A stretch of DNA of 64,000 nt, taken from the NCBI GenBank assembly GCA_021772075.1, contig JAETNQ010000006.1, positions 13,380 through 77,379 of the forward strand. The letters run 5' to 3'. A model generated the notes under the pieces. It did not search any database. It worked only from the letters and a program-made list of their open reading frames with translations, and was not told the DNA's origin. Below are positions 1 through 64,000 of this stretch, piece by piece. A program made the position numbers and the translations under genes. This stretch comes from Lachnospiraceae bacterium (GTDB taxonomy: Bacteria > Bacillota > Clostridia > Lachnospirales > Lachnospiraceae). Every line of letters starts with the position of its first letter. Positions within the stretch are counted from its first letter, which is position 1.

Positions 1-1042
1 GATCCGATATCTCAAAAATACTCTTATCATAAAATTGCAAAATACGACTCATGCCAGATCCAAGCTGCTCTACCAACCCTACGTCTTTAAATACCCTCAT
101 CAATTCTCTGTTTCTGGGCATGCTGCTGCAACTAAAAAAATCTTCTTTACTTTGCCCCTGAATCAGGCCGCCATATGAAGTAAATTCGATTCGGTCATGA
201 AATATTTCAAATACAGGAGGTATTTCATGAGAAAAATCATTGTGTACAACAGCATTAATTAAAGCTTCTCTCATAGGAACGGTTTCAATTAAATTTTGTT
301 CGATTCGTTTTGTTCCTGTTACTTTCGTTTTGGTAATATTCTCTATTTTCATTTTCTCCAAAACCTGGTTTGTTGCTTTAATCAAAGAGCAATATCCGTA
401 TTCTTCATTTTCTATTAAATCAACTTTATCTGTTCCTGCATATTTTGCAACCTTAATGGATACGCCATTCTCATCTGCCAATAAATATGCTATATAATTA
501 TATTTTCCTTCAGGCGTCAATAGTTCAAGGCTATTAGCAAAATTTTGATTCAATTCTAATCCGCGCTCTTGATAATATATTTTTAGCTGGGCAAAAGTAA
601 GATCCTGTCTGGGAGACAGAATATTCCGCAATGTTGTATGTGTTCTTTTTGAATATAACTCATCTATCAATGCAATGGACATGGGCTGTGTGGAAGTGCC
701 AATCCTCATATAACATCCATTTGGTGACATTCCTTTGTTCTTGATGTAATATGGTTTTTCCAATCCGCTGGATACAATAATTTTTGTTACCGGTATATTT
801 TCAATATTTTCTGTAACAATATCAAACAGCCCAAGCGTTGACGGCAAAATATTATTTTTAATTCTATCAGAAATTTTTAATTGCATGGCATCCATTTCCG
901 AAATTGGAATCGGATGCCCTTCATCATTTATTCCGATATAAAGCATTCCACCCTCATGATTATTTAAAAATGCAACAATTTCCTTTTCCAGTTTATCATT
1001 TAATGTAGTCTTAAATTCTATACGATTGCTTTCTTGTAACAT
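1..1042 (-). CDS. AlbA_2 (Schlafen-like) plus HATPase_c_4 (RecG-like C-terminal) domain protein, runs off left edge
   Basis: Not in ORF track (no stop in window). Manual translation from ATG at 1042: MLQESNRIEFKTTLNDKLEKEIVAFLNNHEGGMLYIGINDEG (AlbA_2 signature) ... REALINAVVHNDF ... PRNRELMRVFKDVGLVEQLGSGMSRI (HATPase_c_4). RBS AGGAAAGAGG upstream. Confidence 0.85.
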   Translation of the reverse strand, partial: MLQESNRIEFKTTLNDKLEKEIVAFLNNHEGGMLYIGINDEGHPIPISEMDAMQLKISDRIKNNILPSTLGLFDIVTENIENIPVTKIIVSSGLEKPYYIKNKGMSPNGCYMRIGTSTQPMSIALIDELYSKRTHTTLRNILSPRQDLTFAQLKIYYQERGLELNQNFANSLELLTPEGKYNYIAYLLADENGVSIKVAKYAGTDKVDLIENEEYGYCSLIKATNQVLEKMKIENITKTKVTGTKRIEQNLIETVPMREALINAVVHNDFSHEIPPVFEIFHDRIEFTSYGGLIQGQSKEDFFSCSSMPRNRELMRVFKDVGLVEQLGSGMSRILQFYDKSIFEISD

Positions 1043-1062
1043 TATGGTAAACCTCTTTCCTG

Positions 1063-2034
1063 CTAATCATTAAAGTGATTATAAGCGTCAATGCTTCTGA
1101 ATTGCGAATTTACATAGCTCTTAAGCACCGTTTTCCTTCTTTTCCATGCCTCTTGTTGGCAATACTTTAGTACAACATCTTTCATCCCTGTCACCTGCCG
1201 TATCACAATGGGATCCATTCCTATAGAAAACATATTAATTACCGCATATTTTGCCAAGCCGTCTAAAGTTATTTTCTTTCCGTTTTCCTGCATTTTGTTG
1301 AAATTTTTTATGATAGTATCAAAGTGATCACTGATTGGACGTTGGTTTTCAGCCATAGCAAACAATAATGTCTTGTCTATCTTTTCATCATATATTCTTT
1401 GTACATTTATATAGATTCGATAAGGAAGCTCTAATCTGATTTTTTCGTTTTCCACTCGTATTTCGATTGTCCGCCTTTGTTCGTTAAAACATTCTCTTTT
1501 CATTTCAGCTATTGTACCCAATTTAAATCCATATAATAAAATTAAAGGAATAACTGCTTTTGCCATTCTATTTCTTAGGGAATCATCGCTTAAACCATCA
1601 AGATATTTGATCAAATTTTTATATCCATCCTCATCTAAATGTTGTCTCGGTTCGTATGATTTTAAACTCTTACTGCTTTTATTTAAAATATTATCACGAT
1701 ATTCTTGAAAATTTCCAACAACAGAAAGCGGGCATGAAGGCCATTCAGGAAAAATAACAGCTTTAAAGAACTCATTTGTCGCAGTTAAATATTTATCAAC
1801 AGCAGCTTCCCCTGTTACCTTCGGCCTTTTAATATACTCAATTCCTGCATCGATAATATGGGAGGCTGAAATCATCTTTTTAAAGAGTTCTTCTACTGTA
1901 ATGCCTTCCGTTATGCAATAACGTTCCAAATGAGGGATTAGACTATTTTGCAGTACCTTAACATAATTATTGTATCTGCCTATTGTAAGGCCATTTGAGA
2001 ATCTTTCTATAAGCACTTCAAATTCTTTTAACAT
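1063..2034 (-). CDS. Tyrosine-recombinase-fold protein with degenerate catalytic residues
   Basis: Box I-like RNRMAKAVIPLILLYGFKLGTIAEMKRECF and box II-like ITLDGLAKYAVINMFSIGMDPIVIRQVTGMKD align with XerC/D motifs, but the catalytic R, H-x-x-R and H are replaced. Confidence 0.7.
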   Translation of the reverse strand: MLKEFEVLIERFSNGLTIGRYNNYVKVLQNSLIPHLERYCITEGITVEELFKKMISASHIIDAGIEYIKRPKVTGEAAVDKYLTATNEFFKAVIFPEWPSCPLSVVGNFQEYRDNILNKSSKSLKSYEPRQHLDEDGYKNLIKYLDGLSDDSLRNRMAKAVIPLILLYGFKLGTIAEMKRECFNEQRRTIEIRVENEKIRLELPYRIYINVQRIYDEKIDKTLLFAMAENQRPISDHFDTIIKNFNKMQENGKKITLDGLAKYAVINMFSIGMDPIVIRQVTGMKDVVLKYCQQEAWKRRKTVLKSYVNSQFRSIDAYNHFND

Positions 2035-2403
2035 TTTTCTCCATAATCCTTTTATTTTTCATAGTAAATTAATTTTTAATTTTTGTCAATTACATCTTAA
2101 AAATTGAAAAAAATAATTTAATTTATCAAAAAAACTAATATTTTAACGTACTAATTGTTAATTATAACTAATTTTTATTTCGATGAAACAATTATTTCAT
2201 TTATCAGTATAGGAATATTATTTGCCTTTTTTGATGCCTCTTATTTTCAAATTAATTTTCTTCCGCTTACTTTATAGAGAATGGACTTTTATGCATTCTT
2301 TTTCACAGAAATTTTATACTGTTATAAGATTTATTTCCTTTTAAAATGCCCCACAAAGTGGTAAAATAAAAACATAAACAACGGAAGGGGCGTGGGGATC
2401 GAT

Positions 2404-2964
2404 ATGGGAAGGATATGCGTGTTTTTTGCACCGGGATATGAGGAGGTCGAGGCGCTTGCCGTGGTGGACCTGCTGAGAAGGGCAGGGATCGATACGGACA
2501 TGGTATCTATCACGGAAGAGCAGGAAGTGACCAGTTCTCACGGTGTGACTGTCAGAATGGACAAATTATTTAAAGAAGTGGATTTTGAAGAAACGGATAT
2601 GATCGTCCTGCCGGGAGGAATGCCGGGAACGAAGAATCTGGAGGCGTTTCTTCCATTGACGGAGAAGCTGGATGAATTTTATGGGAAGAAAAAGCATATC
2701 GGCGCAATTTGCGCTGCCCCCAGTATTCTCGGGCATAGAGGGATGCTGAAAGGGAGAAGGGCTTGCTCGTTTCCCGAGTTCGAAAGCCATCTGGAGGGCG
2801 CGCAGGTGGAGCAGAGTCCGGCTGTAATTTCGGATTTTATTATTACGGGAAGAGGAATGGGATGCGCCGTGGATTTCGGGCTTGCCATTGTGGAGGAATT
2901 CCAAGGGAAAGAGGCGGCTGCCGCGCTGGCGGAGAAAGTGGTCTACGGGCATTATAGCAAATAA
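2404..2964 (+). CDS. DJ-1/PfpI (YajL/ThiJ) family protein
   Basis: GYEEVEA, IVLPGGMPG and nucleophile elbow GAICAAP; start placed at ATG 2404. Confidence 0.92.
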   Translation: MGRICVFFAPGYEEVEALAVVDLLRRAGIDTDMVSITEEQEVTSSHGVTVRMDKLFKEVDFEETDMIVLPGGMPGTKNLEAFLPLTEKLDEFYGKKKHIGAICAAPSILGHRGMLKGRRACSFPEFESHLEGAQVEQSPAVISDFIITGRGMGCAVDFGLAIVEEFQGKEAAAALAEKVVYGHYSK

Positions 2965-2974
2965 GGGAGTGTCT

Positions 2975-3400
2975 ATGAATATATTATTTTTTTTAACGCC
3001 TAAGAGCGAAGTGGATTACGTTTATGATGATGATACGCTGTGGCAGACATTGGAAAAAATGGAGCATAATAAATATACGGCGATACCGATTATCAACCAT
3101 GAGGACGGGACTTATGTAGGAACCATAACAGAAGGCGATCTGCTGTGGGATGTAAAAGAAAGATATGATTTGAATCTTGGGAATGCGGAGGATCAGCCGA
3201 TCCTCGATATCAAAAGAAAAAGGGACAACGAGCCGGTAGAAGCGGATGCGGATGTGGAAGATATCATTAATAAGGTCATGAACCAGAATTTTGTTCCGGT
3301 GATCGATGACAGCGAATGTTTTATAGGAATTATCACGAGAAAGGACGTCATGCAGTATCTGACAAGAAAATGCGCTGTTCATGAGGCGGTATACGTATAG
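2975..3400 (+). CDS. CBS domain protein
   Basis: MNILFFLTPKSEV, YVGTITEGDLLW, FIGIITRKD; ATG 2975 after GGGAG. Confidence 0.9.
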   Translation: MNILFFLTPKSEVDYVYDDDTLWQTLEKMEHNKYTAIPIINHEDGTYVGTITEGDLLWDVKERYDLNLGNAEDQPILDIKRKRDNEPVEADADVEDIINKVMNQNFVPVIDDSECFIGIITRKDVMQYLTRKCAVHEAVYV

Positions 3401-3471
3401 GACGGATACGATGCATAATAAAAAGAATTAAATGAAATAAAAAACGGATATTCTGTTTGCCAAAACTTACC

Positions 3472-3501
3472 GTAATATTTCATTCATCTTCGTAAATACT
3501 A
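3472..3501 (+). promoter_or_regulatory. Putative sigmaG-type forespore promoter of the SASP gene
   Basis: GTAAT-N18-AATACTA resembles the sigG consensus, upstream of an alpha/beta SASP gene. Confidence 0.5.
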
Positions 3502-3652
3502 ACATCAAGATAAGTGATTCGGTTCTGGCTTAGTTCGGATGCAGAACGTATTTTAAAATGCGTTGGAGTTCGGGATAAGCGGAAGGATCAGAAACGCTTA
3601 TCTCGAATATAGATAGCGAATGCTAGAAATACGAAATTGGAGGTGAATTAGG

Positions 3653-3853
3653 ATGGCAAGCAGCAAATCTAATAGAGTAGAAGTTCCTGAAGCTAAAGCA
3701 GCTATGGATCGTTTTAAGACAGAGGTTGCTTCTGAATTAGGCGTGAACCTGAAGGAAGGTTACAACGGTGACTTGACTTCTAAGGAAGCGGGATCTATCG
3801 GCGGCGAAATGGTTCGTAGAATGATCAAGAAGCAGGAAGAACAGATGAAATAA
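3653..3853 (+). CDS. ssp: Alpha/beta-type small acid-soluble spore protein
   Basis: AMDRFKTEVASELGV ... GDLTSKEAGSIGGEMVRRMI; strong RBS GGAGGTG. Confidence 0.95.
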   Translation: MASSKSNRVEVPEAKAAMDRFKTEVASELGVNLKEGYNGDLTSKEAGSIGGEMVRRMIKKQEEQMK

Positions 3854-3862
3854 CGAAGCAAG

Positions 3863-3896
3863 AAAACGACCCGTCTGGAAACAGGCGGGTTGTTTT
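3863..3896 (+). terminator. Intrinsic terminator after ssp
   Basis: AAAACGACCCGTCTG-GAAA-CAGGCGGGTTGTTTT hairpin. Confidence 0.85.
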
Positions 3897-3903
3897 ATGC
3901 GCA

Positions 3904-3946
3904 GGCCCGTGCAGTGGAAGCTTGCCGCTAAAGCGGCACACGGGCC
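3904..3946. repeat. Nested palindrome (REP-like)
   Basis: GGCCCGTG...CACGGGCC enclosing TGCCGC-TAAA-GCGGCA. Confidence 0.5.
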
Positions 3947-4009
3947 GCGCGGCGAGCATCGATCGCATGGGACAAAAAAGATAAGGATAACGGAGGTCAT
4001 AGGAGCACA

Positions 4010-4684
4010 ATGGAGAAAAATTTAAATGATACAGAGGACGTCCAGGAATGGAAGGTGATAGAAGAGGCGTTCCGGGAAGGGGGCGAGGTGGACCGGTACC
4101 AGCGGATGATCATGCAGTACCAGTGCGCCATGCTGGAAGTAAAGACAAAGCTGGATGTGCTGAATGCGGAACTTTCCCTCCAGAACAGAAGGAATCCTTT
4201 TGAAACAATCAAATGCCGGATTAAATCGCCAAGAAGCATCAGGGAAAAACTGGAAAGGAACCGCCTGGCCATGACGATAGAAAATGCGGAAAAGAATTTG
4301 AACGATATCGCCGGAATACGGGTGATCTGTTCTTTTCCTGATGATATTTATATGCTGGCGGACTGTCTTCTTGCCCAGGACGATATTGTACTGGTATCAA
4401 AAAAGGACTATATAAAAAATCCGAAGCCTAACGGTTACCGCAGCCTTCATCTGATCATAGAAGTGCCGATCTTCCTGACCGATGAAAAGAGGCCGGTGCG
4501 GGTAGAGGTGCAATTCCGCACGATTGCCATGGATTTTTGGGCGAGCCTGGAACACAAGCTGAAATACAAGAAGCATATTAAAAAAGCGGAAAGCATTTCC
4601 GACGAACTGTTCTACTGCGCGGAACTGATTTCCCAGCTGGACGGCAGGATGCAGCAGATCAGGGAGAAGATAGAGGAGGAATAA
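4010..4684 (+). CDS. Small alarmone synthetase (RelP/RelQ-like GTP pyrophosphokinase)
   Basis: RIKSPRSIREK, DIAGIRVIC, NGYRSLH, EVQFRTIAMDFWASLEHKLKYK. Confidence 0.93.
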   Translation: MEKNLNDTEDVQEWKVIEEAFREGGEVDRYQRMIMQYQCAMLEVKTKLDVLNAELSLQNRRNPFETIKCRIKSPRSIREKLERNRLAMTIENAEKNLNDIAGIRVICSFPDDIYMLADCLLAQDDIVLVSKKDYIKNPKPNGYRSLHLIIEVPIFLTDEKRPVRVEVQFRTIAMDFWASLEHKLKYKKHIKKAESISDELFYCAELISQLDGRMQQIREKIEEE

Positions 4685-4687
4685 AAT

Positions 4688-4963
4688 ATGGCGAAAGAAA
4701 AGAAAAAAAGCTGGATTATTGTTACCAATAAAAAAACTTATTTGTTTTTGGCTGCGGTGCTGGGCTGTATCTGTTTTTTGATAGGAGACGGTATTTATGC
4801 GTTCGGGATGGGAAAAAGAGAAATTACCAGTTTTTTCAGCGATGTGTTCGCATGTTTGATGATTTCCATTATATGTATATATTTTTTTGTTCGTTTTAAT
4901 ACATATTCGCATATATACAATCCGGATCATCCGAAACCGAATTATGACGAAGAAGAATCATAG
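4688..4963 (+). CDS. Small hypothetical membrane protein (2 TM)
   Basis: RBS GAGGAGG; two hydrophobic stretches; coupled to the upstream gene. Confidence 0.65.
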   Translation: MAKEKKKSWIIVTNKKTYLFLAAVLGCICFLIGDGIYAFGMGKREITSFFSDVFACLMISIICIYFFVRFNTYSHIYNPDHPKPNYDEEES

Positions 4964-5049
4964 AGGGTGCCAAATGGAAGGCAGGATTCCGGAAAGGAAA
5001 TTTTTTGCGGCGAAAACTGCAAGAAATACTGGAATTTTCCTTGTCAATG

Positions 5050-5058
5050 TGCTATAAT
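5050..5058 (+). promoter_or_regulatory. Extended -10 promoter of tig
   Basis: TGCTATAAT. Confidence 0.6.
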
Positions 5059-5135
5059 CGCCTAATGACTGTACTGATATAGTTTTTTATAAAATAAACG
5101 GACAGATGGTTCATATAAGGAGGAAACGGATAAAA

Positions 5136-6422
5136 ATGAGCGTACAGGTGGAAAAATTAGAAAAAAACATGGCGAAACTGATTATTGAAGTATCTGCCGA
5201 AGAGTTGGAGAAAGCAATCGAAGGCGCTTACCGGAAAAATAAGAAAAATATCAGGGTTCCCGGTTTCAGGAAAGGGAAAGTGCCGAGGCAGATGATAGAG
5301 AGAATGTACGGAAAAGAAGTTTTTTACGAGGATGCGGTCAACGCTTTGATTCCTGACGCTTATGAAAAGGCGCTGGAAGAATGCGGAGAAGAGATCGTTT
5401 CTTCCCCGAAGATCGACATAGAACAGATAGAAGCCGGCAAACCTTTTATTTTTACTGCGGAAGTGGCTGTAAAACCGGAAGTGAGGCTGGGCAAATACAA
5501 GGGTGTAAAAGTCGATAAGATAGAAACAGAAGTAACGGATGAAGAAGTGGATGCGGAAATCGAAAGAGAACGCAATAATAACGCCAGAAATATCGTAGTG
5601 GAGGACAGGCCGGTCAAAGACGGCGATATGACGGTCATCGATTTTGAAGGATTTGTGGACGGCGTGGCGTTTGAAGGCGGAAAGGGAGAGGATTATCCTC
5701 TTACGATCGGCTCCGGCGCGTTTATCCCCGGCTTCGAGGAGCAGCTGGTAGGGGCTGAGATCGGCAAAGAAGTGGAAGTAAACGTTACGTTCCCTGAAAA
5801 CTACCAGGCGGAAGAATTAAAAGGGAAAGCGGCATTATTTAAATGCGTGGTAAAGGAGATCAAAGAAAAAGAACTGCCGGAGCTGGACGACGAATTTGCA
5901 GGAGAGGTTTCCGAATTCGATACGCTGGCGGAATATAAAGAGGATGTAAAGAAAAAGCTGGCGGAGAGAAAAGAAAAGAACGCAAAGGATGCAAAAGAGG
6001 ATGCAGTGATCGATGCGATCATCAACGATTCCGATATGGAAATCCCGGAGCCTATGCTGGAGACGCAGCAGAGACAGCTTGTGGATGATTTCTCCCAGAG
6101 GATGCAGATGCAGGGAATCAATATGGAACAATATTTCCAGCTTACCGGAAGCAATTACGACATGATGCTGGAGCAGGTAAAGCCGCAGGCGGATAAGAGA
6201 ATTAAGTCCAGGCTGGTATTGGAAGCGATAGTGGAAAAAGAGGGCATCGAAGTTTCGGAAGAAGAATATACGAAAGAAACGGAAAGAATGGCGGAAGTTT
6301 ACCAGATGGAAGCGGAGAAAGTAAGAGAAATGCTCGAGGGCAAGGAAAAAGAGCAGGTGATGAACGATCTCGCGATCCGGAAAGCGATAGATTTTGTGGT
6401 AGAAAACGCGAAAGAGAAATAA
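5136..6422 (+). CDS. tig: Trigger factor
   Basis: PGFRKGKVP signature and FKBP domain (IDFEGFVDGVAFEGG); start MSVQVEKLEK at 5136. Confidence 0.97.
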   Translation: MSVQVEKLEKNMAKLIIEVSAEELEKAIEGAYRKNKKNIRVPGFRKGKVPRQMIERMYGKEVFYEDAVNALIPDAYEKALEECGEEIVSSPKIDIEQIEAGKPFIFTAEVAVKPEVRLGKYKGVKVDKIETEVTDEEVDAEIERERNNNARNIVVEDRPVKDGDMTVIDFEGFVDGVAFEGGKGEDYPLTIGSGAFIPGFEEQLVGAEIGKEVEVNVTFPENYQAEELKGKAALFKCVVKEIKEKELPELDDEFAGEVSEFDTLAEYKEDVKKKLAERKEKNAKDAKEDAVIDAIINDSDMEIPEPMLETQQRQLVDDFSQRMQMQGINMEQYFQLTGSNYDMMLEQVKPQADKRIKSRLVLEAIVEKEGIEVSEEEYTKETERMAEVYQMEAEKVREMLEGKEKEQVMNDLAIRKAIDFVVENAKEK

Positions 6423-6467
6423 AATCTTATAAAACAATAAAAAATCTCTTAATTCAGAGTTGTTTTA

Positions 6468-6496
6468 TTGCATAAACGATTTCTATAGACTATGAT
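6468..6496 (+). promoter_or_regulatory. sigmaA-type promoter of clpP
   Basis: TTGCAT-N17-TATGAT. Confidence 0.55.
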
Positions 6497-6545
6497 TATT
6501 TCAGGGTCGGCAGAACCGGCCAGTCAGTACGAGGAGGAAATCAGT

Positions 6546-7142
6546 ATGAGTTTAGTGCCTTATGTCATTGAGCAGACGAGCAGGGGCGAGAGGTCTTATG
6601 ATATTTATTCGAGGCTTTTAAAGGACAGGATTATTTTTTTGGGGGAGGAAGTGAATGAAACTTCCGCAAGCATTATAGTAGCGCAGCTTCTGTTTCTGGA
6701 ATCGGAAGACCCGGAAAAAGATATCCATCTGTATATTAACAGCCCGGGCGGCGTTATTACGGCGGGGATGGCTATTTATGATACGATGAATTTTGTCAAA
6801 TGCGACGTGTCCACCGTTTGCATCGGCATGGCGGCGAGCATGGGGGCATTCCTTCTTGCGGGCGGAGCAAAAGGCAAGCGGTTCGCGCTTCCCAATGCGG
6901 AGATCATGATCCACCAGCCGGCGGGCGGAGCCCAGGGCCAGGCCACGGAAATCGAGATTACGGCAAGGCATATCCTTGCGACAAAGGAAAAGATGGCAAG
7001 GATCATGGCGCAGAATACGGGGCAGGATTTTGAAGTGATCATGGCGGATACGGAGAGGGATAACTGGAAGACTGCCGAGGAAGCGCTGAGTTATGGGCTT
7101 ATCGATAAGATCATCGAGAACCATGCCAGCTTTGAAAAATAA
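6546..7142 (+). CDS. clpP: ATP-dependent Clp protease proteolytic subunit
   Basis: [34 protein letters not shown]; start MSLVP at 6546 after GAGGAGG. Confidence 0.97.
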
Positions 7143-7168
7143 GTAGAATGTAAAAGCAAGGAGAAGAC

Positions 7169-8422
7169 ATGGCGGGGAAGAATTCTGATGATATCAGATG
7201 CTCCTTTTGCAACAAGCGGCAGGAGCAGGTAAAAAAGTTGATTGCGGGTCCGGCAGGAGTTTATATTTGTGACGAATGCGTGGAAATCTGCGCGGATATT
7301 ATAGAGGAAGAATATGAAGAGGACCCGGCGGAGGAAGAAATGGATATTAACCTCCTGAAGCCGGTGGAAATCAAAGAGTTCCTGGACGATTATGTGATCG
7401 GGCAGGAGGATGCGAAAAAAGTGCTGGCCGTATCCGTTTATAATCATTATAAAAGAGTAATGGCGCCGAAGGACAATGACGGGATAGAGCTTCAAAAGAG
7501 CAATATTATCATGGTAGGGCCGACCGGTTCGGGCAAGACTTTTTTGGCACAGACGCTGGCAAAGATTATTAACGTGCCGTTCGCTATTGCAGATGCTACT
7601 ACTTTAACGGAAGCGGGTTATGTAGGCGAAGATGTAGAGAATATTTTATTGAAATTGATACAGGCGGCAGACTATGACGTGGAACGCGCCCAGTATGGCA
7701 TTGTTTATATCGATGAGATTGACAAGATCACAAAAAAAGGTGAAAACGTATCCATCACCCGGGACGTATCCGGGGAGGGGGTACAGCAGGCTCTTTTGAA
7801 GATCGTGGAAGGAACGGTGGCGAGCGTGCCGCCCCAGGGAGGAAGAAAGCATCCCCACCAGGAACTGATCCAGATCGATACCACCAATATTTTGTTTATT
7901 TGCGGCGGAGCGTTCGATGGTTTGGAGAAGATTGTGGAATCCCGCCTGGATAGAAGCACGATCGGCTTTAATTCGGAAGTGGCCTCCAAACATACGAAAG
8001 AGATCGGAGAGTTGTTAAAAGAAGTAACGCCCCAGGATCTGGTCAAATTCGGTTTGATCCCGGAATTCGTAGGGCGCGTGCCGATCAGCGTGACTTTGCA
8101 GGGCTTGGACAGGGAGGCTCTTGTGAAAATCCTGAAGGAGCCTAAGAACGCTCTCATTAAGCAATACAAGAAATTATTTGATTTTGACGGAGTAAGGCTG
8201 GACTTTGAAGAGGATGCAGTGGAGGCTATCGCGGACAAGGCTTTCGAGCGCAAGACGGGAGCGAGGGGACTCCGCTCCATTATGGAAGATGTTATGATGG
8301 ATGTGATGTACCGGATACCTTCGGATGAATCCATTATAAAGTGCGTAGTGACGAAGGGGGCTGTGGAAGGGACGAGCGAGCCTTTGATCATCCACCGGGA
8401 AGCGATGCGTCCGGCAAAATAG
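7169..8422 (+). CDS. clpX: ATP-dependent Clp protease ATP-binding subunit
   Basis: C4 zinc finger CSFC...[29 protein letters not shown] loop. Confidence 0.97.
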
Positions 8423-8494
8423 TGGTAATGGAAAGCAGAGTTGGCCGCCGGGCCAACTCTTTTGGCCTTATAGGGATAAGAAAGGGAAAGAAAA

Positions 8495-10906
8495 ATGGGG
8501 AATACCGGTGTAAAACAAAATATGCCTGTAGTGGCATTGCGGGGGATGGCGATACTGCCCCATACGATCATTCATTTTGATTTGAGCAGGAAAAAATCGA
8601 TAGCTGCTGTGGAGCAGGCGATGGTGGAAAGCCAGAGGATCTTCCTCGTGGCCCAGAAGGAGACGGAGGCAGAGGATCCCGGCTTTGAGGATGTTTATTC
8701 CATGGGGACGATTGCCTTGGTAAAACAGGTAATTAAGATGCCGAACCATATCGTACGGGTCATGGTGGAAGGAATCTTCCGTGGGGCATTGCATGGTTTT
8801 ACGGATAACGACGCTTATTTGGAAGGGGAAGTGGAGGAAATCGAGGAAGACCTGAATCTGCATGGAACCATACAGGAGGAAGCGATGATACGGCAGATCC
8901 GGGAGCTGTTTGCCGGTTATGCGGCATTTTATCCAAGAACCGGAGCGGCTATGGAACGCCATATCCAGGATATCGACGAATTGGGCTGCCTGTTGGACCA
9001 GGTGACGATCAATATGCCTTTAAATTATGAAAATAAACAGGCGGTGCTTTCCGCCGTGGATCTGGAAGAGCGCTACGAAGTGCTGGCAGGGATATTGAAC
9101 AGCGAGACCGAAGTCGCGAAGATCAAAACGGAGCTTTCCGAAAAGATAAAGGGAAGGGTGGAAAAGAACCAGAAAGAATACCTTTTGCGGGAACAGCTCC
9201 AGTTTATCCGGGAGGAGCTTGGGGAAGACAACTCTTTTTCCGATGCGGAGCAGTTCGAGGAAGAACTGGGCAAGCTGAAAGCGGAAAAGGAAGTGAAGGA
9301 GAAGATCCAGAAAGAAATCGCCCGTTACCGCAGGCTTTCCCAGAACAGTTCGGAAAGCGCAGTGGAACGGGGCTATATCGAAACGCTGCTGGAGCTGCCC
9401 TGGAATAAACGGACGAAGGATAATATGGATATCCTGAAAGCGGAAGAAGTGCTGGAAAGGGATCATTATGGGCTGAAACAGGTGAAAGAAAGGATATTGG
9501 AAGCTTTGGCAGTACGCTGTCTGACCAGGCAGGGGCAGTCGCCGATCCTTTGCCTGGTGGGGCCTCCGGGAACGGGGAAGACATCCATAGCCAAAAGCGT
9601 GGCCGAGGCCATGAACAGGAAGTATGTGCGTATCAGTCTGGGAGGGGTCAGGGATGAAGCGGAAATCCGGGGACACCGCCGAACCTATGTGGGGGCTATG
9701 CCGGGGCGTATCATTGCCGGTCTGAAACAGGCGGGTGTAAAGAATCCGCTTATGCTTTTGGATGAGATCGATAAGGTCAGCAGCGACTATAAAGGAGATA
9801 CTTCTTCGGCGCTGCTGGAGGTATTGGATGCGGAACAGAATAATAAGTTCAGGGATCATTATGTGGAGATTCCTGTGGATCTGTCGGAAGTGCTTTTTAT
9901 TGCCACGGCCAATTCCACGGCAACCATTCCCAGGCCGTTATTGGACCGTATGGAACTGATCGAGGTCAGCAGTTATACGGCCAACGAGAAATTCCATATT
10001 GCCAAGGAACATTTGGCGGCGAAGCAGTTTGAAAAAAACGGGCTGGATAACGGCCAGCTTTCTATCAGCGACAGCGCGTTGAAGAAAATGATAGAGTGTT
10101 ATACGAGGGAAGCCGGTGTCCGTGATCTGGAGCGGAAGATCGGAAGCGTCTGCCGGAAAGCGGCGAAGGAGATCCTGCAAAAAAAGAAAGAGCACATAAA
10201 GGTGACGGCTTCCAATCTGGAAAAATATCTGGGCAAGGAAAAATACAGCACGAATAAGGCAAACGAAAAGGATGAAGTCGGAATCGTAAGAGGGCTTGCC
10301 TGGACGAGCGTAGGCGGAGAGACGCTGCAGGTGGAAGTCAATGCGATGCCCGGAAAGGGAGAGGTCGATCTGACCGGACAGATGGGGGACGTCATGAAAG
10401 AATCGGCGCTGACGGGGTTAAGTTATGTCCGTTCCGTAAGCGGGCAGTATGGAATTCCCAAGGATACTTTCCGAAAAAATGATTTTCATATACATATTCC
10501 GGAAGGGGCTGTGCCAAAAGACGGTCCCAGCGCGGGTATTACGATGGCGACGGCTCTCTTGTCGGCGGTGACGGGGATTGCGGTAAGGGCTGATCTGGCG
10601 ATGACGGGAGAAATTACTTTAAGAGGCCGCGTACTGCCCATCGGAGGATTAAAGGAGAAGATTCTGGCGGCGAAGACGGCGGGGATCAAGACAGTACTCG
10701 TGCCGAAAAAGAATGAGAAGGACATAGAGGAGATCGCAGGAGAAATCAAGGCCGGGCTGTCGATCCATTTTGTAGGGAATATGGAAGAAGTCCTGTCCTT
10801 CGCTTTGACGGAAAAGCCGTTAAAAAGGAACCCGCCGGAGGAAAAAGCTGCCAAAGAAAAGGCGGCCAAAGGAAAAAACGGGAAAGGAAATAAAAATGGT
10901 AATTAA
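8495..10906 (+). CDS. lon: Lon protease
   Basis: GPPGTGKTS, RGHRRTYVGAMPG, PKDGPSAG, IGGLKEK. Confidence 0.97.
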   Translation: MGNTGVKQNMPVVALRGMAILPHTIIHFDLSRKKSIAAVEQAMVESQRIFLVAQKETEAEDPGFEDVYSMGTIALVKQVIKMPNHIVRVMVEGIFRGALHGFTDNDAYLEGEVEEIEEDLNLHGTIQEEAMIRQIRELFAGYAAFYPRTGAAMERHIQDIDELGCLLDQVTINMPLNYENKQAVLSAVDLEERYEVLAGILNSETEVAKIKTELSEKIKGRVEKNQKEYLLREQLQFIREELGEDNSFSDAEQFEEELGKLKAEKEVKEKIQKEIARYRRLSQNSSESAVERGYIETLLELPWNKRTKDNMDILKAEEVLERDHYGLKQVKERILEALAVRCLTRQGQSPILCLVGPPGTGKTSIAKSVAEAMNRKYVRISLGGVRDEAEIRGHRRTYVGAMPGRIIAGLKQAGVKNPLMLLDEIDKVSSDYKGDTSSALLEVLDAEQNNKFRDHYVEIPVDLSEVLFIATANSTATIPRPLLDRMELIEVSSYTANEKFHIAKEHLAAKQFEKNGLDNGQLSISDSALKKMIECYTREAGVRDLERKIGSVCRKAAKEILQKKKEHIKVTASNLEKYLGKEKYSTNKANEKDEVGIVRGLAWTSVGGETLQVEVNAMPGKGEVDLTGQMGDVMKESALTGLSYVRSVSGQYGIPKDTFRKNDFHIHIPEGAVPKDGPSAGITMATALLSAVTGIAVRADLAMTGEITLRGRVLPIGGLKEKILAAKTAGIKTVLVPKKNEKDIEEIAGEIKAGLSIHFVGNMEEVLSFALTEKPLKRNPPEEKAAKEKAAKGKNGKGNKNGN

Positions 10907-11501
10907 GGACGTGAATTTGGAAACAGTCTGCGGCATTACGAGCAAGATACCGGAAAATGCCCATATAGAGTTTGCATTTGCGGGGAAAAGCAACGTAGGG
11001 AAATCCTCGCTGATCAACGGGCTGATGAACCGTAAATCCCTGGCCAGGATAAGCGCCCAGCCGGGCAAGACCCAAACGATTAATTTTTATCATATCAATG
11101 AGCAATGTTATTTCGTGGACTTGCCGGGATACGGCTATACTACCGCTAATGTGAAAGTAAAGGAACAATGGGGAAAAATGGTGGAGCGTTATCTGCGCCG
11201 GACGAAAATGCTAAGATTGATTTTCCTGCTGGTTGATATCCGCCATGAACCCTCGGCCAACGATAAGACGATGTACGAATGGATGCTTCATTATGGGTTC
11301 CAGCCGGTTATTATTGCGACGAAGCTGGATAAAATTAAGAGGAGCCAGATCGAAAAGCAGGTGAAGATGATAAGGACAGGGCTGCAGGCAAGAAAGGATA
11401 CCATAATCATTCCTTGGTCTTCCATGACGAAACAGGGAAAGGAAGAAATTTATGCGCTGATGGACCGATATCTGGAGGAGAATGGGCAGGAGAAGGTGTA
11501 A
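10896..11501 (+). CDS. engB: Ribosome biogenesis GTPase YihA/YsxC
   Basis: GKSNVGKSS, DLPGYG, TKLDK; follows lon. Confidence 0.95.
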   Translation: MVIKDVNLETVCGITSKIPENAHIEFAFAGKSNVGKSSLINGLMNRKSLARISAQPGKTQTINFYHINEQCYFVDLPGYGYTTANVKVKEQWGKMVERYLRRTKMLRLIFLLVDIRHEPSANDKTMYEWMLHYGFQPVIIATKLDKIKRSQIEKQVKMIRTGLQARKDTIIIPWSSMTKQGKEEIYALMDRYLEENGQEKV

Positions 11502-11546
11502 CGCGGGAAAGGGAATAGCGGAGGAACAGGGATTGCCCATCCGGGA

Positions 11547-12767
11547 ATGGAGATGCTTATGAAACCATTGCGTAAGACATATATAAAAGTATTAATGAAT
11601 CTGGGGATCGCATTGCTGATCTTGATGCTGATTGTATTTCTGCTGCCGAAGGCGCTTTTGTTTTTTATGCCCTTTGTCATCGGATGGATCATTGCTCTGA
11701 TTGCGAATCCTCTGGTGCTTTTCTTTGAAAATAAGCTGAAGATCAAGCGGAAAGCGGGGACGGCTTTTGTCATTATCGCTGTTATCGCGCTGGTAGTATT
11801 GGCGGGATACCTGGTCGGAGCGAAAGTGGTAAAGGAAACCGTAGGGCTGATCAATGAACTGCCCGTGATGTGGGACGACTTGGAAGAAGATTTCCGGACC
11901 ATCGGCAAAAATATGGATATTTTATACAGCCGTTTTCCGGAGGAAGTGCGCAGTACGATCGCGGGCATCGGGGAACAGATGGAAGGTTTTGTAGGGGATC
12001 TCGTGGGCAGGGCAGGGACGCCGACGATCGCGGCCGTGGGGAATTTTGCAAAAAATCTTCCTACAATATTGATCGGGGTCATAATGTGCCTTTTATCGGC
12101 CTATTTCTTTGTGGCAGAGAGGGAATATTTGTCTGTTAATGTGAAGAGCCATATACCGGAAGCGGTTCTTTACCATTGGAATTTGATGTCCCGCAGTTTC
12201 AAGCGCGCGGTGGGCGGTTATTTTAAGGCCCAGTTTAAAATTGAAGTATGGATGTACCTCCTTTTGGTGCTGGGGCTTTGGATTTTGAAGGTGAACTATG
12301 CTTTTTTGATCGCGCTCGGAATCGCTTTTCTGGATTTCCTGCCGGTGTTCGGCACGGGAACGGTGCTGATGCCATGGGCCGTGATCAAGATACTCAGCGC
12401 GGATTATAAGATGGCGGTTGGTCTTATGATCATATGGTGCGGCGGGCAATTAGCGCGGCAGATCATCCAGCCGAAGATCGTGGGTGACTCGATCGGCGTT
12501 CCGCCGATCCCTACCATATTTCTTCTGTTTATCGGCTATAAGGCGGCGGGGGTATTCGGTATGATCGTGGCGGTGCCTATCGGCATTATTTTTGCCAATA
12601 TGTATGAAGAGGGCGTGTTTGACACGACGAAAAACAGCATAAAAATATTGCTGGCGGGCATTAATAATTTCCGCCGCCTGGATGAAGAAGATATGGCGGT
12701 AGTGGAAGAGTATGAGAAATACCAAAGGGAAAAAATCAGGGAACAGGAAAAGAAGGAAATCATGTAA
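11547..12767 (+). CDS. ytvI: Sporulation integral membrane protein YtvI (AI-2E family)
   Basis: LDFLPVFGTG, QPKIVGDSIG motifs; multi-TM. Confidence 0.8.
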   Translation: MEMLMKPLRKTYIKVLMNLGIALLILMLIVFLLPKALLFFMPFVIGWIIALIANPLVLFFENKLKIKRKAGTAFVIIAVIALVVLAGYLVGAKVVKETVGLINELPVMWDDLEEDFRTIGKNMDILYSRFPEEVRSTIAGIGEQMEGFVGDLVGRAGTPTIAAVGNFAKNLPTILIGVIMCLLSAYFFVAEREYLSVNVKSHIPEAVLYHWNLMSRSFKRAVGGYFKAQFKIEVWMYLLLVLGLWILKVNYAFLIALGIAFLDFLPVFGTGTVLMPWAVIKILSADYKMAVGLMIIWCGGQLARQIIQPKIVGDSIGVPPIPTIFLLFIGYKAAGVFGMIVAVPIGIIFANMYEEGVFDTTKNSIKILLAGINNFRRLDEEDMAVVEEYEKYQREKIREQEKKEIM

Positions 12768-12803
12768 GGCTGCAAAGAGGCAGGGGAAGGCATGGGGGTT
12801 AGT

Positions 12804-13787
12804 ATGAAAGTGACGGTATATAGCTGCAGGGAATTCGATGAAAAGGAATTATTCATCAAGTATGGCAGGGAGATGGGGATCGAGCTTGTTCTTTGCCAGG
12901 ATGCGCCGTGCATGGATAATGTAAAGCTGGCGGAAGGAAGCGACTGTATGGACATCCTTACGACTCAAATGACGAAAGAGCTGCTGGCGGCCTATCAAGA
13001 AGCGGGGATCCGCTATCTGGTAACGCGTACCATAGGCTATGACCATATCGATATGGATGCGGCGAAAGAACTGGGGATCACGGTGGCGAATGCGCCTTAC
13101 GGCCCGCATGGAGTGGCAGATTATGCGGTGATGCTGATTCTGATGTCTATCCGGAAGATGAAGCGGATCGTAGAGCGTACGAATATTCAGGATTATACTT
13201 TGAAGGGGATTCAAGGGCGGGAACTGAAGGACATGACTGTCGGCGTGATCGGCACAGGAAGAATCGGGAGAACGGTCATCGGGAATTTATCCGGTTTTGG
13301 ATGTAAATTGCTTGCGTATGATTTGCTGGAAAATGAAGGGGTGAAAAAATACGCAGAATATGTTACACTGGAAGAAATATGGAGGCGTGCGGATATCATT
13401 ACCCTGCATGCGCCTCTTACGAATGAAAATTACCACATGATAGGGGCGGATACCATTGCCAGAATGAAGGACGGCGTGGTCATCGTCAATACGGCGCGGG
13501 GAGGGCTGATCGATTCCGAAGCTTTGATCGCGGGGGTCGAATCGGGAAAAATCGGTGCGGCCGGCCTGGATGTGGTGGAGAATGAATTTGAGCTTTATTA
13601 TTATGACAGAAAATCAGATGTATTGCATAACAGGGAGCTGGCGGTTTTAAGAGGGTTCCCTAACGTAACGGTAACGCACCATATGGCATTTTATACCGAT
13701 GAGTGCGTGAGGACAGTAGTCAGGGATTCCCTGGCGGGGTGCAGATTATTTATGGAAGGAAAGAAAAATCCCTGGGAGGTCGCATAA
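12804..13787 (+). CDS. D-isomer-specific 2-hydroxyacid (D-lactate, VanH-like) dehydrogenase
   Basis: TRTIGYDHID, GTGRIG, NTARG, LDVVENE, HMAFYT. Confidence 0.9.
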   Translation: MKVTVYSCREFDEKELFIKYGREMGIELVLCQDAPCMDNVKLAEGSDCMDILTTQMTKELLAAYQEAGIRYLVTRTIGYDHIDMDAAKELGITVANAPYGPHGVADYAVMLILMSIRKMKRIVERTNIQDYTLKGIQGRELKDMTVGVIGTGRIGRTVIGNLSGFGCKLLAYDLLENEGVKKYAEYVTLEEIWRRADIITLHAPLTNENYHMIGADTIARMKDGVVIVNTARGGLIDSEALIAGVESGKIGAAGLDVVENEFELYYYDRKSDVLHNRELAVLRGFPNVTVTHHMAFYTDECVRTVVRDSLAGCRLFMEGKKNPWEVA

Positions 13788-14528
13788 TTGCGCAACATAA
13801 AAGTAATACTTCAATATGAAGGAACGAGATATCAGGGCTGGCAGAGGCAGGATGGCACGGACAACACGATTCAGGGAAAGCTGGAAGCTTTGCTTGGCAG
13901 AATGTGCGGGCATAAAGTAGAAGTCATTGGTTCGGGGAGAACGGATGCCGGCGTCCATGCTTATGGGCAGACGGCGAATTTCCATATCGAAACGCAGATG
14001 GGGCTTCAGGAAATCATGGATTATATGAACCGGTATCTGCCGGAGGATATTGCCGTTATCGATATCAAAGAGGCATCCGAACGCTTTCACAGCAGATTGA
14101 ATGTAAAGGGAAAAGTTTACCAGTACCGGGTGATAAACAGCGGCGTTCCTCATATATTTGATAGAAGATATGTCCATGTGGTGGAAGAAAAGCTGGATGT
14201 GGACGCGATGAAGCGGGCGGCGGAGGTCTTATGCGGAACCCATGATTACCGGGCGTTTACGTCCAAGAAAAGGGGAAGGAAGTCCACCGTGCGTACGGTA
14301 GATTCCATTTCTATCGGGAAAGAAGGGGACGAGATCAGATTTACATTCCGTGGAGATGGCTTTTTATATCATATGGTACGGATTATGATGGGAACCCTGC
14401 TGGAAGCAGGGCTGCACAAAAGAGACGCGGCACAGATAGCGGAACTGCTGGAAGCAGGAACGAGGGAAGAGGCCGGTTATCTGGCGCCTGCCAAGGGATT
14501 AGCTTTGGTGGAGGTTTTTTATTCGTGA
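13788..14528 (+). CDS. truA: tRNA pseudouridine(38-40) synthase
   Basis: YEGTRYQGWQ, GSGRTDAGVHA, GFLYHMVRI; TTG start. Confidence 0.93.
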   Translation: MRNIKVILQYEGTRYQGWQRQDGTDNTIQGKLEALLGRMCGHKVEVIGSGRTDAGVHAYGQTANFHIETQMGLQEIMDYMNRYLPEDIAVIDIKEASERFHSRLNVKGKVYQYRVINSGVPHIFDRRYVHVVEEKLDVDAMKRAAEVLCGTHDYRAFTSKKRGRKSTVRTVDSISIGKEGDEIRFTFRGDGFLYHMVRIMMGTLLEAGLHKRDAAQIAELLEAGTREEAGYLAPAKGLALVEVFYS

Positions 14529-14989
14529 ACAAATCAAAACGCATAAAGATTGTGTTTTATATATATATAGCGATCGTGATCAAGGTGATTATTTTTAAAT
14601 ATCCATGGGAGGATCTGAAGGCGATCGCGGCTACATGGGAAAAAGGCGTTATCTTGGAAGGTCTGGATACCGCTAATTTTACCTTGTTTAAAACAATTAA
14701 AATGTATATCAACTATTCCTATATGTTGAACAGCTTTGAAAATCTGGCGGGGAACATCGTTGTTTTCGTTCCCTTTGGTTTTTTACTGCCATATATGTTA
14801 AAAGGAGCCGCCAAGTTTCCTGTTTTGCTGTTGAATGCTTTTTTATTTGTACTCGGCATTGAGGTATTCCAGTTGTTCAGCGCTTTTGGCGCTTTCGATG
14901 TGGATGATATCCTGTTGAACTGCTTCGGGGCTTCGCTGGGCTGGGTGATATACCGGATTTGGGAGAGAAGGAAGACAAAGGCGGAGTAG
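14525..14989 (+). CDS. VanZ family membrane protein
   Basis: GNIVVFVPFGF, IEVFQ, FDVDDILLN. Confidence 0.88.
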   Translation: MNKSKRIKIVFYIYIAIVIKVIIFKYPWEDLKAIAATWEKGVILEGLDTANFTLFKTIKMYINYSYMLNSFENLAGNIVVFVPFGFLLPYMLKGAAKFPVLLLNAFLFVLGIEVFQLFSAFGAFDVDDILLNCFGASLGWVIYRIWERRKTKAE

Positions 14990-14999
14990 ATAAAGGGAG

Positions 15000-15030
15000 A
15001 AAAAGTGTGCAAAGAAGTACACTTTTTTTT
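15000..15030 (+). terminator. Intrinsic terminator
   Basis: AAAAAGTGTGC-AAAGAA-GTACACTTTTTTTT. Confidence 0.75.
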
Positions 15031-15034
15031 ATTA

Positions 15035-15108
15035 CAATAAGCTGGCTCGCGAAGCGTGACAGCGTTTGTTGCAATAAGCCGGCTCGCGAAGCGTGACAGC
15101 GTTTGTTG
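15035..15108 (+). repeat. Tandem pair of a 37-bp hairpin repeat
   Basis: CAATAAGC(T/C)GGCTCGCGAAGCGTGACAGCGTTTGTTG at 15035-15071 and 15072-15108, one mismatch. Confidence 0.95.
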
Positions 15109-15277
15109 TTGAAACTTTTTTGCCTCATCAGGCGTCTAATAAAGGGAAGGTAAAAAATAATAAAAAAATAATAATTTTTTTTGCAGTATTTTAGATTTGT
15201 ATGGGATATTACTATATAGAACGGCGTTTGGCTTAGAACGTGCAGGGGATAAATCACAAAGACGAGAGACAATACAT

Positions 15278-15847
15278 ATGGCAGAGAAGAGGAACGGCAG
15301 AGAGGAAGTATCTGTTTCACAGGCGGCGTATATGGAAACGCTGCAGGAAAAAATAAATAATTACAGCGATTTATTATATAGAATTGCATTTTTACAGCTG
15401 AAAAACAATCAGGATGCAGAGGATGTGGTGCAGGAGACGTTTTACCAGTTGGTGAAGAGCCGGAAGGAATTTGAGACGCCGGAGCATGAAAAGGCATGGC
15501 TTATTAAGGTGACTTTAAATGGCTGCCGGAAGGTATGGCGTTCCGCATGGTACAGGCATACGGATATCGTGCCGGCGGGGGAACTGCCGGAAAGCGGCCC
15601 GGCGGAGGCCGGGGGTACGATGGAGGCCGGTATTCTGGAAAAAGAAAGAAACCGGGAAATCATGGAAGCGGTCTGGAAACTTCCAAGAAGGTACAGAGAA
15701 GTGATCCATTTGTTTTACTTTCAGCAGATGAGTGTCAAAGAGATCGGCGCTGCCACTGGAAGAAAAGAATCGACGGTAACGTCGCAGTTGACGAGAGGCA
15801 GGGAACTGCTGAAAAAAAATCTGAGGGAGGAGTATCGGTATGAATGA
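15278..15847 (+). CDS. ECF RNA polymerase sigma factor
   Basis: DAEDVVQETF, KAWLIKVTLN, region 4 LPRRYREVIHLFYFQQMSVKEI...TVTSQLTRGR. Confidence 0.92.
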   Translation: MAEKRNGREEVSVSQAAYMETLQEKINNYSDLLYRIAFLQLKNNQDAEDVVQETFYQLVKSRKEFETPEHEKAWLIKVTLNGCRKVWRSAWYRHTDIVPAGELPESGPAEAGGTMEAGILEKERNREIMEAVWKLPRRYREVIHLFYFQQMSVKEIGAATGRKESTVTSQLTRGRELLKKNLREEYRYE

Positions 15848-16709
15848 ATTTAAGGATTGTTACCAGTCGGCGGTAAAAGATATGGGCATACTGGGCATGA
15901 AAGAATTCCATATAGAGGCTTCCCAATGCATGGACGAAGGCCGGCATCACCGCCGGATGATGCGCCGGATGAGGAGATCGGCGGCGACGGCTTTTTCTGC
16001 CGCATGTGTCGTGTTCCTTTGCGGATTTGGAACGGTGAAGGCAGCGGAGTATTTTGAAAATATCATCAAGGTGAAAGAATGGGGATTTGAATCTGCCGAT
16101 GCCGCGACGATGGCGAGGAATGAAGAGGAAAATGATCAGGCATATATCATTTCGGAAGAAGTGGGGAGGGCCGTAGAAACCGGAAGGAACAAAAAAGCGG
16201 ATGCGGCTGAAGATGAGGAAGCTGTCCAAGGGTTTGCGGAATCGGTGGAAGTGGAAGAAATACCAGTGAAAAATTATTCTTCTTTCCAGGAGTTTCGGGA
16301 GGAAAATGAAGATATTATCTTTCCGCAGCCGTCTATAAGTACAAGGGCGGAAGAAATGAGAGCGACCGTATGCGGAAATTGGGCTATGATCCGCTATGAC
16401 CTGGATGGCAAGGTGGTCTGGGTGGAGCGTACCGACTATGCGGATACGAAGGGGCATGCGTCCTCTAAGGTATTTCCGGGCGGCATCTGCAATGAAAGGC
16501 AGTATACAACGGCGCAAGGGTACACTTACACACTGGTGGATTCTATAAAGGAAGATGAGGATGACCAGCTTCAGATCCATGGGGCTGTCAGCGTGGGAAC
16601 CTATGAAGCCTATATCGATTTTGCGGGTTATACCGAAGAAGAAGCGAAGGAAATTATAGAAAGCATCGATCTGAGTTTATATGAACAGGGGAGAAATGAA
16701 GGTAAGTAA
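15840..16709 (+). CDS. Putative anti-sigma factor (single TM, extracytoplasmic domain)
   Basis: Overlaps the ECF stop; short N-terminus, one TM, acidic C-terminal domain. Confidence 0.7.
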   Translation: MNEFKDCYQSAVKDMGILGMKEFHIEASQCMDEGRHHRRMMRRMRRSAATAFSAACVVFLCGFGTVKAAEYFENIIKVKEWGFESADAATMARNEEENDQAYIISEEVGRAVETGRNKKADAAEDEEAVQGFAESVEVEEIPVKNYSSFQEFREENEDIIFPQPSISTRAEEMRATVCGNWAMIRYDLDGKVVWVERTDYADTKGHASSKVFPGGICNERQYTTAQGYTYTLVDSIKEDEDDQLQIHGAVSVGTYEAYIDFAGYTEEEAKEIIESIDLSLYEQGRNEGK

Positions 16710-16745
16710 AAGAAGGGATAAGGTTTTGGGAGAGGAGGAAACCGA

Positions 16746-17432
16746 ATGAAAAATGTATTAATTTACAACCAGAATGAAACGAACATGGAAGTGCTTAAGA
16801 TTTTTCTGGCACAGGAAGGATATCAGGTATTTGTTGCGAGCAAGCTGGAGGATGTCGTGAAAAGGGTCGGAGAAAAAGATATTCATTTAGTAGTGATGGA
16901 TATCGATTTTCCTATGCACGACGGTATCGAGCAGTTGAAGGCAATCCGTAAGGCGGACAGGATGCCGATTATCGTATTGTCTGCCAATGACAAGGAACAG
17001 ACGAAGATAGCGGCGCTTAATGCAGGGGCGGATGATTATGTGATCCATCCGTTTCATCCGCTGGAATTCATGGCGAGGATCAACTGCCAGTTCAGAAGGT
17101 ACACGCAGCTGGCGCGCATGAGGGATAATATTGACCGGATTTACCGGGTGGATGATCTGGTCATCGATGATATTATGCGTAAGGTGACAGTGGCGGGCAA
17201 GGAGGTCAGCCTGACCCCTATAGAGTATAAGATACTCCGGCTGCTGGTGCAGGAAAAGGGGAAGGTTTTTTCCATCAACCAGATTTATGAGACGATCTGG
17301 AATATGCAGGCGATCGGGGCGGATAATACCATTGCCGTACATATCCGGCATATCCGGGAGAAAATAGAACAGAATCCGAAGGAACCCCATTATTTGAAAG
17401 TGGTGTGGGGAACCGGTTATAAAGTAGGATAA
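16746..17432 (+). CDS. OmpR-family response regulator (no adjacent kinase)
   Basis: LVVMDI, GADDYV, LTPIEYKIL, VHIRHIREKIE, VWGTGYK. Confidence 0.93.
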   Translation: MKNVLIYNQNETNMEVLKIFLAQEGYQVFVASKLEDVVKRVGEKDIHLVVMDIDFPMHDGIEQLKAIRKADRMPIIVLSANDKEQTKIAALNAGADDYVIHPFHPLEFMARINCQFRRYTQLARMRDNIDRIYRVDDLVIDDIMRKVTVAGKEVSLTPIEYKILRLLVQEKGKVFSINQIYETIWNMQAIGADNTIAVHIRHIREKIEQNPKEPHYLKVVWGTGYKVG

Positions 17433-17448
17433 GTGGGAACGGACAGAA

Positions 17449-17925
17449 TCATCTTCCTTTTTTTATCCTTTTCATCACTATTTTTCGCATGATGTCACAC
17501 AACTGGAAGAATGACACGATTGTCAGACAAACGGAAAGGACAAGCACGGCATATTTCAGAAATTGACTTTTGCCGTTCTCCAACGCTCCGTTCAAAATGG
17601 GAACGCCGAGTACCAGGGCGAGATAGAAAAATACCGGCGGGAGGAATTTACGGAATGGCCGCCGGGTGACCAGGCCGGCCAGATGGTAAATAATGCAAAG
17701 AGAAGTAAAATATACGAATATTCCGATCAGCGTATGGAGCCTGGCGGGGGCGATATACCGTTCCATAATGACCGGAAGGTAAATGGAAAGAAGGATGCGG
17801 ATGGTATTAACTAATATGGTCAATATGTAAGAGCATGGAAAAGTAAGGGCTGTCCAGAAAAATTTTTTGCATTTTGTATCCATCTGGTGGACAAATGGAA
17901 AAAGCAAAAGTTGTATCAAGGGATC
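17449..17925 (-). pseudogene. C-terminal remnant of an exosortase (XrtK-like)
   Basis: LTILVNTIRILLSIYLP and RLHTLIGIFVYF match the exosortase Arg and His motifs; no CSG catalytic-Cys segment or credible start upstream. Confidence 0.55.
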
Positions 17926-17984
17926 CGCCCGGGCTTTTGCACGTCTGGACAGAAGAAGCCGGAAAGGGTAAAATAGAAGCAGAA

Positions 17985-18046
17985 CGTGAAGAAAAGTTCT
18001 AAAGCTCACAGCAAGGGCTGATTGTGGGATGCCGCGCAGCGGCATC
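17985..18046 (+). repeat. Truncated/degenerate copy of the ~115-nt structured element
   Basis: CGTGAAGAAAAGTTCTAAAGCTCACAGCAAGGGCTG matches the 5' third of the copies at 45388, 49376 and 53866. Confidence 0.65.
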
Positions 18047-18058
18047 ATGGAGGGTAGA

Positions 18059-18943
18059 ATGAAAAAAACAGAACGGAAAAAATTATGCCGCATTTGTTTA
18101 TGCATAGTACTTTTGTCTGTCAGCTGTTTGGGTGTGCTTTCTGGCTGCGGGGCGTTGCCGCAGAGTGCAGCCGTTGGGGAAATGCCGGAAAATCCCGGCA
18201 TCAGAGTAACATTTTTTGATGTGGGGAAGGGAGACGCGATCCTTATTGAGACAGAAAATCACAGTATGCTTATCGATTCCGGCTATGATGATACGGCGGG
18301 GCTTATTTTGGGGTATTTGGAGCGCGAAGACATCGACCGGCTGGATTATATGCTCATTACCCACTTTGACAAGGATCATGTAGGCGGAGCGGACCGGGTG
18401 CTGGAAGCCGTCGAAGTGGGGGAGGTTCTTCAGCCGGATTACGAATCCGAAGCCAAACAATATCGCGAATATATGGAAACGATGGAAGCAGGGAAGATGC
18501 GCCCCCGGCTCGTCACGGAAACACTCAGCCTGTCGCTGGATGAAGCAGAACTTCTGGTTTATCCTCCCCAGCGCCGGGATTATGAAGAGGAGGATAACGA
18601 TTTTTCGCTTGTTGTCAGTATGCGTTATGGAGAAAAAAGTTTTCTCTTTGCAGGAGACAGCGAAAGAGAACGGCTGGAGGAACTCCTTGGCCAACAGGAA
18701 TTTCCCCTCGCCCACGACATACTCAAAGTCCCTCACCACGGAAGGGCGGAAAAGAATTCAGAAGAATTCTTCCAGGCCGTCATGCCGGAAACTGCGGTCA
18801 TCACGTGTTCTAAAGATAAACTCCCCGACCGGGAAGTTCTTTTGCTTCTTGAGCAGCTGGGAACAAAAATATATTTGACTACGGAAGGATCCCTTACTTT
18901 TTTCTGTAACGGAAAAAAACTGGAGATTTTACAACAGCAATGA
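18059..18943 (+). CDS. ComEC/Rec2-like metallo-beta-lactamase-fold lipoprotein
   Basis: DVGKGDAILI, THFDKDHVGG, AGDSE, KVPHHG; lipobox-like LSGC. Confidence 0.88.
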   Translation: MKKTERKKLCRICLCIVLLSVSCLGVLSGCGALPQSAAVGEMPENPGIRVTFFDVGKGDAILIETENHSMLIDSGYDDTAGLILGYLEREDIDRLDYMLITHFDKDHVGGADRVLEAVEVGEVLQPDYESEAKQYREYMETMEAGKMRPRLVTETLSLSLDEAELLVYPPQRRDYEEEDNDFSLVVSMRYGEKSFLFAGDSERERLEELLGQQEFPLAHDILKVPHHGRAEKNSEEFFQAVMPETAVITCSKDKLPDREVLLLLEQLGTKIYLTTEGSLTFFCNGKKLEILQQQ

Positions 18944-19106
18944 TTATGGAAAAGAATTTCCGTGCTGCCTGTTTTTTGGCGGGTTCTGCGGAAATTCTTT
19001 TTTTCCCTTCTCAGATAATCTTCAGAAAATTTTGTCTGAAAATAAACGCAGGTCTGTTCCAAATCCGAATATCATGTTATACTATATCGTTAGAGGTGCA
19101 AAAATC

Positions 19107-20486
19107 ATGGAAGATAAGAAGAAGCTATACCTGTTCGAACAGGCGCCCGTTTCCAAAGCCGTCATATCCATGGCGGTTCCGACAGTGATCAGTTCGTTGG
19201 TTATGGTGATTTATAACTTGGCGGATACCTATTTCGTAGGAATGCTGAACGATCCGGTGGAAAATGCGGCGGTGACGCTTGCCGCGCCGGTTTTGCTGGC
19301 TTTTAATGCGGTCAATAACCTGTTCGGTGTCGGCAGTTCCAGCATGATGAGCCGGGCTTTGGGAAGCAAGAAATATGATATGGTGCGGAAAGTTTCCGCT
19401 TTTGGTTTTTACTGTACGGTATTTTGCAGTCTGGTATTTTCCGTCCTGTGCGCGGTTGGCAAGAATCCGCTGCTGGCTTTGCTTGGAACGGATATGGAGA
19501 CATTTGCGGCCACAGGGGAATATTTGAAGTGGACGGTCTGTTTTGGGGCGGTGCCGGCAATTCTTAATGTGGTAATGGCTTATATGGTGCGTTCGGAGGG
19601 AAGCACCCTGCATGCCAGTATCGGTACGATGAGCGGGTGCTTGCTGAATATAGTGCTGGATCCGTTTTTTATCCTGCCCTGGGGGCTGGATATGGGGGCG
19701 GCGGGAGCGGGGCTTGCCACCTTTCTTTCTAACTGTATTGCATGCCTTTATTTTTTTATACTGTTGTTTATCAAGCGGAAGAACACTTATGTATGTATTA
19801 ACCCGAAGATGTTCCGGCTGAAGAAAGAGATTATCGTGGGCGTATGCGGGGTAGGGATTCCCGCTGCAATCCAGAATCTGCTGAACGTGACAGGCATGAC
19901 AGTGCTGAACAATTTTACTTCTTCCTTTGGAGCGGATGCAGTGGCGGCGATGGGGATTGCCCAGAAGATCAATATGGTTCCCATGAACGTCGCTTTCGGT
20001 TTTTCCCAGGGCATTATGCCCCTGATCAGTTATAGTTATGCCTCCGGCAACCGGAAAAGGATGAAACAGGCGATTCAATTTGCCGCGAAGTATACGGTTT
20101 CCGCTTTGGCGGCGATTGCCCTTTGTTATTATCTTGGCGCTGGGTTCTGGATCCGCTTGTTTATCAGGAATGAGAATATTGTCGCTTATGGGACAAGTTT
20201 TTTGCGGGGGCTGTGTCTGGCGCTGCCGTTCTTTTGCATGGATTTTTTGGCGGTAGGCGTATTCCAGGCGGTGGGAATGGGAAAAAAGGCGTTCTTTTTT
20301 GCCATACTACGGAAGATTATTATGGAAATACCGGCGATCTTTCTTTTGAATAAACTGTTCCCTCTTTATGGGCTGGCATATGCACAGGCGGTAACGGAAG
20401 TGATTTTGGCGATAGCCGCCGTGCTGGTATTGAGAGGGATGCTGCGGGAACCCGGCGCGCCGGATGCCGGGCAGACTGCATCCTAA
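19107..20486 (+). CDS. MATE family efflux transporter
   Basis: IYNLADTYFVG, NIVLDPFFI, GAAGAGLAT, FSQGIMPLISYSYA. Confidence 0.93.
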   Translation: MEDKKKLYLFEQAPVSKAVISMAVPTVISSLVMVIYNLADTYFVGMLNDPVENAAVTLAAPVLLAFNAVNNLFGVGSSSMMSRALGSKKYDMVRKVSAFGFYCTVFCSLVFSVLCAVGKNPLLALLGTDMETFAATGEYLKWTVCFGAVPAILNVVMAYMVRSEGSTLHASIGTMSGCLLNIVLDPFFILPWGLDMGAAGAGLATFLSNCIACLYFFILLFIKRKNTYVCINPKMFRLKKEIIVGVCGVGIPAAIQNLLNVTGMTVLNNFTSSFGADAVAAMGIAQKINMVPMNVAFGFSQGIMPLISYSYASGNRKRMKQAIQFAAKYTVSALAAIALCYYLGAGFWIRLFIRNENIVAYGTSFLRGLCLALPFFCMDFLAVGVFQAVGMGKKAFFFAILRKIIMEIPAIFLLNKLFPLYGLAYAQAVTEVILAIAAVLVLRGMLREPGAPDAGQTAS

Positions 20487-20515
20487 TATGATTCAGGACT
20501 GGGAGGGGCATATCT

Positions 20516-23482
20516 ATGGAAATAGGAGAAGTCTTTCATATACTCGAGACTGCGCCGACGAAAGACGAGGCCGCGATTAAGGACGCTTACCGGAAAAAAC
20601 TTTCCGCTGTAAACCCGGAAGATGACCAGGAAGGATTCAAACGCCTCAGGAAAGCTTATGAAGAAGCTTGTATTTATGCCAGAAGAGAAGAGGGCGGAAG
20701 GGAAGAAGAGGATACGACGCCTTCAGGGGTATGGGCGCGGCGGGCATTTTCCCTGTATGGGCGCCTGAGTTCCAGGTGCGATGAAGAAGCATGGAAGCGC
20801 TTATTTCAGGAAGAGGTTTTTATTTCCCTGGAAGGTTATGAGGAATGCAGGAAAAAACTGCTGGTTTTTCTGATGGGGCATTTTCAATTTCCACAGCGGA
20901 TATGGAAGATTTTTGATAAATATTTGAATATTTTCGAGGACAGAAACCGTTTGAAGGAGGAATTCCCGGAGGATTTCATACAGTTTATAATGCAGAGAAG
21001 CAGGGAGAAGGAAGCGGTCGATTATTCTCTCTTCCAGGGGCCGGACGATGGCGATTATGATTTGTTTCTGAACTGTTACCGGGAGGGGGCTGACGCTTTG
21101 AACCGGCAGGAGTATGAGGGTGCGGAACAGGCGCTGGAAAAGGCGGCGGCTACAGGGATATTCCATCCATATATGGAGATTTTGCGCGCCCTTGCTTATA
21201 AAGGCGGCGGGCGTGATAAAGAGGCCGGGGAGCTGCTGATGGGGCTGCTGGAAAAATATCCGGCCAATGGAGCTGTTTTATTTCATGCATCCAATTATTT
21301 CTGGGAACAAGGACGGAAAGAAGAGGCTTGGGAATGCTGCAGGAAGCTGAAGGAGCTGGAACCTGGAAATTATATGGCGAATTACAGACTTGCCCTTTTT
21401 TATTATGAAAAGGAGGATTACCGGTCAGCCGGGGAATGCATCCGGCAGGTATCCGGCATCTGTACCGAAGAAATGGGGAAGCTGTTAAAGGATATCTATG
21501 CAAAACAGGAACCGGAACTGCAAAAAAGATGGAAAGAAAAAGGGGATTTGGATGCCGCTATGGAGCTGGCAGGAAATTATTACCAGGAGGAGCGTTATTA
21601 TGCGGCCGGCAAGGTGCTGGAAGCCGTGAAGGACAGGATGCCGGAAGAACGGAGGGAGGAGTATCTGCTGCTTCTTGCCAGGACATACCTCGGGCAGGCG
21701 GAAAATGAGAAGGCGGTGAAAACGGTCAGCGGCTGGCAGGAAAGGGAAGGAAAGAAAGGGCGGGATAACCAATATACAGCCATACGGATTAAAATATCGG
21801 CATACCATATGATGGGGCGTGGATTTGCAGAATATTTCAAGAAGGCGGAAGAGGAGTATGGGAAGATCAAGGACAGGTCGGAGGGCGATTCGGAGCTTTT
21901 GATGGAAATGGCGCAGATCTTCCTGGAGAAGAAAGAATTCCGGAAGTGCATCGATCTGTCGGAGATCCTTTTAGACAAGTACCGGATTTATTTTGCATGG
22001 GCGTTTTTGCTGAAGGCTTATGCGGGACTGTGGGACGGCGCAGGGGTGGTGCGCTGCGGCAGGAAGTGCATCGAATATTTTCCGGGATACGCCTATCCCT
22101 ATGAAGAGATGGCGAAAGTGTATTATGACACCGGGCGCGGGGATGAGCTGAAAAGCCTGCTGGAACTGGCAGAAAAAAATAAAATAGAAAGCTGTTATCT
22201 GGATAATTGCGTGTACCATGGGGAGAAGCCGCCGGAAAATTTCCCGATCGACCAAAGACTGAGTGAGTTTGACGATCTCTATTATGTAAAATTATTGATG
22301 ACAGGGAATTTAAAATATTATCGGGAAGGCTATCCGGTGATCAGCCGGTATTTGAAAATGTATCCCTGCAATCTGCTTCTGAACCGAAGAGGGCTTTTCA
22401 GCATGGCGGCAAAGGACGGCAAGGCGGCGATGAAGGACTTCCAGAAGATATTGGAAAGGGATCTGGGGGATGCTTTTGCTTATAATAATATCGGATGCCT
22501 TTATAAATATGCCGGGGAATATGAAAAAGCGATGGTATATTTTAAAAAAGCGGTTTATTATATGTATAGGGAAGGGCGTTCGGAACCGGTGGGAACCCAC
22601 TATACCAATCTGGCTCATACTTATGAACTGATGGGGGAATACCGTCGGGCTGCAGAAGTCTACCGGCGTCTTTATGATGAGTTCCAGAAGAGCGAGACGG
22701 CAATCCAGGGGCTGACGGCGAATTATGCCAGGACAGGCAGGCTGGTGGAAGCGAGGAGCATTATTGAGAACCTTTATGCCGATGATATCCACAAGAAGGA
22801 ACTGTACCTTTACCGGGCGGATTTGTATGCCGGGGAATGGGAGCGTGCTTTTCGGAAAATATACCGGTGGGATATGCAGGTTGAAGTTGGCTTCTGCAAA
22901 GGGGCATTGCCGGAGCATCGGTTGAAGTACAAACATATTCTGGCCTGGAGGCTGTTGTCCAAATGCCATTGGGAAAAAAGCATCAAAATTCTCCGGCAGA
23001 TAGCAGACAGCCCGGGAGGGAGCAGAAAAGACAGGATTGACAGGGTATTGGATCAGATCTTTATTTTTACGATAAAGGAGAAGGAAGCGGAATACCTTCG
23101 GATAGAGATAGGCGAAAGCCTGTGGCAGCTTAAGAAAGTATTGCTATGGGCGCAGGAGAACGGGGAAAAGAAAGAAATAGAAGGAAACCTTATAGAAACG
23201 AGGGATTTTTTCTATAGGGAGCGTTATGTAAAATACATAGATTTTATCCTCGCTTTGTATGAACATGGGGTGGAAAAAGGGGAAGAGGCATGGCGGGAAA
23301 TGGAAAAAAGCCCGAGATGCCGTAAATGCAACCATGCGCTCTGCATGCGTTTAAAAATGGCAGAAGCGATCCTCCTGGAACGGAAGGGAAAAATGCAGGA
23401 GGCGCTGGCCGTCTGGAAGGGACTGGCGGAAAAACAGCCCTATAACTTGTACGCCCGCATAAAGCTTATATATAAAATGTAG
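20516..23482 (+). CDS. J-domain/TPR-repeat protein (DjlB/C-like partner of HscC)
   Basis: N-terminal J-like [31 protein letters not shown] followed by many TPR-like helices. Confidence 0.8.
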
Positions 23483-23501
23483 GAAAGGAAAAGGAATAAA
23501 C

Positions 23502-25181
23502 ATGATAGTTGGTATTGACCTTGGAACCACCAATAGTTTAGTAGCATACTATTCGGAAGAGGGTCCCAGAATCATCCCCAACCGGCTTGGAAAGAATTTG
23601 ACCCCTTCGGTCGTCAGCGTGGACGAAGAGGGAAATGTATATGTGGGGGAAACCGCATTGGAAAGGATGAGCCTGTATCCGGACAGCGTGGCCCTCGCCT
23701 TTAAGAGAAGCATGGGCAGCGGCCGGGAGTACACGTTGAGCGGCAAAAAATATAAGCCCGAGGAATTATCGGGTCTTGTCCTCCGGGCCTTGAAGGAAGA
23801 TGCGGAGACTTATCTGGGAGAAGAAGTGACCGAAGCGGTCATCAGCGTTCCGGCCTATTTTGACGACCAGAGGCGTAAAGCGACGAAACGCGCCGGTGAA
23901 CTGGCCGGGCTGAAGGTGGAACGGATGATTTCGGAACCTACGGCTGCGGCGATCGCCTATGGGCTGTATGAAAAAAAGGAGGATACGAGATTCCTTGTTT
24001 TTGACTTAGGCGGAGGAACTTTCGACGTATCCATCCTGGAACTTTTCCATAATATTCTGGAGGTCAGGGCGGTAGCCGGAGACAATTATCTCGGCGGGGA
24101 GGATTTTACCAGGGTCTTGGAAAAGATATGTATGAATAAGATGGGGATAACGGCGGATGCTTTGTCGGCCAAGGACGAAGTGCGGCTGTACCGGCATGCG
24201 GAAGCGGCCAAGAGGGAAATCAACGATAAGGAAGAAGTAACGGTCGAATGCCTGCTGCAGGAAGAAATGAAGAGCGCGAAAGTGACGGCAAAGGAGTTCG
24301 AAGCGGCCTGCGAGGATCTTCTGCAGAAGATCCGGCAGCCGGTAAAGCGGAGCCTGTCCGATGCAGGCCTGTCCCTTTCGGATATCGATGAGGTGGTATT
24401 GATCGGGGGAGCGACCAGGCTGCAGATTTTCAGGGATTTCTTTATCCGTCTTTTCCGCAAGTTCCCGGATACGAGCATCCATCCCGACGAAGCGGTAGCC
24501 CTGGGGGCGGCAGTACAGGCGGCGATGAAAGAGCGCCGGGAGGAAGTAAGGGAGATGATACTGACGGATGTATGCTCCTTTACGCTGGGAACCGAGGTGG
24601 TGATGGAATATGGCGACGGCATGGTGGAAAACGGGCATTACAGCCCGATCATCGAACGGAATACGGTGATACCGACCAGCAAGACCGACCGCTTTTATAC
24701 GGCCAGGGATAACCAGGATAAGGTGTGCATCCGCATCCTGCAAGGGGAAAGCCGGTTCGCCAGGAATAATCTGTATCTTGGAGAACTGGAGATCGATGTG
24801 CCGAAAGCGAAAAAAGGGGAAGAGGCCGTGGATGTCACCTATACATACGACATTAATTCGCTGCTGGAAGTAGAAGTAAAGGTGGTCTCTACGGGGGAAA
24901 AGAAAAAGATGGTGATCAAAGGAGCGCAGAACACCATGACCGAAGAAGAGATCGCCCGGCGCATGGAGGAACTTTCCTATTTGAAGGTGCAGCTGAGAGA
25001 CCAGGAGGAAAACAGGCTGGCGCTTTTAAAAGCGGAACGCATGTATGAAGAATCGCTGGGAGACAGGCGGAGCAGCCTGGAACACGGTATCCGGAAGTTT
25101 GAAGAAGCCTTGCGCAAAGGGGAACGTGCCGAAGCAGACGAGGCCAGGAAAGAATTGTACAGGATCATGGAAGATGATTGA
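23502..25181 (+). CDS. hscC: Hsp70-family chaperone HscC (Hsc62)
   Basis: [27 protein letters not shown]; short C-terminus; adjacent J/TPR gene. Confidence 0.88.
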
Positions 25182-25246
25182 AAATAGATGGAAGACATAA
25201 TAAAAAAGGAAGGAAAGCATAAGTTTCACGCTAGAGGAGGAAGCAA

Positions 25247-26596
25247 ATGGGCAATCGATTGATATGGCAGGACAGGTATAATATAGGGGTAAGTATTATC
25301 GATGAGGAGCATAAGAAACTTTTCAGCATTTTAAACAGATTATTTGACCATAAAAAAAATGAAGAAAAAAGCCAGTGGGTCTGCGAGGAAGGAATCAAAT
25401 ATTTTAAGGATCATGCAATGAAGCATTTTACAGAAGAAGAAGCCTATATGGCCCAAATTCATTATATGGGATTCGATACGCACCGGCGGCTGCATGATGA
25501 TTTCCGGAAGAAAACGCTGCCGACATTAGAGAAGGAACTGAAACGGAGCAATTATTCGGAAGACGCCGTCAATCATTTCCTGGGCGTGTGCGCCGGCTGG
25601 CTGGTCGGGCATACTCTGACAGAGGACCGGGCCATTACGGGAAAGACGATAAGTAAATGGGGGGAGCTTATGCCGGAAGAGGAACAGACTGCGATGGGAC
25701 AGACGGTCATCCAGCTTCTGCACGATATGTTTATGCTGAATGCCAGGGTGGTCAGCGAGTGCTACGGCGGCGAGAAGTTCGGGGCGGGAATCTATTACCG
25801 GCTGGTTTACAGCACCAGAAAGGGAAAAAAGTGGGAAATACTTTTGGTTTTCGAACAAAAGCTGATCGTGAATACGGTGGGGAGCATAATGAATGCGGAG
25901 TCGGATACTGTCAATGTGACGCAGATGAATGCGGTGCGGTATATGGCGCAGCAATTCCTGAACCGTATCAGCGAACATTTTCCTTCGGCTGATATGTATG
26001 AAGTAAAAGAAGAAAATCTGCTGTCCTATGAACAGTTTGAAAAAAAGTTTGCAGAGCATACCCCCCAGTTCAGCCTGCTTTTTGATACAGGGACAGGATA
26101 TTTTGCATATTGCGTGATCGCGCCCCATCTGATGCAGGACGGAAACGGAGTTTCCATTAAAGCGGATAACGCGATGAATGAGATAAAAAAATATCTTGAT
26201 AAGAATAAAAAAGAAGAGAAAAAGAAAATACTGGTAGTAGATGATTCCGATGTCATGCTCCATGCGATGAAAGGGCTGCTGGAAAAGGATTATGAAGTGA
26301 CATTGGTAAAATCCGGGATATCCGCGATTCGTTCTATCACATTGGACAGACCGGATCTGGTTTTGCTGGATTATGAAATGCCGGTCTGCAACGGGAACCA
26401 GGTATTGGAAATGATCCGTGCAGAGGAAGAATTTGCGGATATCCCGGTGGTATTTTTAACCGGAAGGGGAGATAAGGAGAGCGTGAAAAATGTGATCGCG
26501 TTAAAGCCCCAAGGCTATCTGATAAAATCCATGGCGCCCGGGGAAATTAAAAAAAGCGTCGATCAGTTTATCAAGAACCAGGTAAAAGCAAAGTAA
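25247..26596 (+). CDS. Bacteriohemerythrin / CheX-like / receiver domain protein
   Basis: Hr ligands DEEH, HFTEEE, HRRLH, HTLTED; C-terminal REC (VVDDS, LLDYEMP, FLT, KP). Confidence 0.85.
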   Translation: MGNRLIWQDRYNIGVSIIDEEHKKLFSILNRLFDHKKNEEKSQWVCEEGIKYFKDHAMKHFTEEEAYMAQIHYMGFDTHRRLHDDFRKKTLPTLEKELKRSNYSEDAVNHFLGVCAGWLVGHTLTEDRAITGKTISKWGELMPEEEQTAMGQTVIQLLHDMFMLNARVVSECYGGEKFGAGIYYRLVYSTRKGKKWEILLVFEQKLIVNTVGSIMNAESDTVNVTQMNAVRYMAQQFLNRISEHFPSADMYEVKEENLLSYEQFEKKFAEHTPQFSLLFDTGTGYFAYCVIAPHLMQDGNGVSIKADNAMNEIKKYLDKNKKEEKKKILVVDDSDVMLHAMKGLLEKDYEVTLVKSGISAIRSITLDRPDLVLLDYEMPVCNGNQVLEMIRAEEEFADIPVVFLTGRGDKESVKNVIALKPQGYLIKSMAPGEIKKSVDQFIKNQVKAK

Positions 26597-26633
26597 AGCC
26601 CGGTTTTCGATATACGAGGCAGAGGATAAACAG

Positions 26634-27278
26634 ATGCAGTTGATACAAATACTATGGGATAGAAGGGATTTTTTTCTGACTTGCCTCCTGGAGCATATTC
26701 GAATATCGTTAACGGCGGTAGTCTGCGCCGGCATTCTGGGAATACTGATCGGAGTTTTTATCAGCAGGCACAAAAAGGCGGCTGGGGCGGCCTTGGGAGT
26801 GATCAACGTGATTTATACGGTGCCGTCCATTTCCCTTTTGGGATTCTTGATTCCTTTTACCGGCATCGGCGATAAGACGGCAATTATCGCCCTTACGGTT
26901 TACGGGCTGCTGCCCATCGTCAGAAATACCTATACGGGCCTGGCCAATGTGGATGCCGGCATTCTGGAAGTGGCGGAGGGCCTTGGGGCGGACAGAAGGC
27001 AGATATTGTTCGGGATCCGTTTCCCCTTGGCGCTTCCGGTGATCATAAGCGGTTTCCGCAATATGGTAGTCATGATCATCGCGATGGGGGGAATCGCTTC
27101 TTTTATAGGGGCGGGCGGCCTCGGAGCCGCTATTTACAGAGGCATTACCACTTATAATATGTCCCTGACGGCGGCCGGTTCCGTATTGATCGCCTTGCTT
27201 GCTTTGCTGAGCGACTGGCTGCTTTCGCTGGTAGAAAAGGCGGTAAACAGGAGGTACGGCATTGAACAAAGTAATTGA
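26634..27278 (+). CDS. Osmoprotectant ABC transporter permease (OpuCB-like)
   Basis: YTVPSISLLG, LPIVRNTYTGL, EAA-like VAEGLG loop. Confidence 0.9.
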   Translation: MQLIQILWDRRDFFLTCLLEHIRISLTAVVCAGILGILIGVFISRHKKAAGAALGVINVIYTVPSISLLGFLIPFTGIGDKTAIIALTVYGLLPIVRNTYTGLANVDAGILEVAEGLGADRRQILFGIRFPLALPVIISGFRNMVVMIIAMGGIASFIGAGGLGAAIYRGITTYNMSLTAAGSVLIALLALLSDWLLSLVEKAVNRRYGIEQSN

Positions 27279-27987
27279 AATACGGGATTGCTCGGCGGCT
27301 TACGGGGAAAACAAAGTGCTGGACCGCGTATCGCTGGTGGTGGAAAAGGGGGAATTTGTCGTTATGATAGGACCTTCCGGCTGCGGGAAGACGACGCTGC
27401 TGAAAATGATGAACGGCTTGGTGGTTCCGTCGGAGGGAGAAGTGGCGGTGAATGGAGAACGCCTGGAAGAGTGCAATCTTTCCGCTATGCGCAGACGCAT
27501 CGGCTATGCGGTGCAGGGAGCCAGGCTGTTTCCGCATATGACGGTGGAGGACAATATTTGTTACGTTCCCGGACTGGAGAAGAAGATGCTGCCGGAAGAA
27601 AAGAAGATGCTGACAGAAAAGATGATGGAACTGGTCCAGCTTCCCGGAGAACTGAAGAGACGGTTCCCGAGGCAGCTGTCGGGCGGCCAGAAGCAGCGGG
27701 TAGGGATTGCGAGAGCTATGGCGGCTAATCCTGATATATTGTTGATGGACGAGCCTTTCGGCGCGGTAGACGAGATTACGCGCAGAGGTCTGCAGGAAGA
27801 ATTGTCAGCCCTGCAGAAAAAGACGGGAATCACGATCGTATTCATCACGCATGATATCGGGGAAGCCTTTCGCCTGGGAAGCCGTATCCTTGTTATGAAG
27901 GAGGGCGGTATCTGGCAGGAAGGGACGAAAGAGGAGCTGCAAAGAAACCCAAGGGATGAATTTGTAAAAAGGCTGCTTGGCGGATAA
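27262..27987 (+). CDS. Osmoprotectant ABC transporter ATPase (OpuCA-like)
   Basis: GPSGCGKTT, LSGGQKQR, LLMDEPFGAVD; TTG start. Confidence 0.92.
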   Translation: MNKVIEIRDCSAAYGENKVLDRVSLVVEKGEFVVMIGPSGCGKTTLLKMMNGLVVPSEGEVAVNGERLEECNLSAMRRRIGYAVQGARLFPHMTVEDNICYVPGLEKKMLPEEKKMLTEKMMELVQLPGELKRRFPRQLSGGQKQRVGIARAMAANPDILLMDEPFGAVDEITRRGLQEELSALQKKTGITIVFITHDIGEAFRLGSRILVMKEGGIWQEGTKEELQRNPRDEFVKRLLGG

Positions 27988-27990
27988 AGG

Positions 27991-28908
27991 ATGAAAAAAG
28001 GAAAGGATAAAAGGGAAATGAAGAAAAAAGGAATCATATGTCTGGTATTAACGGTAATGCTGCTCGGCGTATGCGGCTGCGGGGAAAAGGGAGCGATAAA
28101 GATTGCGTCCAAGCCTATGACGGAACAGTATATCCTGACTGAGATCATCGCGCAAATGATTGAGGCGGAAACCGATTATGAAGTGGAGATTACAAAGGGA
28201 GTCGGCGGCGGCACGACGAATATCCATCCGGCTCTCGTAAAGGGAGAATTCGATCTTTATCCGGAATATACGAGAACTGCCTGGCTGAACGTGCTGAAAA
28301 AAGAAGAAATGGAGAAGGACGACGATAAATTATATGAACAACTGTTAAAGGAATACGACGAAATGGGCCTTACTTGGACCGGGCTGTACGGATTTTCCAA
28401 TACCTACGGGCTGGCAGTCAGACAGGAGACGGCGGAGCAGTATGGCCTGTCCACCTATTCGGATCTGGCGGCTGCTTCCGGGGAACTTATTTTCGGAGGG
28501 AATCCGGACTATATCGAACTGGAGACCGGATACCCAAGGCTTTGCAGCGCTTACGGCATGGCATTCAAAGATACGAACCAGATGGAGATCGCATTAAAAT
28601 ATGAGGCGTTAAAGAACGGAGAAGTGGATGTAATCAATGCTTTTACGACGGATGCGCAGCTTGCGGCCAACCAGCTTGTGCTGCTGACGGACGACCAGGT
28701 ATTTTTTGAAACCTTTGATGCGGGTACGGTAGTGAGGAAAGACGCGCTGAAAGATTACCCGGAACTGAAGGGAATACTGGAAAAGCTGAACGGGATGATT
28801 TCGGCGGAGGAGATGCAGCGGATGAATTATGCGGTGGAAGTGGAGGGAAAAGAAGATAAAGAAGTAGCCAGGGAGTTTCTGGAAGAAAAAGGGCTGCTTG
28901 GCGATTAA
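27991..28908 (+). CDS. Glycine betaine/choline ABC substrate-binding lipoprotein
   Basis: Lipobox VCGC, ASKPMTEQ, DLYPEYT, NTYGLAV, AFTTDAQ. Confidence 0.9.
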   Translation: MKKGKDKREMKKKGIICLVLTVMLLGVCGCGEKGAIKIASKPMTEQYILTEIIAQMIEAETDYEVEITKGVGGGTTNIHPALVKGEFDLYPEYTRTAWLNVLKKEEMEKDDDKLYEQLLKEYDEMGLTWTGLYGFSNTYGLAVRQETAEQYGLSTYSDLAAASGELIFGGNPDYIELETGYPRLCSAYGMAFKDTNQMEIALKYEALKNGEVDVINAFTTDAQLAANQLVLLTDDQVFFETFDAGTVVRKDALKDYPELKGILEKLNGMISAEEMQRMNYAVEVEGKEDKEVAREFLEEKGLLGD

Positions 28909-29139
28909 AGAGGCGGGAAAATGGAATCAGCGTCGGAGAACTTATCGGAAAGTTCTTCGACGTTTTTTGATTCCCCATTACTTGCAGCAGGGGACGGCCT
29001 GCGGAGCGCAGCAGCGTTTGATTATGGCGTAAAAATACAAAATTGACGTATTTTTGACCAAAATTGGCAAGGGAAAAAGAAAATATATATGATACAATAG
29101 AAAAAAGGATGAAATTGAAAATGGATAGGAAGGATGTAT

Positions 29140-29838
29140 ATGAGAATAGCGGTCTGTGACGACTGTATGGAAGATGCCTTGTCTTTGAAAAGATTTTTGG
29201 GAGGGCATGAGGCCAAGGTATATTCCGATACGGGTAGCTTTCTTGAGGACATAGAAAATAAAAAGATACGGTATGACTTGTATTTGCTGGATATTTATAT
29301 GGAAGGTCCCGTCGGCGGGATTGAACTGGCGGAAAGAATTAGCAGGGAGCAGGAAGAGGCGGCCATTTGCCTTGTTTCTACCAGCAACGATTTCTATAGG
29401 GAAGCCTATGATCTCTATGTGGTTCAATATTTGTTGAAGCCGGTGAAGGAAGCGGCGGTGAAACAGCTTCTTGACAGGGTGTCGAAGCGCCTTGCCAGAA
29501 ACAGGGAAAAGAAACTTTTTTTCCAATCCAGGGGGCAGACAGGAAGCATCCCTTATGGAAAAATACTCTATATCAGCAGCAGGGAACATACGCTTTCTAT
29601 TTACTGCACGGACGGAACAGTACAAGAATGCAAAGGCAGGCTGAACGAGCTGTCCACGCAGGTATGCGGAGATGAATTTATGCGCTGCCATCAGAGTTTT
29701 CTCGTCAATATGTACCATGTGGACAGTTTGAGCGGCACCGATCTGATCGTTGACGGACAACGGATTCCGGTGTCCAGACGTTATTATACAGAGGTGAAAC
29801 AGAGGTATCAGGAGATACTGTTCGAGGAGGTGGACTGA
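29140..29838 (+). CDS. LytTR family response regulator
   Basis: MRIAVCDD, LLDIYM, YLLKP, FMRCHQSFLVN. Confidence 0.93.
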   Translation: MRIAVCDDCMEDALSLKRFLGGHEAKVYSDTGSFLEDIENKKIRYDLYLLDIYMEGPVGGIELAERISREQEEAAICLVSTSNDFYREAYDLYVVQYLLKPVKEAAVKQLLDRVSKRLARNREKKLFFQSRGQTGSIPYGKILYISSREHTLSIYCTDGTVQECKGRLNELSTQVCGDEFMRCHQSFLVNMYHVDSLSGTDLIVDGQRIPVSRRYYTEVKQRYQEILFEEVD

Positions 29839-29842
29839 CAAG

Positions 29843-31138
29843 ATGACGATACTTAGGGATTTATCCGTGCTGTGGTCCCTGTTTCATATATTGGTTCTAT
29901 TTATGATGCTGTACCGTTCCCGGTATTCCCGGAAGAAAACGATCCTTCTTACAAGTGCTGCCATGGGGTTTCTGATCCTGCTGAACATGACGGGACTGGT
30001 GCTTTACGGCGCAAGGGCCATGGGAAAGGTTTTCATGCTGACTTGTACGATACCGAGTCTGCTGTTTTTCTGGTATATTTCAAAGGATAAAAACGGAAGG
30101 TTTTTCTTTACGTTCTGTATGGCGGATACGGTTGCCCTGTGGATTATTACAGTGACCAATGTAGCGGATTTTTATTTTGGGCGGGAGCAGTATATATTGA
30201 TGTTTCTCGGCAGACTGGTTATGTTCCCTTTGGTGGAGTGGGCAGCAGTCCGTTATTTCCGAAAGCCTTATATGGAGCTTCAGGAAGCGGTGCCGGACGG
30301 ATGGGGGATATTCGCCGGCATGACGATGCTTTATTATATCCTGCTTGCCGTAATGAGCAATTTCCCTGTGATCATTACGGCAAGGCCGCAGGAACTTCCG
30401 GCGTTTATACTGGTGCTTATATTGATGCCCATGACATATGCAACGATTTTTACCTCCCTTTACAGGCAGCTGCTGCTTTACCGGAAGCAGCAGGCCGAAC
30501 GGGTTTTGCAGGAACAGAAGAATACGCTGGAGGCGCAGCTTTCCAACCAGCAGCAGATACGGAAGATGAAGCATGATATGAAGGGGCATACGGCCATGCT
30601 GTCGGGGCTGCTTGCTGCGGAAAAAATCAAAGAGGCACAGGAATATCTGAAAGGCGTGGAAATAGAAGTGGGTGTTTTGTCCGGGCCGTTTTGCGCGAAT
30701 CCGTATCTGAACGCGGTATTGGTTCATTATTTCCAAAAATTGCAGGAATTGGAAGCGGACTGCAGGATGGATATACAGGTGGGGGAAGAAGAACTGCCTT
30801 ATATGGAGCTGTGCCAGATCATATCCAATGGACTTGAAAATGTCTGCGACGCTATCCAGAAGCTTGCCATAGAGGAGCGGGAAGTTTCCGTTCAGATGAA
30901 ATACAGCAGGGATTATCTTCTGATAAGGATCAGGAACCGGTGCAGGAGCGGCCTGCACGTGGAAAAGGGGAGGATGCCTGTTACGGAAAAAGAAGGCCAT
31001 GACCACGGTTTCGGGCTTATGACAGTGCAGGAGGCGGCGAGACGCCTTGACGGGGAGATGTTCTGCTATACGGAAAACGGGAACTTTGTAATGGATGTTA
31101 TGCTGTCGTGTCGTTCTTTTCAAAAGGGTTTGGCATGA
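29843..31138 (+). CDS. AgrC-like (HPK10/GHKL) membrane sensor kinase
   Basis: Multi-TM N-terminus, KHDMKGH, NGLENVCDA, HGFGL. Confidence 0.88.
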   Translation: MTILRDLSVLWSLFHILVLFMMLYRSRYSRKKTILLTSAAMGFLILLNMTGLVLYGARAMGKVFMLTCTIPSLLFFWYISKDKNGRFFFTFCMADTVALWIITVTNVADFYFGREQYILMFLGRLVMFPLVEWAAVRYFRKPYMELQEAVPDGWGIFAGMTMLYYILLAVMSNFPVIITARPQELPAFILVLILMPMTYATIFTSLYRQLLLYRKQQAERVLQEQKNTLEAQLSNQQQIRKMKHDMKGHTAMLSGLLAAEKIKEAQEYLKGVEIEVGVLSGPFCANPYLNAVLVHYFQKLQELEADCRMDIQVGEEELPYMELCQIISNGLENVCDAIQKLAIEEREVSVQMKYSRDYLLIRIRNRCRSGLHVEKGRMPVTEKEGHDHGFGLMTVQEAARRLDGEMFCYTENGNFVMDVMLSCRSFQKGLA

Positions 31139-31160
31139 ACAGGGAATGGAGGGAGAGGCA

Positions 31161-32462
31161 ATGCTGGGAGGTTCTTTTGGGATCGCGGTCCTTCGGAACA
31201 CGATCTCGGCGGGATTGGTCATGACGGTGTTTCTGCTGTTGGACCGGCCAAAGTTTCCCATGAAAGAAACAAGAATATATTATGTGCTTTTCGGATGCTT
31301 GGCGGTGCTTTCCTATAGCATCTGGTACATGCTGGACAGGGAAGGATATATTCGGTTTTCCGGAATATCGGTGATTCCGGCGGTAGGAATCTTCTGCATG
31401 TCGATGAGCAGGGAGAAAGCCTATTTGTCGCTATATAAGATTGCCCTTGGATTTTATTTGCTTGCCATAATTACTGTCTGCGGGATCGATGCATCGAGAT
31501 TATGGTTCGGGGGAGATATTTGGGCGGACATTGCTGTCAGGATCATAATGACCTTAGTCATTCTTCTTATGGTTTTCCGAAAAATACGTCATATTTTTTT
31601 GGAAGGCGTGGACTTGCTGGGGGAGGAAATGAATATATTCAGTGTTGTCGCGCTGTTTGCATCCATCGTGATCGTAGGATTTGTTGCCTTATGGCCTGGT
31701 GACCATTCCCTTTCCATCGCCAGGGTCATGCGGATATTGGTTTTATTTATAATGGCAGGGCTTATCCAGTATATGATGTTCCGCATGTATCTGCATCAGG
31801 GCAGGGAACACAGATATCAGGTAGAAAAAGAACTGTTGGAAATGAACGAAGAGCTTTTATACGATCAATTGAAGCAAATGAGGGAATCGGGAAAGGAGGC
31901 GGTGAGAATACGCCACGATATGCGCCACCACTGCCTTTTGATTGAGGAATATATTAAGAATGGGGAAAACGAAAAACTGCTTGCTTATGTAAAGCAGTAT
32001 GAAGAGGATATGGAAAGCAGCAGGGCGGAACGCATTTGCGCCAATGAAACTATTAATAGTATTTTGACAGCCTATAGACGGTATGCAAAAAAGGAAAAGA
32101 TCAGTATAACGATGGACGTAAAGGCGTCGGAGGAGATAGCGGTGAGGAATATCGATATGGTTGCGGTTCTGGCAAATGTTGTGGAAAATGCCATCCACGG
32201 ATGCCTGCGTTCGGAGCGGGTGGAAAAGGAAATAGGGCTTTCCGTCATCCAGAAAGGCAATAAAATAGTAATCCGTTGTAAAAATACATGTGCGGGGGAT
32301 GTGGAATTCCAAGACGGGCTTCCGGTATCCTCATCGGGCAGAGGCATAGGTGTTTCCAGCATTATGAAGGTAGTGTCCGATTATAATGGAGAAACGGATT
32401 TTTCCATGGACAACGGCATGTTTTTCGTCAGGATCCTGATGCATATGCCGTCGGCGGTCTGA
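31161..32462 (+). CDS. Second AgrC-like (GHKL) membrane sensor kinase
   Basis: RHDMRHH, NVVENAIHG, GRGIGVSSI; start at ATG 31161. Confidence 0.88.
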   Translation: MLGGSFGIAVLRNTISAGLVMTVFLLLDRPKFPMKETRIYYVLFGCLAVLSYSIWYMLDREGYIRFSGISVIPAVGIFCMSMSREKAYLSLYKIALGFYLLAIITVCGIDASRLWFGGDIWADIAVRIIMTLVILLMVFRKIRHIFLEGVDLLGEEMNIFSVVALFASIVIVGFVALWPGDHSLSIARVMRILVLFIMAGLIQYMMFRMYLHQGREHRYQVEKELLEMNEELLYDQLKQMRESGKEAVRIRHDMRHHCLLIEEYIKNGENEKLLAYVKQYEEDMESSRAERICANETINSILTAYRRYAKKEKISITMDVKASEEIAVRNIDMVAVLANVVENAIHGCLRSERVEKEIGLSVIQKGNKIVIRCKNTCAGDVEFQDGLPVSSSGRGIGVSSIMKVVSDYNGETDFSMDNGMFFVRILMHMPSAV

Positions 32463-32588
32463 CGGAATGAAATAAAGTTTTGCGGGATAGTTTTCTTCGC
32501 TCCCTGATATGTGGTATAATCAATTAGTGAATTGCGCTGATGCGCAAGCAGGTCATCAAGGACTGGAGCGAAAGGAACGGGCGGCAAG

Positions 32589-33266
32589 ATGGAAAAACAG
32601 AGGAAAAAGCCCTATTTTATCAGGGGCTTGGCGGTGGCGGCCGGTATTTTTATGGTGGGAATTGCCGTCGGTTTTTTTAAAATAGCGGAGATGGGGGCGG
32701 ATCCCTTTACCGCAATGAATACGGGGATCAGTTCGCTGGCCGGCATGCAGTTCGGTACGCTGCAGCTGCTGGTGAATGCGGCGATTCTGGTATTTGTTTT
32801 CCTGTTGAAAAGGAAATTTATTGGGTTCGGAACAATATTCAATATGGTTTTTGTGGGCTATACGGCAGATTTTATGCTGGGGCTTCTGGAAAAATGGCAG
32901 ATTGACTTCGACACGCTGCCGGCCCGTATTGTTTTGCTGGCGGCGGCAGTGCTTCTTCTTTGTATTGGCGACGCTCTTTATATTTCTGCGGATATGGGCA
33001 TGTCTCCCTACGATGCGGCGGGGTATATCGTGGAAGCGGCAACAAAAGGGAAAATACAGTTTCGGGCGGCCAGGATCATGCTGGACAGCATTTGCGTCGC
33101 CGTTGGATTCCTGACGGGAATGCAGACGGGGATCCAATGGAAGATCATCGGAATAGGGACAGGGATTCTTGCTTTCTGCACCGGCCCGCTGATCCAGTTT
33201 TTCCGGGTGCATTGGAGCGATAAAATGTTAAAAAGGTATTGCGGGAAAGGAGAGGCTGCAAAATGA
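32589..33266 (+). CDS. YczE/YyaS/YitT family membrane protein
   Basis: GADPFTAMNTG, IGFGTIFN, GMSPYD. Confidence 0.8.
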   Translation: MEKQRKKPYFIRGLAVAAGIFMVGIAVGFFKIAEMGADPFTAMNTGISSLAGMQFGTLQLLVNAAILVFVFLLKRKFIGFGTIFNMVFVGYTADFMLGLLEKWQIDFDTLPARIVLLAAAVLLLCIGDALYISADMGMSPYDAAGYIVEAATKGKIQFRAARIMLDSICVAVGFLTGMQTGIQWKIIGIGTGILAFCTGPLIQFFRVHWSDKMLKRYCGKGEAAK

Positions 33267-33883
33267 AGCTGACGGAATTTCAATGGACAAGGGAGCCGGA
33301 GAGCTTCCTGATCGATGAGGATACGGTGGAGATCGTGACAAAACCCCATACGGATCTGTGGCAGCGCACGTATTATCATTTTCAGAACGATAATGCGCCG
33401 GTTTTGCAGATGGAAACGGAGGAGGAGTATTTCAGCTTTATCGTGAAAACGGAGTTTGCGGAAAGCCATCATAGGTTTGACCAATGCGGTATCGTCATGT
33501 ATCTGGACAGCGAAAACTGGCTGAAAGGCTCTATCGAATACGAAAATGATAAATTTCAGCATTTGGGGAGCGTCGTGACGAATAACGGATATTCGGATTG
33601 GGCGACGACGGAGATAGACGCTTCGGTAAAGTCCATGTGGTACCGGTTCAGCAGGAGGGAGGACGATTATTGCATAGAATGTTCGGCGGATGGAACTGCT
33701 TTCCATCAGATGCGCATCTGCCATATGAACAGGGGAAAAGGGCGGATCAAGTTCGGCATTTATGCCTGTTCCCCGGAGGAATCTTCCTTTCGGGCAGTTT
33801 TTTCCCATATGGAGATGACGGACTGCCAATGGAAGGCTCATGACGGACAGCAGCCGGATCGGAAAGGGGCTCCCGAAACCTAA
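33263..33883 (+). CDS. DUF1349 family protein
   Basis: TDLWQRTYYHF, FDQCG, NWLKGSIEY, GIYACSP. Confidence 0.8.
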   Translation: MKLTEFQWTREPESFLIDEDTVEIVTKPHTDLWQRTYYHFQNDNAPVLQMETEEEYFSFIVKTEFAESHHRFDQCGIVMYLDSENWLKGSIEYENDKFQHLGSVVTNNGYSDWATTEIDASVKSMWYRFSRREDDYCIECSADGTAFHQMRICHMNRGKGRIKFGIYACSPEESSFRAVFSHMEMTDCQWKAHDGQQPDRKGAPET

Positions 33884-33982
33884 TCTGTGAATTATTCTGA
33901 TGGGGCGGATGGGGAAAAGACGGGGCTGCCGTTGCGGCAGGGTTTGATCTGGAATAGAAAATAAGAAGGGGCGGGAAATATA

Positions 33983-34276
33983 TTGAACAATAAAGTATAT
34001 GAATATGAAGCCGTGATTTGCAATGCGGATGGGAAGGGCGGGGCTTATGTGGCTTTTCCTTATGATATCAGGAAAGAGTTTGGGAAAGGGAGGGTAAAGG
34101 TACACGCGACCTTTGACGGGGAACCATATGACGGCAGCGTTGTTAATATGGGGGTCAAAAATGAGGACGGAAGCATCTGCTATATTCTCGGCATACGCAA
34201 GGACATCAGAACCCGGATCGGAAAGCAGGAAGGCGATAAGGTTTGGGTGACGGTAAGGGAACGGAATGATCCATGA
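33983..34276 (+). CDS. DUF1905 family protein
   Basis: GGAYVAFPYD, GRVKVHATFDG, ILGIRKDIR. Confidence 0.8.
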   Translation: MNNKVYEYEAVICNADGKGGAYVAFPYDIRKEFGKGRVKVHATFDGEPYDGSVVNMGVKNEDGSICYILGIRKDIRTRIGKQEGDKVWVTVRERNDP

Positions 34277-34299
34277 TATTTTTGAATATATCCGGGTTA

Positions 34300-34335
34300 C
34301 AATAAGCTGGCTGGCGGAGCGTGACACATTTGTTG
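34300..34335 (+). repeat. Third, diverged copy of the 37-bp hairpin repeat
   Basis: CAATAAGCTGGCTGGCGGAGCGTGACACATTTGTTG. Confidence 0.8.
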
Positions 34336-34545
34336 CGCCTGTCGGCGCTTTTTTTTTCGGTAAATGCTTTTTTAAGCAAACAGTCGATTTGTTACATTTA
34401 AGGGATAATTCACGATAACGCATGCTTTTCCTTAAAATGCAATGTTATAGTACAGGATATATGATGCAAGAGGAACCTCTGTAGTCAAAAATGCCTGGCA
34501 GGGGACATGGTATTTTGGCCGGACAGGAATTAAGGAGGAAAAACG

Positions 34546-37083
34546 ATGAAGGAACAATTAAAAAGAAAGCATATGTCCGGAAAGGGGAAATGGTTGCTTT
34601 CGCTGCTGGTCAGCCTGTGCCTGGCGGCAGGGATGCTTCCGGGCGAGGCAAGGGCAGAAACAAAAGAGGGGGGATTGTGTCCGCACCATACAGAGCATAC
34701 AGCAGACTGCGGTTATGAAGCGGCAGTGGACGGAAACGAATGCGATCACGTACACGACGAAAACTGCGGTTATGCGCAGGCAAGCGAATGTACCCATGTA
34801 CATGACGAAAACTGTGGTTATGTGGAAGGCAGGGAAGGGAATTCCTGCAATTATGTTTGCAGAATCTGTCCGGTGCAGGAGTTGATCGACGGGCTGCCTG
34901 AAGCGGAGGAAATTACGGCGGAGAATATGGAGATGGCAGCGGCACAGCTTGCTGCTGTAGATGATGCAAAAGAGAAACTGGAAGATGGGGAAAGGGAGCA
35001 GCTGATTGCCGCTAAATATGAGGCGGCTGCTTCCAGAATGATGGAACTGCAGGATCAGGCTGCGGGCGGGCCGTCTGCTCCTGAAGTCAATGAGGAAACG
35101 GCAGCAGCGTACAAGGAATATTATCCCATATGGGTCGCCGGCGTGCGTGTGACCAGCCTGAATGCCGGTAATGTGCTGGAGGGCGATCCGGTAAACGATG
35201 GAAAGGTAAGATATGATCCAGATACCCAGACCCTTACATTGGATGGGGCAAATATTACCTATACTTCGTCAAGTGACGCCAATGTAATAATAACAAGGAA
35301 TAACAGCAGCCCAACCGGAAGAACCGACTTGACCATCCAACTTTTGAATGAGAATAAGATTATCAGCGAGACATCGTGTTCCGGGCAGAACGAGGATAAA
35401 AGGCGTACGATTGACGCTTGTGACGATCTTACCTTTATAGGCGGCGGAAGCCTGGAGATTATCGGGACAGCATCTACAGGGGGGCCTATAATTACGATTC
35501 ACGCCGGCCGTACTCTTAAATTCGAGAATACTGCCGTGACAGTCATTGCCGGCGACTGCCCGTCTGAAAGCAGAGATTGGGATAGATCGTGGGCAGTATG
35601 CGGTGCATCCATCCAGATTATAGGAGGAAAAGTGATTGCCAGATCCGGATGGGCGACCGATGCGGGAAGTTCTACCGCTATCACAAGCTCGTGGGGTGAT
35701 ATTGAGATTTCAAACAATGCGGAAGTCATTGCCGAGGCCGGCAGAGGAGAGAGCTCCTACGCAATTTCTACTGATTATACTATAAGTATCAGCGATTCCA
35801 AGGTTTCGGCTGTGGGCGGCGAAGCAGCTTTCTCTTCTTATGGCATGGGTGCTGATAAGATTATGCTTTATAACAGCGAGATAAAAGCGGAAGCGGGTAC
35901 CGGAGAAAGTGGTTACAGCCTGCCGATATACTGTGGTAATGGGATGGAAGTGAATGATAGTACCGTTACAGCAAAAGGAGGAGCAGCAGGAGCAGAGTCC
36001 TATGGCATATCGGCAGCTTCCTTTGTACTGAACGGCGGTGATGTCCATGCGGAAGGAGGGACAGCCGCAGATTGGAGCATCGGGCTGTGGACGGAGAATG
36101 CCAATATATCCGCCGGCAGGCTGGTAGCCATTGCAGGACCGGCGGCCGGCACAAATGCAATCAGTTCTGCTCCGAACTTTATTAATGATTATATAGTTAC
36201 GGTAAAAGCCGGAACCAGCGAAGGGGATGCCAAGGCGGTAGAGCCTCCTGTCGACGAAACATATTGGGATAATACTTATGTTATGATCAAACCCCGGCAT
36301 TTCCACGCATGGGCGGAGCAATGGAGCTATGATGAAATACATCACTGGCATGCCTGCACAGGGGATGATTGTGAAATCGTTGATCTTACAGAGATGGAAT
36401 CATACGGAGAACATACTTATGACGATGAATATGATGCGGACTGCAATATCTGCGGCGCAAAAAGAAATGCTGCTTCCAAACCGTCCTACGCGATTATCGA
36501 GGGTGCAAACAGCAAATGGATTCTAAATGAAGACGGCAGCCTCAGCATTAAGGGAAACGGCGATTTTGATAAGTTTGAAGGAGTCAAGGTGGACGATCAG
36601 CTGCTTGACAGGGGAAATTATAATGTCCGGCCGGGTTCGACCATTGTTGAGCTGAAGCCTGATTATTTAAATACCTTGGCAGCAGGCAGCCATGAGCTGG
36701 AAATCCTCTGGACGGACGGCAGTGCAAGCACTGTATTTTCGGTGGCTGAGAAAACAATAAATAACGATAGTAATAACAATGGCAGCAGTAATAATGGAGG
36801 AAGCAGCAACAACGGAAGCAACGATAATAGCGGCGGTGATGGTAATGGCGGAAGCAACGATAATAACAACGGTACAGAAAGTCATAATAATCACGAAAGC
36901 AGCAGTAACAGCAATGAAAACGAAAGAAGCATTCCAATAAATAATGCTGAAATAACTACAGACAGCAATAAAAAAGATGAAGTGCCTAAGACAGGAGAGG
37001 ACATGTCGGCAGTTTGGGCAGCTGCCATACTGGCGATATCGGGGACAGGAATGGTTCTTACGAGAAAGAAACAAAGCGAATAG
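34546..37083 (+). CDS. Cell-wall-anchored surface protein (VPKTG sorting signal)
   Basis: Signal peptide, His/Cys motifs (HVHDENCGY twice), beta-rich repeats, N/G/S linker, VPKTG plus TM and basic tail. Confidence 0.88.
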   Translation: MKEQLKRKHMSGKGKWLLSLLVSLCLAAGMLPGEARAETKEGGLCPHHTEHTADCGYEAAVDGNECDHVHDENCGYAQASECTHVHDENCGYVEGREGNSCNYVCRICPVQELIDGLPEAEEITAENMEMAAAQLAAVDDAKEKLEDGEREQLIAAKYEAAASRMMELQDQAAGGPSAPEVNEETAAAYKEYYPIWVAGVRVTSLNAGNVLEGDPVNDGKVRYDPDTQTLTLDGANITYTSSSDANVIITRNNSSPTGRTDLTIQLLNENKIISETSCSGQNEDKRRTIDACDDLTFIGGGSLEIIGTASTGGPIITIHAGRTLKFENTAVTVIAGDCPSESRDWDRSWAVCGASIQIIGGKVIARSGWATDAGSSTAITSSWGDIEISNNAEVIAEAGRGESSYAISTDYTISISDSKVSAVGGEAAFSSYGMGADKIMLYNSEIKAEAGTGESGYSLPIYCGNGMEVNDSTVTAKGGAAGAESYGISAASFVLNGGDVHAEGGTAADWSIGLWTENANISAGRLVAIAGPAAGTNAISSAPNFINDYIVTVKAGTSEGDAKAVEPPVDETYWDNTYVMIKPRHFHAWAEQWSYDEIHHWHACTGDDCEIVDLTEMESYGEHTYDDEYDADCNICGAKRNAASKPSYAIIEGANSKWILNEDGSLSIKGNGDFDKFEGVKVDDQLLDRGNYNVRPGSTIVELKPDYLNTLAAGSHELEILWTDGSASTVFSVAEKTINNDSNNNGSSNNGGSSNNGSNDNSGGDGNGGSNDNNNGTESHNNHESSSNSNENERSIPINNAEITTDSNKKDEVPKTGEDMSAVWAAAILAISGTGMVLTRKKQSE

Positions 37084-37103
37084 AAGGATAGCGGCAAATA
37101 AAA

Positions 37104-38069
37104 ATGAAACAAAGGAACAATGATGGAAAAGGCGGGCATGTCCCGCTTTTTCTGCAAAAAAATAGAGAGAAAAAAGGGGACAGAAAACAGGAACTGCTTC
37201 ATCTGCTATGTGTTATGGTATTTGCAGGGACGGCAATATGGCTGGGCGGATATGGGATTTTTAATATATGGAGGAATATGCGCGCCTATCGAACACAGGA
37301 AAATCTGCAGGCGATCAGGAACGAGGCGGATGCACCGGCGCAGTTTGAAATGCAGTATGGCGGAAACGGGCTTCCGATAGCCGGAATTGATGCTTTTCTT
37401 GATGATTTGTTTCAGGAATGGCCGGTGACAGAACAGCGCCCTGCCGAACCGGAGATCATGCCCCGATATCAGTCGTTGTATGATTTGAACCATGATATGG
37501 CCGGGTGGCTGTCCATCGAGGGGACGGTGATCGATTACCCTGTCATGCAGACGCCGGAGGATGAAAATTATTACCTGAATCTTGATTTTTATGGACAGCC
37601 TGATAAAAACGGCTGTCTGATTCTGGATACGGACTCGGAGGCAGGGACAGGCACGAAGGATCACGGCTACACGGACGGCAATCTGCCTTCCACGAATTTG
37701 ATTATTCATGGACATACCATGAAATCAGGAGATATGTTTGGCAATTTGAAGCTTTATGCAGATGAGGAATATGGAAAGGAGCATAGAAAAATTTGTTTTG
37801 ACAGCTTGTACGAGGAGAGGGCGTATGAGCTGATCGCTGTATTTTACTCCCAAGTATATTATGAGAAGGATGAGGTTTTTAAATATTACAAGTTCTTTCA
37901 GGCAGATACAGAAGAGGAGTTCCGTGACTGGTATGGGAATATTAAGGCAATGTCCTTGTACGATACCGGCGTGCGCGCGGAATTTGGAGATGAATTTATT
38001 ACCCTTTCCTGCTGCTCTTATCAGGTAGAGGACGGGAGATTCGTGGTCGTGGGAAAAAGAATAGAATGA
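37104..38069 (+). CDS. srtB: Class B sortase
   Basis: GWLSIEGTVIDYPVMQ, IIHGH, ITLSCC, GRFVVVG. Confidence 0.9.
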   Translation: MKQRNNDGKGGHVPLFLQKNREKKGDRKQELLHLLCVMVFAGTAIWLGGYGIFNIWRNMRAYRTQENLQAIRNEADAPAQFEMQYGGNGLPIAGIDAFLDDLFQEWPVTEQRPAEPEIMPRYQSLYDLNHDMAGWLSIEGTVIDYPVMQTPEDENYYLNLDFYGQPDKNGCLILDTDSEAGTGTKDHGYTDGNLPSTNLIIHGHTMKSGDMFGNLKLYADEEYGKEHRKICFDSLYEERAYELIAVFYSQVYYEKDEVFKYYKFFQADTEEEFRDWYGNIKAMSLYDTGVRAEFGDEFITLSCCSYQVEDGRFVVVGKRIE

Positions 38070-38230
38070 AATGCTGTAGGTGCGGCATGATGACGGAGCC
38101 GGGGATTACGAGCTAAGGGAACATTTTGTTTCAAAGACAGGAATATACAGTTGCGTTGGAATATGTTATGCTTGTCCTTGGCAAGAGAGATAAATATAAC
38201 GAAAGTTAGAAACGGATGAGGTGAAGTATA

Positions 38231-38668
38231 ATGATAAGGGAAGCAAAGAAAGAGGATTTGAATGATTTACTTCATTTATATTTAGATTTGCATGAAGAAA
38301 AGATTCCAGAATATTCACCAAATTTGAGCAAAACATGGGAGACAATTCTGAATGACAAAAATCATCATATTATTTTGAATGAGGTAGATGGAATCCTTGT
38401 CTCATCTTGTGTGTGCGTTATTATCCCTAATCTTACAAGAAATGCAAGACCGTATGCCTTTATAGAGAATGTGGTTACACATGCGGACTATAGGGGAAAG
38501 GGATACGCTACGGAATGCCTCGACTATGCAAGAGAAATTGCGGTAGGAAATCACTGTTATAAAATGATGTTGCTAACGGGTTCCAAAAAACAAAGCACAT
38601 TAAACTTTTATGCAAAAGCCGGATATAATAGCATGGATAAAACGGCATTTATCCAGTGGCTTGAATGA
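38231..38668 (+). CDS. GNAT family N-acetyltransferase
   Basis: IENVVTHADYRGKGYA, FYAKAGY. Confidence 0.9.
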   Translation: MIREAKKEDLNDLLHLYLDLHEEKIPEYSPNLSKTWETILNDKNHHIILNEVDGILVSSCVCVIIPNLTRNARPYAFIENVVTHADYRGKGYATECLDYAREIAVGNHCYKMMLLTGSKKQSTLNFYAKAGYNSMDKTAFIQWLE

Positions 38669-38840
38669 AAGTCATATCGTAAAGATTATTTGGGAAGGAT
38701 GAAAAATAATGAGTGAATTAAGCTGTTAAAGCGTCTGGCAGGGGAACCCGACAGACAGCCTTATAGGAAAGCTGAACTCTCTGCCGGATAACGGGTGTAT
38801 GGAGATCGTGCATGACATCCATTGATTGAGGGGGACGAAG

Positions 38841-39020
38841 ATGATTATGAGTAAACCGGAAGTAAGCAGCAAATTTGATGTGGAGGATATTAGAAAAATC
38901 CGTGAATACAATTCCCTACGCCATATTCATATGACACCGGAGGAAATTATTGCGGAAACGCAGGAAGGGGCAGAAAAGGTAATGTGGATGCTGAAGCAAC
39001 GGAAAATTATGAAGGTTTAA
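38841..39020 (+). CDS. Small hypothetical protein
   Basis: RBS GAGGGGG; FDVEDIRKIREYN...MTPEEI. Confidence 0.6.
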   Translation: MIMSKPEVSSKFDVEDIRKIREYNSLRHIHMTPEEIIAETQEGAEKVMWMLKQRKIMKV

Positions 39021-39403
39021 AAATTTGGCAAATGATTTTTGTAAAAACCTAAGTTTGTGGTGGAATGTTTGAAATTTGCGGAAGAGTAAAAAGATGTTCA
39101 ATGAAAAATAGAATCAAGTATGCTAAAAGAATATCTCATTCACAGTTTGAAGAATCAGTATTGCCCATAGGAAGAGGGTAAACAACGGTATCGTCAGATA
39201 AAGAAAAAATTGCCATGGTAAAAGAAAATTAAAGTTCGTAGAAGGAAAATCGGGAAAGTCTACATTAATTAATTCTTTGTTGAAGAAAAGAATCTGCTGT
39301 TTTGTTGCTGGCATAAAAAATCCTCTTTTTCGATAAGAATTGTCATATCTTGATTCTTACCAAAAAAGAGGTATTTCTTTCCAAAGACACAAACTATTTT
39401 ACA

Positions 39404-40954
39404 CTACCAGTTTAAGAGGTCTCTCATTCTGTCAACCATGTTGTTGATAACAGTTGCCTGTTCCGATACATTTACGGTATCTTTCGCATTGTTTTCCGCC
39501 ATAGCGTTAATCGCATTGAACTGTCCGCTCTCATTTTTGATATTTTCGACAATATCCTGATTGATGGATACCGTTCTTTTGATTACATCGGTCTGTCTGT
39601 TGTGAGCGTCGCACATAATGTCTATGGCATCGCTGGATTCCTGCAAAAGCTGTGCAATGTCGCGTATGTGAGAAAATACGTTTTCGAAATATTCATTTTG
39701 CGTATTCATCTTTTCGGCGTTTTCATTTACCTGTGCCGTAATTTCCTGCGCATTTTTCTGTACCCGCTCAATTACCGGCTGCACAACCGACAGTGAATTC
39801 TGCGTACTTTTTGCAAGATTTCCCACTTCTGTCGCAACAACGGCAAATCCCTTTCCGGCTTCTCCGGCTCTTGCCGCCTCTATGGAAGCATTGAGCGCCA
39901 GCAGATTTGTGGAAGAGGAAATGTCGCTGATCAGATTCAGAGTAACGCCGATCTCCGCTACGGCCTCGGATAATTTCTTTGTGATTTCCGTCGTGTCCTT
40001 CATGGCATCGGACACTTCGTTGTTTATTTTATGTAAATTATTCAAAAGGGTTTCGTTCTCTGCCGATTTTTCAAGCAGGGTCTTAGAGGTGGATTCCACT
40101 TTCTGTACATTTTCAGAAACGGTGCTTCCGCATGCATTTAATTCTTCCAAATTATCTATACTTTCCGCTGTCTTCGAAATAAGCTGATTACTGCTGTCCA
40201 CTAACTGTTGGCTTGTGGCTGCAAGCTGTTGCGCGGAAGCGCTTTCGTTTTCAGAAGTGTTTGCCAGTGAAAGCCCTGCATCGTAAAGACTGCCGGACAA
40301 TATCTGTATTTCAGACAAGACATGCTGCACCCGTTCTGTATTCTCTTCCAGTTCGTCCTTTTTGGCATTGACGAGAAAATAGGAGACGAAAAATACAAAA
40401 ATGATCAGTCCCGTCAATGACAGTGTCAGTGCAACAAGACACATAATAATGTCTGTCAGAAACAGTTCATCTTTGACCGGCAGCAGATCCGTTCCCCGGA
40501 CAAACCAGCCGATAAACAGAGAAACCATACAGGCCAGACCGCTTAACACCAGCATTTTAATATCCAGGAAGAATGCCATCAATATCAGGAAAAAGAATAA
40601 AAATCCCCAGAAAGTTCTCGTCGGCAGCATGTACAGCAGATAATTCCACTGAATAACCAGGACCACGGCGGAAAAGATTTTGCCCATTTTGAGTTTTCCG
40701 TCTTTCAAATAGCCGTCTTCGCCGAATGACGTTTTGATCAATACAATGGCGATGGCAAAAAAGCAGACATCCATCACGCCCAGCATAATGGTCGCAATCC
40801 AGGGAACGGTCGGATATAATCCAAACAGTTTTTCTGTATTGAACATGACGGTAGCGCACATGCATGCGCAGACCAGTATAAAGAGTCCCCACTTATACAC
40901 AGTAGACAGGTACACATCCACCGATGTTTTCTGCTGCGTACTTTTTTGATTCAT
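39404..40954 (-). CDS. Methyl-accepting chemotaxis protein with multi-TM N-terminal sensor
   Basis: [29 protein letters not shown]; about six hydrophobic segments and no large extracellular domain. Confidence 0.92.
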
Positions 40955-40968
40955 GAAATGACCTCCTT

Positions 40969-41964
40969 CTAAAATTGATATAATTGTACAATATATGATA
41001 ACCCTGCACCCACAGTACTGATTATAATTTTATTTCCTGCAGCCGCATAGGTATCCCACATTCTATTCAGACACAAAATCGGACATGTATTTCCCGTATA
41101 TCCATATTCGCTTCCCACAAAATGATATTTTCCATCCGGAATATGTAATAATTCCAGTGTTTTCATATTGAACGCATCACTTAACTGAGAAAAAATGAAA
41201 AAATCTATATCTTCAACAGTTAAGGAATGATTATCAAGTACTTTCATTATCATATCATACCAAACCTGTGGCAGAAAGTCCATTTTGAAAGGATTCCAAA
41301 TCAGTCTTTTTTCATTTGGCTCGATAGATTTTAACGGAACTTTTGCCATGCCGCATCCTGGGTATATAACCTGTCTGTAAAATTGTGCGTCTACCTGAAC
41401 TAATGTATCTAAAAATCCCCGGCGTTCTGCCTCCTCACAGCTGTCCAGAGCAATACATGCTGCCGCATCTGCAAATGTCCCATATACCACGGTATCCGAC
41501 CATAATGCAATTGGTGTTATGCAAAAGCATCCTACAACCAATGCTTTGGATATATTGGAAGTTTGCATATACTTGTATACGACATCCAGACCCTGTATCA
41601 TTCCCGTACAGTTTGAATTCAAATCAAATGCTGTTTTTACATTCCGTAATTTGTCTTCATAAAGTCCGGTTAACGCCATAGCGTTAGACGGAAACAGATA
41701 TTCGGGCGTATCTGTACATACCACAATCATTTCAATGTCCTGTAAATCTATCCCGAGTTTCGCTGCACAATTGTCAATTGCATTTTTGCACATAGTAAGC
41801 GTATTTTCACCTTCTGATATAAAATACCGCTTTCTGCGTCCCAAATGTTCCATCAGGTTATGTGCGCTGAGTCCCCGTTTTTCAAAATGCTCGTCCAATT
41901 GCTGGTTATATACTTTATTAGCCGGAAAGTATACACCAGTTCCTCTTATAATAATATTTTTCAT
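40969..41964 (-). CDS. 3-oxoacyl-ACP synthase III (FabH)-like protein with non-canonical triad
   Basis: [35 protein letters not shown]; start set at 41964 by RBS GGAGGT spacing. Confidence 0.85.
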
Positions 41965-42295
41965 TACCATACCTCCCCTCGTATAGTAGTAAAATGGCAG
42001 CAAATATAATTCTGCAAACACCTCCTCCATCATTGTATAATGGATCAAACGGTATCAAAAATGTTTATCATAAAATACATGATAATAAGTGAAAATCTAT
42101 CTTATATCTTATCATTTATGTCGTTTTTTGACAAGACATAATGTAGTCTTCTGCATAAAACGATAAATTTTACAGTTACTTTTCACAGGGTGGGGAAAAT
42201 AGAGAGTCTTTTTTGGGATGCTTTGTGGCAAGCCGGCAGATAAAGCATTTGAGAAGTGCCGTCAAAAAGTGCTGGCTTATATATAAATAAAGGGC

Positions 42296-42327
42296 ACTGG
42301 CTTCCAGCTTGGCAACACTTGGCAACA
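42296..42327 (+). repeat. 32-bp direct repeat, left copy (att-like)
   Basis: ACTGGCTTCCAGCTTGGCAACACTTGGCAACA, identical to 45070-45101. Confidence 0.95.
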
Positions 42328-42682
42328 GATTTTTTTGCAGGTGGGATGAGGTTGGATTGTTGCTATGTTGAACAAATGAAAAGTGAATATGGAACAAATA
42401 TACCGGAGTGGAAAAAGTAGGAAAGAACAGCAATTCTTTGGTGGTATATAATGGAATATCCCATGTACTGGTAGTGGTGCATGGGATATTCGCAAAAAAT
42501 AAATATGAAAATATTAAATAGAACATAAAAGCGATCAAAATAGTAGAAATGGTATGTGCAAAGATGAGATATTAATAAATAGGATGCCAATGATAAAAGA
42601 AGGTTGTGAATAAATGAAAAAGTGGATATAATAATAGTGAAACAGATTCAGAGTTTTTTATATTTGGAAGGAGGTAAATCGC

Positions 42683-42850
42683 ATGGAAGTTGCAGTTAAG
42701 AAAATTTATGCGGAAACCTTGGAACAACAGCAGATAGAAGTAAGGCAGAGTGTGATGGATGGGTTAAGGCAGGCAAGAGAAGGAAAGACAAAGGATTTTA
42801 ACACAGTTTGTGACAGATTGGAGAAAAAGTATACGAATGCAAAAGTATAA
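42683..42850 (+). CDS. Putative antitoxin (55 aa)
   Basis: Not in ORF track. MEVAVKKIYAETLEQQQIEVRQSVMDGLRQAREGKTKDFNTVCDRLEKKYTNAKV; RBS GGAGGT; overlaps the toxin start. Confidence 0.75.
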   Translation: MEVAVKKIYAETLEQQQIEVRQSVMDGLRQAREGKTKDFNTVCDRLEKKYTNAKV

Positions 42851-43169
42851 AATTGAAATATCTGATTTGGCAGAGCAGGATTTGGAGTTTGCTGCTGACT
42901 ATATTGCATTTGATTTAAAAAATCCTTCTGCGGCAGTCAATACAGTACAAGGTATCCGTAAACAAATAAACAAACTACAGAATTTTCCAGAGCGTAATGA
43001 GTTAGATGATGATCCAGTGTTGGCGGGTCTGGGTGTTCGTATGGATTATTATAAGAATTACAAAATTTATTATGTGGTAGAGGACAAGTTGGTAATAATT
43101 GTAAGGATTTTACATATGCTGGTGGACAGTAGAGCGTGGTTATATCGGACATTTGGAATGAAAGATTAA
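42837..43169 (+). CDS. RelE/ParE family toxin
   Basis: YKIEISDLAEQDL...LQNFPER...NYKIYY...IVRILH. Confidence 0.88.
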   Translation: MQKYKIEISDLAEQDLEFAADYIAFDLKNPSAAVNTVQGIRKQINKLQNFPERNELDDDPVLAGLGVRMDYYKNYKIYYVVEDKLVIIVRILHMLVDSRAWLYRTFGMKD

Positions 43170-43485
43170 GCTGCGGCGTTTATTGATAGAATTCGATAGA
43201 TAAATTCAGGGCATGGCGGATAGCCATGTCTTTATTATTTCACGAATTCTAAAGTTATTATCGGCGATGCAAAGGTATATGATTGTATTATTAGAAGAGA
43301 ACAGCAGAATATATTAATAACATGGCTGACTTGAAATTTTAAATTCCAGTGCAGAAGTAAATTCCACTGTAGTTTAAAATTTATACGAAAATAGAGATTT
43401 TTAGGAGTAAAAACACCCGATTTCTGTTATAATCCTGTTTTTAACAGTTGTGTAGGAAACAAATCGCTGTAACCCCAGTATTTAT

Positions 43486-45063
43486 GAGGGCACTGAAAAA
43501 GTCTGATTCTTTATGAAAAGAATCGGGCTTTTTCTAATGGAAAGAGTTATAATAAAAGAAAAGACAATGGAGATTCCAGAATGCTGAGAGATCATTCACA
43601 AATGACGCTGTCGTTATCGCCCTATCAGGGAATTTATGATGCCATTATTCCGGCAAACCACCTTCTGCGCAGGATCAAGGAGAACATAGATTTCAGTTTT
43701 GTAAATCCAATGCTGCGTAAACAGTATTGTGAAAGGTTTGGGCGTCCGGCAAAAGAACCGGGGATGATGTTCAAACTGCTGTTTTTGAAAAAGCTGTACG
43801 ACTTGTCCGATGAAACCCTGATCAGCAGTGCCCAGACAGATATGGCATATAAGTTTTTTCTGGATCTGGAACCAGAAGCGAAAATGGTTGATCCCAGTCT
43901 TCTGACGAAATTCAGAAAGACCCGTATTACAGAAGATATTTTGGAAGAAATGCTGAAGGAAACGATACAGCAGGCTCTGGATAAACGGCTTCGGAAAGAA
44001 ATCTATAAAAGTGCCTTTGAATTATCAGAAATATTTCCAGAGAAACCATCTCTGGAAGCCGGACTGGATGAGGAGATTGCCTATACGCGAGAACTGCTCA
44101 GGGTTCTTGAGGAGGGGATAGCGGCGAGCGGGAACCGAAAGATGCAGGATCTTTCCCAAAAAATGAAGGAACTGCTTGAGGATGAGCAGATCAGGGATAT
44201 CCGGTCGAAGGATGACAGGGATGCACGGTTCGGGCATAAAACATCAACAAGCACATTTTACGGATATAAAAACCACCCGGCAATGACACAGGAACGTCTG
44301 ACCGCAGGGATAAGCGTGACCCATGGAGGGGCGCCAGACGGGCAGGAATTACCGGGGCTGCTGGAAAAAGCACAGAAAAACGGGCTAAAGGCAACAGAAG
44401 TGATAGGAGATATGGCATATGTCAGCGACGATAATCTGGAAACCTGCGGGGAAGGGATCACATTGATAGCGCGGACAAATACAGCTGTAGCGGCGGCAGC
44501 AAGCGGGGAGCTGGAGGAAGGTTTCTGTTATAATAAGGATGCCGGAATGCTGCAGTGCCCAGCCGGTGAACTGGCGATGCGGGTGGAAAAGCGGACCGCA
44601 GCGAATGGAAATATCTATTTGAGGTATGTATTCAGCAAGGTCAAATGCAGGAAATGCCCATTAAGGGAAAGCTGCCGTGTAGGGAAAGGGAAATCAAAAG
44701 AACGCAGTTACAGCATGACGCAGGCAAGTGAGAAGAACCTGGGGCGGCTTAAATTTGAGGGAAGCGAATATTTCAGGGAGCGGATGAAGATCCGGCACCG
44801 GATGGAAGAAAAGAATGGAGAATTGAAAGAAGCCCACGGATTGCGCAGGGCAGATTCAAGAGGGCTGTTTGCCATGGAACCGCAGATGTATTTCACGGCG
44901 TTTGTGGCAAATGTGAAGAGGATCACAAAGCTGGCCGAGCCGGTTACGCAATAAGGAGGCTCTCTCTTTTTGCATGTTTTAGAATAAATTTGTGTATAGA
45001 AGCTGTTTATATATAGAAGGAAAAAACTCCCGCTATAAAAAGTGGGAGTTTTTCAGTACCCTC
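43486..45063 (+). mobile_element. IS1182-family insertion sequence (probably defective)
   Basis: Terminal IRs GAGGGCACTGAAAAAGTC (43486-43503) and GAGTTTTTCAGTACCCTC (45046-45063), 16/18 match; single transposase ORF. Confidence 0.85.
43581..44954 (+). pseudogene. IS1182 transposase with apparent in-frame internal deletion
   Basis: GRPAKEPGMMFK, DARFGHK, FYGYKNH, GDMAY, CPAG, EEKNGELK present; the usual IVD(S/A)TH segment is missing at ALDK/RLRKEI. Confidence 0.65.
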
Positions 45064-45069
45064 ATAAAT

Positions 45070-45101
45070 ACTGGCTTCCAGCTTGGCAACACTTGGCAAC
45101 A
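45070..45101 (+). repeat. 32-bp direct repeat, right copy (att-like)
   Basis: Identical to 42296-42327. Confidence 0.95.
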
Positions 45102-45340
45102 CCAAAAATCGCCCAAATAATGAAGCTTTAAACATAGCGGAAGCCCCTAAAACCGCGGCTTCCGCAGTCCTAAAGGCTTCCTTAGGGGAGGATAATCCAC
45201 CCCAAGGGGAGGATAAGTATTTTCCTTATCTTTCGCTATGCAATACAGATTTTCCATCTGTATTCATCAATGGAGGGGGATCCATTGATTACTCTTATTA
45301 TTGACCGGTTGAAAAAGTTTATTCATGATAAATAAAAAAA

Positions 45341-45369
45341 TTTACTTTTTTTTAAAAGTGGTATATACT
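45341..45369 (+). promoter_or_regulatory. sigmaA-type promoter
   Basis: TTTACT-N17-TATACT. Confidence 0.55.
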
Positions 45370-45387
45370 ATCGTTAGTTTGAACGCT

Positions 45388-45501
45388 TAGTGTGGAAAGA
45401 AGTTCTAAGGCTCACAGCAAAGGCTGTTTCGCCAAGAACTTCTAAATTCCACACCGAAGAATGCCTGAAAAGCGGCATTCTTCCCGTTGATGGTTTGTGC
45501 C
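45388..45501 (+). repeat. ~115-nt structured dispersed element, copy A
   Basis: Long interrupted hairpin plus GAAGAATGCC/GGCATTCTTC hairpin; homologous to 47258, 49376 and 53866. Confidence 0.92.
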
Positions 45502-45571
45502 AGGTCCAGGCGGGTGGCGTGAATGCAAAAAGAGAAATAGAACGATAATCGAGCAAAAGGTGGTATAAGAG

Positions 45572-46078
45572 ATGGCATTATTAAAAAAATGGAAAGAAAT
45601 GGCATATTCGGAGACAGCCAACAAAGGCGATCTGCAGAGGTTATGGGCTGATTATTTCGAGAAAGAGAAAGAAATTTATGCAGAATTATTAAAGAAACCG
45701 GAAGAAGTGGAAGAAGGAACTGTGAAGGAACTGGCGGAGAAATTCGGCGTGGATATTATGACCATGACCGGATTCTTGGACGGTATCAACGATAGCTTGA
45801 AGGAAGCAAATCCCATTGAAGAAATGGAAGAGGATACAAAGGTTCAGCTTGGATTCGATAAAGAACTTCTTTATAAAAATATGGTGGCTGCAGGAGCGGA
45901 CTGGCTCTATGGCTTGGAAGAATGGAATGATATTTTTGATGAGGAAACAAAAAAAGCGCTTTATAAAGAACAGAAGTCCTCTACTACGATCGTGAAGGGG
46001 GACAAGATATACCCTAACGATCCTTGTCCTTGTGGAAGCGGCAAAAAATATAAAAAATGCTGCGGCAGGAATCAGTAA
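45572..46078 (+). CDS. SEC-C metal-binding domain protein
   Basis: C-terminal [18 protein letters not shown]. Confidence 0.92.
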
Positions 46079-46089
46079 GGCGGCTGGCT

Positions 46090-46545
46090 ATGGAAAGCAG
46101 AGTTGAAAAAGCAGTACAAACTTTTGAGTCCGGTTTTGGCTGCGCCCAGTCCGTTTTTTCCACTTATGCAGATCTGTTCGGCATGGACAGGGAAACTGCC
46201 CTGAAGTTGGCAAGCCCTATGGGGGGCGGCATCGGGCGGATGCGGGAAGTATGCGGCGCAGTTTCTGCTATGGCATTGCTGGCGGGATTGAAGGATGGAA
46301 ATACCGACCCTGAGAATGAGGAAGGGAAGGAAAGGATATATGCCATCGTCCGGGAGATGAGCGACAGGTTCAAAGAGAAAAACGGAACGATCATCTGCCG
46401 GGAGCTGTTAGGAATATTGGAAAGAGAGCAGAGCGCCAGGCCGGAGAAACGGACAAAGGAATATTATGCGAGTCGTCCCTGCAGCAGGCTGGTGGCCAGC
46501 GCGGCAGAGATTTTGGAAGAGGTATTGTTGAAAGATATGGATTGA
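46090..46545 (+). CDS. C_GCAxxG_C_C family putative redox protein
   Basis: GCAQSV, GGGIG, CGAVS, IICRELL, RPC. Confidence 0.88.
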   Translation: MESRVEKAVQTFESGFGCAQSVFSTYADLFGMDRETALKLASPMGGGIGRMREVCGAVSAMALLAGLKDGNTDPENEEGKERIYAIVREMSDRFKEKNGTIICRELLGILEREQSARPEKRTKEYYASRPCSRLVASAAEILEEVLLKDMD

Positions 46546-46610
46546 TTTTCCAGAAGCTGCAATTTGACGGAAACAGAAGCTGGTTCAGCGCAAGTTGCAA
46601 AAATTTACTC

Positions 46611-46639
46611 TTTACATATCCGCAGAAATGTCATAGAAT
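46611..46639 (+). promoter_or_regulatory. sigmaA-type promoter of the T-box leader
   Basis: TTTACA-N17-TAGAAT. Confidence 0.7.
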
Positions 46640-46674
46640 AACGGAAGAAGAATAAAAGAATAACCAGAAAGTTT

Positions 46675-46955
46675 TGAAGAGACGAGTAAGATGCCAAAAG
46701 GTTCCAGAGAGAGATACCATCGGAAGGATCGAATGCCGGCGGCTGGAAGTATCTTAACCGGATGCATCCGAAGACCAGCTCTGAGCGGCCCTAATCCGGC
46801 CCGGAGGCTCCGTTAACGGCTGAATGAAGTGGTTTTGCATATGGGAGGAAGGCACCATATCCTCTATAGGCAGAGCAATAAGGGTGGAACCGCGTAATTG
46901 ATGAAAATACGTCCCTTACATTGTGCGAGCAATCGGGCAGTGTGAGGGACTTTTT
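46675..46955 (+). ncRNA. T-box riboswitch, Thr specifier (ACC)
   Basis: AGTA/GAA loop-E, AGAGA and GGCTGGAA motifs, specifier ACC at 46774-46776, T-box AATAAGGGTGGAACCGCG (46878-46895), terminator GTCCCTTACA...TGTGAGGGAC-TTTTT. Confidence 0.92.
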
Positions 46956-47023
46956 ATGTGCAGGCCCGCATAGGGAAGTGTCCTGCCCGATGATGGTAAA
47001 AGGAAAAGAAGGAGGAAGAAAAA

Positions 47024-47260
47024 ATGCAGGAAAAATGGAAAGAATTACAGGTGGTTTTAGAGGAAATGAAAACGATGAAGAAAAAGGAGTATTTTCTGAT
47101 GCTGGCGGTATGCCTGCTTTCCGGCCTGGTGGTCGGGATGCTGGTTTCCCCGAAAAAACAAGTTATGGTGGGGAGCAATAATGGAAATAATAACCGCAGC
47201 GGCAAAGGAAGATGCGGGGAATGTGATTTTGAAGACGGAGATTATGACTGGGAAGATTAG
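47024..47260 (+). CDS. Small single-TM hypothetical protein
   Basis: Strong RBS AGGAGG; TM YFLMLAVCLLSGLVVGMLV; Asn-rich and acidic tail. Confidence 0.7.
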   Translation: MQEKWKELQVVLEEMKTMKKKEYFLMLAVCLLSGLVVGMLVSPKKQVMVGSNNGNNNRSGKGRCGECDFEDGDYDWED

Positions 47261-47389
47261 CGTGAGAAGAACTTCTAAGACTTGCACCAGTGGGTGCTTC
47301 GTCAAGAAGTTCTAGACTTGCTTCGCAAGTCTTTCTCACGCCGGAGAACGCCTGAAATACGGCGTTCTTCTCATGGATGATTTATGCCG
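47258..47389 (+). repeat. ~115-nt structured dispersed element, copy B (extra hairpin)
   Basis: Same architecture plus inserted AGACTTGC-TTC-GCAAGTCT. Confidence 0.9.
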
Positions 47390-47419
47390 TGGAGAAATTT
47401 TGGAAAGGAGAAGAAAAAA

Positions 47420-49378
47420 ATGGTTATTACATTGAAAGACGGAAGTAAAAAAGAGTATGCGTCGCCCATGAGCGTGATTGATATCGCGTCGGATATCAGC
47501 GAAGGGCTGGCAAGGGTGGCCTGTGCAGGGGAAATCGATGGGAAAGAGGCGGATCTGCGGACGATGGTGGACGGCGACTGCCAGCTCAATATATTGACTG
47601 CTAACGATAAACAGGGTCTTCAGGTAGTAAGGCATACGGCTTCCCATGTGCTGGCAGAGGCGGTGAAGAGGCTTTATCCCGATGCCAAGCTGGCGATCGG
47701 GCCAAGCATCGACACCGGGTTTTACTATGATTTTGAACATGCTCCTTTTTCCAGGGAAGACTTGGATCAGCTGGAAGCGGAAATGAAGAAAATTATCAAA
47801 GAGGGAAAGAAGCTGGAGAAATTTACGCTGCCCAGGGAAGAAGCCATGAAATTTATGGAAGAAAAAGGCGAGCCTTATAAAGTGGAATTGATTCGTGACC
47901 TGCCGGAAGATGCGGTGATTTCCTTCTATCAGCAGGGGGATTTTGTGGATCTTTGCGCCGGTCCTCATTTGATGAGTACCAAAGGGATTAAAGCGTTTAA
48001 GCTGATCTCCTCTTCGGGCGCTTATTGGCGGGGGAATTCCGACAATACCATGCTGCAGAGGATTTATGGTACCGCATTTAATAAAAAAGAGGAATTGGCG
48101 GATTATCTGGAATATCTGGATAATATTAAAAAAAGGGATCATAACAAGCTGGGCAGGGAGATGGAATTGTTCGCTACGGTGGACGTGATCGGGCAGGGGC
48201 TTCCGCTGTTAATGCCCAAAGGAACAAAAATGATCCAGACAATGCAGCGCTGGATCGAAGATGAAGAGGAAAAACGGGGTTATATGAGAACCAAGACCCC
48301 TTTGATGGCGAAAAAAGATCTGTATATCATTTCCGACCACTGGGATCATTATAAAGAAGGGATGTTTGTGCTTGGTGATGAGACGGATGAAAAATCGGAA
48401 GTCTTCGCCCTGCGCCCTATGACATGCCCGTTCCAATATTATGTTTATAAGCAGAGTCAGAAATCGTACAGGGATCTGCCGTGCCGTTACGGGGAGACTT
48501 CCACCATATTCAGGAACGAAGATTCCGGCGAAATGCACGGGCTTACCCGTGTGCGCCAGTTTACGATTTCCGAAGGGCATCTGATCGTACGTCCGGACCA
48601 GATCGAGGAAGAGTTCAGAGGCTGCGTGGATCTTGCAAAATATTGCATGACGACGCTGGGACTCCAGGATGATGTAACCTACCGATTATCTTTGTGGGAT
48701 GCGAATAATCAGGATCACTATCTGGGAACAGAGCAGCAGTGGAACGAAGTGCAGGATATGATGCGTACGATTTTGAACCATATCGGCATTGAGTACACCG
48801 AGGAAGAAGGAGAAGCGGCGTTTTACGGGCCGAAACTGGATATTCAGGCGAAAAATGTATATGGCAAGGAAGACACGATGATTACGATCCAGCTGGATAT
48901 GTTCCTGGCAGAGCGTTTCGATATGACATATGTGGATCGTGACGGGGAAAAGAAACGGCCTTATATTATCCACAGGACTTCGATGGGGTGCTATGAGAGG
49001 ACATTGGCATGGCTGATCGAGAAATACGAAGGCAAGTTCCCTACATGGCTTTGCCCGGAACAGGTAAGGGTTCTTCCGATTTCGGAAAAATACGAAAGCT
49101 ATGCGAAAGAAGTGGAAAAGGAACTGAAGGAGAATGGCATATTGACTACGGTGGATAACCGTTCCGAAAAGATCGGCTTCAAGATTCGGGAAGCGAGATT
49201 GGCAAAACTGCCGTATATGCTTATTATAGGGCAGAAAGAAGAAGAGGATAAGACCGTTTCGGTTAGAAGTCGTTTTGCAGGAGACGAGGGCGTAAAACCT
49301 TTGGATGAATTTATCGGACAGATTTGCAAGGAAATCAGGACGAAAGAAATCCGGAAAGAAGAGATCGCGGAAAATTAG
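47420..49378 (+). CDS. thrS: Threonine--tRNA ligase
   Basis: TGS domain, RHTASHVLA, DLCAGPH, RDHNKLG, RPMTCP, FYGPKLD. Confidence 0.97.
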   Translation: MVITLKDGSKKEYASPMSVIDIASDISEGLARVACAGEIDGKEADLRTMVDGDCQLNILTANDKQGLQVVRHTASHVLAEAVKRLYPDAKLAIGPSIDTGFYYDFEHAPFSREDLDQLEAEMKKIIKEGKKLEKFTLPREEAMKFMEEKGEPYKVELIRDLPEDAVISFYQQGDFVDLCAGPHLMSTKGIKAFKLISSSGAYWRGNSDNTMLQRIYGTAFNKKEELADYLEYLDNIKKRDHNKLGREMELFATVDVIGQGLPLLMPKGTKMIQTMQRWIEDEEEKRGYMRTKTPLMAKKDLYIISDHWDHYKEGMFVLGDETDEKSEVFALRPMTCPFQYYVYKQSQKSYRDLPCRYGETSTIFRNEDSGEMHGLTRVRQFTISEGHLIVRPDQIEEEFRGCVDLAKYCMTTLGLQDDVTYRLSLWDANNQDHYLGTEQQWNEVQDMMRTILNHIGIEYTEEEGEAAFYGPKLDIQAKNVYGKEDTMITIQLDMFLAERFDMTYVDRDGEKKRPYIIHRTSMGCYERTLAWLIEKYEGKFPTWLCPEQVRVLPISEKYESYAKEVEKELKENGILTTVDNRSEKIGFKIREARLAKLPYMLIIGQKEEEDKTVSVRSRFAGDEGVKPLDEFIGQICKEIRTKEIRKEEIAEN

Positions 49379-49489
49379 TGTGGAAAGAAGTTCTAATGCT
49401 CACGCCAAAGGGCGTTTCGCAAAGAACTTCTAAGTTCCACACTGAAGAACGCCTGAAATACGGCGTTCTTCCTGTTGATGGTTTGTGCC
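49376..49489 (+). repeat. ~115-nt structured dispersed element, copy C
   Basis: Begins on the thrS TAG stop; near-identical to copy A with compensatory changes. Confidence 0.92.
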
Positions 49490-49514
49490 GCCGGGAGGCG
49501 GCGTGGGGGTTAGC

Positions 49515-51050
49515 ATGAAGAGACGGACATACGAAGACTGGTTCGGAATGGTTTTTTTTGCAGCGGCCTGCGGGATGCTGGTTCTGTCGGTAAGGCTTTG
49601 CTTTGCCGATGGGATATGGTATGACGAGTTATTCACGATGGGGCTTACGGAAAGAAGCTTCGGGGAATTGACAGCGCTGACGGCGAGGGATGTGCATCCG
49701 CCTGTTTATTATTATTTTGTAAAAGCGGTCAGAGGAATCATACAGGGAATGGTGCGGGGAGCGGACGGCATCGTGATCGGCAAGCTTTGCTCCATCCTTC
49801 CTCTGGCAGGTTTGTTTGTATACGCCGCAACGATGGTCCGGCGGCGCTTTGGCTGGCTGTGCGCCGGACTGTTTGCATTCGGTATAACGGCGATGCCCAG
49901 TTTGTTCCAGTATACGGTGGAAATCAGGATGTATACATTGGCGATGTTTTTCGTAACTGCCGCATTTCTTCACGCTTATGAGGTGGTCTGCGGAGTAGGG
50001 GATAGCGGGGGAAGCAGGAAGAAAGATTGGGCCTGCCTGGCGGTTTATGGGATTCTGGCCGCTTATACCCACTATTTTGCCGGCGCAGCCGCAGCGATGG
50101 TATATTTGTTTCTCTTGGCTTATCTTATCATAAAGAAGGCTGCGAAGGAAGAAAAAAGAAAATGGTTTCTCTGCGTCCTGGCATCTGTGGCGGCTTATCT
50201 GCCATGGGCAGCCGTGGTGGTTCGGCAGATGGCCCAGGTAAAAGAGAATTATTGGATTCTGCCGCTGACATGGAGAACCTTTGGCTCCTGCGTGAAGTTC
50301 CTGATGAAGCCTCCTTTTGGCGGAGGTATCTTTCAGGTCGCGGCGGCGGTTGTGCTTTTTGCCGTTTATGTGGGTTTGCTGTTTTACGGCTTGTGGAAAA
50401 GCAGGAAAATTCCGGCGGAGGTTTTTTTGATCTTGTCCGGTACCGGCGTATTGGCAGGGGTCGTGCTTTTTGGATTTGCAGCGTCTTATCTGCTGCGTCC
50501 GGTATTTATCGTCCGGTATATGGTTCCGGCGGCAGGATGCTTTTGGCTTTCCTTTGCCTTTTTTGCCAGCAGGGCAGTAAAAACCAGGAAAATATTTCTT
50601 CCCGTCCTGGGATTGGTATTCCTGCTGGGAATCGGCGATTACCGGTGGTTCCGCAACGATGAGACATGGCGCAGGGTGCGTATGGAAGAGGTGGAAGAAG
50701 CGCTCGGGCAGATCGCGCCGGAGGACGCGGTCGTTACCCAGTTTAACCAAGTGCAGGGAGTGGCCGGTTATTACCTGGAAAATGAGATACATCTTTGGAA
50801 TGCGGAACCGGAGCTGCTGATCAGCGATATTTTTGAAAATAAATATTTTTCTCTTTCTTCGACAGAAGATTTGAAGGATTGGATGGAAGAGGGAAAAAAT
50901 GTTTGGTTTATCGGGAATAAGGGCAGCGGCCTGCTGGAAGAGTGGAAAGAAGAGGGAATTCTCGCCGAAGAAAAGCAGGAAGTTATGCTGGAAGTATATT
51001 GGATTACGATGTACCGGCTGTATGAGGAAACACCGGAGGGCGAACCATAA
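49515..51050 (+). CDS. GT-C fold membrane glycosyltransferase (PMT/ArnT-like)
   Basis: IWYDELFT, DVHPPVYY, EIRMY, YTHYF; multi-TM. Confidence 0.8.
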   Translation: MKRRTYEDWFGMVFFAAACGMLVLSVRLCFADGIWYDELFTMGLTERSFGELTALTARDVHPPVYYYFVKAVRGIIQGMVRGADGIVIGKLCSILPLAGLFVYAATMVRRRFGWLCAGLFAFGITAMPSLFQYTVEIRMYTLAMFFVTAAFLHAYEVVCGVGDSGGSRKKDWACLAVYGILAAYTHYFAGAAAAMVYLFLLAYLIIKKAAKEEKRKWFLCVLASVAAYLPWAAVVVRQMAQVKENYWILPLTWRTFGSCVKFLMKPPFGGGIFQVAAAVVLFAVYVGLLFYGLWKSRKIPAEVFLILSGTGVLAGVVLFGFAASYLLRPVFIVRYMVPAAGCFWLSFAFFASRAVKTRKIFLPVLGLVFLLGIGDYRWFRNDETWRRVRMEEVEEALGQIAPEDAVVTQFNQVQGVAGYYLENEIHLWNAEPELLISDIFENKYFSLSSTEDLKDWMEEGKNVWFIGNKGSGLLEEWKEEGILAEEKQEVMLEVYWITMYRLYEETPEGEP

Positions 51051-51079
51051 AAATAACTAAAAATAAAATAAATGAAAAT

Positions 51080-51110
51080 GCATAAGCTGGATAGTTTTCA
51101 GCCATACTGA
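51080..51110 (+). promoter_or_regulatory. Putative sigmaG-type promoter
   Basis: GCATAA-N17-CATACTGA upstream of the DUF1540-like gene. Confidence 0.6.
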
Positions 51111-51160
51111 TAAAGAAACATCATGTTAAGACAAGTCTGGGAAAATCAGGAGGTTAAACT

Positions 51161-51475
51161 ATGGCTCAATTAGACTGTTCGGTAGAGAATTGTATTTATA
51201 ACAAAGAAGAATGTTGCTGCAAAGGCGATATTATGGTCGGCGGAAAACACGCGGACAAAAAGGACGATACTTGCTGCGAAAGTTTTGCGGAGAAACGCGG
51301 CGACTCTTATACGAGCGCTTTGGAACATCCTTGCAGAACGATCAGCATCGACTGCGAGGCGGTAAAATGTGTTTATAACAGCAATTACAAATGCCATGCG
51401 GAACATGTGGACATCAAAGGCTGCGGCGCTTGCGACTGCAGGGAAACGGCCTGCGCGACCTTTAAGGAAAGATAA
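51161..51475 (+). CDS. DUF1540 domain protein (two Cys-rich repeats)
   Basis: CSVENCIYN...C...T.CESF repeated twice. Confidence 0.8.
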   Translation: MAQLDCSVENCIYNKEECCCKGDIMVGGKHADKKDDTCCESFAEKRGDSYTSALEHPCRTISIDCEAVKCVYNSNYKCHAEHVDIKGCGACDCRETACATFKER

Positions 51476-51668
51476 GAAAACGGCGGAAATCATTTCAGAG
51501 TCAGGAAGGGAATCCCGGAAACGGGGTTCCTTTTTTGTAGCCGTCCCCAATAGCATGGATTGGAAAATAATTTGGGATAAATCTGTTTTTGGGACTTGCA
51601 CATGCCATATGTTTTCTCTATAATAAATAGCGGAATAGAGAACGATGCATTTGGATATGGGAGCGAAA

Positions 51669-52310
51669 ATGAAAAATAAATGGGTAATCGTGCTGGCTGG
51701 AGCAGGGGCGGCGGTGATGCTTTTCTTTGGGGGGATGTTTGCGGTAAATACCGTTTTTGCGTCGGAACAGAGGGCGGCGGTAGAAAGCGGGCTTACGGGA
51801 ACGCAGCTTCATGCGCTTGCCGGCATGGAAGCGAAAAAAGCGTATAAAAAAGAGGTATATGGCGATTTGGGATGCACGGTAGTCCTTCCCGATGGTTATG
51901 TCCCGAGCGGGGATATAAAAGGTATGTATTTATCGGAACGCAATCCTCTGGATTCTTCCAATATTTATTATACCGCATCGGAAAATGTGGACGGGGAAGC
52001 GTTGGATAAAATGCTGGGATCCGATGAATATAAGAAGCGGATGGAAGAAAAACTGAAAGAAACCTATGGACAGCAGGCAGAGGTAGACCGCTTCCAATAT
52101 ACGAAGACAGAAGTGAGCGGATGCCCCGCGCATAAAGTGGAGTTATCCTGTAAAGCCGGGGAAACGGAGATGGACCAGCTGATCTATATTATTATTGCGG
52201 ATAAAGTTTATACCGTCACTTATTCCCAGTCGGCGGACGATGAAAGGATGGAAGAATTCCGTAAAAGCGCGGAGACAATACGATTGGTATTTGCGCAGGA
52301 TTTTATGTGA
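51669..52310 (+). CDS. Hypothetical membrane-anchored protein (PsbP/DcrB-like)
   Basis: N-terminal TM; C-terminal DKVYTVTYS beta pattern. Confidence 0.6.
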   Translation: MKNKWVIVLAGAGAAVMLFFGGMFAVNTVFASEQRAAVESGLTGTQLHALAGMEAKKAYKKEVYGDLGCTVVLPDGYVPSGDIKGMYLSERNPLDSSNIYYTASENVDGEALDKMLGSDEYKKRMEEKLKETYGQQAEVDRFQYTKTEVSGCPAHKVELSCKAGETEMDQLIYIIIADKVYTVTYSQSADDERMEEFRKSAETIRLVFAQDFM

Positions 52311-52382
52311 TCAACGAAAATAATTCGACGAAAAGAATTCGACGAAAAGAATTCGGTGAAAATAATTCTGGGAAAAAAGATA

Positions 52383-52411
52383 TTGACATACCATAGGGAT
52401 AGTGTTATAAT
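52383..52411 (+). promoter_or_regulatory. sigmaA promoter of infC-rpmI-rplT
   Basis: TTGACA-N17-TATAAT with TG extension. Confidence 0.9.
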
Positions 52412-52466
52412 CCATAAGGATTCGGCGATAGAATGAAAGCGTATGGCGTGAAGCCGGATCATTATC

Positions 52467-52599
52467 AAGCAGAGTATCCACTCTCACCCTGCGGCAAACG
52501 GGCTGGCAGGCGTTCATAAGCCAGGATTCTGTATCAGGCTGCATATACAGTCTTAGGCATTTTGAAAATAGGTGGATAGCTGTGCTATCCATTTTTTTA
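52467..52599 (+). ncRNA. Ribosomal protein L20 leader
   Basis: AAGCAGAGTATCCACTCTCACC 5' motif; TATCCAC can pair with GTGGATA, which overlaps the terminator TGGATAGC-TGT-GCTATCCA-T7; upstream of infC-rpmI-rplT. Confidence 0.75.
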
Positions 52600-52623
52600 G
52601 CGTATTATGAGGAGGACAAAGCC

Positions 52624-53130
52624 ATTAGCGATTTATTTATTAACGAGCAGATTAGAGACAAGGAAGTACGTGTGATCGGTGAAGATGGGGAACAATTAGG
52701 TATCATGCCTTCCAGGGAAGCGCTCCGTTTAGCGGAGGAAGCCGGATTGGATCTGGTGAAGATTGCCCCTACTGCAAAGCCGCCTGTCTGCAAGATTGTG
52801 GATTACGGTAAGTTCCGGTATGAGCAGGCGAGGAAAGAAAAGGAAGCGAGAAAGAAACAGAAGATTATTGAGATCAAGGAGATCCGTTTATCGCCCAATA
52901 TTGATACCAATGATTTGAATACAAAAATAAGCGCGGCCAGAAAGTTTATTACCAAGGGTGATAAGGTAAAGATCACTCTCCGTTTCAGAGGACGCGAAAT
53001 GGCGCATATGGCAAACAGCAAGCATATCTTGGACGATTTTGCGGAAGCGCTTTCCGATATTGCTTCGATAGAAAAAGCGCCGAAGGTGGAGGGAAGAAGC
53101 ATGACTATGTTTTTAACTGAAAAGCGTTAG
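52624..53130 (+). CDS. infC: Translation initiation factor IF-3 (ATT start)
   Basis: INEQIRDKEVRVI, VCKIVDYGK, KEIRLSP; ATT at 52624 after GAGGAGG. Confidence 0.96.
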   Translation: MSDLFINEQIRDKEVRVIGEDGEQLGIMPSREALRLAEEAGLDLVKIAPTAKPPVCKIVDYGKFRYEQARKEKEARKKQKIIEIKEIRLSPNIDTNDLNTKISAARKFITKGDKVKITLRFRGREMAHMANSKHILDDFAEALSDIASIEKAPKVEGRSMTMFLTEKR

Positions 53131-53179
53131 TTCGTACAGTTAAAATAGATAAAAATGAGGAAGTATAGGAGGAATTGAT

Positions 53180-53377
53180 ATGCCTAAAATGAAGACAAGC
53201 AGAGCTGCTGCGAAACGTTTTAAAGTAACGGGAACAGGTAAGTTAAAAAGAAACAAAGCTTATAAAAGCCATATCTTAACAAAGAAATCCCCTAAGAGAA
53301 AGAGGAATCTTAGAAAATCGACGGTTACAGATAAGACGAACGTTAAGAATATGAAGAAGATTTTACCGTATCTGTAA
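53180..53377 (+). CDS. rpmI: 50S ribosomal protein L35
   Basis: [21 protein letters not shown]. Confidence 0.97.
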
Positions 53378-53415
53378 GAGTAACATTTTTATAAGTCGTA
53401 AGGAGGAAACAAGAC

Positions 53416-53772
53416 ATGGCAAGAATTAAAGGCGGAATGAAAGCCAGAAGAAGACATAACAGAGTATTAAAGCTTGCAAAGGGATACAGAGGCGCAAGGT
53501 CAAAACAGTATAGAATAGCAAAGCAGGCAGTAATGAGGGCGCTGAATTCTTCCTATGCGGGAAGAAAGCAGAGAAAGCGCGAGATGAGGAAACTGTGGAT
53601 CACCCGTATCAATGCGGCGGCAAGGATGAACGGTCTTTCTTACAGCAAGTTTATGTATGGTTTGAAGCTTGCGGAAGTAGATATTAACCGCAAGATGCTT
53701 TCCGAGATGGCAGTATACGATGCAGAGGGCTTTAAGGAATTGGCAGAACTGGCAAAAAGCAAAATTGCATAA
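53416..53772 (+). CDS. rplT: 50S ribosomal protein L20
   Basis: LKLAKGYRG, RKLWITRINAAAR, INRKMLSEMA. Confidence 0.97.
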   Translation: MARIKGGMKARRRHNRVLKLAKGYRGARSKQYRIAKQAVMRALNSSYAGRKQRKREMRKLWITRINAAARMNGLSYSKFMYGLKLAEVDINRKMLSEMAVYDAEGFKELAELAKSKIA

Positions 53773-53790
53773 TAGCAGCAGATAAAAATA

Positions 53791-53833
53791 GAAACTCCGC
53801 AAGAATTGAACTTGTGGAGTTTTCATATTTTTT
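53791..53833 (+). terminator. Intrinsic terminator after rplT
   Basis: GAAACTCCGCAAG-AATTGAA-CTTGTGGAGTTTT plus T tract. Confidence 0.8.
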
Positions 53834-53865
53834 TTATTATTTTTTATGGAAGATTGGGTGTATAC

Positions 53866-53971
53866 TAGTGTGAGAAGTACTTCTAAAGCTCATGCCAGAG
53901 GGCATTTCGCTAAGAAGTACTAAGTCTCACACCGAAGAACGCCTAAAATAAGGCGTTCTTCCCATGGATGA
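53866..53971 (+). repeat. ~115-nt structured dispersed element, copy D
   Basis: Same architecture; its TAG overlaps a TATACT -10-like box. Confidence 0.92.
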
Positions 53972-53989
53972 TAAAGGAAGGACAGGAAT

Positions 53990-55438
53990 ATGGCAGTGTT
54001 GGATGGACGGAAACCGGAGAAGGTATTCCGGTATTTTGAGGAAATATGCGGGATTCCCCATGGATCGGGGAATGTGGATAAATTGAGCGATTACCTGGTG
54101 GATTTTGCCCGGAAAAGAGGGTTATCCCATATCCAGGATGAATGGAAAAATGTGATTATTATGAAGGAGGCTGCGCCTGGATACGAAGAGGAGGAGCCTG
54201 TGATCCTGCAGGGGCATATGGATATGGTGGCGGTAAAAAAGCCGGGTTCTGCTGTCGATATGGCTAAGGACGGATTGCGCCTTGCTGTGGACGGGGATGA
54301 TTTGTATGCGGAGGATACGAGCCTGGGCGGGGACGACGGAATTGCGGTGGCTTATGCCATGGCGCTTCTGGATTCGGACGATATTGCCCACCCCCGGCTG
54401 GAAGTAATTATCACTGTAGATGAGGAAGTGGGAATGGACGGCGCAAGGGAGCTGGATGTTTCCATGCTGAAAGGGAGACGGATGCTGAACCTGGATTCCG
54501 AAGAGGAAGGCATCATCCTTGCAGGATGCGCGGGAGGCGCAAGGGTGGATTGGACGTTTCCTGTGCGCAGGGAGGAAAAAGAGGGAAAGCGCTATCGTAT
54601 AAGCGTAAAAGGGCTTCAAGGCGGCCATTCCGGCGCAGAGATCGACAAGGAAAGAGGGAATGCCAATGTACTTATGGGAAGGCTTTTGTATAGGCTGCAT
54701 AAGGCAACGGCGGTATATGTGGAAGAATTGGAGGGGGGATTGGCCGATAATGCGATTCCGAGGGAAGCGGCTGTTGTTCTTCTCGCGGAGGCAGAAAACG
54801 GAACTGCTATAAAAGCGGAAGTATTGGCCGTGGAAGAAGAATTCAGGCAGGAACTGCAGACAAAGGATCCCGGTGTTTTTCTTGAAATAGAAGAATTGGG
54901 AGACGGAAAGGGGGATTGCCTGGGGCGTGAAGAGACGGACAGACTGATCTCGCTTTTGTTTGCCGCGCCAAACGGCGTACAGGCGATGAGCGCCGATATC
55001 GAGGGGTTGGTGGAGACCTCTTTGAATATGGGAATCGTAAATTTGGGTAAAGACAAGGCGGCAGTCCAGTTTTCCGTAAGAAGCTCGCTGGAAAGCGCGA
55101 AGCGGGTTTTGATTGAAAAGCTGGAAAATATAGCGGCTATGGCGGGGGCGGCGCAGGAAGTCAGAGGGGATTATCCCGGCTGGGCTTATCGGAAGGTATC
55201 GCCGTTCCGGGATATGGCGGTAAAGGCGTTCCGTGATTTATATGGGAAAGAACCGGAGATACAGGCGATACATGCGGGGCTGGAATGCGGGATATTGTCA
55301 TCGAAAATACCGGATTTGGAGTGCATTTCCATCGGGCCGGATATGAAGGATATCCATACGACGGAGGAACGGCTGAGTATTTCATCCACAGAGCGGGTAT
55401 GGAATTATGTACTGGAGATATTGCGGCGAAAAGAGTAA
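53990..55438 (+). CDS. pepD: Aminoacyl-histidine dipeptidase (M20)
   Basis: ILQGHMDMV, LGGDDG, DEEVG, NLDSEE, GGHSG, HAGLECG, HTTEE. Confidence 0.93.
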   Translation: MAVLDGRKPEKVFRYFEEICGIPHGSGNVDKLSDYLVDFARKRGLSHIQDEWKNVIIMKEAAPGYEEEEPVILQGHMDMVAVKKPGSAVDMAKDGLRLAVDGDDLYAEDTSLGGDDGIAVAYAMALLDSDDIAHPRLEVIITVDEEVGMDGARELDVSMLKGRRMLNLDSEEEGIILAGCAGGARVDWTFPVRREEKEGKRYRISVKGLQGGHSGAEIDKERGNANVLMGRLLYRLHKATAVYVEELEGGLADNAIPREAAVVLLAEAENGTAIKAEVLAVEEEFRQELQTKDPGVFLEIEELGDGKGDCLGREETDRLISLLFAAPNGVQAMSADIEGLVETSLNMGIVNLGKDKAAVQFSVRSSLESAKRVLIEKLENIAAMAGAAQEVRGDYPGWAYRKVSPFRDMAVKAFRDLYGKEPEIQAIHAGLECGILSSKIPDLECISIGPDMKDIHTTEERLSISSTERVWNYVLEILRRKE

Positions 55439-55471
55439 TGTTGAAGTATTTTTCAGTCTGTTACTAAAGAA

Positions 55472-56629
55472 ATGGGGAAGGATATGGATTTGAACAAAAA
55501 TAATTTAAAGAAGATAAGAGGATTGATTATTTTTACAGCAATAGTATGTCTGGCGGTAATCAAAATAGATATTGTGTTAAACGGGTTCTTTTTTGTTATA
55601 GGGATACTGAAGCCTTTTATTTATGGCGCGGTGGTTGCCTTTGTGCTGAATATCCCTATGGGCGCGATTGAGAAAAGGCTGTTCGGGGATGGAAAGCATT
55701 CCAAAATGCAGAAGGCGAAAAGGCCGGCGAGCATATTTCTTGCTTTTGTATCGGTGATATTGATTATGCTGGTGGTTGTTGTAACGGTAGTTCCCCAGCT
55801 GACAAAGACGATGATAGAGTTGGGAAATAAGATTCCTTTGTTTCTTAGCAGCATGCAGACATCCTTGGAACAGCTTCTGAAGGAGCGGCCGGAGCTGGTG
55901 GCTATGCTGGAAGAACTTGACTTTGACAGCATAAACTGGAATTCCGTGTTCAACGGTATTGTGGATTTTATGAAGAACGGTCTGGGCAACGTGGTAACTT
56001 CTACGGTGATGGTGGCATCCACCATTATAGGCGGCGTAGTGAATCTGTTCGTGGCTCTCGTATTTTCTTTTTATATACTGGCTCAGAAAGAGAAGCTGGG
56101 AGACCAGCTGAAAAGGGTGATGCATGCCTATTTTTCCAGAGGGTTATATGAAAGGATATTGGAAGTGGCTTCCCTGGCAAACCGGAATTTTTCGAATTTT
56201 ATTACGGGGCAATGCATGGAAGCGGTGATCCTGGGCAGCATGTTCGTGCTGGCTATGGCGGTATTCCGCTTCCCTTATGCCCTGCTGGTTGGGGTATTGA
56301 TCGCCTTTACCGCGCTGATACCGATTGTGGGGGCTTTTATCGGCTGTTTCGTAGGAACGTTCCTTATTATGGTGGATGATCCGGTAAAAGCGATCTGGTT
56401 TTTAGTTCTTTTTATCGTGCTGCAGCAGGTAGAGGGGAATTTGATTTATCCGCATGTGGTGGGGAATTCGGTTGGGCTTCCTTCTATATGGGTCTTGGCG
56501 GCAGTTACAGTCGGTGGCAGCCTGATGGGTATTGCCGGGATGCTTATTTTTATCCCTATCGTATCTACCGTTTATGCTTTGCTGCGCGATGATGTGAACC
56601 AGAAGAATGAAAGGAAAAGAAAGGCTTGA
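55472..56629 (+). CDS. AI-2E family transporter
   Basis: ALIPIVGAFIG, QQVEGNLIYPHVVG. Confidence 0.88.
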   Translation: MGKDMDLNKNNLKKIRGLIIFTAIVCLAVIKIDIVLNGFFFVIGILKPFIYGAVVAFVLNIPMGAIEKRLFGDGKHSKMQKAKRPASIFLAFVSVILIMLVVVVTVVPQLTKTMIELGNKIPLFLSSMQTSLEQLLKERPELVAMLEELDFDSINWNSVFNGIVDFMKNGLGNVVTSTVMVASTIIGGVVNLFVALVFSFYILAQKEKLGDQLKRVMHAYFSRGLYERILEVASLANRNFSNFITGQCMEAVILGSMFVLAMAVFRFPYALLVGVLIAFTALIPIVGAFIGCFVGTFLIMVDDPVKAIWFLVLFIVLQQVEGNLIYPHVVGNSVGLPSIWVLAAVTVGGSLMGIAGMLIFIPIVSTVYALLRDDVNQKNERKRKA

Positions 56630-56748
56630 AAACAGGAATCAGGGTCGCCGAAAATAAGATGAAGATAAGAAATGATAAAATTGATGGAAAATATTTAAAA
56701 AAGTAGTTGATTTTATATCGGGCAGCGTTTATAATAGTTATTGCGTTT

Positions 56749-56821
56749 CGGGGTGTGGCTCAGGTGGTAGAGCGCTACTTTAGGGAAGTAGAGGCCGCAA
56801 GTTCAAGTCTTGTCACTCCGA
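56749..56821 (+). tRNA. tRNA-Pro with anticodon AGG
   Basis: Acceptor CGGGGTG/CACTCCG plus A73, D arm GCTC/GAGC, anticodon arm CTACT-TTAGGGA-AGTAG, T arm GCAAG-TTCAAGT-CTTGT; no encoded CCA. Confidence 0.93.
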
Positions 56822-56827
56822 TAGGGA

Positions 56828-56872
56828 AAAAGTCCTTGAAAATGCGGGAATACAGCATTTCCAAGGATTTTT
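56828..56872. terminator. Hairpin between tRNA and convergent prophage gene (bidirectional terminator or att arm)
   Basis: AAAAGTCCTTGAAAATGC...GCATTTCCAAGGATTTTT. Confidence 0.55.
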
Positions 56873-56907
56873 CTTTTGTGGAACTAATGGAGGATAGATA
56901 CTATTAT

Positions 56908-57828
56908 TTATTCAATGATCCATAGTTCCCAACCTCTAATTGCTATCCTAATGTCTCCGCCGGTTTCGTTATCCCCGGATTCATCTTCATGGGCATATGC
57001 CCAGGCTCTGTTAAATCGAAGTTTTCCAGTAGACGGATCGTATGTCCGGTCCAAAAGGTTGCATTGCTGTTTGTCTTCTACAATAGATAAATTGTTGCTT
57101 GAGCCATGTTGGCATCTGGGATTCCAATCCGTAAAAAAGTATAAAAAGTTATCTTTTGTCCAATTTTGATAATCATTTGGAAATAGTTTATTTAAGAAAA
57201 AGACTGGTGCGCATATATAATGGTTTACCCAGCCTCCTGCCCAGTCTTGTACTGAACCTTTTGCGAGATCATATTCTGTATCAAATTCGTTTTTATAGGG
57301 GTTGCTGATACCGGTATTATTTGGAGCCAGCTTGTTGATTGTATAGGTAATAATGTTGCCGTCCGGCGATATGGTTTTAGTAAATCTTGGATAAGCAGCG
57401 GTATCATTATTTTGGATCTCTTGATAGATAATCTTCTTTACCCCTTCCAGACCTCCGCTACCCAATTTTTTTGGCACTGAATCAGCACCTACCACCCATT
57501 TACCGTTAGAGTCCTCATAAAATCTTAATCCGCCTAATCTGCTGTTTATACCATTTACCAGATTGGTAAGGGATGTGATCAGCTGTGCCAGACTATTCTT
57601 TATGGATTTGACAAGCGTTACGTCTGCGGCATACCCCGCCGTCTGGTTTTCGTTGGTAGTCACGCCCTTGAAGGTTCCCAGCTTGTCCTGTAAGTTCTTT
57701 CCGTCGTTAAACTCCACATCGGAGGCGTGAGTCCAGAAAGAATACCTGTTCCACTTTTTGTTCCCCGGTGTATTGTCTATACAGTGTCTGTATTTTCGGT
57801 TTTTTAAAATGGTTTCATTGATTGCCAT
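56908..57828 (-). CDS. Phage tail-fibre/receptor-binding-like protein
   Basis: YSFWTHASDVEFNDGKNLQDKL, coiled segment, LGGLRF...GADSV motif, distinct C-terminal domain. Confidence 0.55.
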   Translation of the reverse strand: MAINETILKNRKYRHCIDNTPGNKKWNRYSFWTHASDVEFNDGKNLQDKLGTFKGVTTNENQTAGYAADVTLVKSIKNSLAQLITSLTNLVNGINSRLGGLRFYEDSNGKWVVGADSVPKKLGSGGLEGVKKIIYQEIQNNDTAAYPRFTKTISPDGNIITYTINKLAPNNTGISNPYKNEFDTEYDLAKGSVQDWAGGWVNHYICAPVFFLNKLFPNDYQNWTKDNFLYFFTDWNPRCQHGSSNNLSIVEDKQQCNLLDRTYDPSTGKLRFNRAWAYAHEDESGDNETGGDIRIAIRGWELWIIE

Positions 57829-57840
57829 TGAAATTCCTCC

Positions 57841-58149
57841 TTATATCCAAAATTCGCCTACATCAATATCCGGTTCTGTATGGGACAAATGATGGGGGCT
57901 GAATTTGTTCAAGTTTAATATGTACTCCTGTGTATTTCTGACTTTTGCTTCCAGATAATTCATTAAATCGGCAGAATAGTGGTGTACTTCGCTTTGCTGG
58001 CTTAAAAAATTATTTGCGTCTGTGTATTGGCGTGCGTCTATGAGATGGTTATAGACGTCCATCACAGGCTGTCCTTTCAAGTCCATGTCGCAGAAGTATG
58101 TCCTGTCGTCAATTCCTTCCGGGTAGATAGAAACATATGGGTATTGCAT
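57841..58149 (-). CDS. Phage hypothetical protein
   Basis: RBS AAGGAGG; SIYPEGID, paralog-like to the next gene; ends DVGEFWI. Confidence 0.7.
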   Translation of the reverse strand: MQYPYVSIYPEGIDDRTYFCDMDLKGQPVMDVYNHLIDARQYTDANNFLSQQSEVHHYSADLMNYLEAKVRNTQEYILNLNKFSPHHLSHTEPDIDVGEFWI

Positions 58150-58158
58150 AGCCCCTCC

Positions 58159-58512
58159 TTATTCTCCCAGCCATACATCGTTGCGGCAGCAGATTTCCGG
58201 TTCGTTGTTGAAATAAATACATTGATGTTTCTGGATTCCCATGATCTGTACGTTCCGTATTTCTTCCTCAATAGCATTGATGGTTTCCGCATTGATGTTA
58301 TAGCGAGATAGTATGTCTGCATTTTCCGTTATTTTTTTAGCCGCCAGATCATATAGTCCACGCATTTTATAATCCGTTATTTCATTAATTAAGGATGCGA
58401 CGGAATCGTCGGCATCCTTAAAATGGTGCTGCGGAATTAAACTGTTGGGGAAATTGCTGTATTCGTGGGTATATGATGAGGCGTTTTGGATGATAAAATC
58501 ATTATTATTCAT
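58159..58512 (-). CDS. Phage hypothetical protein
   Basis: SNFPNSL..HHFKD..D; ends EPEICCRNDVWLGE. Confidence 0.7.
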   Translation of the reverse strand: MNNNDFIIQNASSYTHEYSNFPNSLIPQHHFKDADDSVASLINEITDYKMRGLYDLAAKKITENADILSRYNINAETINAIEEEIRNVQIMGIQKHQCIYFNNEPEICCRNDVWLGE

Positions 58513-58667
58513 TGGAAATATTATCCTCCTATATAGGTTGCATTAGCACATGTCGTATATCGACAAAACCGAAATTTGAATATCCATTTGTGATGCTTTG
58601 CAGCCTTTTTTAATTCATCATCTATATTCGTGTTATTTTTTATTGCAATTGTTTTATGCTTGCATTT

Positions 58668-60014
58668 TTACTCATTTAACTCTTCAAAATCTGCTTTTAT
58701 AAAGGAGCAATAAAAACCATAAATACTACATGTATAACTGGGACTTGGATTATATATATGTACTTGTCTTAGATAGTGCCTTTCTAATGATCCAATATTA
58801 ACATTTTGATAAATTCCAACTTTATATACATAGTTACTATTATTATATGGATGTGCTGTTCCTGCTAAATTAGAGGAAGAATTCATAGTGATATCAAGGA
58901 CTATATAGTCCTTTAATATTTCATAATGCTCTTTGCTTATTGTTATACCAATATATATTCCAGTATCTTTAGCTAATGTATAAGAAGATCCAGAAGTAAT
59001 TTGTGTTTGTGATGCATTTATACATCTGTTAATTGGAATATAGAGATATTTTATATCTGCCGATCCATTTGAAGAAATATTTGCTCCAATCAGTGCCTTT
59101 TCTTCGGATGTAACAAATCGATGTGTTTCGTCTTCAGTAATCATGGATGCTGGATGTGTTTCAGGATGAACATATTTATTAGCACCATCTTCTATATGAA
59201 GCAATTTTTCTTTTTGATCGGAAGAATAGTCGTTGGAAGATAATCCCATACCTTCTATTTTATCAATTTTTTCTGCCAGTGCATTTGCCAGAACTGGTTC
59301 TGAAATATAATTGCAGTCATTTTCCAGTTGACTAATTTTTGTTGGAATGTTGTCGCTGGGTTGTGGTACAATCCATCCAATCCCGCCATCCGTCATGCCA
59401 ACTACTTGTCCGACATCTCCCCCATCAGGTATATGGATTTGAGCGTTGGAAAGGTGTCCAGCTACAGACTGGAGGTTTGCCTGGATATCAGAAGACAATA
59501 AATTTTGGCCGATGCTCCCTTCTTTGACAATCGCGGAAATGGTGTTATCTTCGCCGACTGATATTTGGATGACATCACCAGCAGACCCGGTATAAATATC
59601 AACTAATCCTTCAACCGGTATTCTGGATTGGCTGTTGTCGCTCCATGTTATGACGATTGCATTTGCTTCTTCATCGAAAAGGGCGGACTGGAATATTAAA
59701 GTTTTTGGTATATTGATGGCAAAGGTTGTATTATCTCTTCTGGTGACTGTTATAATTCCGGTGGAAGGATCATTGCTTAGATCTTTAATCAGGATATTTG
59801 CTTCTTCAATGTTGAGTTTTGCATCAAAAAGATTTTGATGTGCATGAGTATCTGATAAATGGTTCTCATCTATAATCTTATGGTTTATTTGATTCAACTC
59901 ATCTGTTAAATTCCGTTGGTTTTCTTTGTCGTTTCCTACCAATACAGCATCGGTATGTGTGTACGGGTAGAATGGATTCCCAAGATAGTCTTTCATCCAT
60001 TTCAATGCATTCAT
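58668..60014 (-). CDS. Phage tail-fibre-like protein
   Basis: FYPYTHTDAV, PTKISQLEND, GLSSNDYS..KEKL..IEDGANKYVHPETHPASMITED..HRFV tail-fibre repeat motifs. Confidence 0.65.
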   Translation of the reverse strand: MNALKWMKDYLGNPFYPYTHTDAVLVGNDKENQRNLTDELNQINHKIIDENHLSDTHAHQNLFDAKLNIEEANILIKDLSNDPSTGIITVTRRDNTTFAINIPKTLIFQSALFDEEANAIVITWSDNSQSRIPVEGLVDIYTGSAGDVIQISVGEDNTISAIVKEGSIGQNLLSSDIQANLQSVAGHLSNAQIHIPDGGDVGQVVGMTDGGIGWIVPQPSDNIPTKISQLENDCNYISEPVLANALAEKIDKIEGMGLSSNDYSSDQKEKLLHIEDGANKYVHPETHPASMITEDETHRFVTSEEKALIGANISSNGSADIKYLYIPINRCINASQTQITSGSSYTLAKDTGIYIGITISKEHYEILKDYIVLDITMNSSSNLAGTAHPYNNSNYVYKVGIYQNVNIGSLERHYLRQVHIYNPSPSYTCSIYGFYCSFIKADFEELNE

Positions 60015-60015
60015 T

Positions 60016-60666
60016 TTATAGCACCTCCTCGGTTGCGGTTTGGCCGCCGTCTATATATGCCACGGATTCCTTGATAAAATTCATATTTGACTGTAGATCA
60101 TCAATTTTAAAATTTAATAAATCTAAATTGACGGAAGTCTGGGTAATATTCCCGATCTGCTGCATCAGGGCGGCCACCCTTCGGTCTGTCGCCTGTATCT
60201 GGGACAGGAGAGAGCGGTATAAGGAAAGATCGCTTTCGTTTATCGCGATATCGTCATCAAGACCTGCCATAACATTTAATTCGGCTGGCAAAGTTGACCA
60301 AGAGTAGGACATTCCTCTCTCGTCTATGTCTTTTTTGAATTCAACTACAAAATGTATCTTTCCGGATTTTCTTGTTACAAACTTGGAGATATACCAATTT
60401 AATAACAGAGAATCGTCTTCGATCCTGATTTCGGTTACCGTGTATACACCGCGTTCTTTTAATGCATTATTATAAGATATGGTGCATTTTCTTGTAGACA
60501 GGTCGCATCCGTCAAAATAGCGGGGAATTCGAATTTTTACCATTTCCGCATTATCATCCGTGACGACACCAATATGATATAATTCTTCTGGTATATCTAT
60601 TTTTCTGGTGTTTGGATTGATGATTAATTCTGGTTCATATATTTTAGAAGTATTCAGGAAAAACAC
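60016..60666 (-). CDS. BppU-like upper baseplate protein
   Basis: DDNAEMVKIRIPRYFDGCDLS...W.I...T..SG.I.F.VEF...WSTLP pattern; GTG start after AGAAAGGA. Confidence 0.6.
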   Translation of the reverse strand: MFFLNTSKIYEPELIINPNTRKIDIPEELYHIGVVTDDNAEMVKIRIPRYFDGCDLSTRKCTISYNNALKERGVYTVTEIRIEDDSLLLNWYISKFVTRKSGKIHFVVEFKKDIDERGMSYSWSTLPAELNVMAGLDDDIAINESDLSLYRSLLSQIQATDRRVAALMQQIGNITQTSVNLDLLNFKIDDLQSNMNFIKESVAYIDGGQTATEEVL

Positions 60667-60720
60667 ATCCTTTCTATTTTTGATAATTATTTTAGTATAT
60701 AAAATTCACTAAACAGCAAT

Positions 60721-61929
60721 TTATAGCCAAATCGGAAACTGCATCAGATACACCCGAAACGGTGCATTTAAGTATCCATCCATAGAATCTGCTTCAGTAA
60801 ATCCTATCCGGCCAGCATAAACGGGTTCTAATATATTTTCATACCAGCTATTATTTGAAAGATTCTGGCATTGCACCTTTAAAACTATTGTACGATGTAG
60901 ATTCCAACCGGTCGGAACATTGTAACTGATATTTCTACTTATCGCGTCTGGTGTAACACCCTCCACTATTGCGTATTTGGGTAAATTGCTGTTTATCTCA
61001 TTAATTTCATTCTGCAAATTTTGTATTTGCGAGTCTTTTTCCTGTAACACATAATGTAATAATGCGCTGCTGGGGACTTTATTTATTTCGTTTTCATTGT
61101 TCTGGGAAATATTGGAATTAAGAAGGAATATACGGTTGGTTTCTGATTTATTATAATAATCAGCCAAGTCAATATATGTATTTCCGATAAATTCCCAACC
61201 GGTTGTTTCCCCGTTTAGATTTATGTATTCATTATAATTGTCGTTGCTGCCGGAAGAAGCATTAGCTTTGGGTACCAAATAAATAATATTCGTATTTATA
61301 TTAGATGTCGGAAGCCGGTCAACAATTTGCCTTTGTATAATACTGTCTGCGGTATGTTCCGCAATTTTCAAATCAGTATAATTTTTTGATTCTGTTAAAA
61401 ATTCGTTATTTAGTTTTAGGGAATCAGATTTCGTATAATACTGTGTATCATGGGAATGGGATTCATCGACGACAGAAGCAGTTCCATCGGAAGAAACTTG
61501 GATGGAATCGCTGGATTTGATGATTCCGGGCACATTTTCGTCAGCGATTCCATAGGTCGTGTCGGTAAATACAGCATTGGGCGGGACTGATTTTCCGATC
61601 GTGAATCCGCTGTCCCTGACGGTATATCCGCTGCCGTCAAAAACAGGTATGCCGCCAGCAGTAACAACTCCTGGAATTCCGTAGATTTGCTGCCGGTTTA
61701 CGACTTTGTCCAATCCTATTTGCTGTTTGGTGACTCCGTGGGGATTATTCCTATTGCCTGTATGTTCCTGCAAATTTTCGCTTGTGGCAAAATTATGGTC
61801 GGCATCCTGCAATTTTTTTATGCTGCTGTCGATCAAATCCATATTCATGTTCTGGACTTGGACATCGTATTTTTCATCGATATTTGGCTTCCCCAATTTT
61901 AAGTTTGTAGTTAAGTTAATAGTATCCAC
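60721..61929 (-). CDS. Phage tail-fibre-like protein
   Basis: LKLGKP...NMDLID, H..N.NNPHGVTKQQIGL, ADENVPGIIK, IVDRLPT...IYLVP, WEFIG..DLADYY. Confidence 0.7.
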   Translation of the reverse strand: MDTINLTTNLKLGKPNIDEKYDVQVQNMNMDLIDSSIKKLQDADHNFATSENLQEHTGNRNNPHGVTKQQIGLDKVVNRQQIYGIPGVVTAGGIPVFDGSGYTVRDSGFTIGKSVPPNAVFTDTTYGIADENVPGIIKSSDSIQVSSDGTASVVDESHSHDTQYYTKSDSLKLNNEFLTESKNYTDLKIAEHTADSIIQRQIVDRLPTSNINTNIIYLVPKANASSGSNDNYNEYINLNGETTGWEFIGNTYIDLADYYNKSETNRIFLLNSNISQNNENEINKVPSSALLHYVLQEKDSQIQNLQNEINEINSNLPKYAIVEGVTPDAISRNISYNVPTGWNLHRTIVLKVQCQNLSNNSWYENILEPVYAGRIGFTEADSMDGYLNAPFRVYLMQFPIWL

Positions 61930-63673
61930 CTCCTATCATTTCAGTTAATTCGTCATGTGAATATTTGCCCAAAACGCCATGTTTATAATTTGACAATACC
62001 CGATGGCTTCCCATTTCCTTCACTACATCATCATATAATGGGTAAAATTTCATTAACGACAGAGTGGAAGTGCCGGAACTGAAATCATGGGACACAGATT
62101 TAATAATATATTGTTCTGGAATGTCTGAATTAGAATTTTGGTACAATATTTTGAGATTGACATCATAAAAGGGAACGAGATTCGTGGTAAGGGTAATGCT
62201 GTCCGTGAGCCTGGAATTCTTCCAGTTTTCCCATTTGGCACGGGAGAGCGCGAGGGAATCGGAAGTAATCTGGTCGTATTCGCCGCCTGTTTTTACATCC
62301 GGTATTTCGCCAAGTTTTTGTACCGTAAACGGAGAGCCGGGAACGATTTCCAGTTCCACGGACTCGCAGCTGTACTTTTTTTGAAAGTATTCTTTTGAAT
62401 ATTTCTTACACATTGTTCCATCATGGAAAGCATAATCAGATCCAACAGTGCCATCGGTCAGGACGTTCATCCCATGTGCTTGCCAATGGCCGAGGAGATA
62501 AGCGTTAAATACCGTCTGGCCATCGATCCTTTGGCTTTTTATTTTAAAGGCAAAAACAGCATCTTTTTCCAGGACATTGCGCATAATAGGCTCATTTGTA
62601 TTTTCGTCCAGGATACGGATGGTTCCTAAATTGTTGATATTTAACTTTGGATTGGCTGCATTTGCAGATGGTATTTTAACGGCAATCGTATCGCCGTTAT
62701 AGTATGCTTCATCGTATCCGTTGATGGAACAGTGGTATGTATTATTCTGATAGCTGCATTGCTCGGTATAAAAATCCACTTCGATGATCTTTCCCCATAC
62801 TTCGCAGATGTTTCTGACTGTTGCCATGTCTATATTAATGTTTTCTGAGATATAGATCCTTTGAAGGAATTCGTTGCTGAAAATAATATCATCTTTATAA
62901 CAGCTTGGAACCATGCGGCAAGTAAATACATTGTATTCGTCGAAAAATATTTCATAATTGGGATATAGATCGCGGAGTTTTTCCAATATGGACAAGACGG
63001 TGCATCCGCTGGAGAATTCAAGGTCGTAAGGGATGGTATTCCATAGGGGGTTCTGGTTCCTGTAATCCTGCCAGCGGTCATTGTTCTGGGGCAATGCTTT
63101 ATACTCGCCCACATCGTCAACCATATAATTGTCTATGCCGCCCAGCTGTTTAAGAACAGTTATGATCGCTTCGCGTATAATATTATGCTTGATGATTTCG
63201 CCGGTTTCCGTATTTTCTTCATATGCTGGAATTTTGGTTGTCAATGCGCCGATTTGTCCGTTTTTTGTCCCGTCTAATTTGGACATATAATCGCTGCATG
63301 AAATTGTCAATTGGTTGGTCGTGCTGTCAAAATTACCGGATGTGCTTGTATAGACATAGTGGCCTTGCGGATAATAGAAGTATTCTTTTGTCCTCATATC
63401 CATGATACCGACATAAATGCGTAGTTCCTTGTTTAACCAGACGGCGCCGTCTTCTATGATTTTTGTGTTATTTCTGTCATATAAAGTCGGAATTAATGCA
63501 GCAGAAAAAGTTCTCCTGATAGAAGAGGAACTATCAATGGAAGCAGTTCCTCCAATAATAGTTCCTTTCAATGTGTCGAGTATTGTTTTTCCGTCATCTT
63601 TCATAATTTCAATTTTTAACGAAAGATGCAGAGGTTTTTGCAATATTAATTTAAGGTCTTTTGCTGTAATCAT
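61916..63673 (-). CDS. Phage tail/baseplate protein (DUF5048-like)
   Basis: IDSSSSIRRTFS, PYDLEFSSG, NICEVWG, RLTDSITL; start MITAK at 63673. Confidence 0.6.
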   Translation of the reverse strand: MITAKDLKLILQKPLHLSLKIEIMKDDGKTILDTLKGTIIGGTASIDSSSSIRRTFSAALIPTLYDRNNTKIIEDGAVWLNKELRIYVGIMDMRTKEYFYYPQGHYVYTSTSGNFDSTTNQLTISCSDYMSKLDGTKNGQIGALTTKIPAYEENTETGEIIKHNIIREAIITVLKQLGGIDNYMVDDVGEYKALPQNNDRWQDYRNQNPLWNTIPYDLEFSSGCTVLSILEKLRDLYPNYEIFFDEYNVFTCRMVPSCYKDDIIFSNEFLQRIYISENINIDMATVRNICEVWGKIIEVDFYTEQCSYQNNTYHCSINGYDEAYYNGDTIAVKIPSANAANPKLNINNLGTIRILDENTNEPIMRNVLEKDAVFAFKIKSQRIDGQTVFNAYLLGHWQAHGMNVLTDGTVGSDYAFHDGTMCKKYSKEYFQKKYSCESVELEIVPGSPFTVQKLGEIPDVKTGGEYDQITSDSLALSRAKWENWKNSRLTDSITLTTNLVPFYDVNLKILYQNSNSDIPEQYIIKSVSHDFSSGTSTLSLMKFYPLYDDVVKEMGSHRVLSNYKHGVLGKYSHDELTEMIGGGYY

Positions 63674-64000
63674 TCGTTCCACCATTCCTCTTCAATATCG
63701 GACAGGCTTGTGTAATATAAGTCGCGTTCGGATTCATAGTTTCCGATTTCTGTCCATTCAAAAGAGATATCCCGGTTGGCATATGTTTCATTAGCCGTAT
63801 CGGCCGGGTCGCCAGTAACTACCATAAGCCATATCCTGCCGTCAAAATGTTTCAATATTTTCGGCATCCCGTCAGCTAGGAAATCCATGATTTTCTTTTG
63901 GTAAGGTATCCGTAAAGCGTCCTCCATGACCAAACCGCAGTTTTCTTCATCCAGTTCTATAAATTTACCCCTGCAGCTGCCTTTATCATAATTAGAAACT
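63670..64000 (-). CDS. Phage tail-region protein, 5' part outside window
   Basis: Frame is open to the edge: VSNYDKGSCRGKFIELDEENCGL...ILKHFDGRIWL...ISFEWTEIG. Confidence 0.7.
   Translation of the reverse strand, partial: VSNYDKGSCRGKFIELDEENCGLVMEDALRIPYQKKIMDFLADGMPKILKHFDGRIWLMVVTGDPADTANETYANRDISFEWTEIGNYESERDLYYTSLSDIEEEWWNE

Follow-up and report, generated by a model that had tools for sequence, protein, structure and literature searches.

In a 64,000-nucleotide stretch of DNA from a Lachnospiraceae bacterium (hereafter the window; contig JAETNQ010000006.1, positions 13,380 to 77,379), a gene for a KAS-III-like enzyme directly precedes a gene for a chemoreceptor (MCP) whose sensor domain consists of six membrane helices. 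Some 60 species of gut Clostridia carry the two genes together. The explanation that we favour, and hold to be on balance probable, is that the pair forms a self-contained sensory cassette in which the enzyme handles a hydrophobic acyl compound and the six-helix MCP detects it. This suggests an undescribed module of enzyme and receptor for a hydrophobic molecule, and our literature search returned nothing relevant on a link between KAS-III and MCP or on Cys-only KAS-III variants of this type.

Table 1. Features of the KAS-III-like/MCP locus, in window positions
Feature	Position	Strand	Description
KAS-III-like gene	40969..41964	(-)	331 aa; FabH-fold, Cys-Ser-Tyr clade
MCP gene	39404..40954	(-)	516 aa; 14 bp downstream of the KAS-III-like gene
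Intergenic spacer, 14 bp	40955..40968	(-)	Read from the sequence; holds the MCP RBS
Candidate sigma-70-type promoter, TTGTCA-17-TAAGAT with extended TG	42106..42134	(-)	Upstream of the KAS gene; consensus scan alone, low confidence
Cys119 codon	41608..41610	(-)	Retained active-site nucleophile position, motif D-x-N-S-N-C; aligned with the FabH catalytic Cys
Ser259 codon	41188..41190	(-)	Motif F-S-Q-L-S; column of the FabH catalytic His (HMM alignments to PDB FabH)
Tyr289 codon	41098..41100	(-)	Motif Y-G-Y-T-G; column of the FabH catalytic Asn (HMM alignments)
MCP N-terminal six-helix membrane sensor domain	40364..40954	(-)	About residues 1-197; AF2 model
MCP cytoplasmic signalling hairpin	39404..40363	(-)	About residues 198-516, including the stop codon; Pfam MCPsignal

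The coordinates bear out the initial annotation, which had placed the two genes 14 bp apart (Table 1). The MCP ribosome-binding site (GGAGG, 7 nt ahead of the ATG) falls inside the spacer, and a GGAGG 7 nt upstream likewise favours the ATG at 41964 as the start of the KAS gene. A spacer of this length with its own RBS is compatible with an operon in which translation would be coupled, and would suit two subunits of one complex equally well. Orthologous pairs have spacers of 1-52 bp (n = 47 pairs). The candidate promoter comes from a consensus scan that found 17 sites where 12 are expected by chance.

Genes for a sortase, a GNAT protein, a ParE toxin and an IS transposase surround the pair, and no ACP or fab gene was found near it in the window, as had been noted at the outset. 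In a genome of the same genus the flanks are syntenic but enclose another insert, of 6.5 kb, so the segment carrying the pair is accessory. The earlier description of a low-GC accessory patch applies in part: the segment is accessory and the KAS gene is low in GC (37.7 %, with 38.5 % over positions 38000-43500), but the MCP gene has 44.0 % against a window mean of 45.1 %.

The enzyme matches Pfam ACP_syn_III and ACP_syn_III_C, and Foldseek aligned its AF2 model (pLDDT 85.7) with the FabH structures 4ryb, 4dfe and 6x7r at a TM-score of 0.83 and about 21 % identity. FabHs are its closest PDB relatives, and with those of E. coli (1hn9/6x7r) and Burkholderia (4dfe) it shares the thiolase/KAS-III fold, a similar length, the position of the Cys and the C-terminal Gly-rich loop. 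None of the NCBIfam FabH cut-offs is reached (NF006829, 116 bits vs 249; TIGR00747, 97 bits vs 292), and each of its 189 homologous clusters is unnamed or 'hypothetical'. The enzyme has no hydrophobic N-terminus and is therefore predicted to be cytoplasmic.

FabH carries out decarboxylative condensation with a catalytic His and Asn (H244 and N274 in E. coli). The active-site columns of the window enzyme were set by aligning it with FabHs of solved structure, both by single sequence and by profile HMM. This confirmed the initial reading that the nucleophile is kept while H-Q-A-N has become S-Q-L-S and G-N-T has become G-Y-T; the corresponding motifs are NSNC(119)TG, FS(259)QLS and GY(289)TG. 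Because Ser259 and Tyr289 stand in place of His and Asn, the enzyme cannot perform the FabH condensation. Cys119, Ser259 and Tyr289 are invariant across the family alignments, down to 39 % identity, as are N116, N118, Q260 and Y287. A shifted Asn motif, G-N292-T, three residues past Tyr289, was considered and discarded, since Y289 never varies, whereas distant members have Val instead of N292. Judged from this pattern, the enzyme looks active and remodelled rather than decayed, and the invariant Cys119 would be consistent with an acyl-Cys intermediate. The CoA-adenine clamp and the ACP-docking Arg of FabH, which we take to be W32, R151 and R249 in E. coli numbering, are not conserved in the family: in the alignments W32 corresponds to a gap or variable position, R151 to an invariant P151 and R249 to a variable position. 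This loss would speak against a simple CoA- or ACP-using synthase.

By analogy, the most likely chemistry of the window protein would be acyl transfer via an acyl-Cys. CerJ, ChlB3 and DpsC share the FabH fold but no longer catalyse decarboxylative condensation; they transfer acyl groups via the Cys (Ser in DpsC), and the CerJ/ChlB3-type triad is Cys-His-Asp, with the His at about 295 and the Asp five residues later (PMC9573744). The stretch at this position reads G-Y-T-G-N-T-C-P in the window enzyme, with no conserved His or Asp. CerJ, ChlB3 and DpsC have a Cys/Ser-His-Asp or related triad and belong to large actinobacterial clusters with carrier proteins, whereas the window protein is Cys-Ser-Tyr, has no such cluster and has the MCP as its sole conserved partner.

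To place the enzyme among its wider relatives we used a library of representatives clustered at 50 % identity. Cys-Ser/Thr-Tyr proteins, with Ser or Thr at position 259, account for 106 of the top 150 matches of the window enzyme in this library, and most of the wider clade retains a D-N-N-C motif. One clade member, a distant relative, is fused to AMP-binding (adenylation) and PP-binding (carrier) domains, and one genus has an operon of KAS, a small ORF and a MatE exporter. These findings, too, go with an enzyme that is active rather than decayed. Cys-Ser-Tyr genes that have no MCP beside them show no steady partner, their neighbours being mixed (glycosyltransferases, a MatE exporter, restriction fragments).

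Could the gene be an ordinary FabH paralogue that primes fatty-acid synthesis and lies beside an MCP by chance? The fold and the closest PDB relatives are those of FabH, but on present data we give this next to no weight and regard it as effectively refuted. The catalytic His and Asn are replaced family-wide, the scores fall far under the NCBIfam FabH cut-offs, there is no fab context and adjacency to an MCP is conserved in about 60 species. The host genome (99.95 % complete) has no match to FabF, which leaves nothing to prime, and no canonical FabH. Together with the missing His and Asn, this leaves unrefuted the proposal of the initial annotation, against which a role as ordinary primer synthase would have told. 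Canonical FabH coexists with the Cys-Ser-Tyr enzyme in 6 of 9 carrier genomes, and a same-genus genome has neither. We also considered a replacement of FabH in a FabH-less genome and rejected it on the same observations: six carriers with a true FabH, a relative of the same genus without both, and a host without FabF. Since the host lacks FabH and FabF and six of the nine carriers have a canonical FabH as well, gene content shows the enzyme to stand outside, and to be independent of, fatty-acid synthesis.

The AF2 model of the MCP (pLDDT 84) has helices at 11-43, 52-76, 87-109, 116-127, 132-157 and 165-214, with short loops between them and no extracellular domain. The hairpin matches Pfam MCPsignal (PF00015, E = 1.6e-27) and has its tip at 361-370, within a conserved tip motif spanning 361-374. 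A HAMP linker is typical of transmembrane MCPs, though not universal. Pfam detected none in this MCP, and there is no space for one of about 50 aa, because the N-arm, at 169 aa from the membrane, exceeds the C-arm (151 aa) by only about 15 aa. The hairpin joins TM6 directly and the arm lengths fit a receptor of about 44 heptads. Helices, loops and arm lengths all uphold the earlier picture of about six TM helices with neither an extracellular domain nor a HAMP. One putative methylation site, matching the consensus [ASTG]2-x2-[EQ]2-x2-[ASTG]2, lies at 238-247 and is kept in 38 of 48 orthologues.

The six-helix domain has no Pfam match, and a PDB fold search with it matched nothing, the best E-value being 0.57. 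It recurs in fusions with AgrC-type HKs (with LytTR regulators), GGDEF-EAL proteins and hybrid HKs, and the polar residues K92, Q102, N104, D131 and S145, within or next to predicted helices, are invariant in the MCP orthologue alignment. Because of these fusions and invariant residues we read the domain as a genuine sensor module. Also invariant in the TM domain and juxtamembrane linker are K198 and an A-K-K-D-E motif. Beside the AgrC-type kinases that bear this sensor domain we found neither AgrB/AgrD nor another synthase.

Topology class III chemoreceptors (Htr8 of Halobacterium) are multi-TM proteins without a periplasmic domain, presumed to sense within the membrane. The window MCP resembles them in having several TM helices and no extracytoplasmic ligand-binding domain, but its six-helix domain forms a family of its own, for which there is neither a Pfam model nor a solved fold, HAMP is absent and the receptor is tied genetically to an enzyme. 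A paralogous 6-TM MCP in the host has an acyl-ACP thioesterase gene 46 bp downstream, which was considered as a lipid clue; it occurs in none of the 58 KAS loci, however, and was taken as coincidence.

The pairing, whose absence in relatives the initial annotation had named as grounds for abandoning its proposal, proved strongly conserved. A full-length orthologous MCP lies directly downstream on the same strand in 54 of the 58 species loci. The same MCP is found directly downstream in all nine positive genera of a one-per-genus Lachnospiraceae sample, and the six loci fetched from the one-genome-per-genus sample are all paired (6/6), with KAS identities of 39-65 %. Across the 58 loci only KAS and MCP form conserved gene clusters, present in 56 loci each, and no third cassette gene (ACP, exporter or ligase) emerged, the commonest other neighbour cluster being found in 8 of 58; the cassette itself encodes neither an exporter nor a carrier protein, nor does it hold any further biosynthetic gene. 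Pairwise identities of KAS and MCP correlate with r = 0.78.

One explanation for such a pattern is that the genes have no functional link and hitch-hike together on a mobile fragment. IS and TA genes do flank the variable segment that holds the pair, the congeneric genome has other DNA in its place, and genomic contexts vary between species. We nevertheless consider this very unlikely: the linkage still holds where identity has fallen to 39 % for the KAS and 35 % for the MCP, it survives a changed orientation and a changed MCP family in other Clostridia families, and both proteins are under strong purifying selection.

Close MCP orthologues also exist in genomes without the enzyme, where they keep 93-94 % of the conserved positions. 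A comparison for MCP positions that are conserved when KAS-linked yet relaxed when KAS-less gave just one weak column. Since the receptor is at least fully conserved in enzyme-less genomes, sensing as such does not require the enzyme. The dependence between enzyme and MCP is one-sided, and the orphan MCPs would be compatible with a ligand whose source may also lie outside the cell.

These orphans bear on a further role for the enzyme, that of a Cys-only KAS-like acyltransferase that would acylate the MCP or a tightly bound lipid and so tune or mature the receptor, as CheR, CheB and CheD do by other chemistry. The non-condensing KAS-III-like enzymes ChlB3, CerJ and DpsC are acyltransferases that use the same Cys (PMC9573744). 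The strict linkage to the receptor gene and the invariant K92, S145, K198 and A-K-K-D-E of the TM domain and juxtamembrane linker would also fit. We find such receptor modification improbable, given that orphan MCPs retain the same residues without the enzyme and that the enzyme lacks the His-Asp pair seen in the described acyltransferases; moreover, we know of no precedent for the acylation of an MCP.

A possible, though not a probable, alternative is that the KAS-like protein acts as a co-sensor: a cytoplasmic ligand-binding or acyl-state-reporting partner, docked on the MCP dimer 2:2, that would report an acyl-thioester or fatty-acid pool as a metabolism-dependent taxis input and whose Cys may just capture the ligand covalently. 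KAS-III enzymes, like MCPs, form homodimers, the residues that canonically contact CoA and ACP have been lost, the 14-bp spacing with a separate RBS fits equimolar synthesis, and an MCP accompanies the KAS in nearly every case, which one would expect of an accessory subunit. There is also a precedent in SpoVAD, a soluble protein of the thiolase/ketoacyl-synthase fold that has a small-molecule ligand and is found in a complex with the multi-TM proteins SpoVAC and SpoVAEb (PMC9186386). Like the window protein, SpoVAD is a soluble thiolase-fold protein with multi-TM partners from the same operon, and it has no known catalysis. The likeness ends there, with no detectable sequence relationship: Pfam SpoVAD (PF07451) does not match the window protein and reaches just 18 bits, below threshold, with a distant relative, P0331, while the partners of SpoVAD are channel subunits rather than a receptor and its role (the SpoVA dipicolinate channel) is specific to sporulation. 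Apart from the one weak column, the orphan MCPs have no relaxed positions anywhere that would reveal a docking surface. A strictly invariant polar active site (N116, N118, C119, S259, Q260, Y287, Y289) is more typical of catalysis, and some relatives are fused to adenylation and carrier domains while others have no MCP nearby.

In the mechanism that we favour, the first gene product would be a cytoplasmic thiolase-fold enzyme that can still form an acyl-cysteine intermediate at Cys119 and that would produce, alter or use up a hydrophobic acyl compound, be it a small lipid-like molecule or a lipid of the membrane. The six-helix domain of the MCP would detect that compound within the bilayer, and the signal would pass via TM6 straight into the methylatable hairpin of about 44 heptads, which would feed the CheA/CheW array of the cell. 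CheW has four matches in the host genome and is present in 9/9 carrier genomes, against 55 % of the family sample. The analysis shows the folds, the substituted residues, the conserved pairing, the independence from fatty-acid synthesis and the modular use of the sensor domain. We infer the activity of the enzyme, the identity of the receptor ligand with its substrate or product, and the direction in which the reaction may run: synthesis of a signal is our preferred but tentative choice, and consumption or assimilation and the remodelling of membrane lipids jointly share the rest.

The interpretation in the initial annotation is supported in part. Its general proposal, a hydrophobic molecule that is handled by an enzyme or co-sensor and read by a membrane-embedded MCP, remains the best-supported reading. 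Its specific form, a communication module of signal synthase and receptor, would go beyond what the analysis shows. Newly in favour of the interpretation are the orphan receptors, the AgrC-type kinases with the same sensor domain and the adenylation-carrier-KAS fusion in a distant relative. The orphan receptors, this fusion and the MatE operon of one genus are indirect hints of a diffusible product bound by the receptor. A speculative extension, which we rate as doubtful but worth stating, is quorum sensing by chemotaxis. The enzyme would make a diffusible lipid-like autoinducer, and the six-helix domain would be its dedicated intramembrane receptor, steering swimming toward or away from producers. 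Species with orphan receptors would eavesdrop, and the AgrC-type, GGDEF-EAL and hybrid-kinase fusions would couple this or related signals to transcription and c-di-GMP.

Pairs such as CqsA/CqsS and RpfF/RpfC (also PpyS/PluR and DarABC/PauR) likewise place the gene of a signal-making enzyme beside that of a receptor, and CqsS and RpfC sense hydrophobic ligands by multi-TM domains without a large extracellular part. As with autoinducer pairs, receptor-only 'solo' genomes exist for the window MCP. The present pair differs from all of these in its output, which is an MCP hairpin and chemotaxis rather than a kinase or transcription factor, and in its enzyme family. The parallel with PpyS and DarB drawn earlier is one of analogy only, the window enzyme scoring 33 bits with the NCBIfam DarB/StlD model against a cut-off of 550.

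Three things are uncharacterised here: the KAS-III-fold proteins of the Cys-Ser/Thr-Tyr type, common as they are among the library matches; a six-helix sensor domain that feeds chemotaxis, two-component, c-di-GMP and phosphorelay outputs; and the tight genetic link of enzyme and sensor in motile gut Lachnospiraceae and related Clostridia. To our knowledge, the ligands of membrane-embedded chemoreceptors are almost unknown, and the adjacent enzyme offers a direct experimental handle on one of them. If the compound is made and secreted by the cell itself, the cassette would be a dedicated synthase-chemoreceptor pair, of which we know no described case. If it is a dietary or host lipid, the cassette would explain how fatty-acid-auxotrophic gut commensals, such as this host without FabH and FabF, find lipids. 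Quorum sensing by chemotaxis, if true, would be a new chemical language of motile gut Clostridia.

The association with receptors extends to three other Clostridia families, in which 9 of 16 Cys-Ser-Tyr genes adjoin an MCP. The MCP partners there are multi-TM and HAMP-less, and orientations differ; among them are divergent pairs, whose MCP belongs to a second multi-TM, HAMP-less family. That this second family might be homologous to the 6-TM domain of Lachnospiraceae was considered and set aside (hhalign E = 0.066, not significant). As a separate observation, hhalign of both TM domains lines up a common P...W / aromatic-x-D-(I/L)-(K/R) pattern.

Comparison of loci between genomes makes it very likely that the KAS-III-like enzyme and the chemoreceptor (MCP) encoded next to it are functionally coupled. 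Scanning one genome per species, we recovered 58 enzyme loci, nearly all from Lachnospiraceae MAGs, of which 54 have a full-length MCP orthologue directly downstream on the same strand, with 37-96 % identity over residues 1 to about 514. Enzyme-MCP spacers in orthologous loci measure 1-52 bp. Clustering of all ORFs at the 58 loci found the enzyme and the MCP conserved at 56 loci each and the next neighbour cluster at 8, with no third conserved gene beside the pairs. The exceptions (an MCP remnant at one locus, a split MCP at one and the enzyme alone at three) represent decay or rearrangement. Among 400 sampled Lachnospiraceae genera the enzyme occurs in 9 genomes (39-100 % identity), and at all six loci fetched from these carriers the MCP is again directly downstream. 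The conserved linkage for which the initial annotation had suggested a neighbourhood analysis is thus found in both samples. Pairwise identities of enzyme and MCP are correlated (r = 0.78, 48 pairs), and CheW is present in 9/9 carriers compared to 55 % of the genus sample. In one Lachnospiraceae MAG the KAS gene is flanked by two copies of the MCP that are sisters on the tree.

The window genes are 14 bp apart, as initially annotated, and the spacer contains the MCP ribosome-binding site, a GGAGG located 7 nt 5' of the ATG. Pfam identifies a sortase, a GNAT acetyltransferase, a ParE toxin and an IS transposase as neighbours and, as had been noticed, no ACP or fab gene near the pair among the window genes. 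In a same-genus genome the syntenic flanks enclose a different segment of 6.5 kb in place of the 5.9 kb with the pair, a TA pair and the IS, so the segment is accessory. It had been described as an accessory low-GC patch; the accessory character stands, while low GC clearly applies to the enzyme gene only (37.7 %) and not to the MCP gene (44.0 % versus 45.1 % for the window). The toxin and transposase genes are found immediately 5' of the pair, within the segment not shared with the congeneric genome. Two further window stretches, each about 100-130 nt long, have matches at dozens of sites in that genome (73-93 % identity) and look like a dispersed repeat family.

Coordinates of the gene pair, its surroundings and related loci (L, fetched loci; C27 and C36, host contigs)
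Feature	Location	Strand	Details
KAS-III-like gene, 331 aa	window 40969-41964	-	ACP_syn_III + ACP_syn_III_C
MCP gene, 516 aa	window 39404-40954	-	MCPsignal
ParE-family toxin gene and IS transposase	window 42810-44954		transposase: DUF772 plus DDE_Tnp_1_6
Repeat-like stretches	window 45388-45484; 47259-47390		
Host 6-TM MCP paralogue	C27:4322-5866		no adjacent enzyme
Acyl-ACP thioesterase	C27:5912-6652		PF01643
Host 6-TM MCP paralogue	C36:101877-103487		no adjacent enzyme
Two 6-TM MCP copies flanking KAS	L024 6099-10573		MCP-KAS-MCP
AgrC-type kinases, ~400 aa	L066 5662-7743; L067 3112-5268; L068 5031-6967; L069 4623-6659 and 8228-10406; L070 4302-6219		HATPase_c_5; enzyme-less Lachnospiraceae
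GGDEF-EAL and hybrid-kinase fusions	L071 5973-8354; L072 1839-4628; L038 6206-8518		
Divergent KAS/MCP pair, two tandem copies	L121 4621-10253; L122 6392-12013		one locus
Cys-Ser-Tyr gene, small ORF, MatE exporter	L115 56-3171; L119 6489-9562		operon

The enzyme shares the fold of FabH but is placed outside FabH by every other membership test, with scores far under all NCBIfam FabH cut-offs (e.g. 116 bits versus 249). Its AF2 model (pLDDT 85.7, pTM 0.87) matches FabH structures with a TM-score of 0.83 at about 21 % identity, BioZ and PqsD being close next matches. Alignment to solved FabH structures, both by single sequence and by profile, puts Cys119, Ser259 (F-S-Q-L-S) and Tyr289 (G-Y-T-G) at the positions of the catalytic Cys, His and Asn, bearing out the earlier view that the nucleophile is kept and the other two residues replaced. 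In family members at 39-48 % identity C119, S259-Q260 and Y287-G-Y289-T-G are invariant, and so are N116 and N118 beside the cysteine. A G-N-T three residues past Tyr289 was rejected as a shifted Asn motif, that Asn being Val in the same members while Y289 is fixed. The enzyme thus retains fold and nucleophile in an active site rebuilt with other invariant polar residues, which suggests changed chemistry rather than decay.

Of the FabH residues that contact CoA and ACP (E. coli numbering), W32 (CoA-adenine clamp) corresponds to a gap or variable position, R151 (same clamp) to an invariant Pro151 and R249 (ACP docking) to a variable position. The loss of these contacts, the tight gene spacing and the thiolase-fold precedent of SpoVAD (PMC9186386) speak for the main rival explanation, a KAS-like protein that serves as a co-sensor subunit docking on the receptor. 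However, the active site looks catalytic and receptors from enzyme-less genomes show no relaxed surface; we consider a co-sensor unlikely, if a serious candidate.

The host genome (completeness 99.95 %) has no canonical FabH, its sole TIGR00747 match being the enzyme gene (96.5 bits), and a profile search found no FabF. Type II fatty-acid synthesis is therefore probably absent and the host may be a fatty-acid auxotroph. True FabH accompanies the enzyme in 6 of the 9 carriers of the one-per-genus sample and is absent from 3, and the same-genus genome lacks both. These distributions rule out the ordinary primer synthase that the initial annotation had named as a refuting outcome; an ordinary FabH has a negligible probability, and the enzyme stands outside fatty-acid synthesis. 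The window gene is the only KAS-III-like gene of the host, which still has three PP-binding (ACP-like) matches and an acyl-ACP thioesterase.

Searching 1.8 billion representatives with a profile, we obtained 175 clusters at E <= 1e-30. Among the best 150 of these, 88 representatives carry Cys-Ser-Tyr, 18 Cys-Thr-Tyr and 13, with the lowest scores, the canonical Cys-His-Asn, which points to a large uncharacterised Cys-Ser/Thr-Tyr clade. In one library protein of 999 aa (P0341), AMP-binding (adenylation) and PP-binding carrier domains are fused to a KAS-III-like domain with Cys-Ser-Tyr, which speaks for activated, thioester-bound acyl groups as substrates of at least some members. An operon in one genus from a different Clostridia family starts with the Cys-Ser-Tyr gene and continues with a small ORF of 132-180 aa and a gene for a MatE exporter. 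Given this exporter operon, the fusion and the conserved rebuilt site, we favour a working acyl-enzyme. The closest expected way of working is that of KAS-III-like acyltransferases (PMC9573744), which have a His-Asp pair that the enzyme lacks. Acylation of the receptor itself by the enzyme appears improbable.

Cys-Ser-Tyr genes occur in three further Clostridia families of a class-level genome sample, and an MCP adjoins 9 of their 16 genes; chance adjacency would be a few percent, at about 30 MCP genes per genome. Chance linkage of the window pair is very hard to credit. Two of the nine are co-directional with an MCP of the same TM-domain family, six diverge from HAMP-less, multi-TM MCPs of a second kind (488-518 aa) and one converges on an ordinary 4HB-HAMP receptor. 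Homology between the TM domain of the second kind and the six-helix domain of the window MCP was not established by hhalign (E = 0.066). The MCPs at the tandem locus belong to this second family, which has an invariant S-x-Y-x-D-x-R motif. The remaining Cys-Ser-Tyr genes have mixed neighbours, e.g. glycosyltransferases or, in one genus, the small ORF and MatE exporter described above.

AF2 models residues 11-214 of the window MCP as six helices with short loops (pLDDT 84), and TM6 joins the signalling hairpin directly. The hairpin tip is at 361-370 and the C-arm spans 151 aa (about 22 heptads), while the N-arm counts only 169 aa from the membrane, leaving no room for HAMP. The initial description of about six TM helices without a clear HAMP is hence upheld. 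The six-helix domain has neither a Pfam match nor a solved structural relative in Foldseek (best E-value 0.57). Invariant positions include K92, Q102, N104, P111, W116, D131, S145, P159 and a juxtamembrane A-K-K-D-E. A single methylation-consensus site at 238-247 is kept in 38/48 orthologues.

The six-helix domain is found in 25/401 sampled genomes, comprising all 9 carriers and 16 without the enzyme. Its outputs are MCP hairpins, AgrC-type kinases (HATPase_c_5), GGDEF-EAL in a fusion protein of 793 aa, and hybrid kinases of 929 aa (REC and Hpt) and 770 aa (two REC domains), the last of these encoded immediately 3' of a KAS-MCP pair. The AgrC-type kinases have LytTR regulators alongside and often adjoin a 6-TM MCP; no AgrB/AgrD-like gene was seen near those of L066-L070. 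This modular use and the invariant polar residues that lie in or beside the helices lead us to favour ligand detection in the membrane.

Close orthologues of the window MCP also occur in genomes without a Cys-Ser-Tyr gene (TM domains 59-75 %, hairpins 57-65 % identical). On the MCP tree they are scattered within enzyme-linked clades, requiring at least 9 changes, and, of the positions with at least 90 % conservation in enzyme-linked copies, they retain 93-94 %. The dependence is therefore one-sided: the enzyme is nearly always with such a receptor, which itself needs no enzyme in cis and often has none in the genome. The host has three six-helix-domain members from three deep subclades, only one of which adjoins the enzyme. 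The C36 paralogue follows rsgA and a PASTA-kinase operon. The C27 paralogue is followed after 46 bp by the thioesterase, and also by CvfB; the thioesterase is probably a coincidental neighbour, being absent from 58/58 KAS loci.

The simplest model, to which we give somewhat better than even chances, is that both proteins handle one and the same hydrophobic acyl compound. Within it we lean to signal synthesis, where the enzyme would make a signal that the receptor reads, since genomes with only the receptor are reminiscent of 'solo' receptors and AgrC-type kinases are driven by the same domain. The alternatives within the model are that a fatty-acid auxotroph consumes or assimilates an external lipid, or that membrane lipid is remodelled. 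CqsA/CqsS represents the type of a synthase paired with a membrane sensor. The window cassette would be analogous in its combination of enzyme and membrane sensor but differs in its chemotaxis output and enzyme family. We found nothing in the literature on this enzyme-MCP cassette, which combines known kinds: KAS-III-like enzymes, multi-TM chemoreceptors and receptor-enzyme gene linkage.

Follow-up and report, generated by a model that had tools for sequence, protein, structure and literature searches.

The REP sequences and BIMEs of enterobacteria and pseudomonads, among which REPINs are moved by RAYT, are abundant extragenic palindromes that are transcribed within operons and in many cases are separated from a stop codon by only a few bases. 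Where a REP lies no more than about 15 nt from a stop codon, it influences termination-proximal translation and shields the mRNA upstream of it. The Lachnospiraceae element described here shares abundance, extragenic location and frequent closeness to stop codons with them and is presumably also transcribed within operons, and an NTAG head and mosaic arrays are found in both; however, it is far longer and branched (its first module, M1, alone spans 65-115 nt), it is arranged head-to-tail and not in alternating orientation, it is always in sense, and it carries its own stop codon and Shine-Dalgarno (SD) sequence, without RAYT and in Firmicutes. An assignment to RAYT-mobilised REP/REPIN, a class defined by a RAYT gene and by a short imperfect palindrome of 20-40 nt with a GTAG/GTGG head in inverted doublets, was rejected on the gene, the palindrome length and the doublets.

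BOX elements of Streptococcus pneumoniae (boxA-boxB-boxC), compared by description and not by sequence, are likewise modular, with optional or repeated inner modules and stable predicted folds; both are intergenic, without a known transposase and strain-variable in composition. BOX has terminal complementarity between boxA and boxC, which the Lachnospiraceae element lacks, and we know of no report of stop-codon anchoring or of ribosome-binding site (RBS) carriage for BOX. Mycobacterial MIRUs offer a further parallel, being located between operon genes, co-oriented with them and present in a strain-variable number of tandem units, and they carry frames whose ends overlap the stop and start codons of the flanking genes. 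The Lachnospiraceae element is also operon-intergenic, co-oriented (30/30 scored copies) and variable in tandem number (0, 1 or 2 units plus a constant half-M1 at the nrdR site of a related species); its unit starts with the upstream stop codon, ends in SD-TAG-N-RTG and holds a 17-codon frame. MIRUs, in contrast, are not strongly structured, while here three covarying hairpins are found and the internal peptide is not conserved.

Correia elements of Neisseria and pneumococcal RUP are true MITEs; they resemble the Lachnospiraceae element in length (100-160 nt), high copy number, presumed transcription with neighbouring genes, hairpins and the ability to supply expression signals, and Correia hairpins are RNase III substrates in Neisseria. 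Their terminal inverted repeats (TIRs), insertion in either orientation and parent IS families have no counterpart in the Lachnospiraceae element, nor is a clear TA duplication seen there. Integron attC sites, too, conserve structure over sequence, with conserved unpaired bases in a long imperfect hairpin, a fixed orientation and a location immediately after the preceding ORF's stop codon; this candidate was discarded, as the consensus has no RYYYAAC/GTTRRRY boxes and the copies are dispersed, not collected in an integron array. Moreover, the flanking genes are core housekeeping genes in conserved synteny with relatives, and not cassettes.

Overall, these modular, hairpin-forming intergenic repeats of gut Lachnospiraceae are apparently an undescribed family. 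Rfam 15 covariance models gave no match at the copies at gathering score, and none over 45300-54100 even at E values up to 10, so that the earlier statement that the element belongs to no named family holds for Rfam 15; comparison with plasmids and phages also gave no match.

Organization of the copies and of the unit

The window, a stretch of 64,000 nt from contig JAETNQ010000006.1 of a Lachnospiraceae bacterium, contains four full copies on the + strand, at the positions reported in the first-pass annotation, each opening with TAG followed by the modules described there. Copy A (45388..45501) comprises the TAG at 45388-45390, M1 at 45390-45454, M2 at 45456-45483 and a GATGGTTTGTGCC tail to 45501; a SEC-C-domain gene has this copy in its 5' leader, some 20 nt downstream of a promoter-like TTTACT-17-TATACT. 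Copy B (47258..47388; TAG 47258-47260, M1 47260-47341, M2 47343-47370, tail to 47388) has an additional hairpin, GACTTGCTTCGCAAGTC, in M1 at 47315-47331; a third hairpin is missing, and thrS (47420..49378, + strand) follows with its own native RBS. The first three bases of copy B are the stop codon of a 78-aa ORF (47024..47260, + strand), and the thrS stop codon is in turn the TAG of copy C (49376-49378), which agrees with the earlier observation that two copies use the stop codon of the upstream gene. Copy C is a full unit (49376..49513): M1 at 49378-49442 and M2 at 49444-49471 are followed by a tail at 49477-49489, a third hairpin, M3 (GCCGCC-GGGA-GGCGGC, 49487-49502), an SD-like GGGGG at 49505-49509 and TTAG at 49510-49513, and the next gene has its ATG at 49515. 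In copy D (53866..53975; TAG 53866-53868, M1 53868-53932, M2 53934-53961, then a CCATGGATGA tail) the TAG overlaps a TATACT box just past the rplT terminator; the gene downstream, whose leader contains the copy, encodes an M20 peptidase and has its ATG at 53990. The partial copy proposed at 17985 is also real: it is an internally deleted copy (17985..18057, + strand) that shares the branched fold of the full ones and is made of the 5' half of M1, M3 (GATGCCGC-GCAG-GCGGCATC) and CATGGAGGGTAG, with the ATG of the next ORF at 18059.

The unit measures about 115-170 nt and, when complete, has the order (A)ATAG, M1, M2, GAT(G/T)-TTTG tail, M3 and CATGGRGG-TTAG-N-RTG-ARA, the M3 part being often present. 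The first-pass annotation had missed this 3' extension, with the third hairpin, the SD-like GGRGG and the second TAG. M1 forms a long, branched hairpin whose bulges (TTCTAA, CT, TTCG, AAGAA) are conserved and which can carry inserted mini-hairpins, M2 is a perfect 10-bp hairpin and M3 is a short covarying one. At the conserved 3' end the SD-like GGRGG stands 5 nt ahead of RTG, and conservation in the 3' logo reaches about +12 beyond the motif; in a loose scan, a long ORF begins 2-12 nt past it in 40 of 110 copies. The first 12 nt of the unit recur after its 3' end even when a second unit is missing (only 4/31 are tandem).

The claim that the element always starts at TAG is nearly right: copies from other species have TAG in 55 and TAA in 7 of 87 cases, and the NTAG head occurs as ATAG, TTAG and GTAG. 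From this head, TAG-T-GTG opens the 17-codon frame, which ends at the conserved TTCTAA/TAG; its peptide varies, and the frame is shifted by hairpin insertions. Every combination of M1 type, optional hairpin, M2 type and tail type is seen; the copies swap modules and are thus mosaic. No T run follows M1, M2 or M3 in the four copies, consistent with the earlier remark on the missing U-tract, and a scan for intrinsic terminators found no credible terminator-like site on any copy.

Base pairing, gene context and distribution

RNAalifold recovered a shared fold, as first proposed, from the four copies, with compensatory changes at 12 of its 35 pairs; for full copy C the folding energy is -70.7 kcal/mol, with z = -7.4 relative to shuffled sequences. 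The covariation persists in a larger alignment of 96 copies from other genomes and many species, where double changes are present in 31/35 pairs and 97.4% of the cells pair, a value matched by 0/500 shuffles; slid controls gave 36-58% pairing. The outer helix opens with the G of TAG, and this base and its partner change together (GC 71, AU 11). From genus to genus the stems covary around conserved unpaired bases, and GC/CG changes that swap the two arms are frequent. In the same alignment G·U is no commoner than A·C (44 versus 46), and therefore nothing points to RNA-type selection specifically.

The co-orientation with transcription noted at the beginning extends to the genome, since all 30 scored copies have the direction of a flanking gene, and about 21 of them lie between co-oriented genes. 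In 21/28 assessable copies of this genome, and likewise in 61/87 copies from other species, an ORF of the same orientation has its end between -3 and +9 of the element. Selection alone may be insufficient to explain why approximately 70% of the copies start at the very stop codon and not a few bases downstream, and a targeting mechanism may exist. The leading strand holds 28/30 copies; the gene bias on it is about 81%, so replication and gene orientation are not cleanly separable, although lagging-strand copies, such as that of contig C30, follow the gene and not replication. The genes adjoining the copies are functionally unrelated.

This genome has roughly 40 members of the family, some as tandem pairs and some at contig ends, a number that had also escaped the first reading of the window. 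The repeat is present in 19 of 24 congeners (0-84 copies each, with 84 in G022), and more than 113 loci were found in gut Lachnospiraceae MAGs and in Lachnospiraceae bacterium 28-4. Its spread in the family is patchy, with matches in 18 of 250 other Lachnospiraceae genera; 16 genomes from 16 other families gave no match, nor did the order sample outside Lachnospiraceae.

Copies are gained and lost between sister species. Site A is empty in G042 and G043, site B in G042 (TGA stop) and G043 (TAA stop), and site C in G043, G024 and G022, G042 carrying there a 171-nt variant; 11 further site pairs are filled in G043 and empty in the present genome (G000). In most pairs the stop codon of the empty allele lies exactly where the TAG of the element would be. 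The species with empty alleles are only 82-93% identical in the flanks and their intergenic DNA has changed too; right-hand junctions are not clean, the intergenic DNA being replaced and not split, and some of the "empty" sites resemble deletion remnants (locus L070 and the short nrdR allele). At strain level, neither a clean target-site duplication nor a precise empty site was found. Strains do differ in alleles: at site B one strain has flanks 99.4% identical but an M1 only 77% identical, of the type of copy C, after the same TAG; at least three alleles of site C follow an identical ThrS; other strains have a 60-nt deletion in M1 of site D; and chimeric or truncated versions are tolerated. 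Tandem arrays are head-to-tail and neighbouring units share a single TAG. In public assemblies the thrS contigs break in both flanking repeats.

Origin and spread of the repeat

The element is probably a non-autonomous, mosaic and modular repeat, comparable to REP, BOX and MIRU, that is dispersed between the genes of some Lachnospiraceae. Dispersal as a mobile unit was one of the two models initially put forward, and it is supported by the roughly 40 copies in this genome, their range of 0-84 in congeners, the empty orthologous sites, the tandem arrays and the location of copies at contig ends. Given that G·U does not exceed A·C and that GC/CG arm swaps are frequent, the palindromes would be kept at the DNA level, or they may simply be inherited from few masters with templated correction from one hairpin arm to the other. 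Only in sense would the element supply a stop codon to the upstream gene and a Shine-Dalgarno sequence, sometimes also a start codon, to the downstream one, so that sense insertions at stop codons would survive; its persistence inside operons would be due to its bringing its own stop codon and RBS. Spread probably occurs via recombination at the short TAG-N-RTG core, with the unit integrating into a look-alike junction or an array growing at an existing TAG, and a mobilising enzyme would act in trans. By analogy with REP, BOX and Correia, the hairpins, once transcribed, would probably affect mRNA processing, stability or termination-proximal translation.

A version of the other initial model, in which a selected cis-acting RNA would punctuate operons and its dispersal would be secondary, appears unlikely. 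In such a module, carried on the mRNA, M1 and M2 would serve for processing, as a barrier to 3' exonucleases or for protein binding, while M3 and the SD would control how the following cistron is translated. The exclusive sense orientation and the translation signals, with a conserved GGRGG at a fixed distance from RTG, fit this model, as do the very stable fold and the unpaired bases that are conserved across genera amid covarying stems; the first base of the helix is the third base of the stop codon, and a terminating ribosome would therefore melt the outer helix. Against it, G·U is not preferred over A·C, unlike in typical structured RNAs, the neighbouring genes are functionally unrelated, an Rfam match is missing, and copies turn over: sister species have empty sites at the same positions, where nothing visibly replaces the element, and strains tolerate chimeras, truncations and the loss of most of M1. 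A site-specific mini-element, with a unit-length, possibly circular intermediate that a host or phage recombinase would join through a core of about 10 nt (TAG-N-RTG-ARA) to look-alike stop/start junctions, would explain both stop-codon anchoring and array growth, and we regard it as quite unlikely. The recurrence of the first 12 nt beyond the 3' end of single units, the one TAG common to adjacent array units, the exact position of the stop codon in most empty alleles and the near-identical strains that differ from the first base after the same TAG, where flanking homology ends, are all in its favour; yet no recombinase was found for it, enzymes of the IS110 type do not track the element, empty alleles share no RTG core after the stop codon, the right-hand junctions are unclean, and unequal crossing-over with template switching at hairpins could also yield the arrays and the switching of alleles.

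Mobilisation of a REPIN- or PATE-like single-stranded DNA element by a Y1 HUH transposase (RAYT or IS200/IS605 TnpA) is very improbable. The NTAG head recalls the GTAG head of REPs, hairpins lie near both ends while terminal inverted repeats are absent, most copies have leading-strand orientation and the pairing looks DNA-level; nevertheless, the HUH-type driver suggested at first finds no correspondence in gene content. Among 28 congeners the PF01797 (Y1_Tnp) profile is absent from G022, the genome with most copies, and from G043, G003 and G009, this genome has only a broken fragment with a stop, and genomes with zero or one copy have 1-10 (10 in zero-copy G018); in addition, the arrays are head-to-tail without inverted REP doublets and lagging-strand copies track the gene, not replication. 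Nor is the element simply TAG-targeting: empty alleles bear TAA or TGA at the same position or, at site A, no TAG and no fixed target word left of the insertion, and thus at least the G, and probably all of the TAG, comes with the element. Within the same class, an IS200/IS605-derived PATE was rejected on the fixed tetra- or pentanucleotide target on the left and on Y1 dependence, even if hairpins and missing TIRs fit. A derivative of IS91 (rolling-circle, Y2) or IS110 (DEDD) was rejected too, since the cognate transposase does not follow element abundance: PF04986 occurs in 7/28 genomes with no relation to copy number, and PF01548 is absent from G022, G043 and G024. No transposase or recombinase was tied to the element with the Y1, Y2 and IS110 profiles, a negative that is not conclusive because MAGs often lose multi-copy IS elements. 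There is equally little probability that the family is a classical MITE from a DDE transposon (IS630/mariner duplicating TA, or IS5 duplicating YTAR), for which TA/TAG at both ends of the full unit (TAG...GGRGGT-TAG), the right size and insertion polymorphism might speak. TIRs are missing, as the 5' end TAGYGTGARAAG differs from CTAACCYCCATG, the reverse complement of the 3' end (...CATGGRGGTTAG); the 5' TAG contributes its G to a helix, where it is paired and covaries, and orientation is non-random. The module map of the genome holds no longer element with the same ends and no M1...M2/M3 pair around a coding insert; the sole interrupted copy, on contig C76, is cut by an unrelated IS.

The unit and its paired modules

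The four copies proposed by the first-pass annotation (A at 45388, B at 47258, C at 49376 and D at 53866) are present at those positions and can be aligned over about 115 nt; relative to the others, copy B carries an additional hairpin of 17 nt. The proposed common fold with compensated changes is recovered from just these four sequences: RNAalifold gives 35 pairs, forming a long branched hairpin (M1) followed by a 10-bp hairpin (M2), and changes at 12 of the 35 are compensatory. The modules that had been described are all found, but the full unit extends beyond them and is modular. In the partial copy at 17985 the 5' half of M1 is directly followed by a third hairpin (M3), CATGGAGGGTAG and ATG.

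Conservation starts about 5 bases ahead of M1, with the consensus AATAG / YGTG; T, A and G of the 5' TAG are found at 75%, 90% and 86%, respectively, and bases farther upstream are at background level. The G of this TAG also opens the outer helix, where it covaries with its partner (GC 71, AU 11). In M1 the unpaired motifs TTCTAA, CT, TTCG and AAGAA are invariant and are separated by covarying stems; two distinct mini-hairpins can be inserted, each at a fixed point. M2 is a perfect 10-bp hairpin with a loop of 8 nt, followed by the tail GATGGTTTGTG, or GATTTGAG in other species, which runs into M3. The latter is short and its stem covaries across species (CCGCC/GGCGG, ATTCCGC/GCGGAAT, TCGCAGC/GCTGCGA); on its 3' side lies CATGGRGG-TTAG-N-RTG-ARA. 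Conservation reaches about +12 beyond GGRGG also where no second unit follows, tandem copies being only 4 of 31, indicating that the end of the unit is a repeat of its first dozen bases. Inverted repeats between the two ends of the unit were not found. As already noted from the sequence, a U-tract is lacking: there is no T run, and no terminator-like site coincides with a copy. The fold of the full copy C has a free energy of -70.7 kcal/mol (z = -7.4).

In copy C (49477-49513) and in other copies with M3, the (GA)TTTGTG tail can pair, mostly by G·U, with CATGGGGG, a pairing that would lengthen M3 across the SD-like bases and is absent in some variants; sequestration of the SD by such a GATTTG:CATGGRGG lower stem, which is rich in G·U and missing from part of the variants, is only conceivable. 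In all copies a GTG two bases past the TAG opens a frame of 17 codons that runs to the conserved TTCTAA/TTCTAG of the 3' arm (45392-45445 for copy A), and in arrays the GGRGG of the previous unit lies at a proper distance ahead of it; the peptide is not conserved. A coding function of the unit was rejected on the basis that the lengths of the inserted hairpins are not divisible by three, that residues are altered by compensatory changes and that arrays have periods of 133 or 135 nt.

The pairing holds in a larger alignment. Among 96 copies from about 45 species, standard pairs occupy 97.4% of 3135 cells and 31 of the 35 pairs are changed on both sides; none of 500 shuffles attains any of five measures, and pairing collapses to 36-58% when one strand is slid, hence the structure is preserved. 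At which level it is preserved is a separate matter. G·U and A·C are each one transition away from a standard pair, and selection on a sense-strand RNA normally allows the former and not the latter; in the alignment G·U cells (44) are no commoner than A·C cells (46), and changes that swap the two arms are common (CG 46 versus GC 44 at one pair). This pattern is consistent with pairing kept up at the DNA level, whether on either strand or as a hairpin, or else with descent from a few perfect master copies with templated correction between arms; the covariation is no positive evidence for selection at the RNA level, though it is compatible with an RNA role.

Family range and gene context

Searched with a covariance model of the four copies, the 3.48-Mb assembly to which the window belongs gives about 40 matches, some of them in head-to-tail pairs (three) or at the ends of contigs. 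Relatives were represented by one genome per species, many of them MAGs: matches are present in 19 of 24 other species of the same genus, with 0 to 84 copies, and, at one genome per genus, in 18 of 250 other genera of the family, several of which have 8-14 scored copies. None was found in sixteen other families of the order, each represented by one genome, and with a broader model matches in the order-level sample fall exclusively inside the family. An exact-pattern scan of species-representative genomes yielded at least 113 stretches; among the matches listed, nearly all are labelled Lachnospiraceae or its genera, with a few bins labelled otherwise, and sources include MAGs from mouse, goat and rabbit gut and the isolate Lachnospiraceae bacterium 28-4. 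The element had not been recognized as a named family, and indeed none of the copies matches a family of Rfam 15, whether at gathering scores or at E values up to 10; permissive BLAST against plasmid and phage collections gave nothing similar. Small repeats of this kind appear to be undescribed for Lachnospiraceae. The only match of the window at an Rfam gathering score is a tRNA gene (56749-56821, 60.7 bits).

Gene context was counted on a crude map of longest ORFs in the same genome. Co-orientation with genes, previously noted for the window, extends to all 30 scored copies. In 21 of 28 assessable copies a co-oriented ORF terminates between -3 and +9 of the element, and its stop is mostly the element TAG, sometimes a TAA at the same place or a TGA within GTG-TGA; in other species an ORF of this type, of at least 60 codons, is found at 61 of 87 copies. 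Reassignment of TAG, of the pyrrolysine type, was rejected: TAG is an ordinary stop in this genome, where it terminates 22% of long ORFs, and in the frame of the upstream gene a second stop, TAA, lies six codons past the element TAG.

About two thirds of the copies are located between co-oriented genes; the others follow the last gene of a unit or occupy a 5' leader behind a promoter-like site or a terminator, as A and D do in the leaders of a SEC-C gene and of an M20 peptidase gene. The GGRGG at the 3' end lies 5 nt ahead of RTG, and in a loose scan a long ORF begins 2-12 nt past the SD-like motif in 40 of 110 copies; in one pair of filled and empty alleles (L074) the first four codons of the downstream gene come from the element. 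The neighbours are functionally unrelated, including thrS, nrdR, yajC and genes for a phosphoglycerate mutase, a glycosyltransferase, an AAA ATPase, the M20 peptidase, the SEC-C protein and a T2SS-F-like protein. The genome has a strong GC skew. The orientation of 28 of 30 copies is that of the leading strand, the bias of genes being about 81%; the clear lagging-strand copy (contig C30) follows its gene and provides its stop codon, and the same is seen in 2 of 5 lagging-strand copies of other species.

Two leader-like sequences are the only Rfam hits in the vicinity of the copies. A Thr T-box leader at 46665-46919 (73.8 bits, below the Rfam gathering score of 93) precedes a 78-aa ORF, copy B and thrS; the small ORF lies between T-box and thrS, and so does the repeat, in this species only. 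Ahead of infC-rpmI-rplT there is a weak match resembling an L20 leader (52461-52606, 27 bits, E 0.05), close to a perfect TTGACA-17-TATAAT promoter-like site at 52383-52411.

Gain, loss and mosaicism

Empty orthologous sites, proposed as a check on mobility, were found at A, B and C and in eleven further pairs. Site C, the junction between thrS and the next gene, is filled in the genome of the window (G000), holds a different variant of 171 nt in the closest relative (G042) and is empty in three congeners (G043, G024 and G022), with spacers of 14-36 nt; sites A and B are both empty in G042 and G043, and at eleven more sites G043 has a copy where G000 has none. In most pairs the stop codon of the empty allele, which can be TAA, TGA or TAG, lies exactly at the element TAG of the filled one, and in the empty allele of site A a TAG is absent altogether. 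Thus, the element probably brings its own stop codon and does not merely land beside one, and it is not simply a TAG-targeting unit as had been suggested. Junctions on the right are unclean, the native spacer and ribosome-binding site being replaced and not displaced, and certain empty alleles resemble remnants (L070); flanks in these pairs are only 82-93% identical, too divergent to settle the mechanism.

For comparison of strains, contigs were taken from other assemblies if the flanking proteins they encode were identical. Within the species the positions of copies are fixed and their content is variable: no empty allele was seen at A, B, C, D, the EIIA-yajC site or the pheA site, which are filled in every strain seen. 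Several strains have a deletion of 60 nt at site D, removing nearly the whole M1. At site B, one strain carries an M1 of the copy C type right behind the same TAG: identity is 99.4% over the 939 nt upstream, and over the 53 nt of M1 it is 77% to the window and 97% to copy C. Site C has at least three alleles behind an identical ThrS, one of which is chimeric between two M1 types and has an arm deleted, and at the pheA site one strain differs in the 3' half. At the nrdR site of a related species 0, 1 or 2 full units are followed in each allele by the same 40-nt half of M1, a remnant that is always kept; such a VNTR-like series can be produced by unequal recombination between units. Finally, every combination of M1 type, optional hairpin, M2 type and tail type is present in the genome of the window, indicating that modules have been exchanged.

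Movement and significance

Transposase profiles across the genus were examined for the three families that work without inverted ends (Y1, Y2 and IS110). An HUH-type enzyme had been suggested as the driver, which the profiles do not support: Y1 (IS200/IS605, RAYT) is not found in G022, which has 84 copies, nor in G043, G003 and G009, it is broken in G000, and genomes that lack the element have as many as 10 copies of it. Y2 (IS91) occurs in 7 of 28 genomes, and its presence is unrelated to the number of copies of the element; IS110 is absent from G022, G043 and G024 and likewise bears no such relation. These negative profiles are suggestive but not final, since MAGs can lose IS copies. In G000 no coding insert is enclosed by a pair of element ends. 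In having no known mobilising activity the element resembles BOX, ERIC and MIRU. The single interrupted copy of G000 was cut by an unrelated IS (contig C76, ~1100-1310); the cut is after M1, the far end of the insertion encodes a transposase-like C-terminus on the opposite strand, and by eye it was judged to be IS1182/IS5-like, showing that other IS elements land in the repeat.

Dispersed, gained and lost, arranged in arrays, mosaic by exchange of modules, strictly sense-oriented, anchored at stop codons and preserved in its fold, the element is most likely a non-autonomous, mosaic dispersed repeat. Since a stop codon and an SD that act in the sense orientation only would let it sit in operons without truncating or silencing the neighbours, selection would filter insertions down to the pattern seen. 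Arrays, and perhaps integration itself, would rely on recombination at the short TAG-N-RTG repeat, and the hairpins, once transcribed, would influence the fate of the mRNA. A mechanism that targets stop codons is possible too; selection alone may not account for exact anchoring in about 70% of cases. On a more ambitious reading, which we regard as improbable, the element would be a site-specific mobile cassette of a new type whose targets are the junctions of operons. Each unit would enter at precisely the stop of a gene by way of a short core (stop codon, one base, RTG-ARA) and bring a stop and a ribosome-binding site with it, so that even tightly packed operons could be colonised without polar damage. 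Its mover would be a recombinase, or else an RNA-linked route, so far linked to no insertion-sequence family, and recombination would act on the hairpins with their conserved bulges, as it does on attC sites. Expression of many operons is probably reshaped by the element, because native intercistronic DNA and ribosome-binding sites are replaced. The mechanistic puzzle is an element without inverted ends or a matching transposase, always in sense and starting at a stop codon in about 70% of cases; solving it could uncover a new route of DNA movement, or a strong selection filter on the survival of repeats in compact genomes.

Lachnospiraceae are major gut commensals, and the repeats of this family are numerous enough to break up their assemblies; in public ones thrS is found alone on contigs of ~2.04-2.10 kb, with both ends in repeats. 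Unit number and variant differ among near-identical strains, which makes the repeat a ready marker for strain typing. In one contig of another strain (L099, ENA ERZ27288243 k119_219701, ~1440-1716) the left flank of another copy (C53:11136 of G000) is joined through the element to the right flank of site A; the join, which is a product of recombination between dispersed copies or else a chimera made in assembly, was left out of the evidence. A second contig (L098, 521-1822, corresponding to the locus at ~43581-44954 of the window) has a gene of the phage-integrase family just upstream of site A, where L099 has a different gene.

What the first reader, a model, noticed from the sequence alone, without database searches (positions are those of the whole stretch)
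56749..56821. tRNA-Pro with an A34 (AGG) anticodon, next to a prophage junction
Seen: a fully paired cloverleaf with Pro identity elements (C1:G72, A73, G35-G36) and loop TT-AGG-GA, with the anticodon at 56782-56784. Established: bacterial A34 tRNAs are normally limited to tRNA-Arg(ACG), edited to inosine by TadA; other ANN tRNAs are rare and reported mainly in some Firmicutes. Inference: this lineage either has broadened TadA specificity (I34-Pro) or decodes with unmodified A34, which could affect +1 frameshifting at CCN codons. The gene is probably also the prophage attB.
Basis: partly seen in the sequence, partly recalled or inferred. Interest (0 to 1): 0.68.

Follow-up and report, generated by a model that had tools for sequence, protein, structure and literature searches.

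The report
Proline tRNA with A-starting anticodon
This is a real, conserved, promoter-driven proline tRNA whose anticodon starts with A (AGG); it has replaced the usual GGG tRNA in this gut Lachnospiraceae genus and in about a quarter of the family, and the base-35 pocket of the tRNA-editing enzyme TadA changes along with it, which suggests but does not prove that the A is turned into inosine.

Summary
Window 56749-56821 (+) is a canonical tRNA-Pro with anticodon AGG at 56782-56784 (ARAGORN; Rfam 60.7 bits). It is not a sequencing error: the gene is identical in 19 of 24 sister species and in at least 120 metagenome contigs, and the G34 allele was found in none.

The genome has Pro AGG, CGG and UGG but no GGG, and it also has Leu(AAG). 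In a sample of 201 genera of the family:
- 57 carry Pro(AGG) and 58 carry Pro(GGG), with no overlap.
- AGG loops are always U32/A38 and GGG loops always C32/G38.
- The state switched at least 7 times on an RpoB tree.
- rpoB uses more CCU and CCC where AGG is present.

TadA residue 22 is the residue that contacts base 35 in the S. aureus TadA-RNA structure. It is Gly in 28/29 AGG genera and 11/30 GGG genera.

I favour I34 made by TadA (about 55%) over an unmodified A34 (about 40%), which works for Pro in E. coli and Salmonella.

The "prophage attB" reading is only partly supported. A block of about 24 kb with phage-tail-like genes follows the tRNA, but I found no integrase and no att repeat. 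The same trait occurs in many genomes, so this is one example of an under-described but widespread feature.

The parts
56707..56735 (+). Sigma-70-type promoter of the tRNA gene: -35 TTGATT, 17-nt spacer, -10 TATAAT. The -10 hexamer ends 13 nt before the tRNA 5' end.
   Evidence: 10 of 12 consensus matches. Both hexamers are invariant or nearly so in 12 species of the genus, while the surrounding flank diverges.
56749..56821 (+). tRNA-Pro(AGG) gene, 73 nt, with no encoded CCA.
   Evidence: ARAGORN; Rfam RF00005 at 60.7 bits; cloverleaf as the minimum-energy fold; 100% identical in 19 of 24 sister species.
56780..56786 (+). Anticodon loop U32 U33 A34 G35 G36 G37 A38; the anticodon AGG is at 56782-56784.
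   Evidence: Read from the sequence. The same loop, TTAGGGA, occurs in all 57 family matches and in 118 of 119 AGG tRNAs of the global scan. Pro(GGG) tRNAs of the family all have CTGGGGG.
56833..56877 (+). Intrinsic terminator: a hairpin followed by UUUUUCUUUU.
   Evidence: RNAfold gives -20.8 kcal/mol, z -4.2, with 0 of 200 shuffles folding as well. Every sister species has a hairpin plus T-run of different sequence at this place. The simple terminator scan missed it.
55472..56629 (+). Upstream neighbour, an AI-2E family transporter gene. This is the conserved chromosomal context of the tRNA.
   Evidence: Pfam PF01594, E 2.6e-50. The upstream flanks of most sister species map here.
56908..64000 (-). 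Start of a low-GC block of about 24.4 kb (genome contig C43 70201 to about 94620) that runs about 17 kb past the window end. It carries phage-tail-like genes, all on the minus strand, and is probably a prophage remnant.
   Evidence: GC is 33-43% here against 45-53% upstream. Hits: phrog_1887 tail protein at 1e-11 plus weak tail-fibre hits; a tape-measure fragment (PF10145, phrog_4211) and other PHROG families further on. The downstream flanks of sister species map to C43 at about 94625. No integrase and no att repeat.

Best explanation
Window 56749-56821 is the chromosomal, single-copy, independently transcribed gene for a functional tRNA-Pro with anticodon AGG. It works beside tRNA-Pro(UGG) and tRNA-Pro(CGG).

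Shown here: the gene and its A34 are real and under strong purifying selection. AGG and GGG are mutually exclusive across the family, and the switch goes with a change of the 32/38 pair from C32/G38 to U32/A38. Genera with AGG use more CCU and CCC in rpoB.

Inferred: A34 is most likely deaminated to inosine by the genome's TadA. That enzyme keeps the residues that hold G36 (F144, R149) and has Gly at position 22, the residue that lines the pocket for base 35. The enzyme would then accept U33-A34-N35-G36 and edit Arg(ACG), Leu(AAG) and Pro(AGG), which are the three four-fold codon boxes that start with C. IGG would read CCU, CCC and weakly CCA. G37 is kept for m1G37.
For: The gene is real.

A34 is fixed:
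- The gene is 100% identical in 19 of 24 sister species.
- At least 120 metagenome contigs carry A34 and none carries G34.

Expression signals: a promoter conserved in 12 species and a terminator.

Replacement of GGG:
- The genome has Pro AGG, CGG and UGG only. The two complete sister genomes show only three or four Pro-like hits, none of GGG type. Other families of the order have GGG.
- In 201 genera, 57 have AGG and 58 have GGG, with none having both; about 16 would be expected if the two were independent.
- The AGG body outside the anticodon arm equals a GGG tRNA of another genus, G109.

Loop retuning: all AGG loops are TTAGGGA and all GGG loops are CTGGGGG.

Repeated switching: at least 7 changes on well-supported branches of an RpoB tree and at least 6 on a ThrS tree.

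Codon use: the genome has CCT 24%, CCC 21.5%, CCA 10% and CCG 45%. In rpoB, CCY is 56% in AGG genera and 34% in GGG genera at equal GC3, and the independent pairs mostly go the same way.

TadA link:
- An intact TadA is encoded on contig C77.
- An unbiased scan of all TadA columns ranks residue 22 first in the independent-pair scan and second by the raw Fisher test, after residue 152. It is Gly in 28/29 AGG genera and 11/30 GGG genera.
- Gly22 together with a non-basic residue 152 is found in 26/29 AGG genera and 1/28 GGG genera. Independent pairs go the same way in 5.7 of 7 and never the opposite way, p about 0.03.
- Residue 22 is S. aureus TadA G22 and E. coli R26. A review describes it as the residue that H-bonds base C35, and says its side chain narrows the C35 pocket in E. 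coli (PMC10586758).
- H53, E55, C83, C86, F144, F145 and R149 are invariant in all 59 TadAs.

Precedent:
- S. pyogenes TadA accepts A or C at position 35 (PMC11472039).
- In O. oeni only the ANG-type A34 tRNAs (Arg, Leu) carry I34 (PMC8072771).
Against: - No RNA-level evidence could be obtained.
- E. coli TadA leaves AGG unedited, both in an M. jannaschii tRNA body and in proL G34A.
- Unmodified A34 reads CCU and CCC equally in E. coli and Salmonella, so deamination is not needed for function.
- Gly22 is also the residue in S. aureus and B. subtilis TadA. I have seen no report of Pro(AGG) in those species and did not check their tRNA sets, so Gly22 looks permissive at most.
- 9 of 28 AGG-bearing genomes from other orders and phyla have N, I, D, E or R at that position.
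- Pro(AGG) shows no association with Leu(AAG) in the family, odds ratio about 1.1.
- The sign tests rest on only 6-7 supported contrasts and on 163 column/residue splits scanned, so they would not survive correction for multiple testing.
Confidence: 0.55

Rival explanations
1. The tRNA is functional, but A34 stays unmodified. The two G:C pairs at codon positions 1 and 2 let an A34 anticodon read CCU and CCC, and to some degree all four CCN codons. A G34-to-A transition in the GGG gene is then nearly neutral or mildly beneficial and has been fixed many times. The 32/38 change retunes ribosome binding for the weaker wobble base. The TadA differences would be lineage noise, or would reflect something other than editing of this tRNA.
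For: - Salmonella proL G34A and an M. jannaschii tRNA(AGG) in E. coli are unmodified and read CCU and CCC about equally; the latter reads all four Pro codons (PMC11066159).
- E. coli proL-ANN is detected unmodified at wild-type level (bioRxiv 10.64898/2026.05.15.725136).
- O. oeni keeps unmodified A34 in its Thr and Ser tRNAs even though it has TadA.
- The trait recurs across unrelated phyla, and 9 of 28 of those genomes lack Gly at TadA position 22.
- There is no association with Leu(AAG).
Against: - This reading predicts no link between TadA and the Pro anticodon. Yet the TadA column that tracks AGG versus GGG best is the one residue reported to contact base 35.
- In the sampled relatives and loci, the non-Arg A34 tRNAs seen were Leu(AAG) and Pro(AGG), both of the A-N-G type that keeps TadA's G36 determinant. 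None was seen in the Val, Ala, Thr, Ser or Gly boxes of this genome.
- CCC rises as much as CCU in AGG genera. This fits I34 at least as well as A34.
Confidence: 0.4
2. The A34 is an assembly or sequencing error, or the gene is a decaying or silent copy.
For: The genome is a draft of 103 contigs.
Against: The 73 nt are identical in 19 species assemblies. The A allele is in at least 120 metagenome contigs and the G allele in none. The promoter and terminator are conserved while the flanks diverge. No other tRNA in the genome is cognate for CCU/CCC.
Confidence: 0.02
3. The tRNA was brought in by the adjacent phage-like element, that is, it is a phage-borne tRNA.
For: Phage-tail-like genes begin 87 bp downstream of the tRNA.
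Against: The tRNA and its upstream neighbour are syntenic in sister species that lack the block. The gene faces the block from the conserved side. The same tRNA body is shared by genera across the family.
Confidence: 0.02

Closest known systems
tRNA-Leu(AAG), read as IAG, of Lactobacillales (Oenococcus oeni; Streptococcus pyogenes and oral streptococci)
   Same: It is a bacterial A34 tRNA of a four-fold box with an A-N-G anticodon that has replaced the GNN isoacceptor. The lineage keeps TadA, and synonymous codon use shifts with the tRNA (PMC11472039, PMC13249217, PMC8072771). This genome also carries Leu(AAG).
   Different: The amino acid is different and base 35 is G instead of A. The known S. 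pyogenes editing consensus is UAMG, which does not include G35. Editing of the Pro tRNA has not been shown. S. pyogenes TadA has Ala at the position equivalent to residue 22 and Lys at 152, unlike the Gly22 plus non-basic 152 signature seen here.
Laboratory tRNA-Pro(AGG): Salmonella proL G34A (Chen et al. 2002, as cited in PMC11066159), E. coli proL-ANN (bioRxiv 10.64898/2026.05.15.725136), and M. jannaschii tRNA(AGG) in E. coli
   Same: Same anticodon in a bacterial cell. These tRNAs are functional, read CCU and CCC about equally, and have no fitness cost.
   Different: Those are engineered or selected single-base mutants that stay unmodified in enterobacteria. Here the tRNA is natural, fixed across a genus and about 28% of the family's genera, and always carries U32/A38 in place of the C32/G38 of the local GGG tRNAs. 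It sits with a TadA that differs at the base-35 pocket.
Eukaryotic cytosolic tRNA-Pro(AGG), read as IGG, edited by ADAT2/ADAT3
   Same: Same anticodon, and the same replacement of GGG by AGG in the Pro box.
   Different: The eukaryotic enzyme is a heterodimer with loose sequence specificity that needs the whole tRNA. Bacterial TadA is a homodimer that reads the anticodon loop sequence (PMC10586758).
Naturally unmodified A34 tRNAs: Mycoplasma tRNA-Thr(AGU); O. oeni tRNA-Thr(AGU) and tRNA-Ser(AGA)
   Same: Non-Arg A34 tRNAs of four-fold boxes that are retained in bacteria.
   Different: Their base 36 is U or A, so they lack TadA's G36 determinant. Pro(AGG) keeps G36.

Membership tests
tRNA (Rfam RF00005), proline acceptor | Cloverleaf that scores above the family's gathering threshold | tested here: met
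   60.7 bits against 29, matching model positions 1-71 in full. ARAGORN calls Pro(agg). The minimum-energy fold is a cloverleaf.
tRNA (Rfam RF00005), proline acceptor | Bacterial ProRS identity elements A73, G72, G35 and G36, plus G37 for TrmD (established knowledge of E. coli ProRS and TrmD) | tested here: met
   C1:G72, A73, G35, G36 and G37 were read from the sequence. Charging itself was not tested.
Bacterial I34 tRNAs (TadA substrates) | Genomically encoded A34 in a loop that matches the TadA determinants U33-A34-x-G36, with Y32, R37 and A38 | tested here: met
   The loop is U32 U33 A34 G35 G36 G37 A38, compared with the consensus YUAMGRA of S. pyogenes editing sites.
Bacterial I34 tRNAs (TadA substrates) | Base 35 within the range accepted by characterised TadA enzymes (C for E. 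coli and S. aureus; C or A for S. pyogenes) | tested here: not met
   Base 35 is G. E. coli TadA left AGG unedited. No characterised bacterial TadA is known to accept G35.
Bacterial I34 tRNAs (TadA substrates) | An intact TadA encoded in the same genome | tested here: met
   A 173-aa ORF on contig C77 has HAE and PCQMC motifs and matches B. subtilis, S. aureus and E. coli TadA structures at 8e-55, 1.9e-50 and 1.2e-39. F144 and R149 are kept.
Bacterial I34 tRNAs (TadA substrates) | A34 read as G in cDNA, or inosine shown chemically | not testable with these tools
No G34 form occurs among metagenome contigs, but those are DNA assemblies and do not bear on RNA.
Naturally unmodified A34 tRNAs | A34 remains adenosine in the mature tRNA | not testable with these tools
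   Same limitation.
tRNA gene used as prophage attB | Phage DNA directly at the 3' side of the tRNA, with an empty site in relatives | tested here: met
   Tail-like genes start 87 bp after the tRNA. Sister species have 0.1-1.1 kb before the gene that lies about 24.4 kb away in this genome.
tRNA gene used as prophage attB | An integrase gene inside the element | tested here: not met
   Pfam and PHROG scans of the larger ORFs of the block (22 scanned) found no integrase or recombinase.
tRNA gene used as prophage attB | A direct repeat of the tRNA 3' end (att core) at the far junction | tested here: not met
   No repeat of 12 nt or more of the tRNA 3' end occurs anywhere in the assembly. No shared 9-mer occurs between the two junction regions.

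The most novel reading that the evidence does not exclude
In Lachnospiraceae, including this genus, TadA has an opened base-35 pocket (Gly22 plus a non-basic residue 152 on helix alpha-5). It deaminates tRNA-Pro(AGG) as well as Arg(ACG) and Leu(AAG). This would be the first bacterial I34 proline tRNA and a three-substrate TadA covering every four-fold codon box that starts with C. The trait would have been gained and lost at least seven times within one family, each time with retuning of the 32/38 pair and a shift of Pro codon use. That would make it a natural replay of the early steps of the eukaryotic ADAT expansion.
Probability: 0.5. Interest if true: 0.75.

Novelty: new member of a known kind. 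Interest (0 to 1): 0.55.

Why it matters
[quoted passage not shown] A 2026 preprint still lists Pro(AGG) among the four-fold-box ANN tRNAs that are absent in prokaryotes, with only Leu(AAG) and Thr(AGU) fixed in some genera.

Here the AGG tRNA is fixed in a whole genus and occurs in about 28% of sampled Lachnospiraceae genera, a dominant family of the human gut. It has swapped with GGG repeatedly. That gives many natural replicates in which to ask three things: what an A34 or I34 tRNA costs or buys, how the 32/38 pair is retuned, how codon usage follows, and whether bacterial TadA can widen its substrate range at position 35 as the eukaryotic enzyme did.

If TadA does edit it, mRNA sites with UAGG in anticodon-arm-like hairpins would also become candidate editing sites in these bacteria. 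For this particular window the finding is one instance of that wider trait and is not unique.

Tried and rejected

2. I looked for an "edited" or GGG allele of this exact tRNA among metagenome contigs and found none. This only shows that the DNA allele is A.

3. I asked whether Pro(AGG) rides on a TadA already relaxed for Leu(AAG). The two are not associated in 201 genera: AGG+AAG+ 44, AGG+AAG- 13, AGG-AAG+ 108, AGG-AAG- 36, by hand count. I dropped this as an argument.

4. I asked whether CUA codons force I34 on Leu(AAG) because Leu(UAG) is missing. Rejected: sister species, including two closed genomes, have Leu(UAG), so its absence from this draft is probably an assembly gap.

5. A TadA gene tree as the scaffold for counting switches was too weakly supported, with 2 of 56 branches supported. 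ThrS gave a good tree, but the family has three ThrS paralogue types, so I repeated the count on single-copy RpoB. Two RpoB rows (G164, G103) had faulty ORF extraction and were left out.

6. I tested whether Gly22 is universal in AGG-bearing lineages of other phyla. It is not: 19 of 28 have it.

7. att repeats and an integrase for the prophage reading: none found.

8. ARAGORN's tRNA-His(atg) (82 nt) and tRNA-Ile(tat) (90 nt) elsewhere in the genome look like false calls. I did not count them as A34 tRNAs.

9. The two Rafels-Ybern papers (MBE 2019, RNA Biol 2018) are not held in the library. Their content is taken second-hand from reviews.

Full report
**1. The observation**

The window holds one tRNA gene. 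ARAGORN calls tRNA-Pro(agg) at 56748-56822. Rfam's tRNA model matches 56749-56821 end to end at 60.7 bits, against a gathering score of 29 (E 2.5e-11). Read directly from the sequence:
- All four stems are paired, with two G.U pairs (G4.U69 and G49.U65).
- The loop is U32 U33 A34 G35 G36 G37 A38.
- The discriminator is A73 and the first pair is C1:G72.
- RNAfold returns the cloverleaf as the minimum-energy fold.

**2. The A is real and the gene looks expressed**

The window is C43:13380-77379 of a draft genome of 3.48 Mb, 46.5% GC and 103 contigs.

- The 73-nt gene is 100% identical in 18 sister species of the genus and, split over two contig ends, in a nineteenth of 24. The five without it are mostly incomplete bins.
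It occurs with G34 in none.
- A TTGATT-17-TATAAT promoter sits at 56707-56735 (10 of 12 matches). Both hexamers are invariant or nearly so in 12 species, while the flanks average 69% column identity.
- A hairpin plus U-run follows at 56833-56877 (-20.8 kcal/mol, z -4.2). Every sister species has its own hairpin plus T-run there.

**3. It replaces GGG**

ARAGORN on the whole genome finds Pro AGG, CGG and UGG and no GGG. It also finds Arg(ACG) and Leu(AAG). The His(atg) and Ile(tat) calls are 82 and 90 nt long and look spurious. In the two closed genomes of the genus, a DNA search with the AGG tRNA finds only three or four Pro-like genes, none of GGG type. Other families of the order carry Pro(GGG).

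**4. How common it is**

- An anticodon-arm plus T-arm pattern was scanned over one genome per species of 185,579 species.
- The hits are mainly Lachnospiraceae. They also include Christensenellales, Bacteroidales, Cytophagales, and single Succinivibrio, Verrucomicrobia, Hyphomicrobiales and Erysipelotrichaceae genomes.
- Five records carry the identical 73 nt, among them Candidatus Eisenbergiella intestinipullorum. This places the genus in the Lachnospiraceae.

In a sample of one genome from each of 201 genera of the family:
- 57 have the AGG pattern and 58 the GGG pattern. None has both; about 16 would be expected if the two were independent. There were no control hits.
- 152 have Leu(AAG).
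- AGG is not associated with Leu(AAG). My hand count from the two tables gives 44/13/108/36, an odds ratio of about 1.1.

**5. The loop is retuned**

Every AGG match has the loop TTAGGGA (U32, A38). Every GGG match has CTGGGGG (C32, G38). In the global set, 118 of 119 AGG loops are TTAGGGA.

Outside the anticodon arm, this AGG tRNA equals the GGG tRNA of another genus, G109. The two share AGAGCG, the variable loop AGGCC and the T arm GCAAGTTCAAGTC. The genome's own CGG and UGG tRNAs differ there. So AGG descends from the GGG lineage, and the change of base 34 goes with a change of the 32/38 pair. This is the mark of a selected, working tRNA. Both mechanisms below can explain it: retuning of ribosome binding, or A38 as part of TadA's extended motif YUAMGRA.

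**6. Repeated switching and codon use**

On a tree of single-copy RpoB from 30 AGG and 30 GGG genera, the state needs at least 7 changes on well-supported branches and 11-12 on the best tree. This genome sits in a supported clade of 12 AGG genera. A ThrS tree of 32 genera gave at least 6 changes, but ThrS has paralogues in this family.

In this genome, Pro codons in ORFs of 300 aa or more are CCT 24%, CCC 21.5%, CCA 10% and CCG 45%.

| rpoB codon use | AGG genera | GGG genera | p |
|---|---|---|---|
| CCU | 36% | 24% | 0.001 |
| CCC | 20% | 10.5% | 0.01 |
| CCG | 35% | 53% | 0.0007 |
| GC3 | 0.50 | 0.515 | 0.83 |

Independent pairs mostly go the same way (4.1 same, 0.2 opposite), but there are too few for significance.

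**7. Inosine or adenosine?**

*For unmodified A34.* E. coli TadA does not edit AGG, either in an M. jannaschii tRNA body or in proL G34A. Such tRNAs read CCU and CCC about equally and carry no fitness cost (PMC11066159; bioRxiv 10.64898/2026.05.15.725136). O. oeni keeps unmodified A34 in its Thr and Ser tRNAs (PMC8072771).

*For I34.* The genome encodes an intact TadA on contig C77 (173 aa). I fetched TadA from the 30 AGG and 30 GGG genera and scanned every alignment column.

| Own TadA residue | AGG genera | GGG genera |
|---|---|---|
| 152 is Lys | 1/29 | 20/30 |
| 22 is Gly | 28/29 | 11/30 |
| 151 is Arg | 21/29 | 4/30 |
| 155 is Glu | 16/29 | 2/30 |

- Residue 22 ranks first in the scan by independent pairs on the RpoB tree. 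The other top columns lie on the C-terminal helix.
- Gly22 together with a non-basic residue 152 is found in 26/29 AGG genera and 1/28 GGG genera. Of 7 supported independent pairs, 5.7 go the same way and none the opposite way (p about 0.03).
- The alignment to solved structures shows that this TadA's numbering equals S. aureus TadA numbering. Residue 22 is E. coli R26, and residues 151, 152 and 155 are E. coli E155, I156 and Q159.

Only after this scan did I find the structural description. In the S. aureus TadA-RNA complex, base C35 hydrogen-bonds the backbone carbonyl of G22. In E. coli, the side chains of R26 and R152 narrow that pocket, which may explain why no other base is accepted. F144 and R149 hold G36, and helix alpha-5 contacts the tRNA (PMC10586758). 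F144, F145, R149 and the catalytic residues are invariant in all 59 TadAs. The Gly22 signal follows the Pro anticodon and not the Leu(AAG) state.

*Caveats.*
- S. aureus and B. subtilis TadA also have Gly at position 22, and I know of no Pro(AGG) in those species, though I did not check. Gly22 therefore looks permissive at most.
- 9 of 28 AGG-bearing genomes from other orders and phyla have N, I, D, E or R there.
- The sign tests rest on 6-7 contrasts among 163 splits scanned.

I therefore put I34 at about 55% and unmodified A34 at about 40%.

**8. The element downstream**

- Upstream, the M20 peptidase and AI-2E transporter genes are syntenic with sister species.
- Downstream, the flanks of seven sister loci map to C43 at about 94625, after only 0.1-1.1 kb in those species. 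This genome therefore has about 24.4 kb extra directly after the tRNA, running about 17 kb beyond the window.
- GC drops to 33-43% in the block. The genes all lie on the minus strand.
- Annotated genes include a tail protein (phrog_1887, DUF5048), weak tail-fibre hits, a 371-aa tape-measure fragment, several PHROG families of unknown function, a RelA/SpoT-domain protein, an aminotransferase, and a 1751-aa protein with no hit.
- I found no integrase, portal, terminase or capsid gene. No repeat of the tRNA 3' end of 12 nt or more occurs anywhere in the assembly, and the two junctions share no 9-mer.

The block is best read as a prophage remnant, or another tail-gene island, at an insertion hot spot next to the tRNA. 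Use of the tRNA as attB is plausible but not shown.

**9. Comparison with what is known, and verdict**

The closest natural precedent is Leu(AAG), read as IAG, in Lactobacillales. The closest functional precedents are the laboratory Pro(AGG) tRNAs of Salmonella and E. coli. The papers I could read name only Leu(AAG) and Thr(AGU) as lineage-fixed non-Arg A34 tRNAs in bacteria. A family-wide Pro(AGG) therefore seems undescribed, although stray Pro(AGG) genes are in GtRNAdb counts.

Earlier notes of this scan (read after my) describe the same picture in other genomes. They are not independent evidence, but they show that this window is one of many instances.

This is a new member of a known kind. 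Interest is moderate to good as a trait and modest as a single locus.

Noticed in passing
genome contig C3:1239-1324 (outside the window): tRNA-Leu(AAG) with loop C32 U33 A34 A35 G36 G37 A38. The same type is present in 152 of 201 sampled genera of the family. No Leu(GAG) was found in 41 relatives. Leu(AAG) seems to be the norm in Lachnospiraceae, well beyond the Lactobacillales discussed in the literature.
   Followed up: partly
whole genome, ORFs of 300 aa or more: A-ending codons are strongly avoided in the three C-starting four-fold boxes that have A34 tRNAs: CGA 6.8%, CUA 2.5% and CCA 9.9% of their boxes. ACA, GCA, GUA and GGA are at 23-33%, and UCA is also low at 10.6%.
   Followed up: no
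L151:8342-10433 (-), about window-equivalent 71962-74053, beyond the window end: Inside the phage-like block there is a 324-aa protein with a RelA/SpoT nucleotidyltransferase domain (PF04607, 2e-16; phrog_32462, 5e-61). It overlaps the next gene, a 375-aa phrog_1974 protein. This could be a phage-borne small alarmone synthetase or a toxSAS-type pair.
   Followed up: no
L151:2571-7826 (-), about window-equivalent 66191-71446: A 1751-aa ORF in the tail-gene block has no Pfam or PHROG hit at all.
   Followed up: no
window 47384-49378 (+) and loci L332-L391: Threonyl-tRNA synthetase exists in three divergent types in this family, at about 70-82%, 50-54% and 38-47% identity to the window's copy. 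Several genomes carry two types, so ThrS is a poor species marker here.
   Followed up: partly
genome contigs C57:56843-56924 and C83:124-213: ARAGORN calls an 82-nt tRNA-His(atg) and a 90-nt tRNA-Ile(tat), plus one undetermined tRNA. Their lengths and sequences look like false positives or odd tRNA-like elements.
   Followed up: no
own assembly versus sister genomes G015 and G020: tRNA-Leu(UAG) is present in most sister species, including both closed genomes, but is absent from this draft. Ala(UGC) and Ile(GAU) are absent too. tRNA clusters near rRNA operons are probably unassembled.
   Followed up: partly
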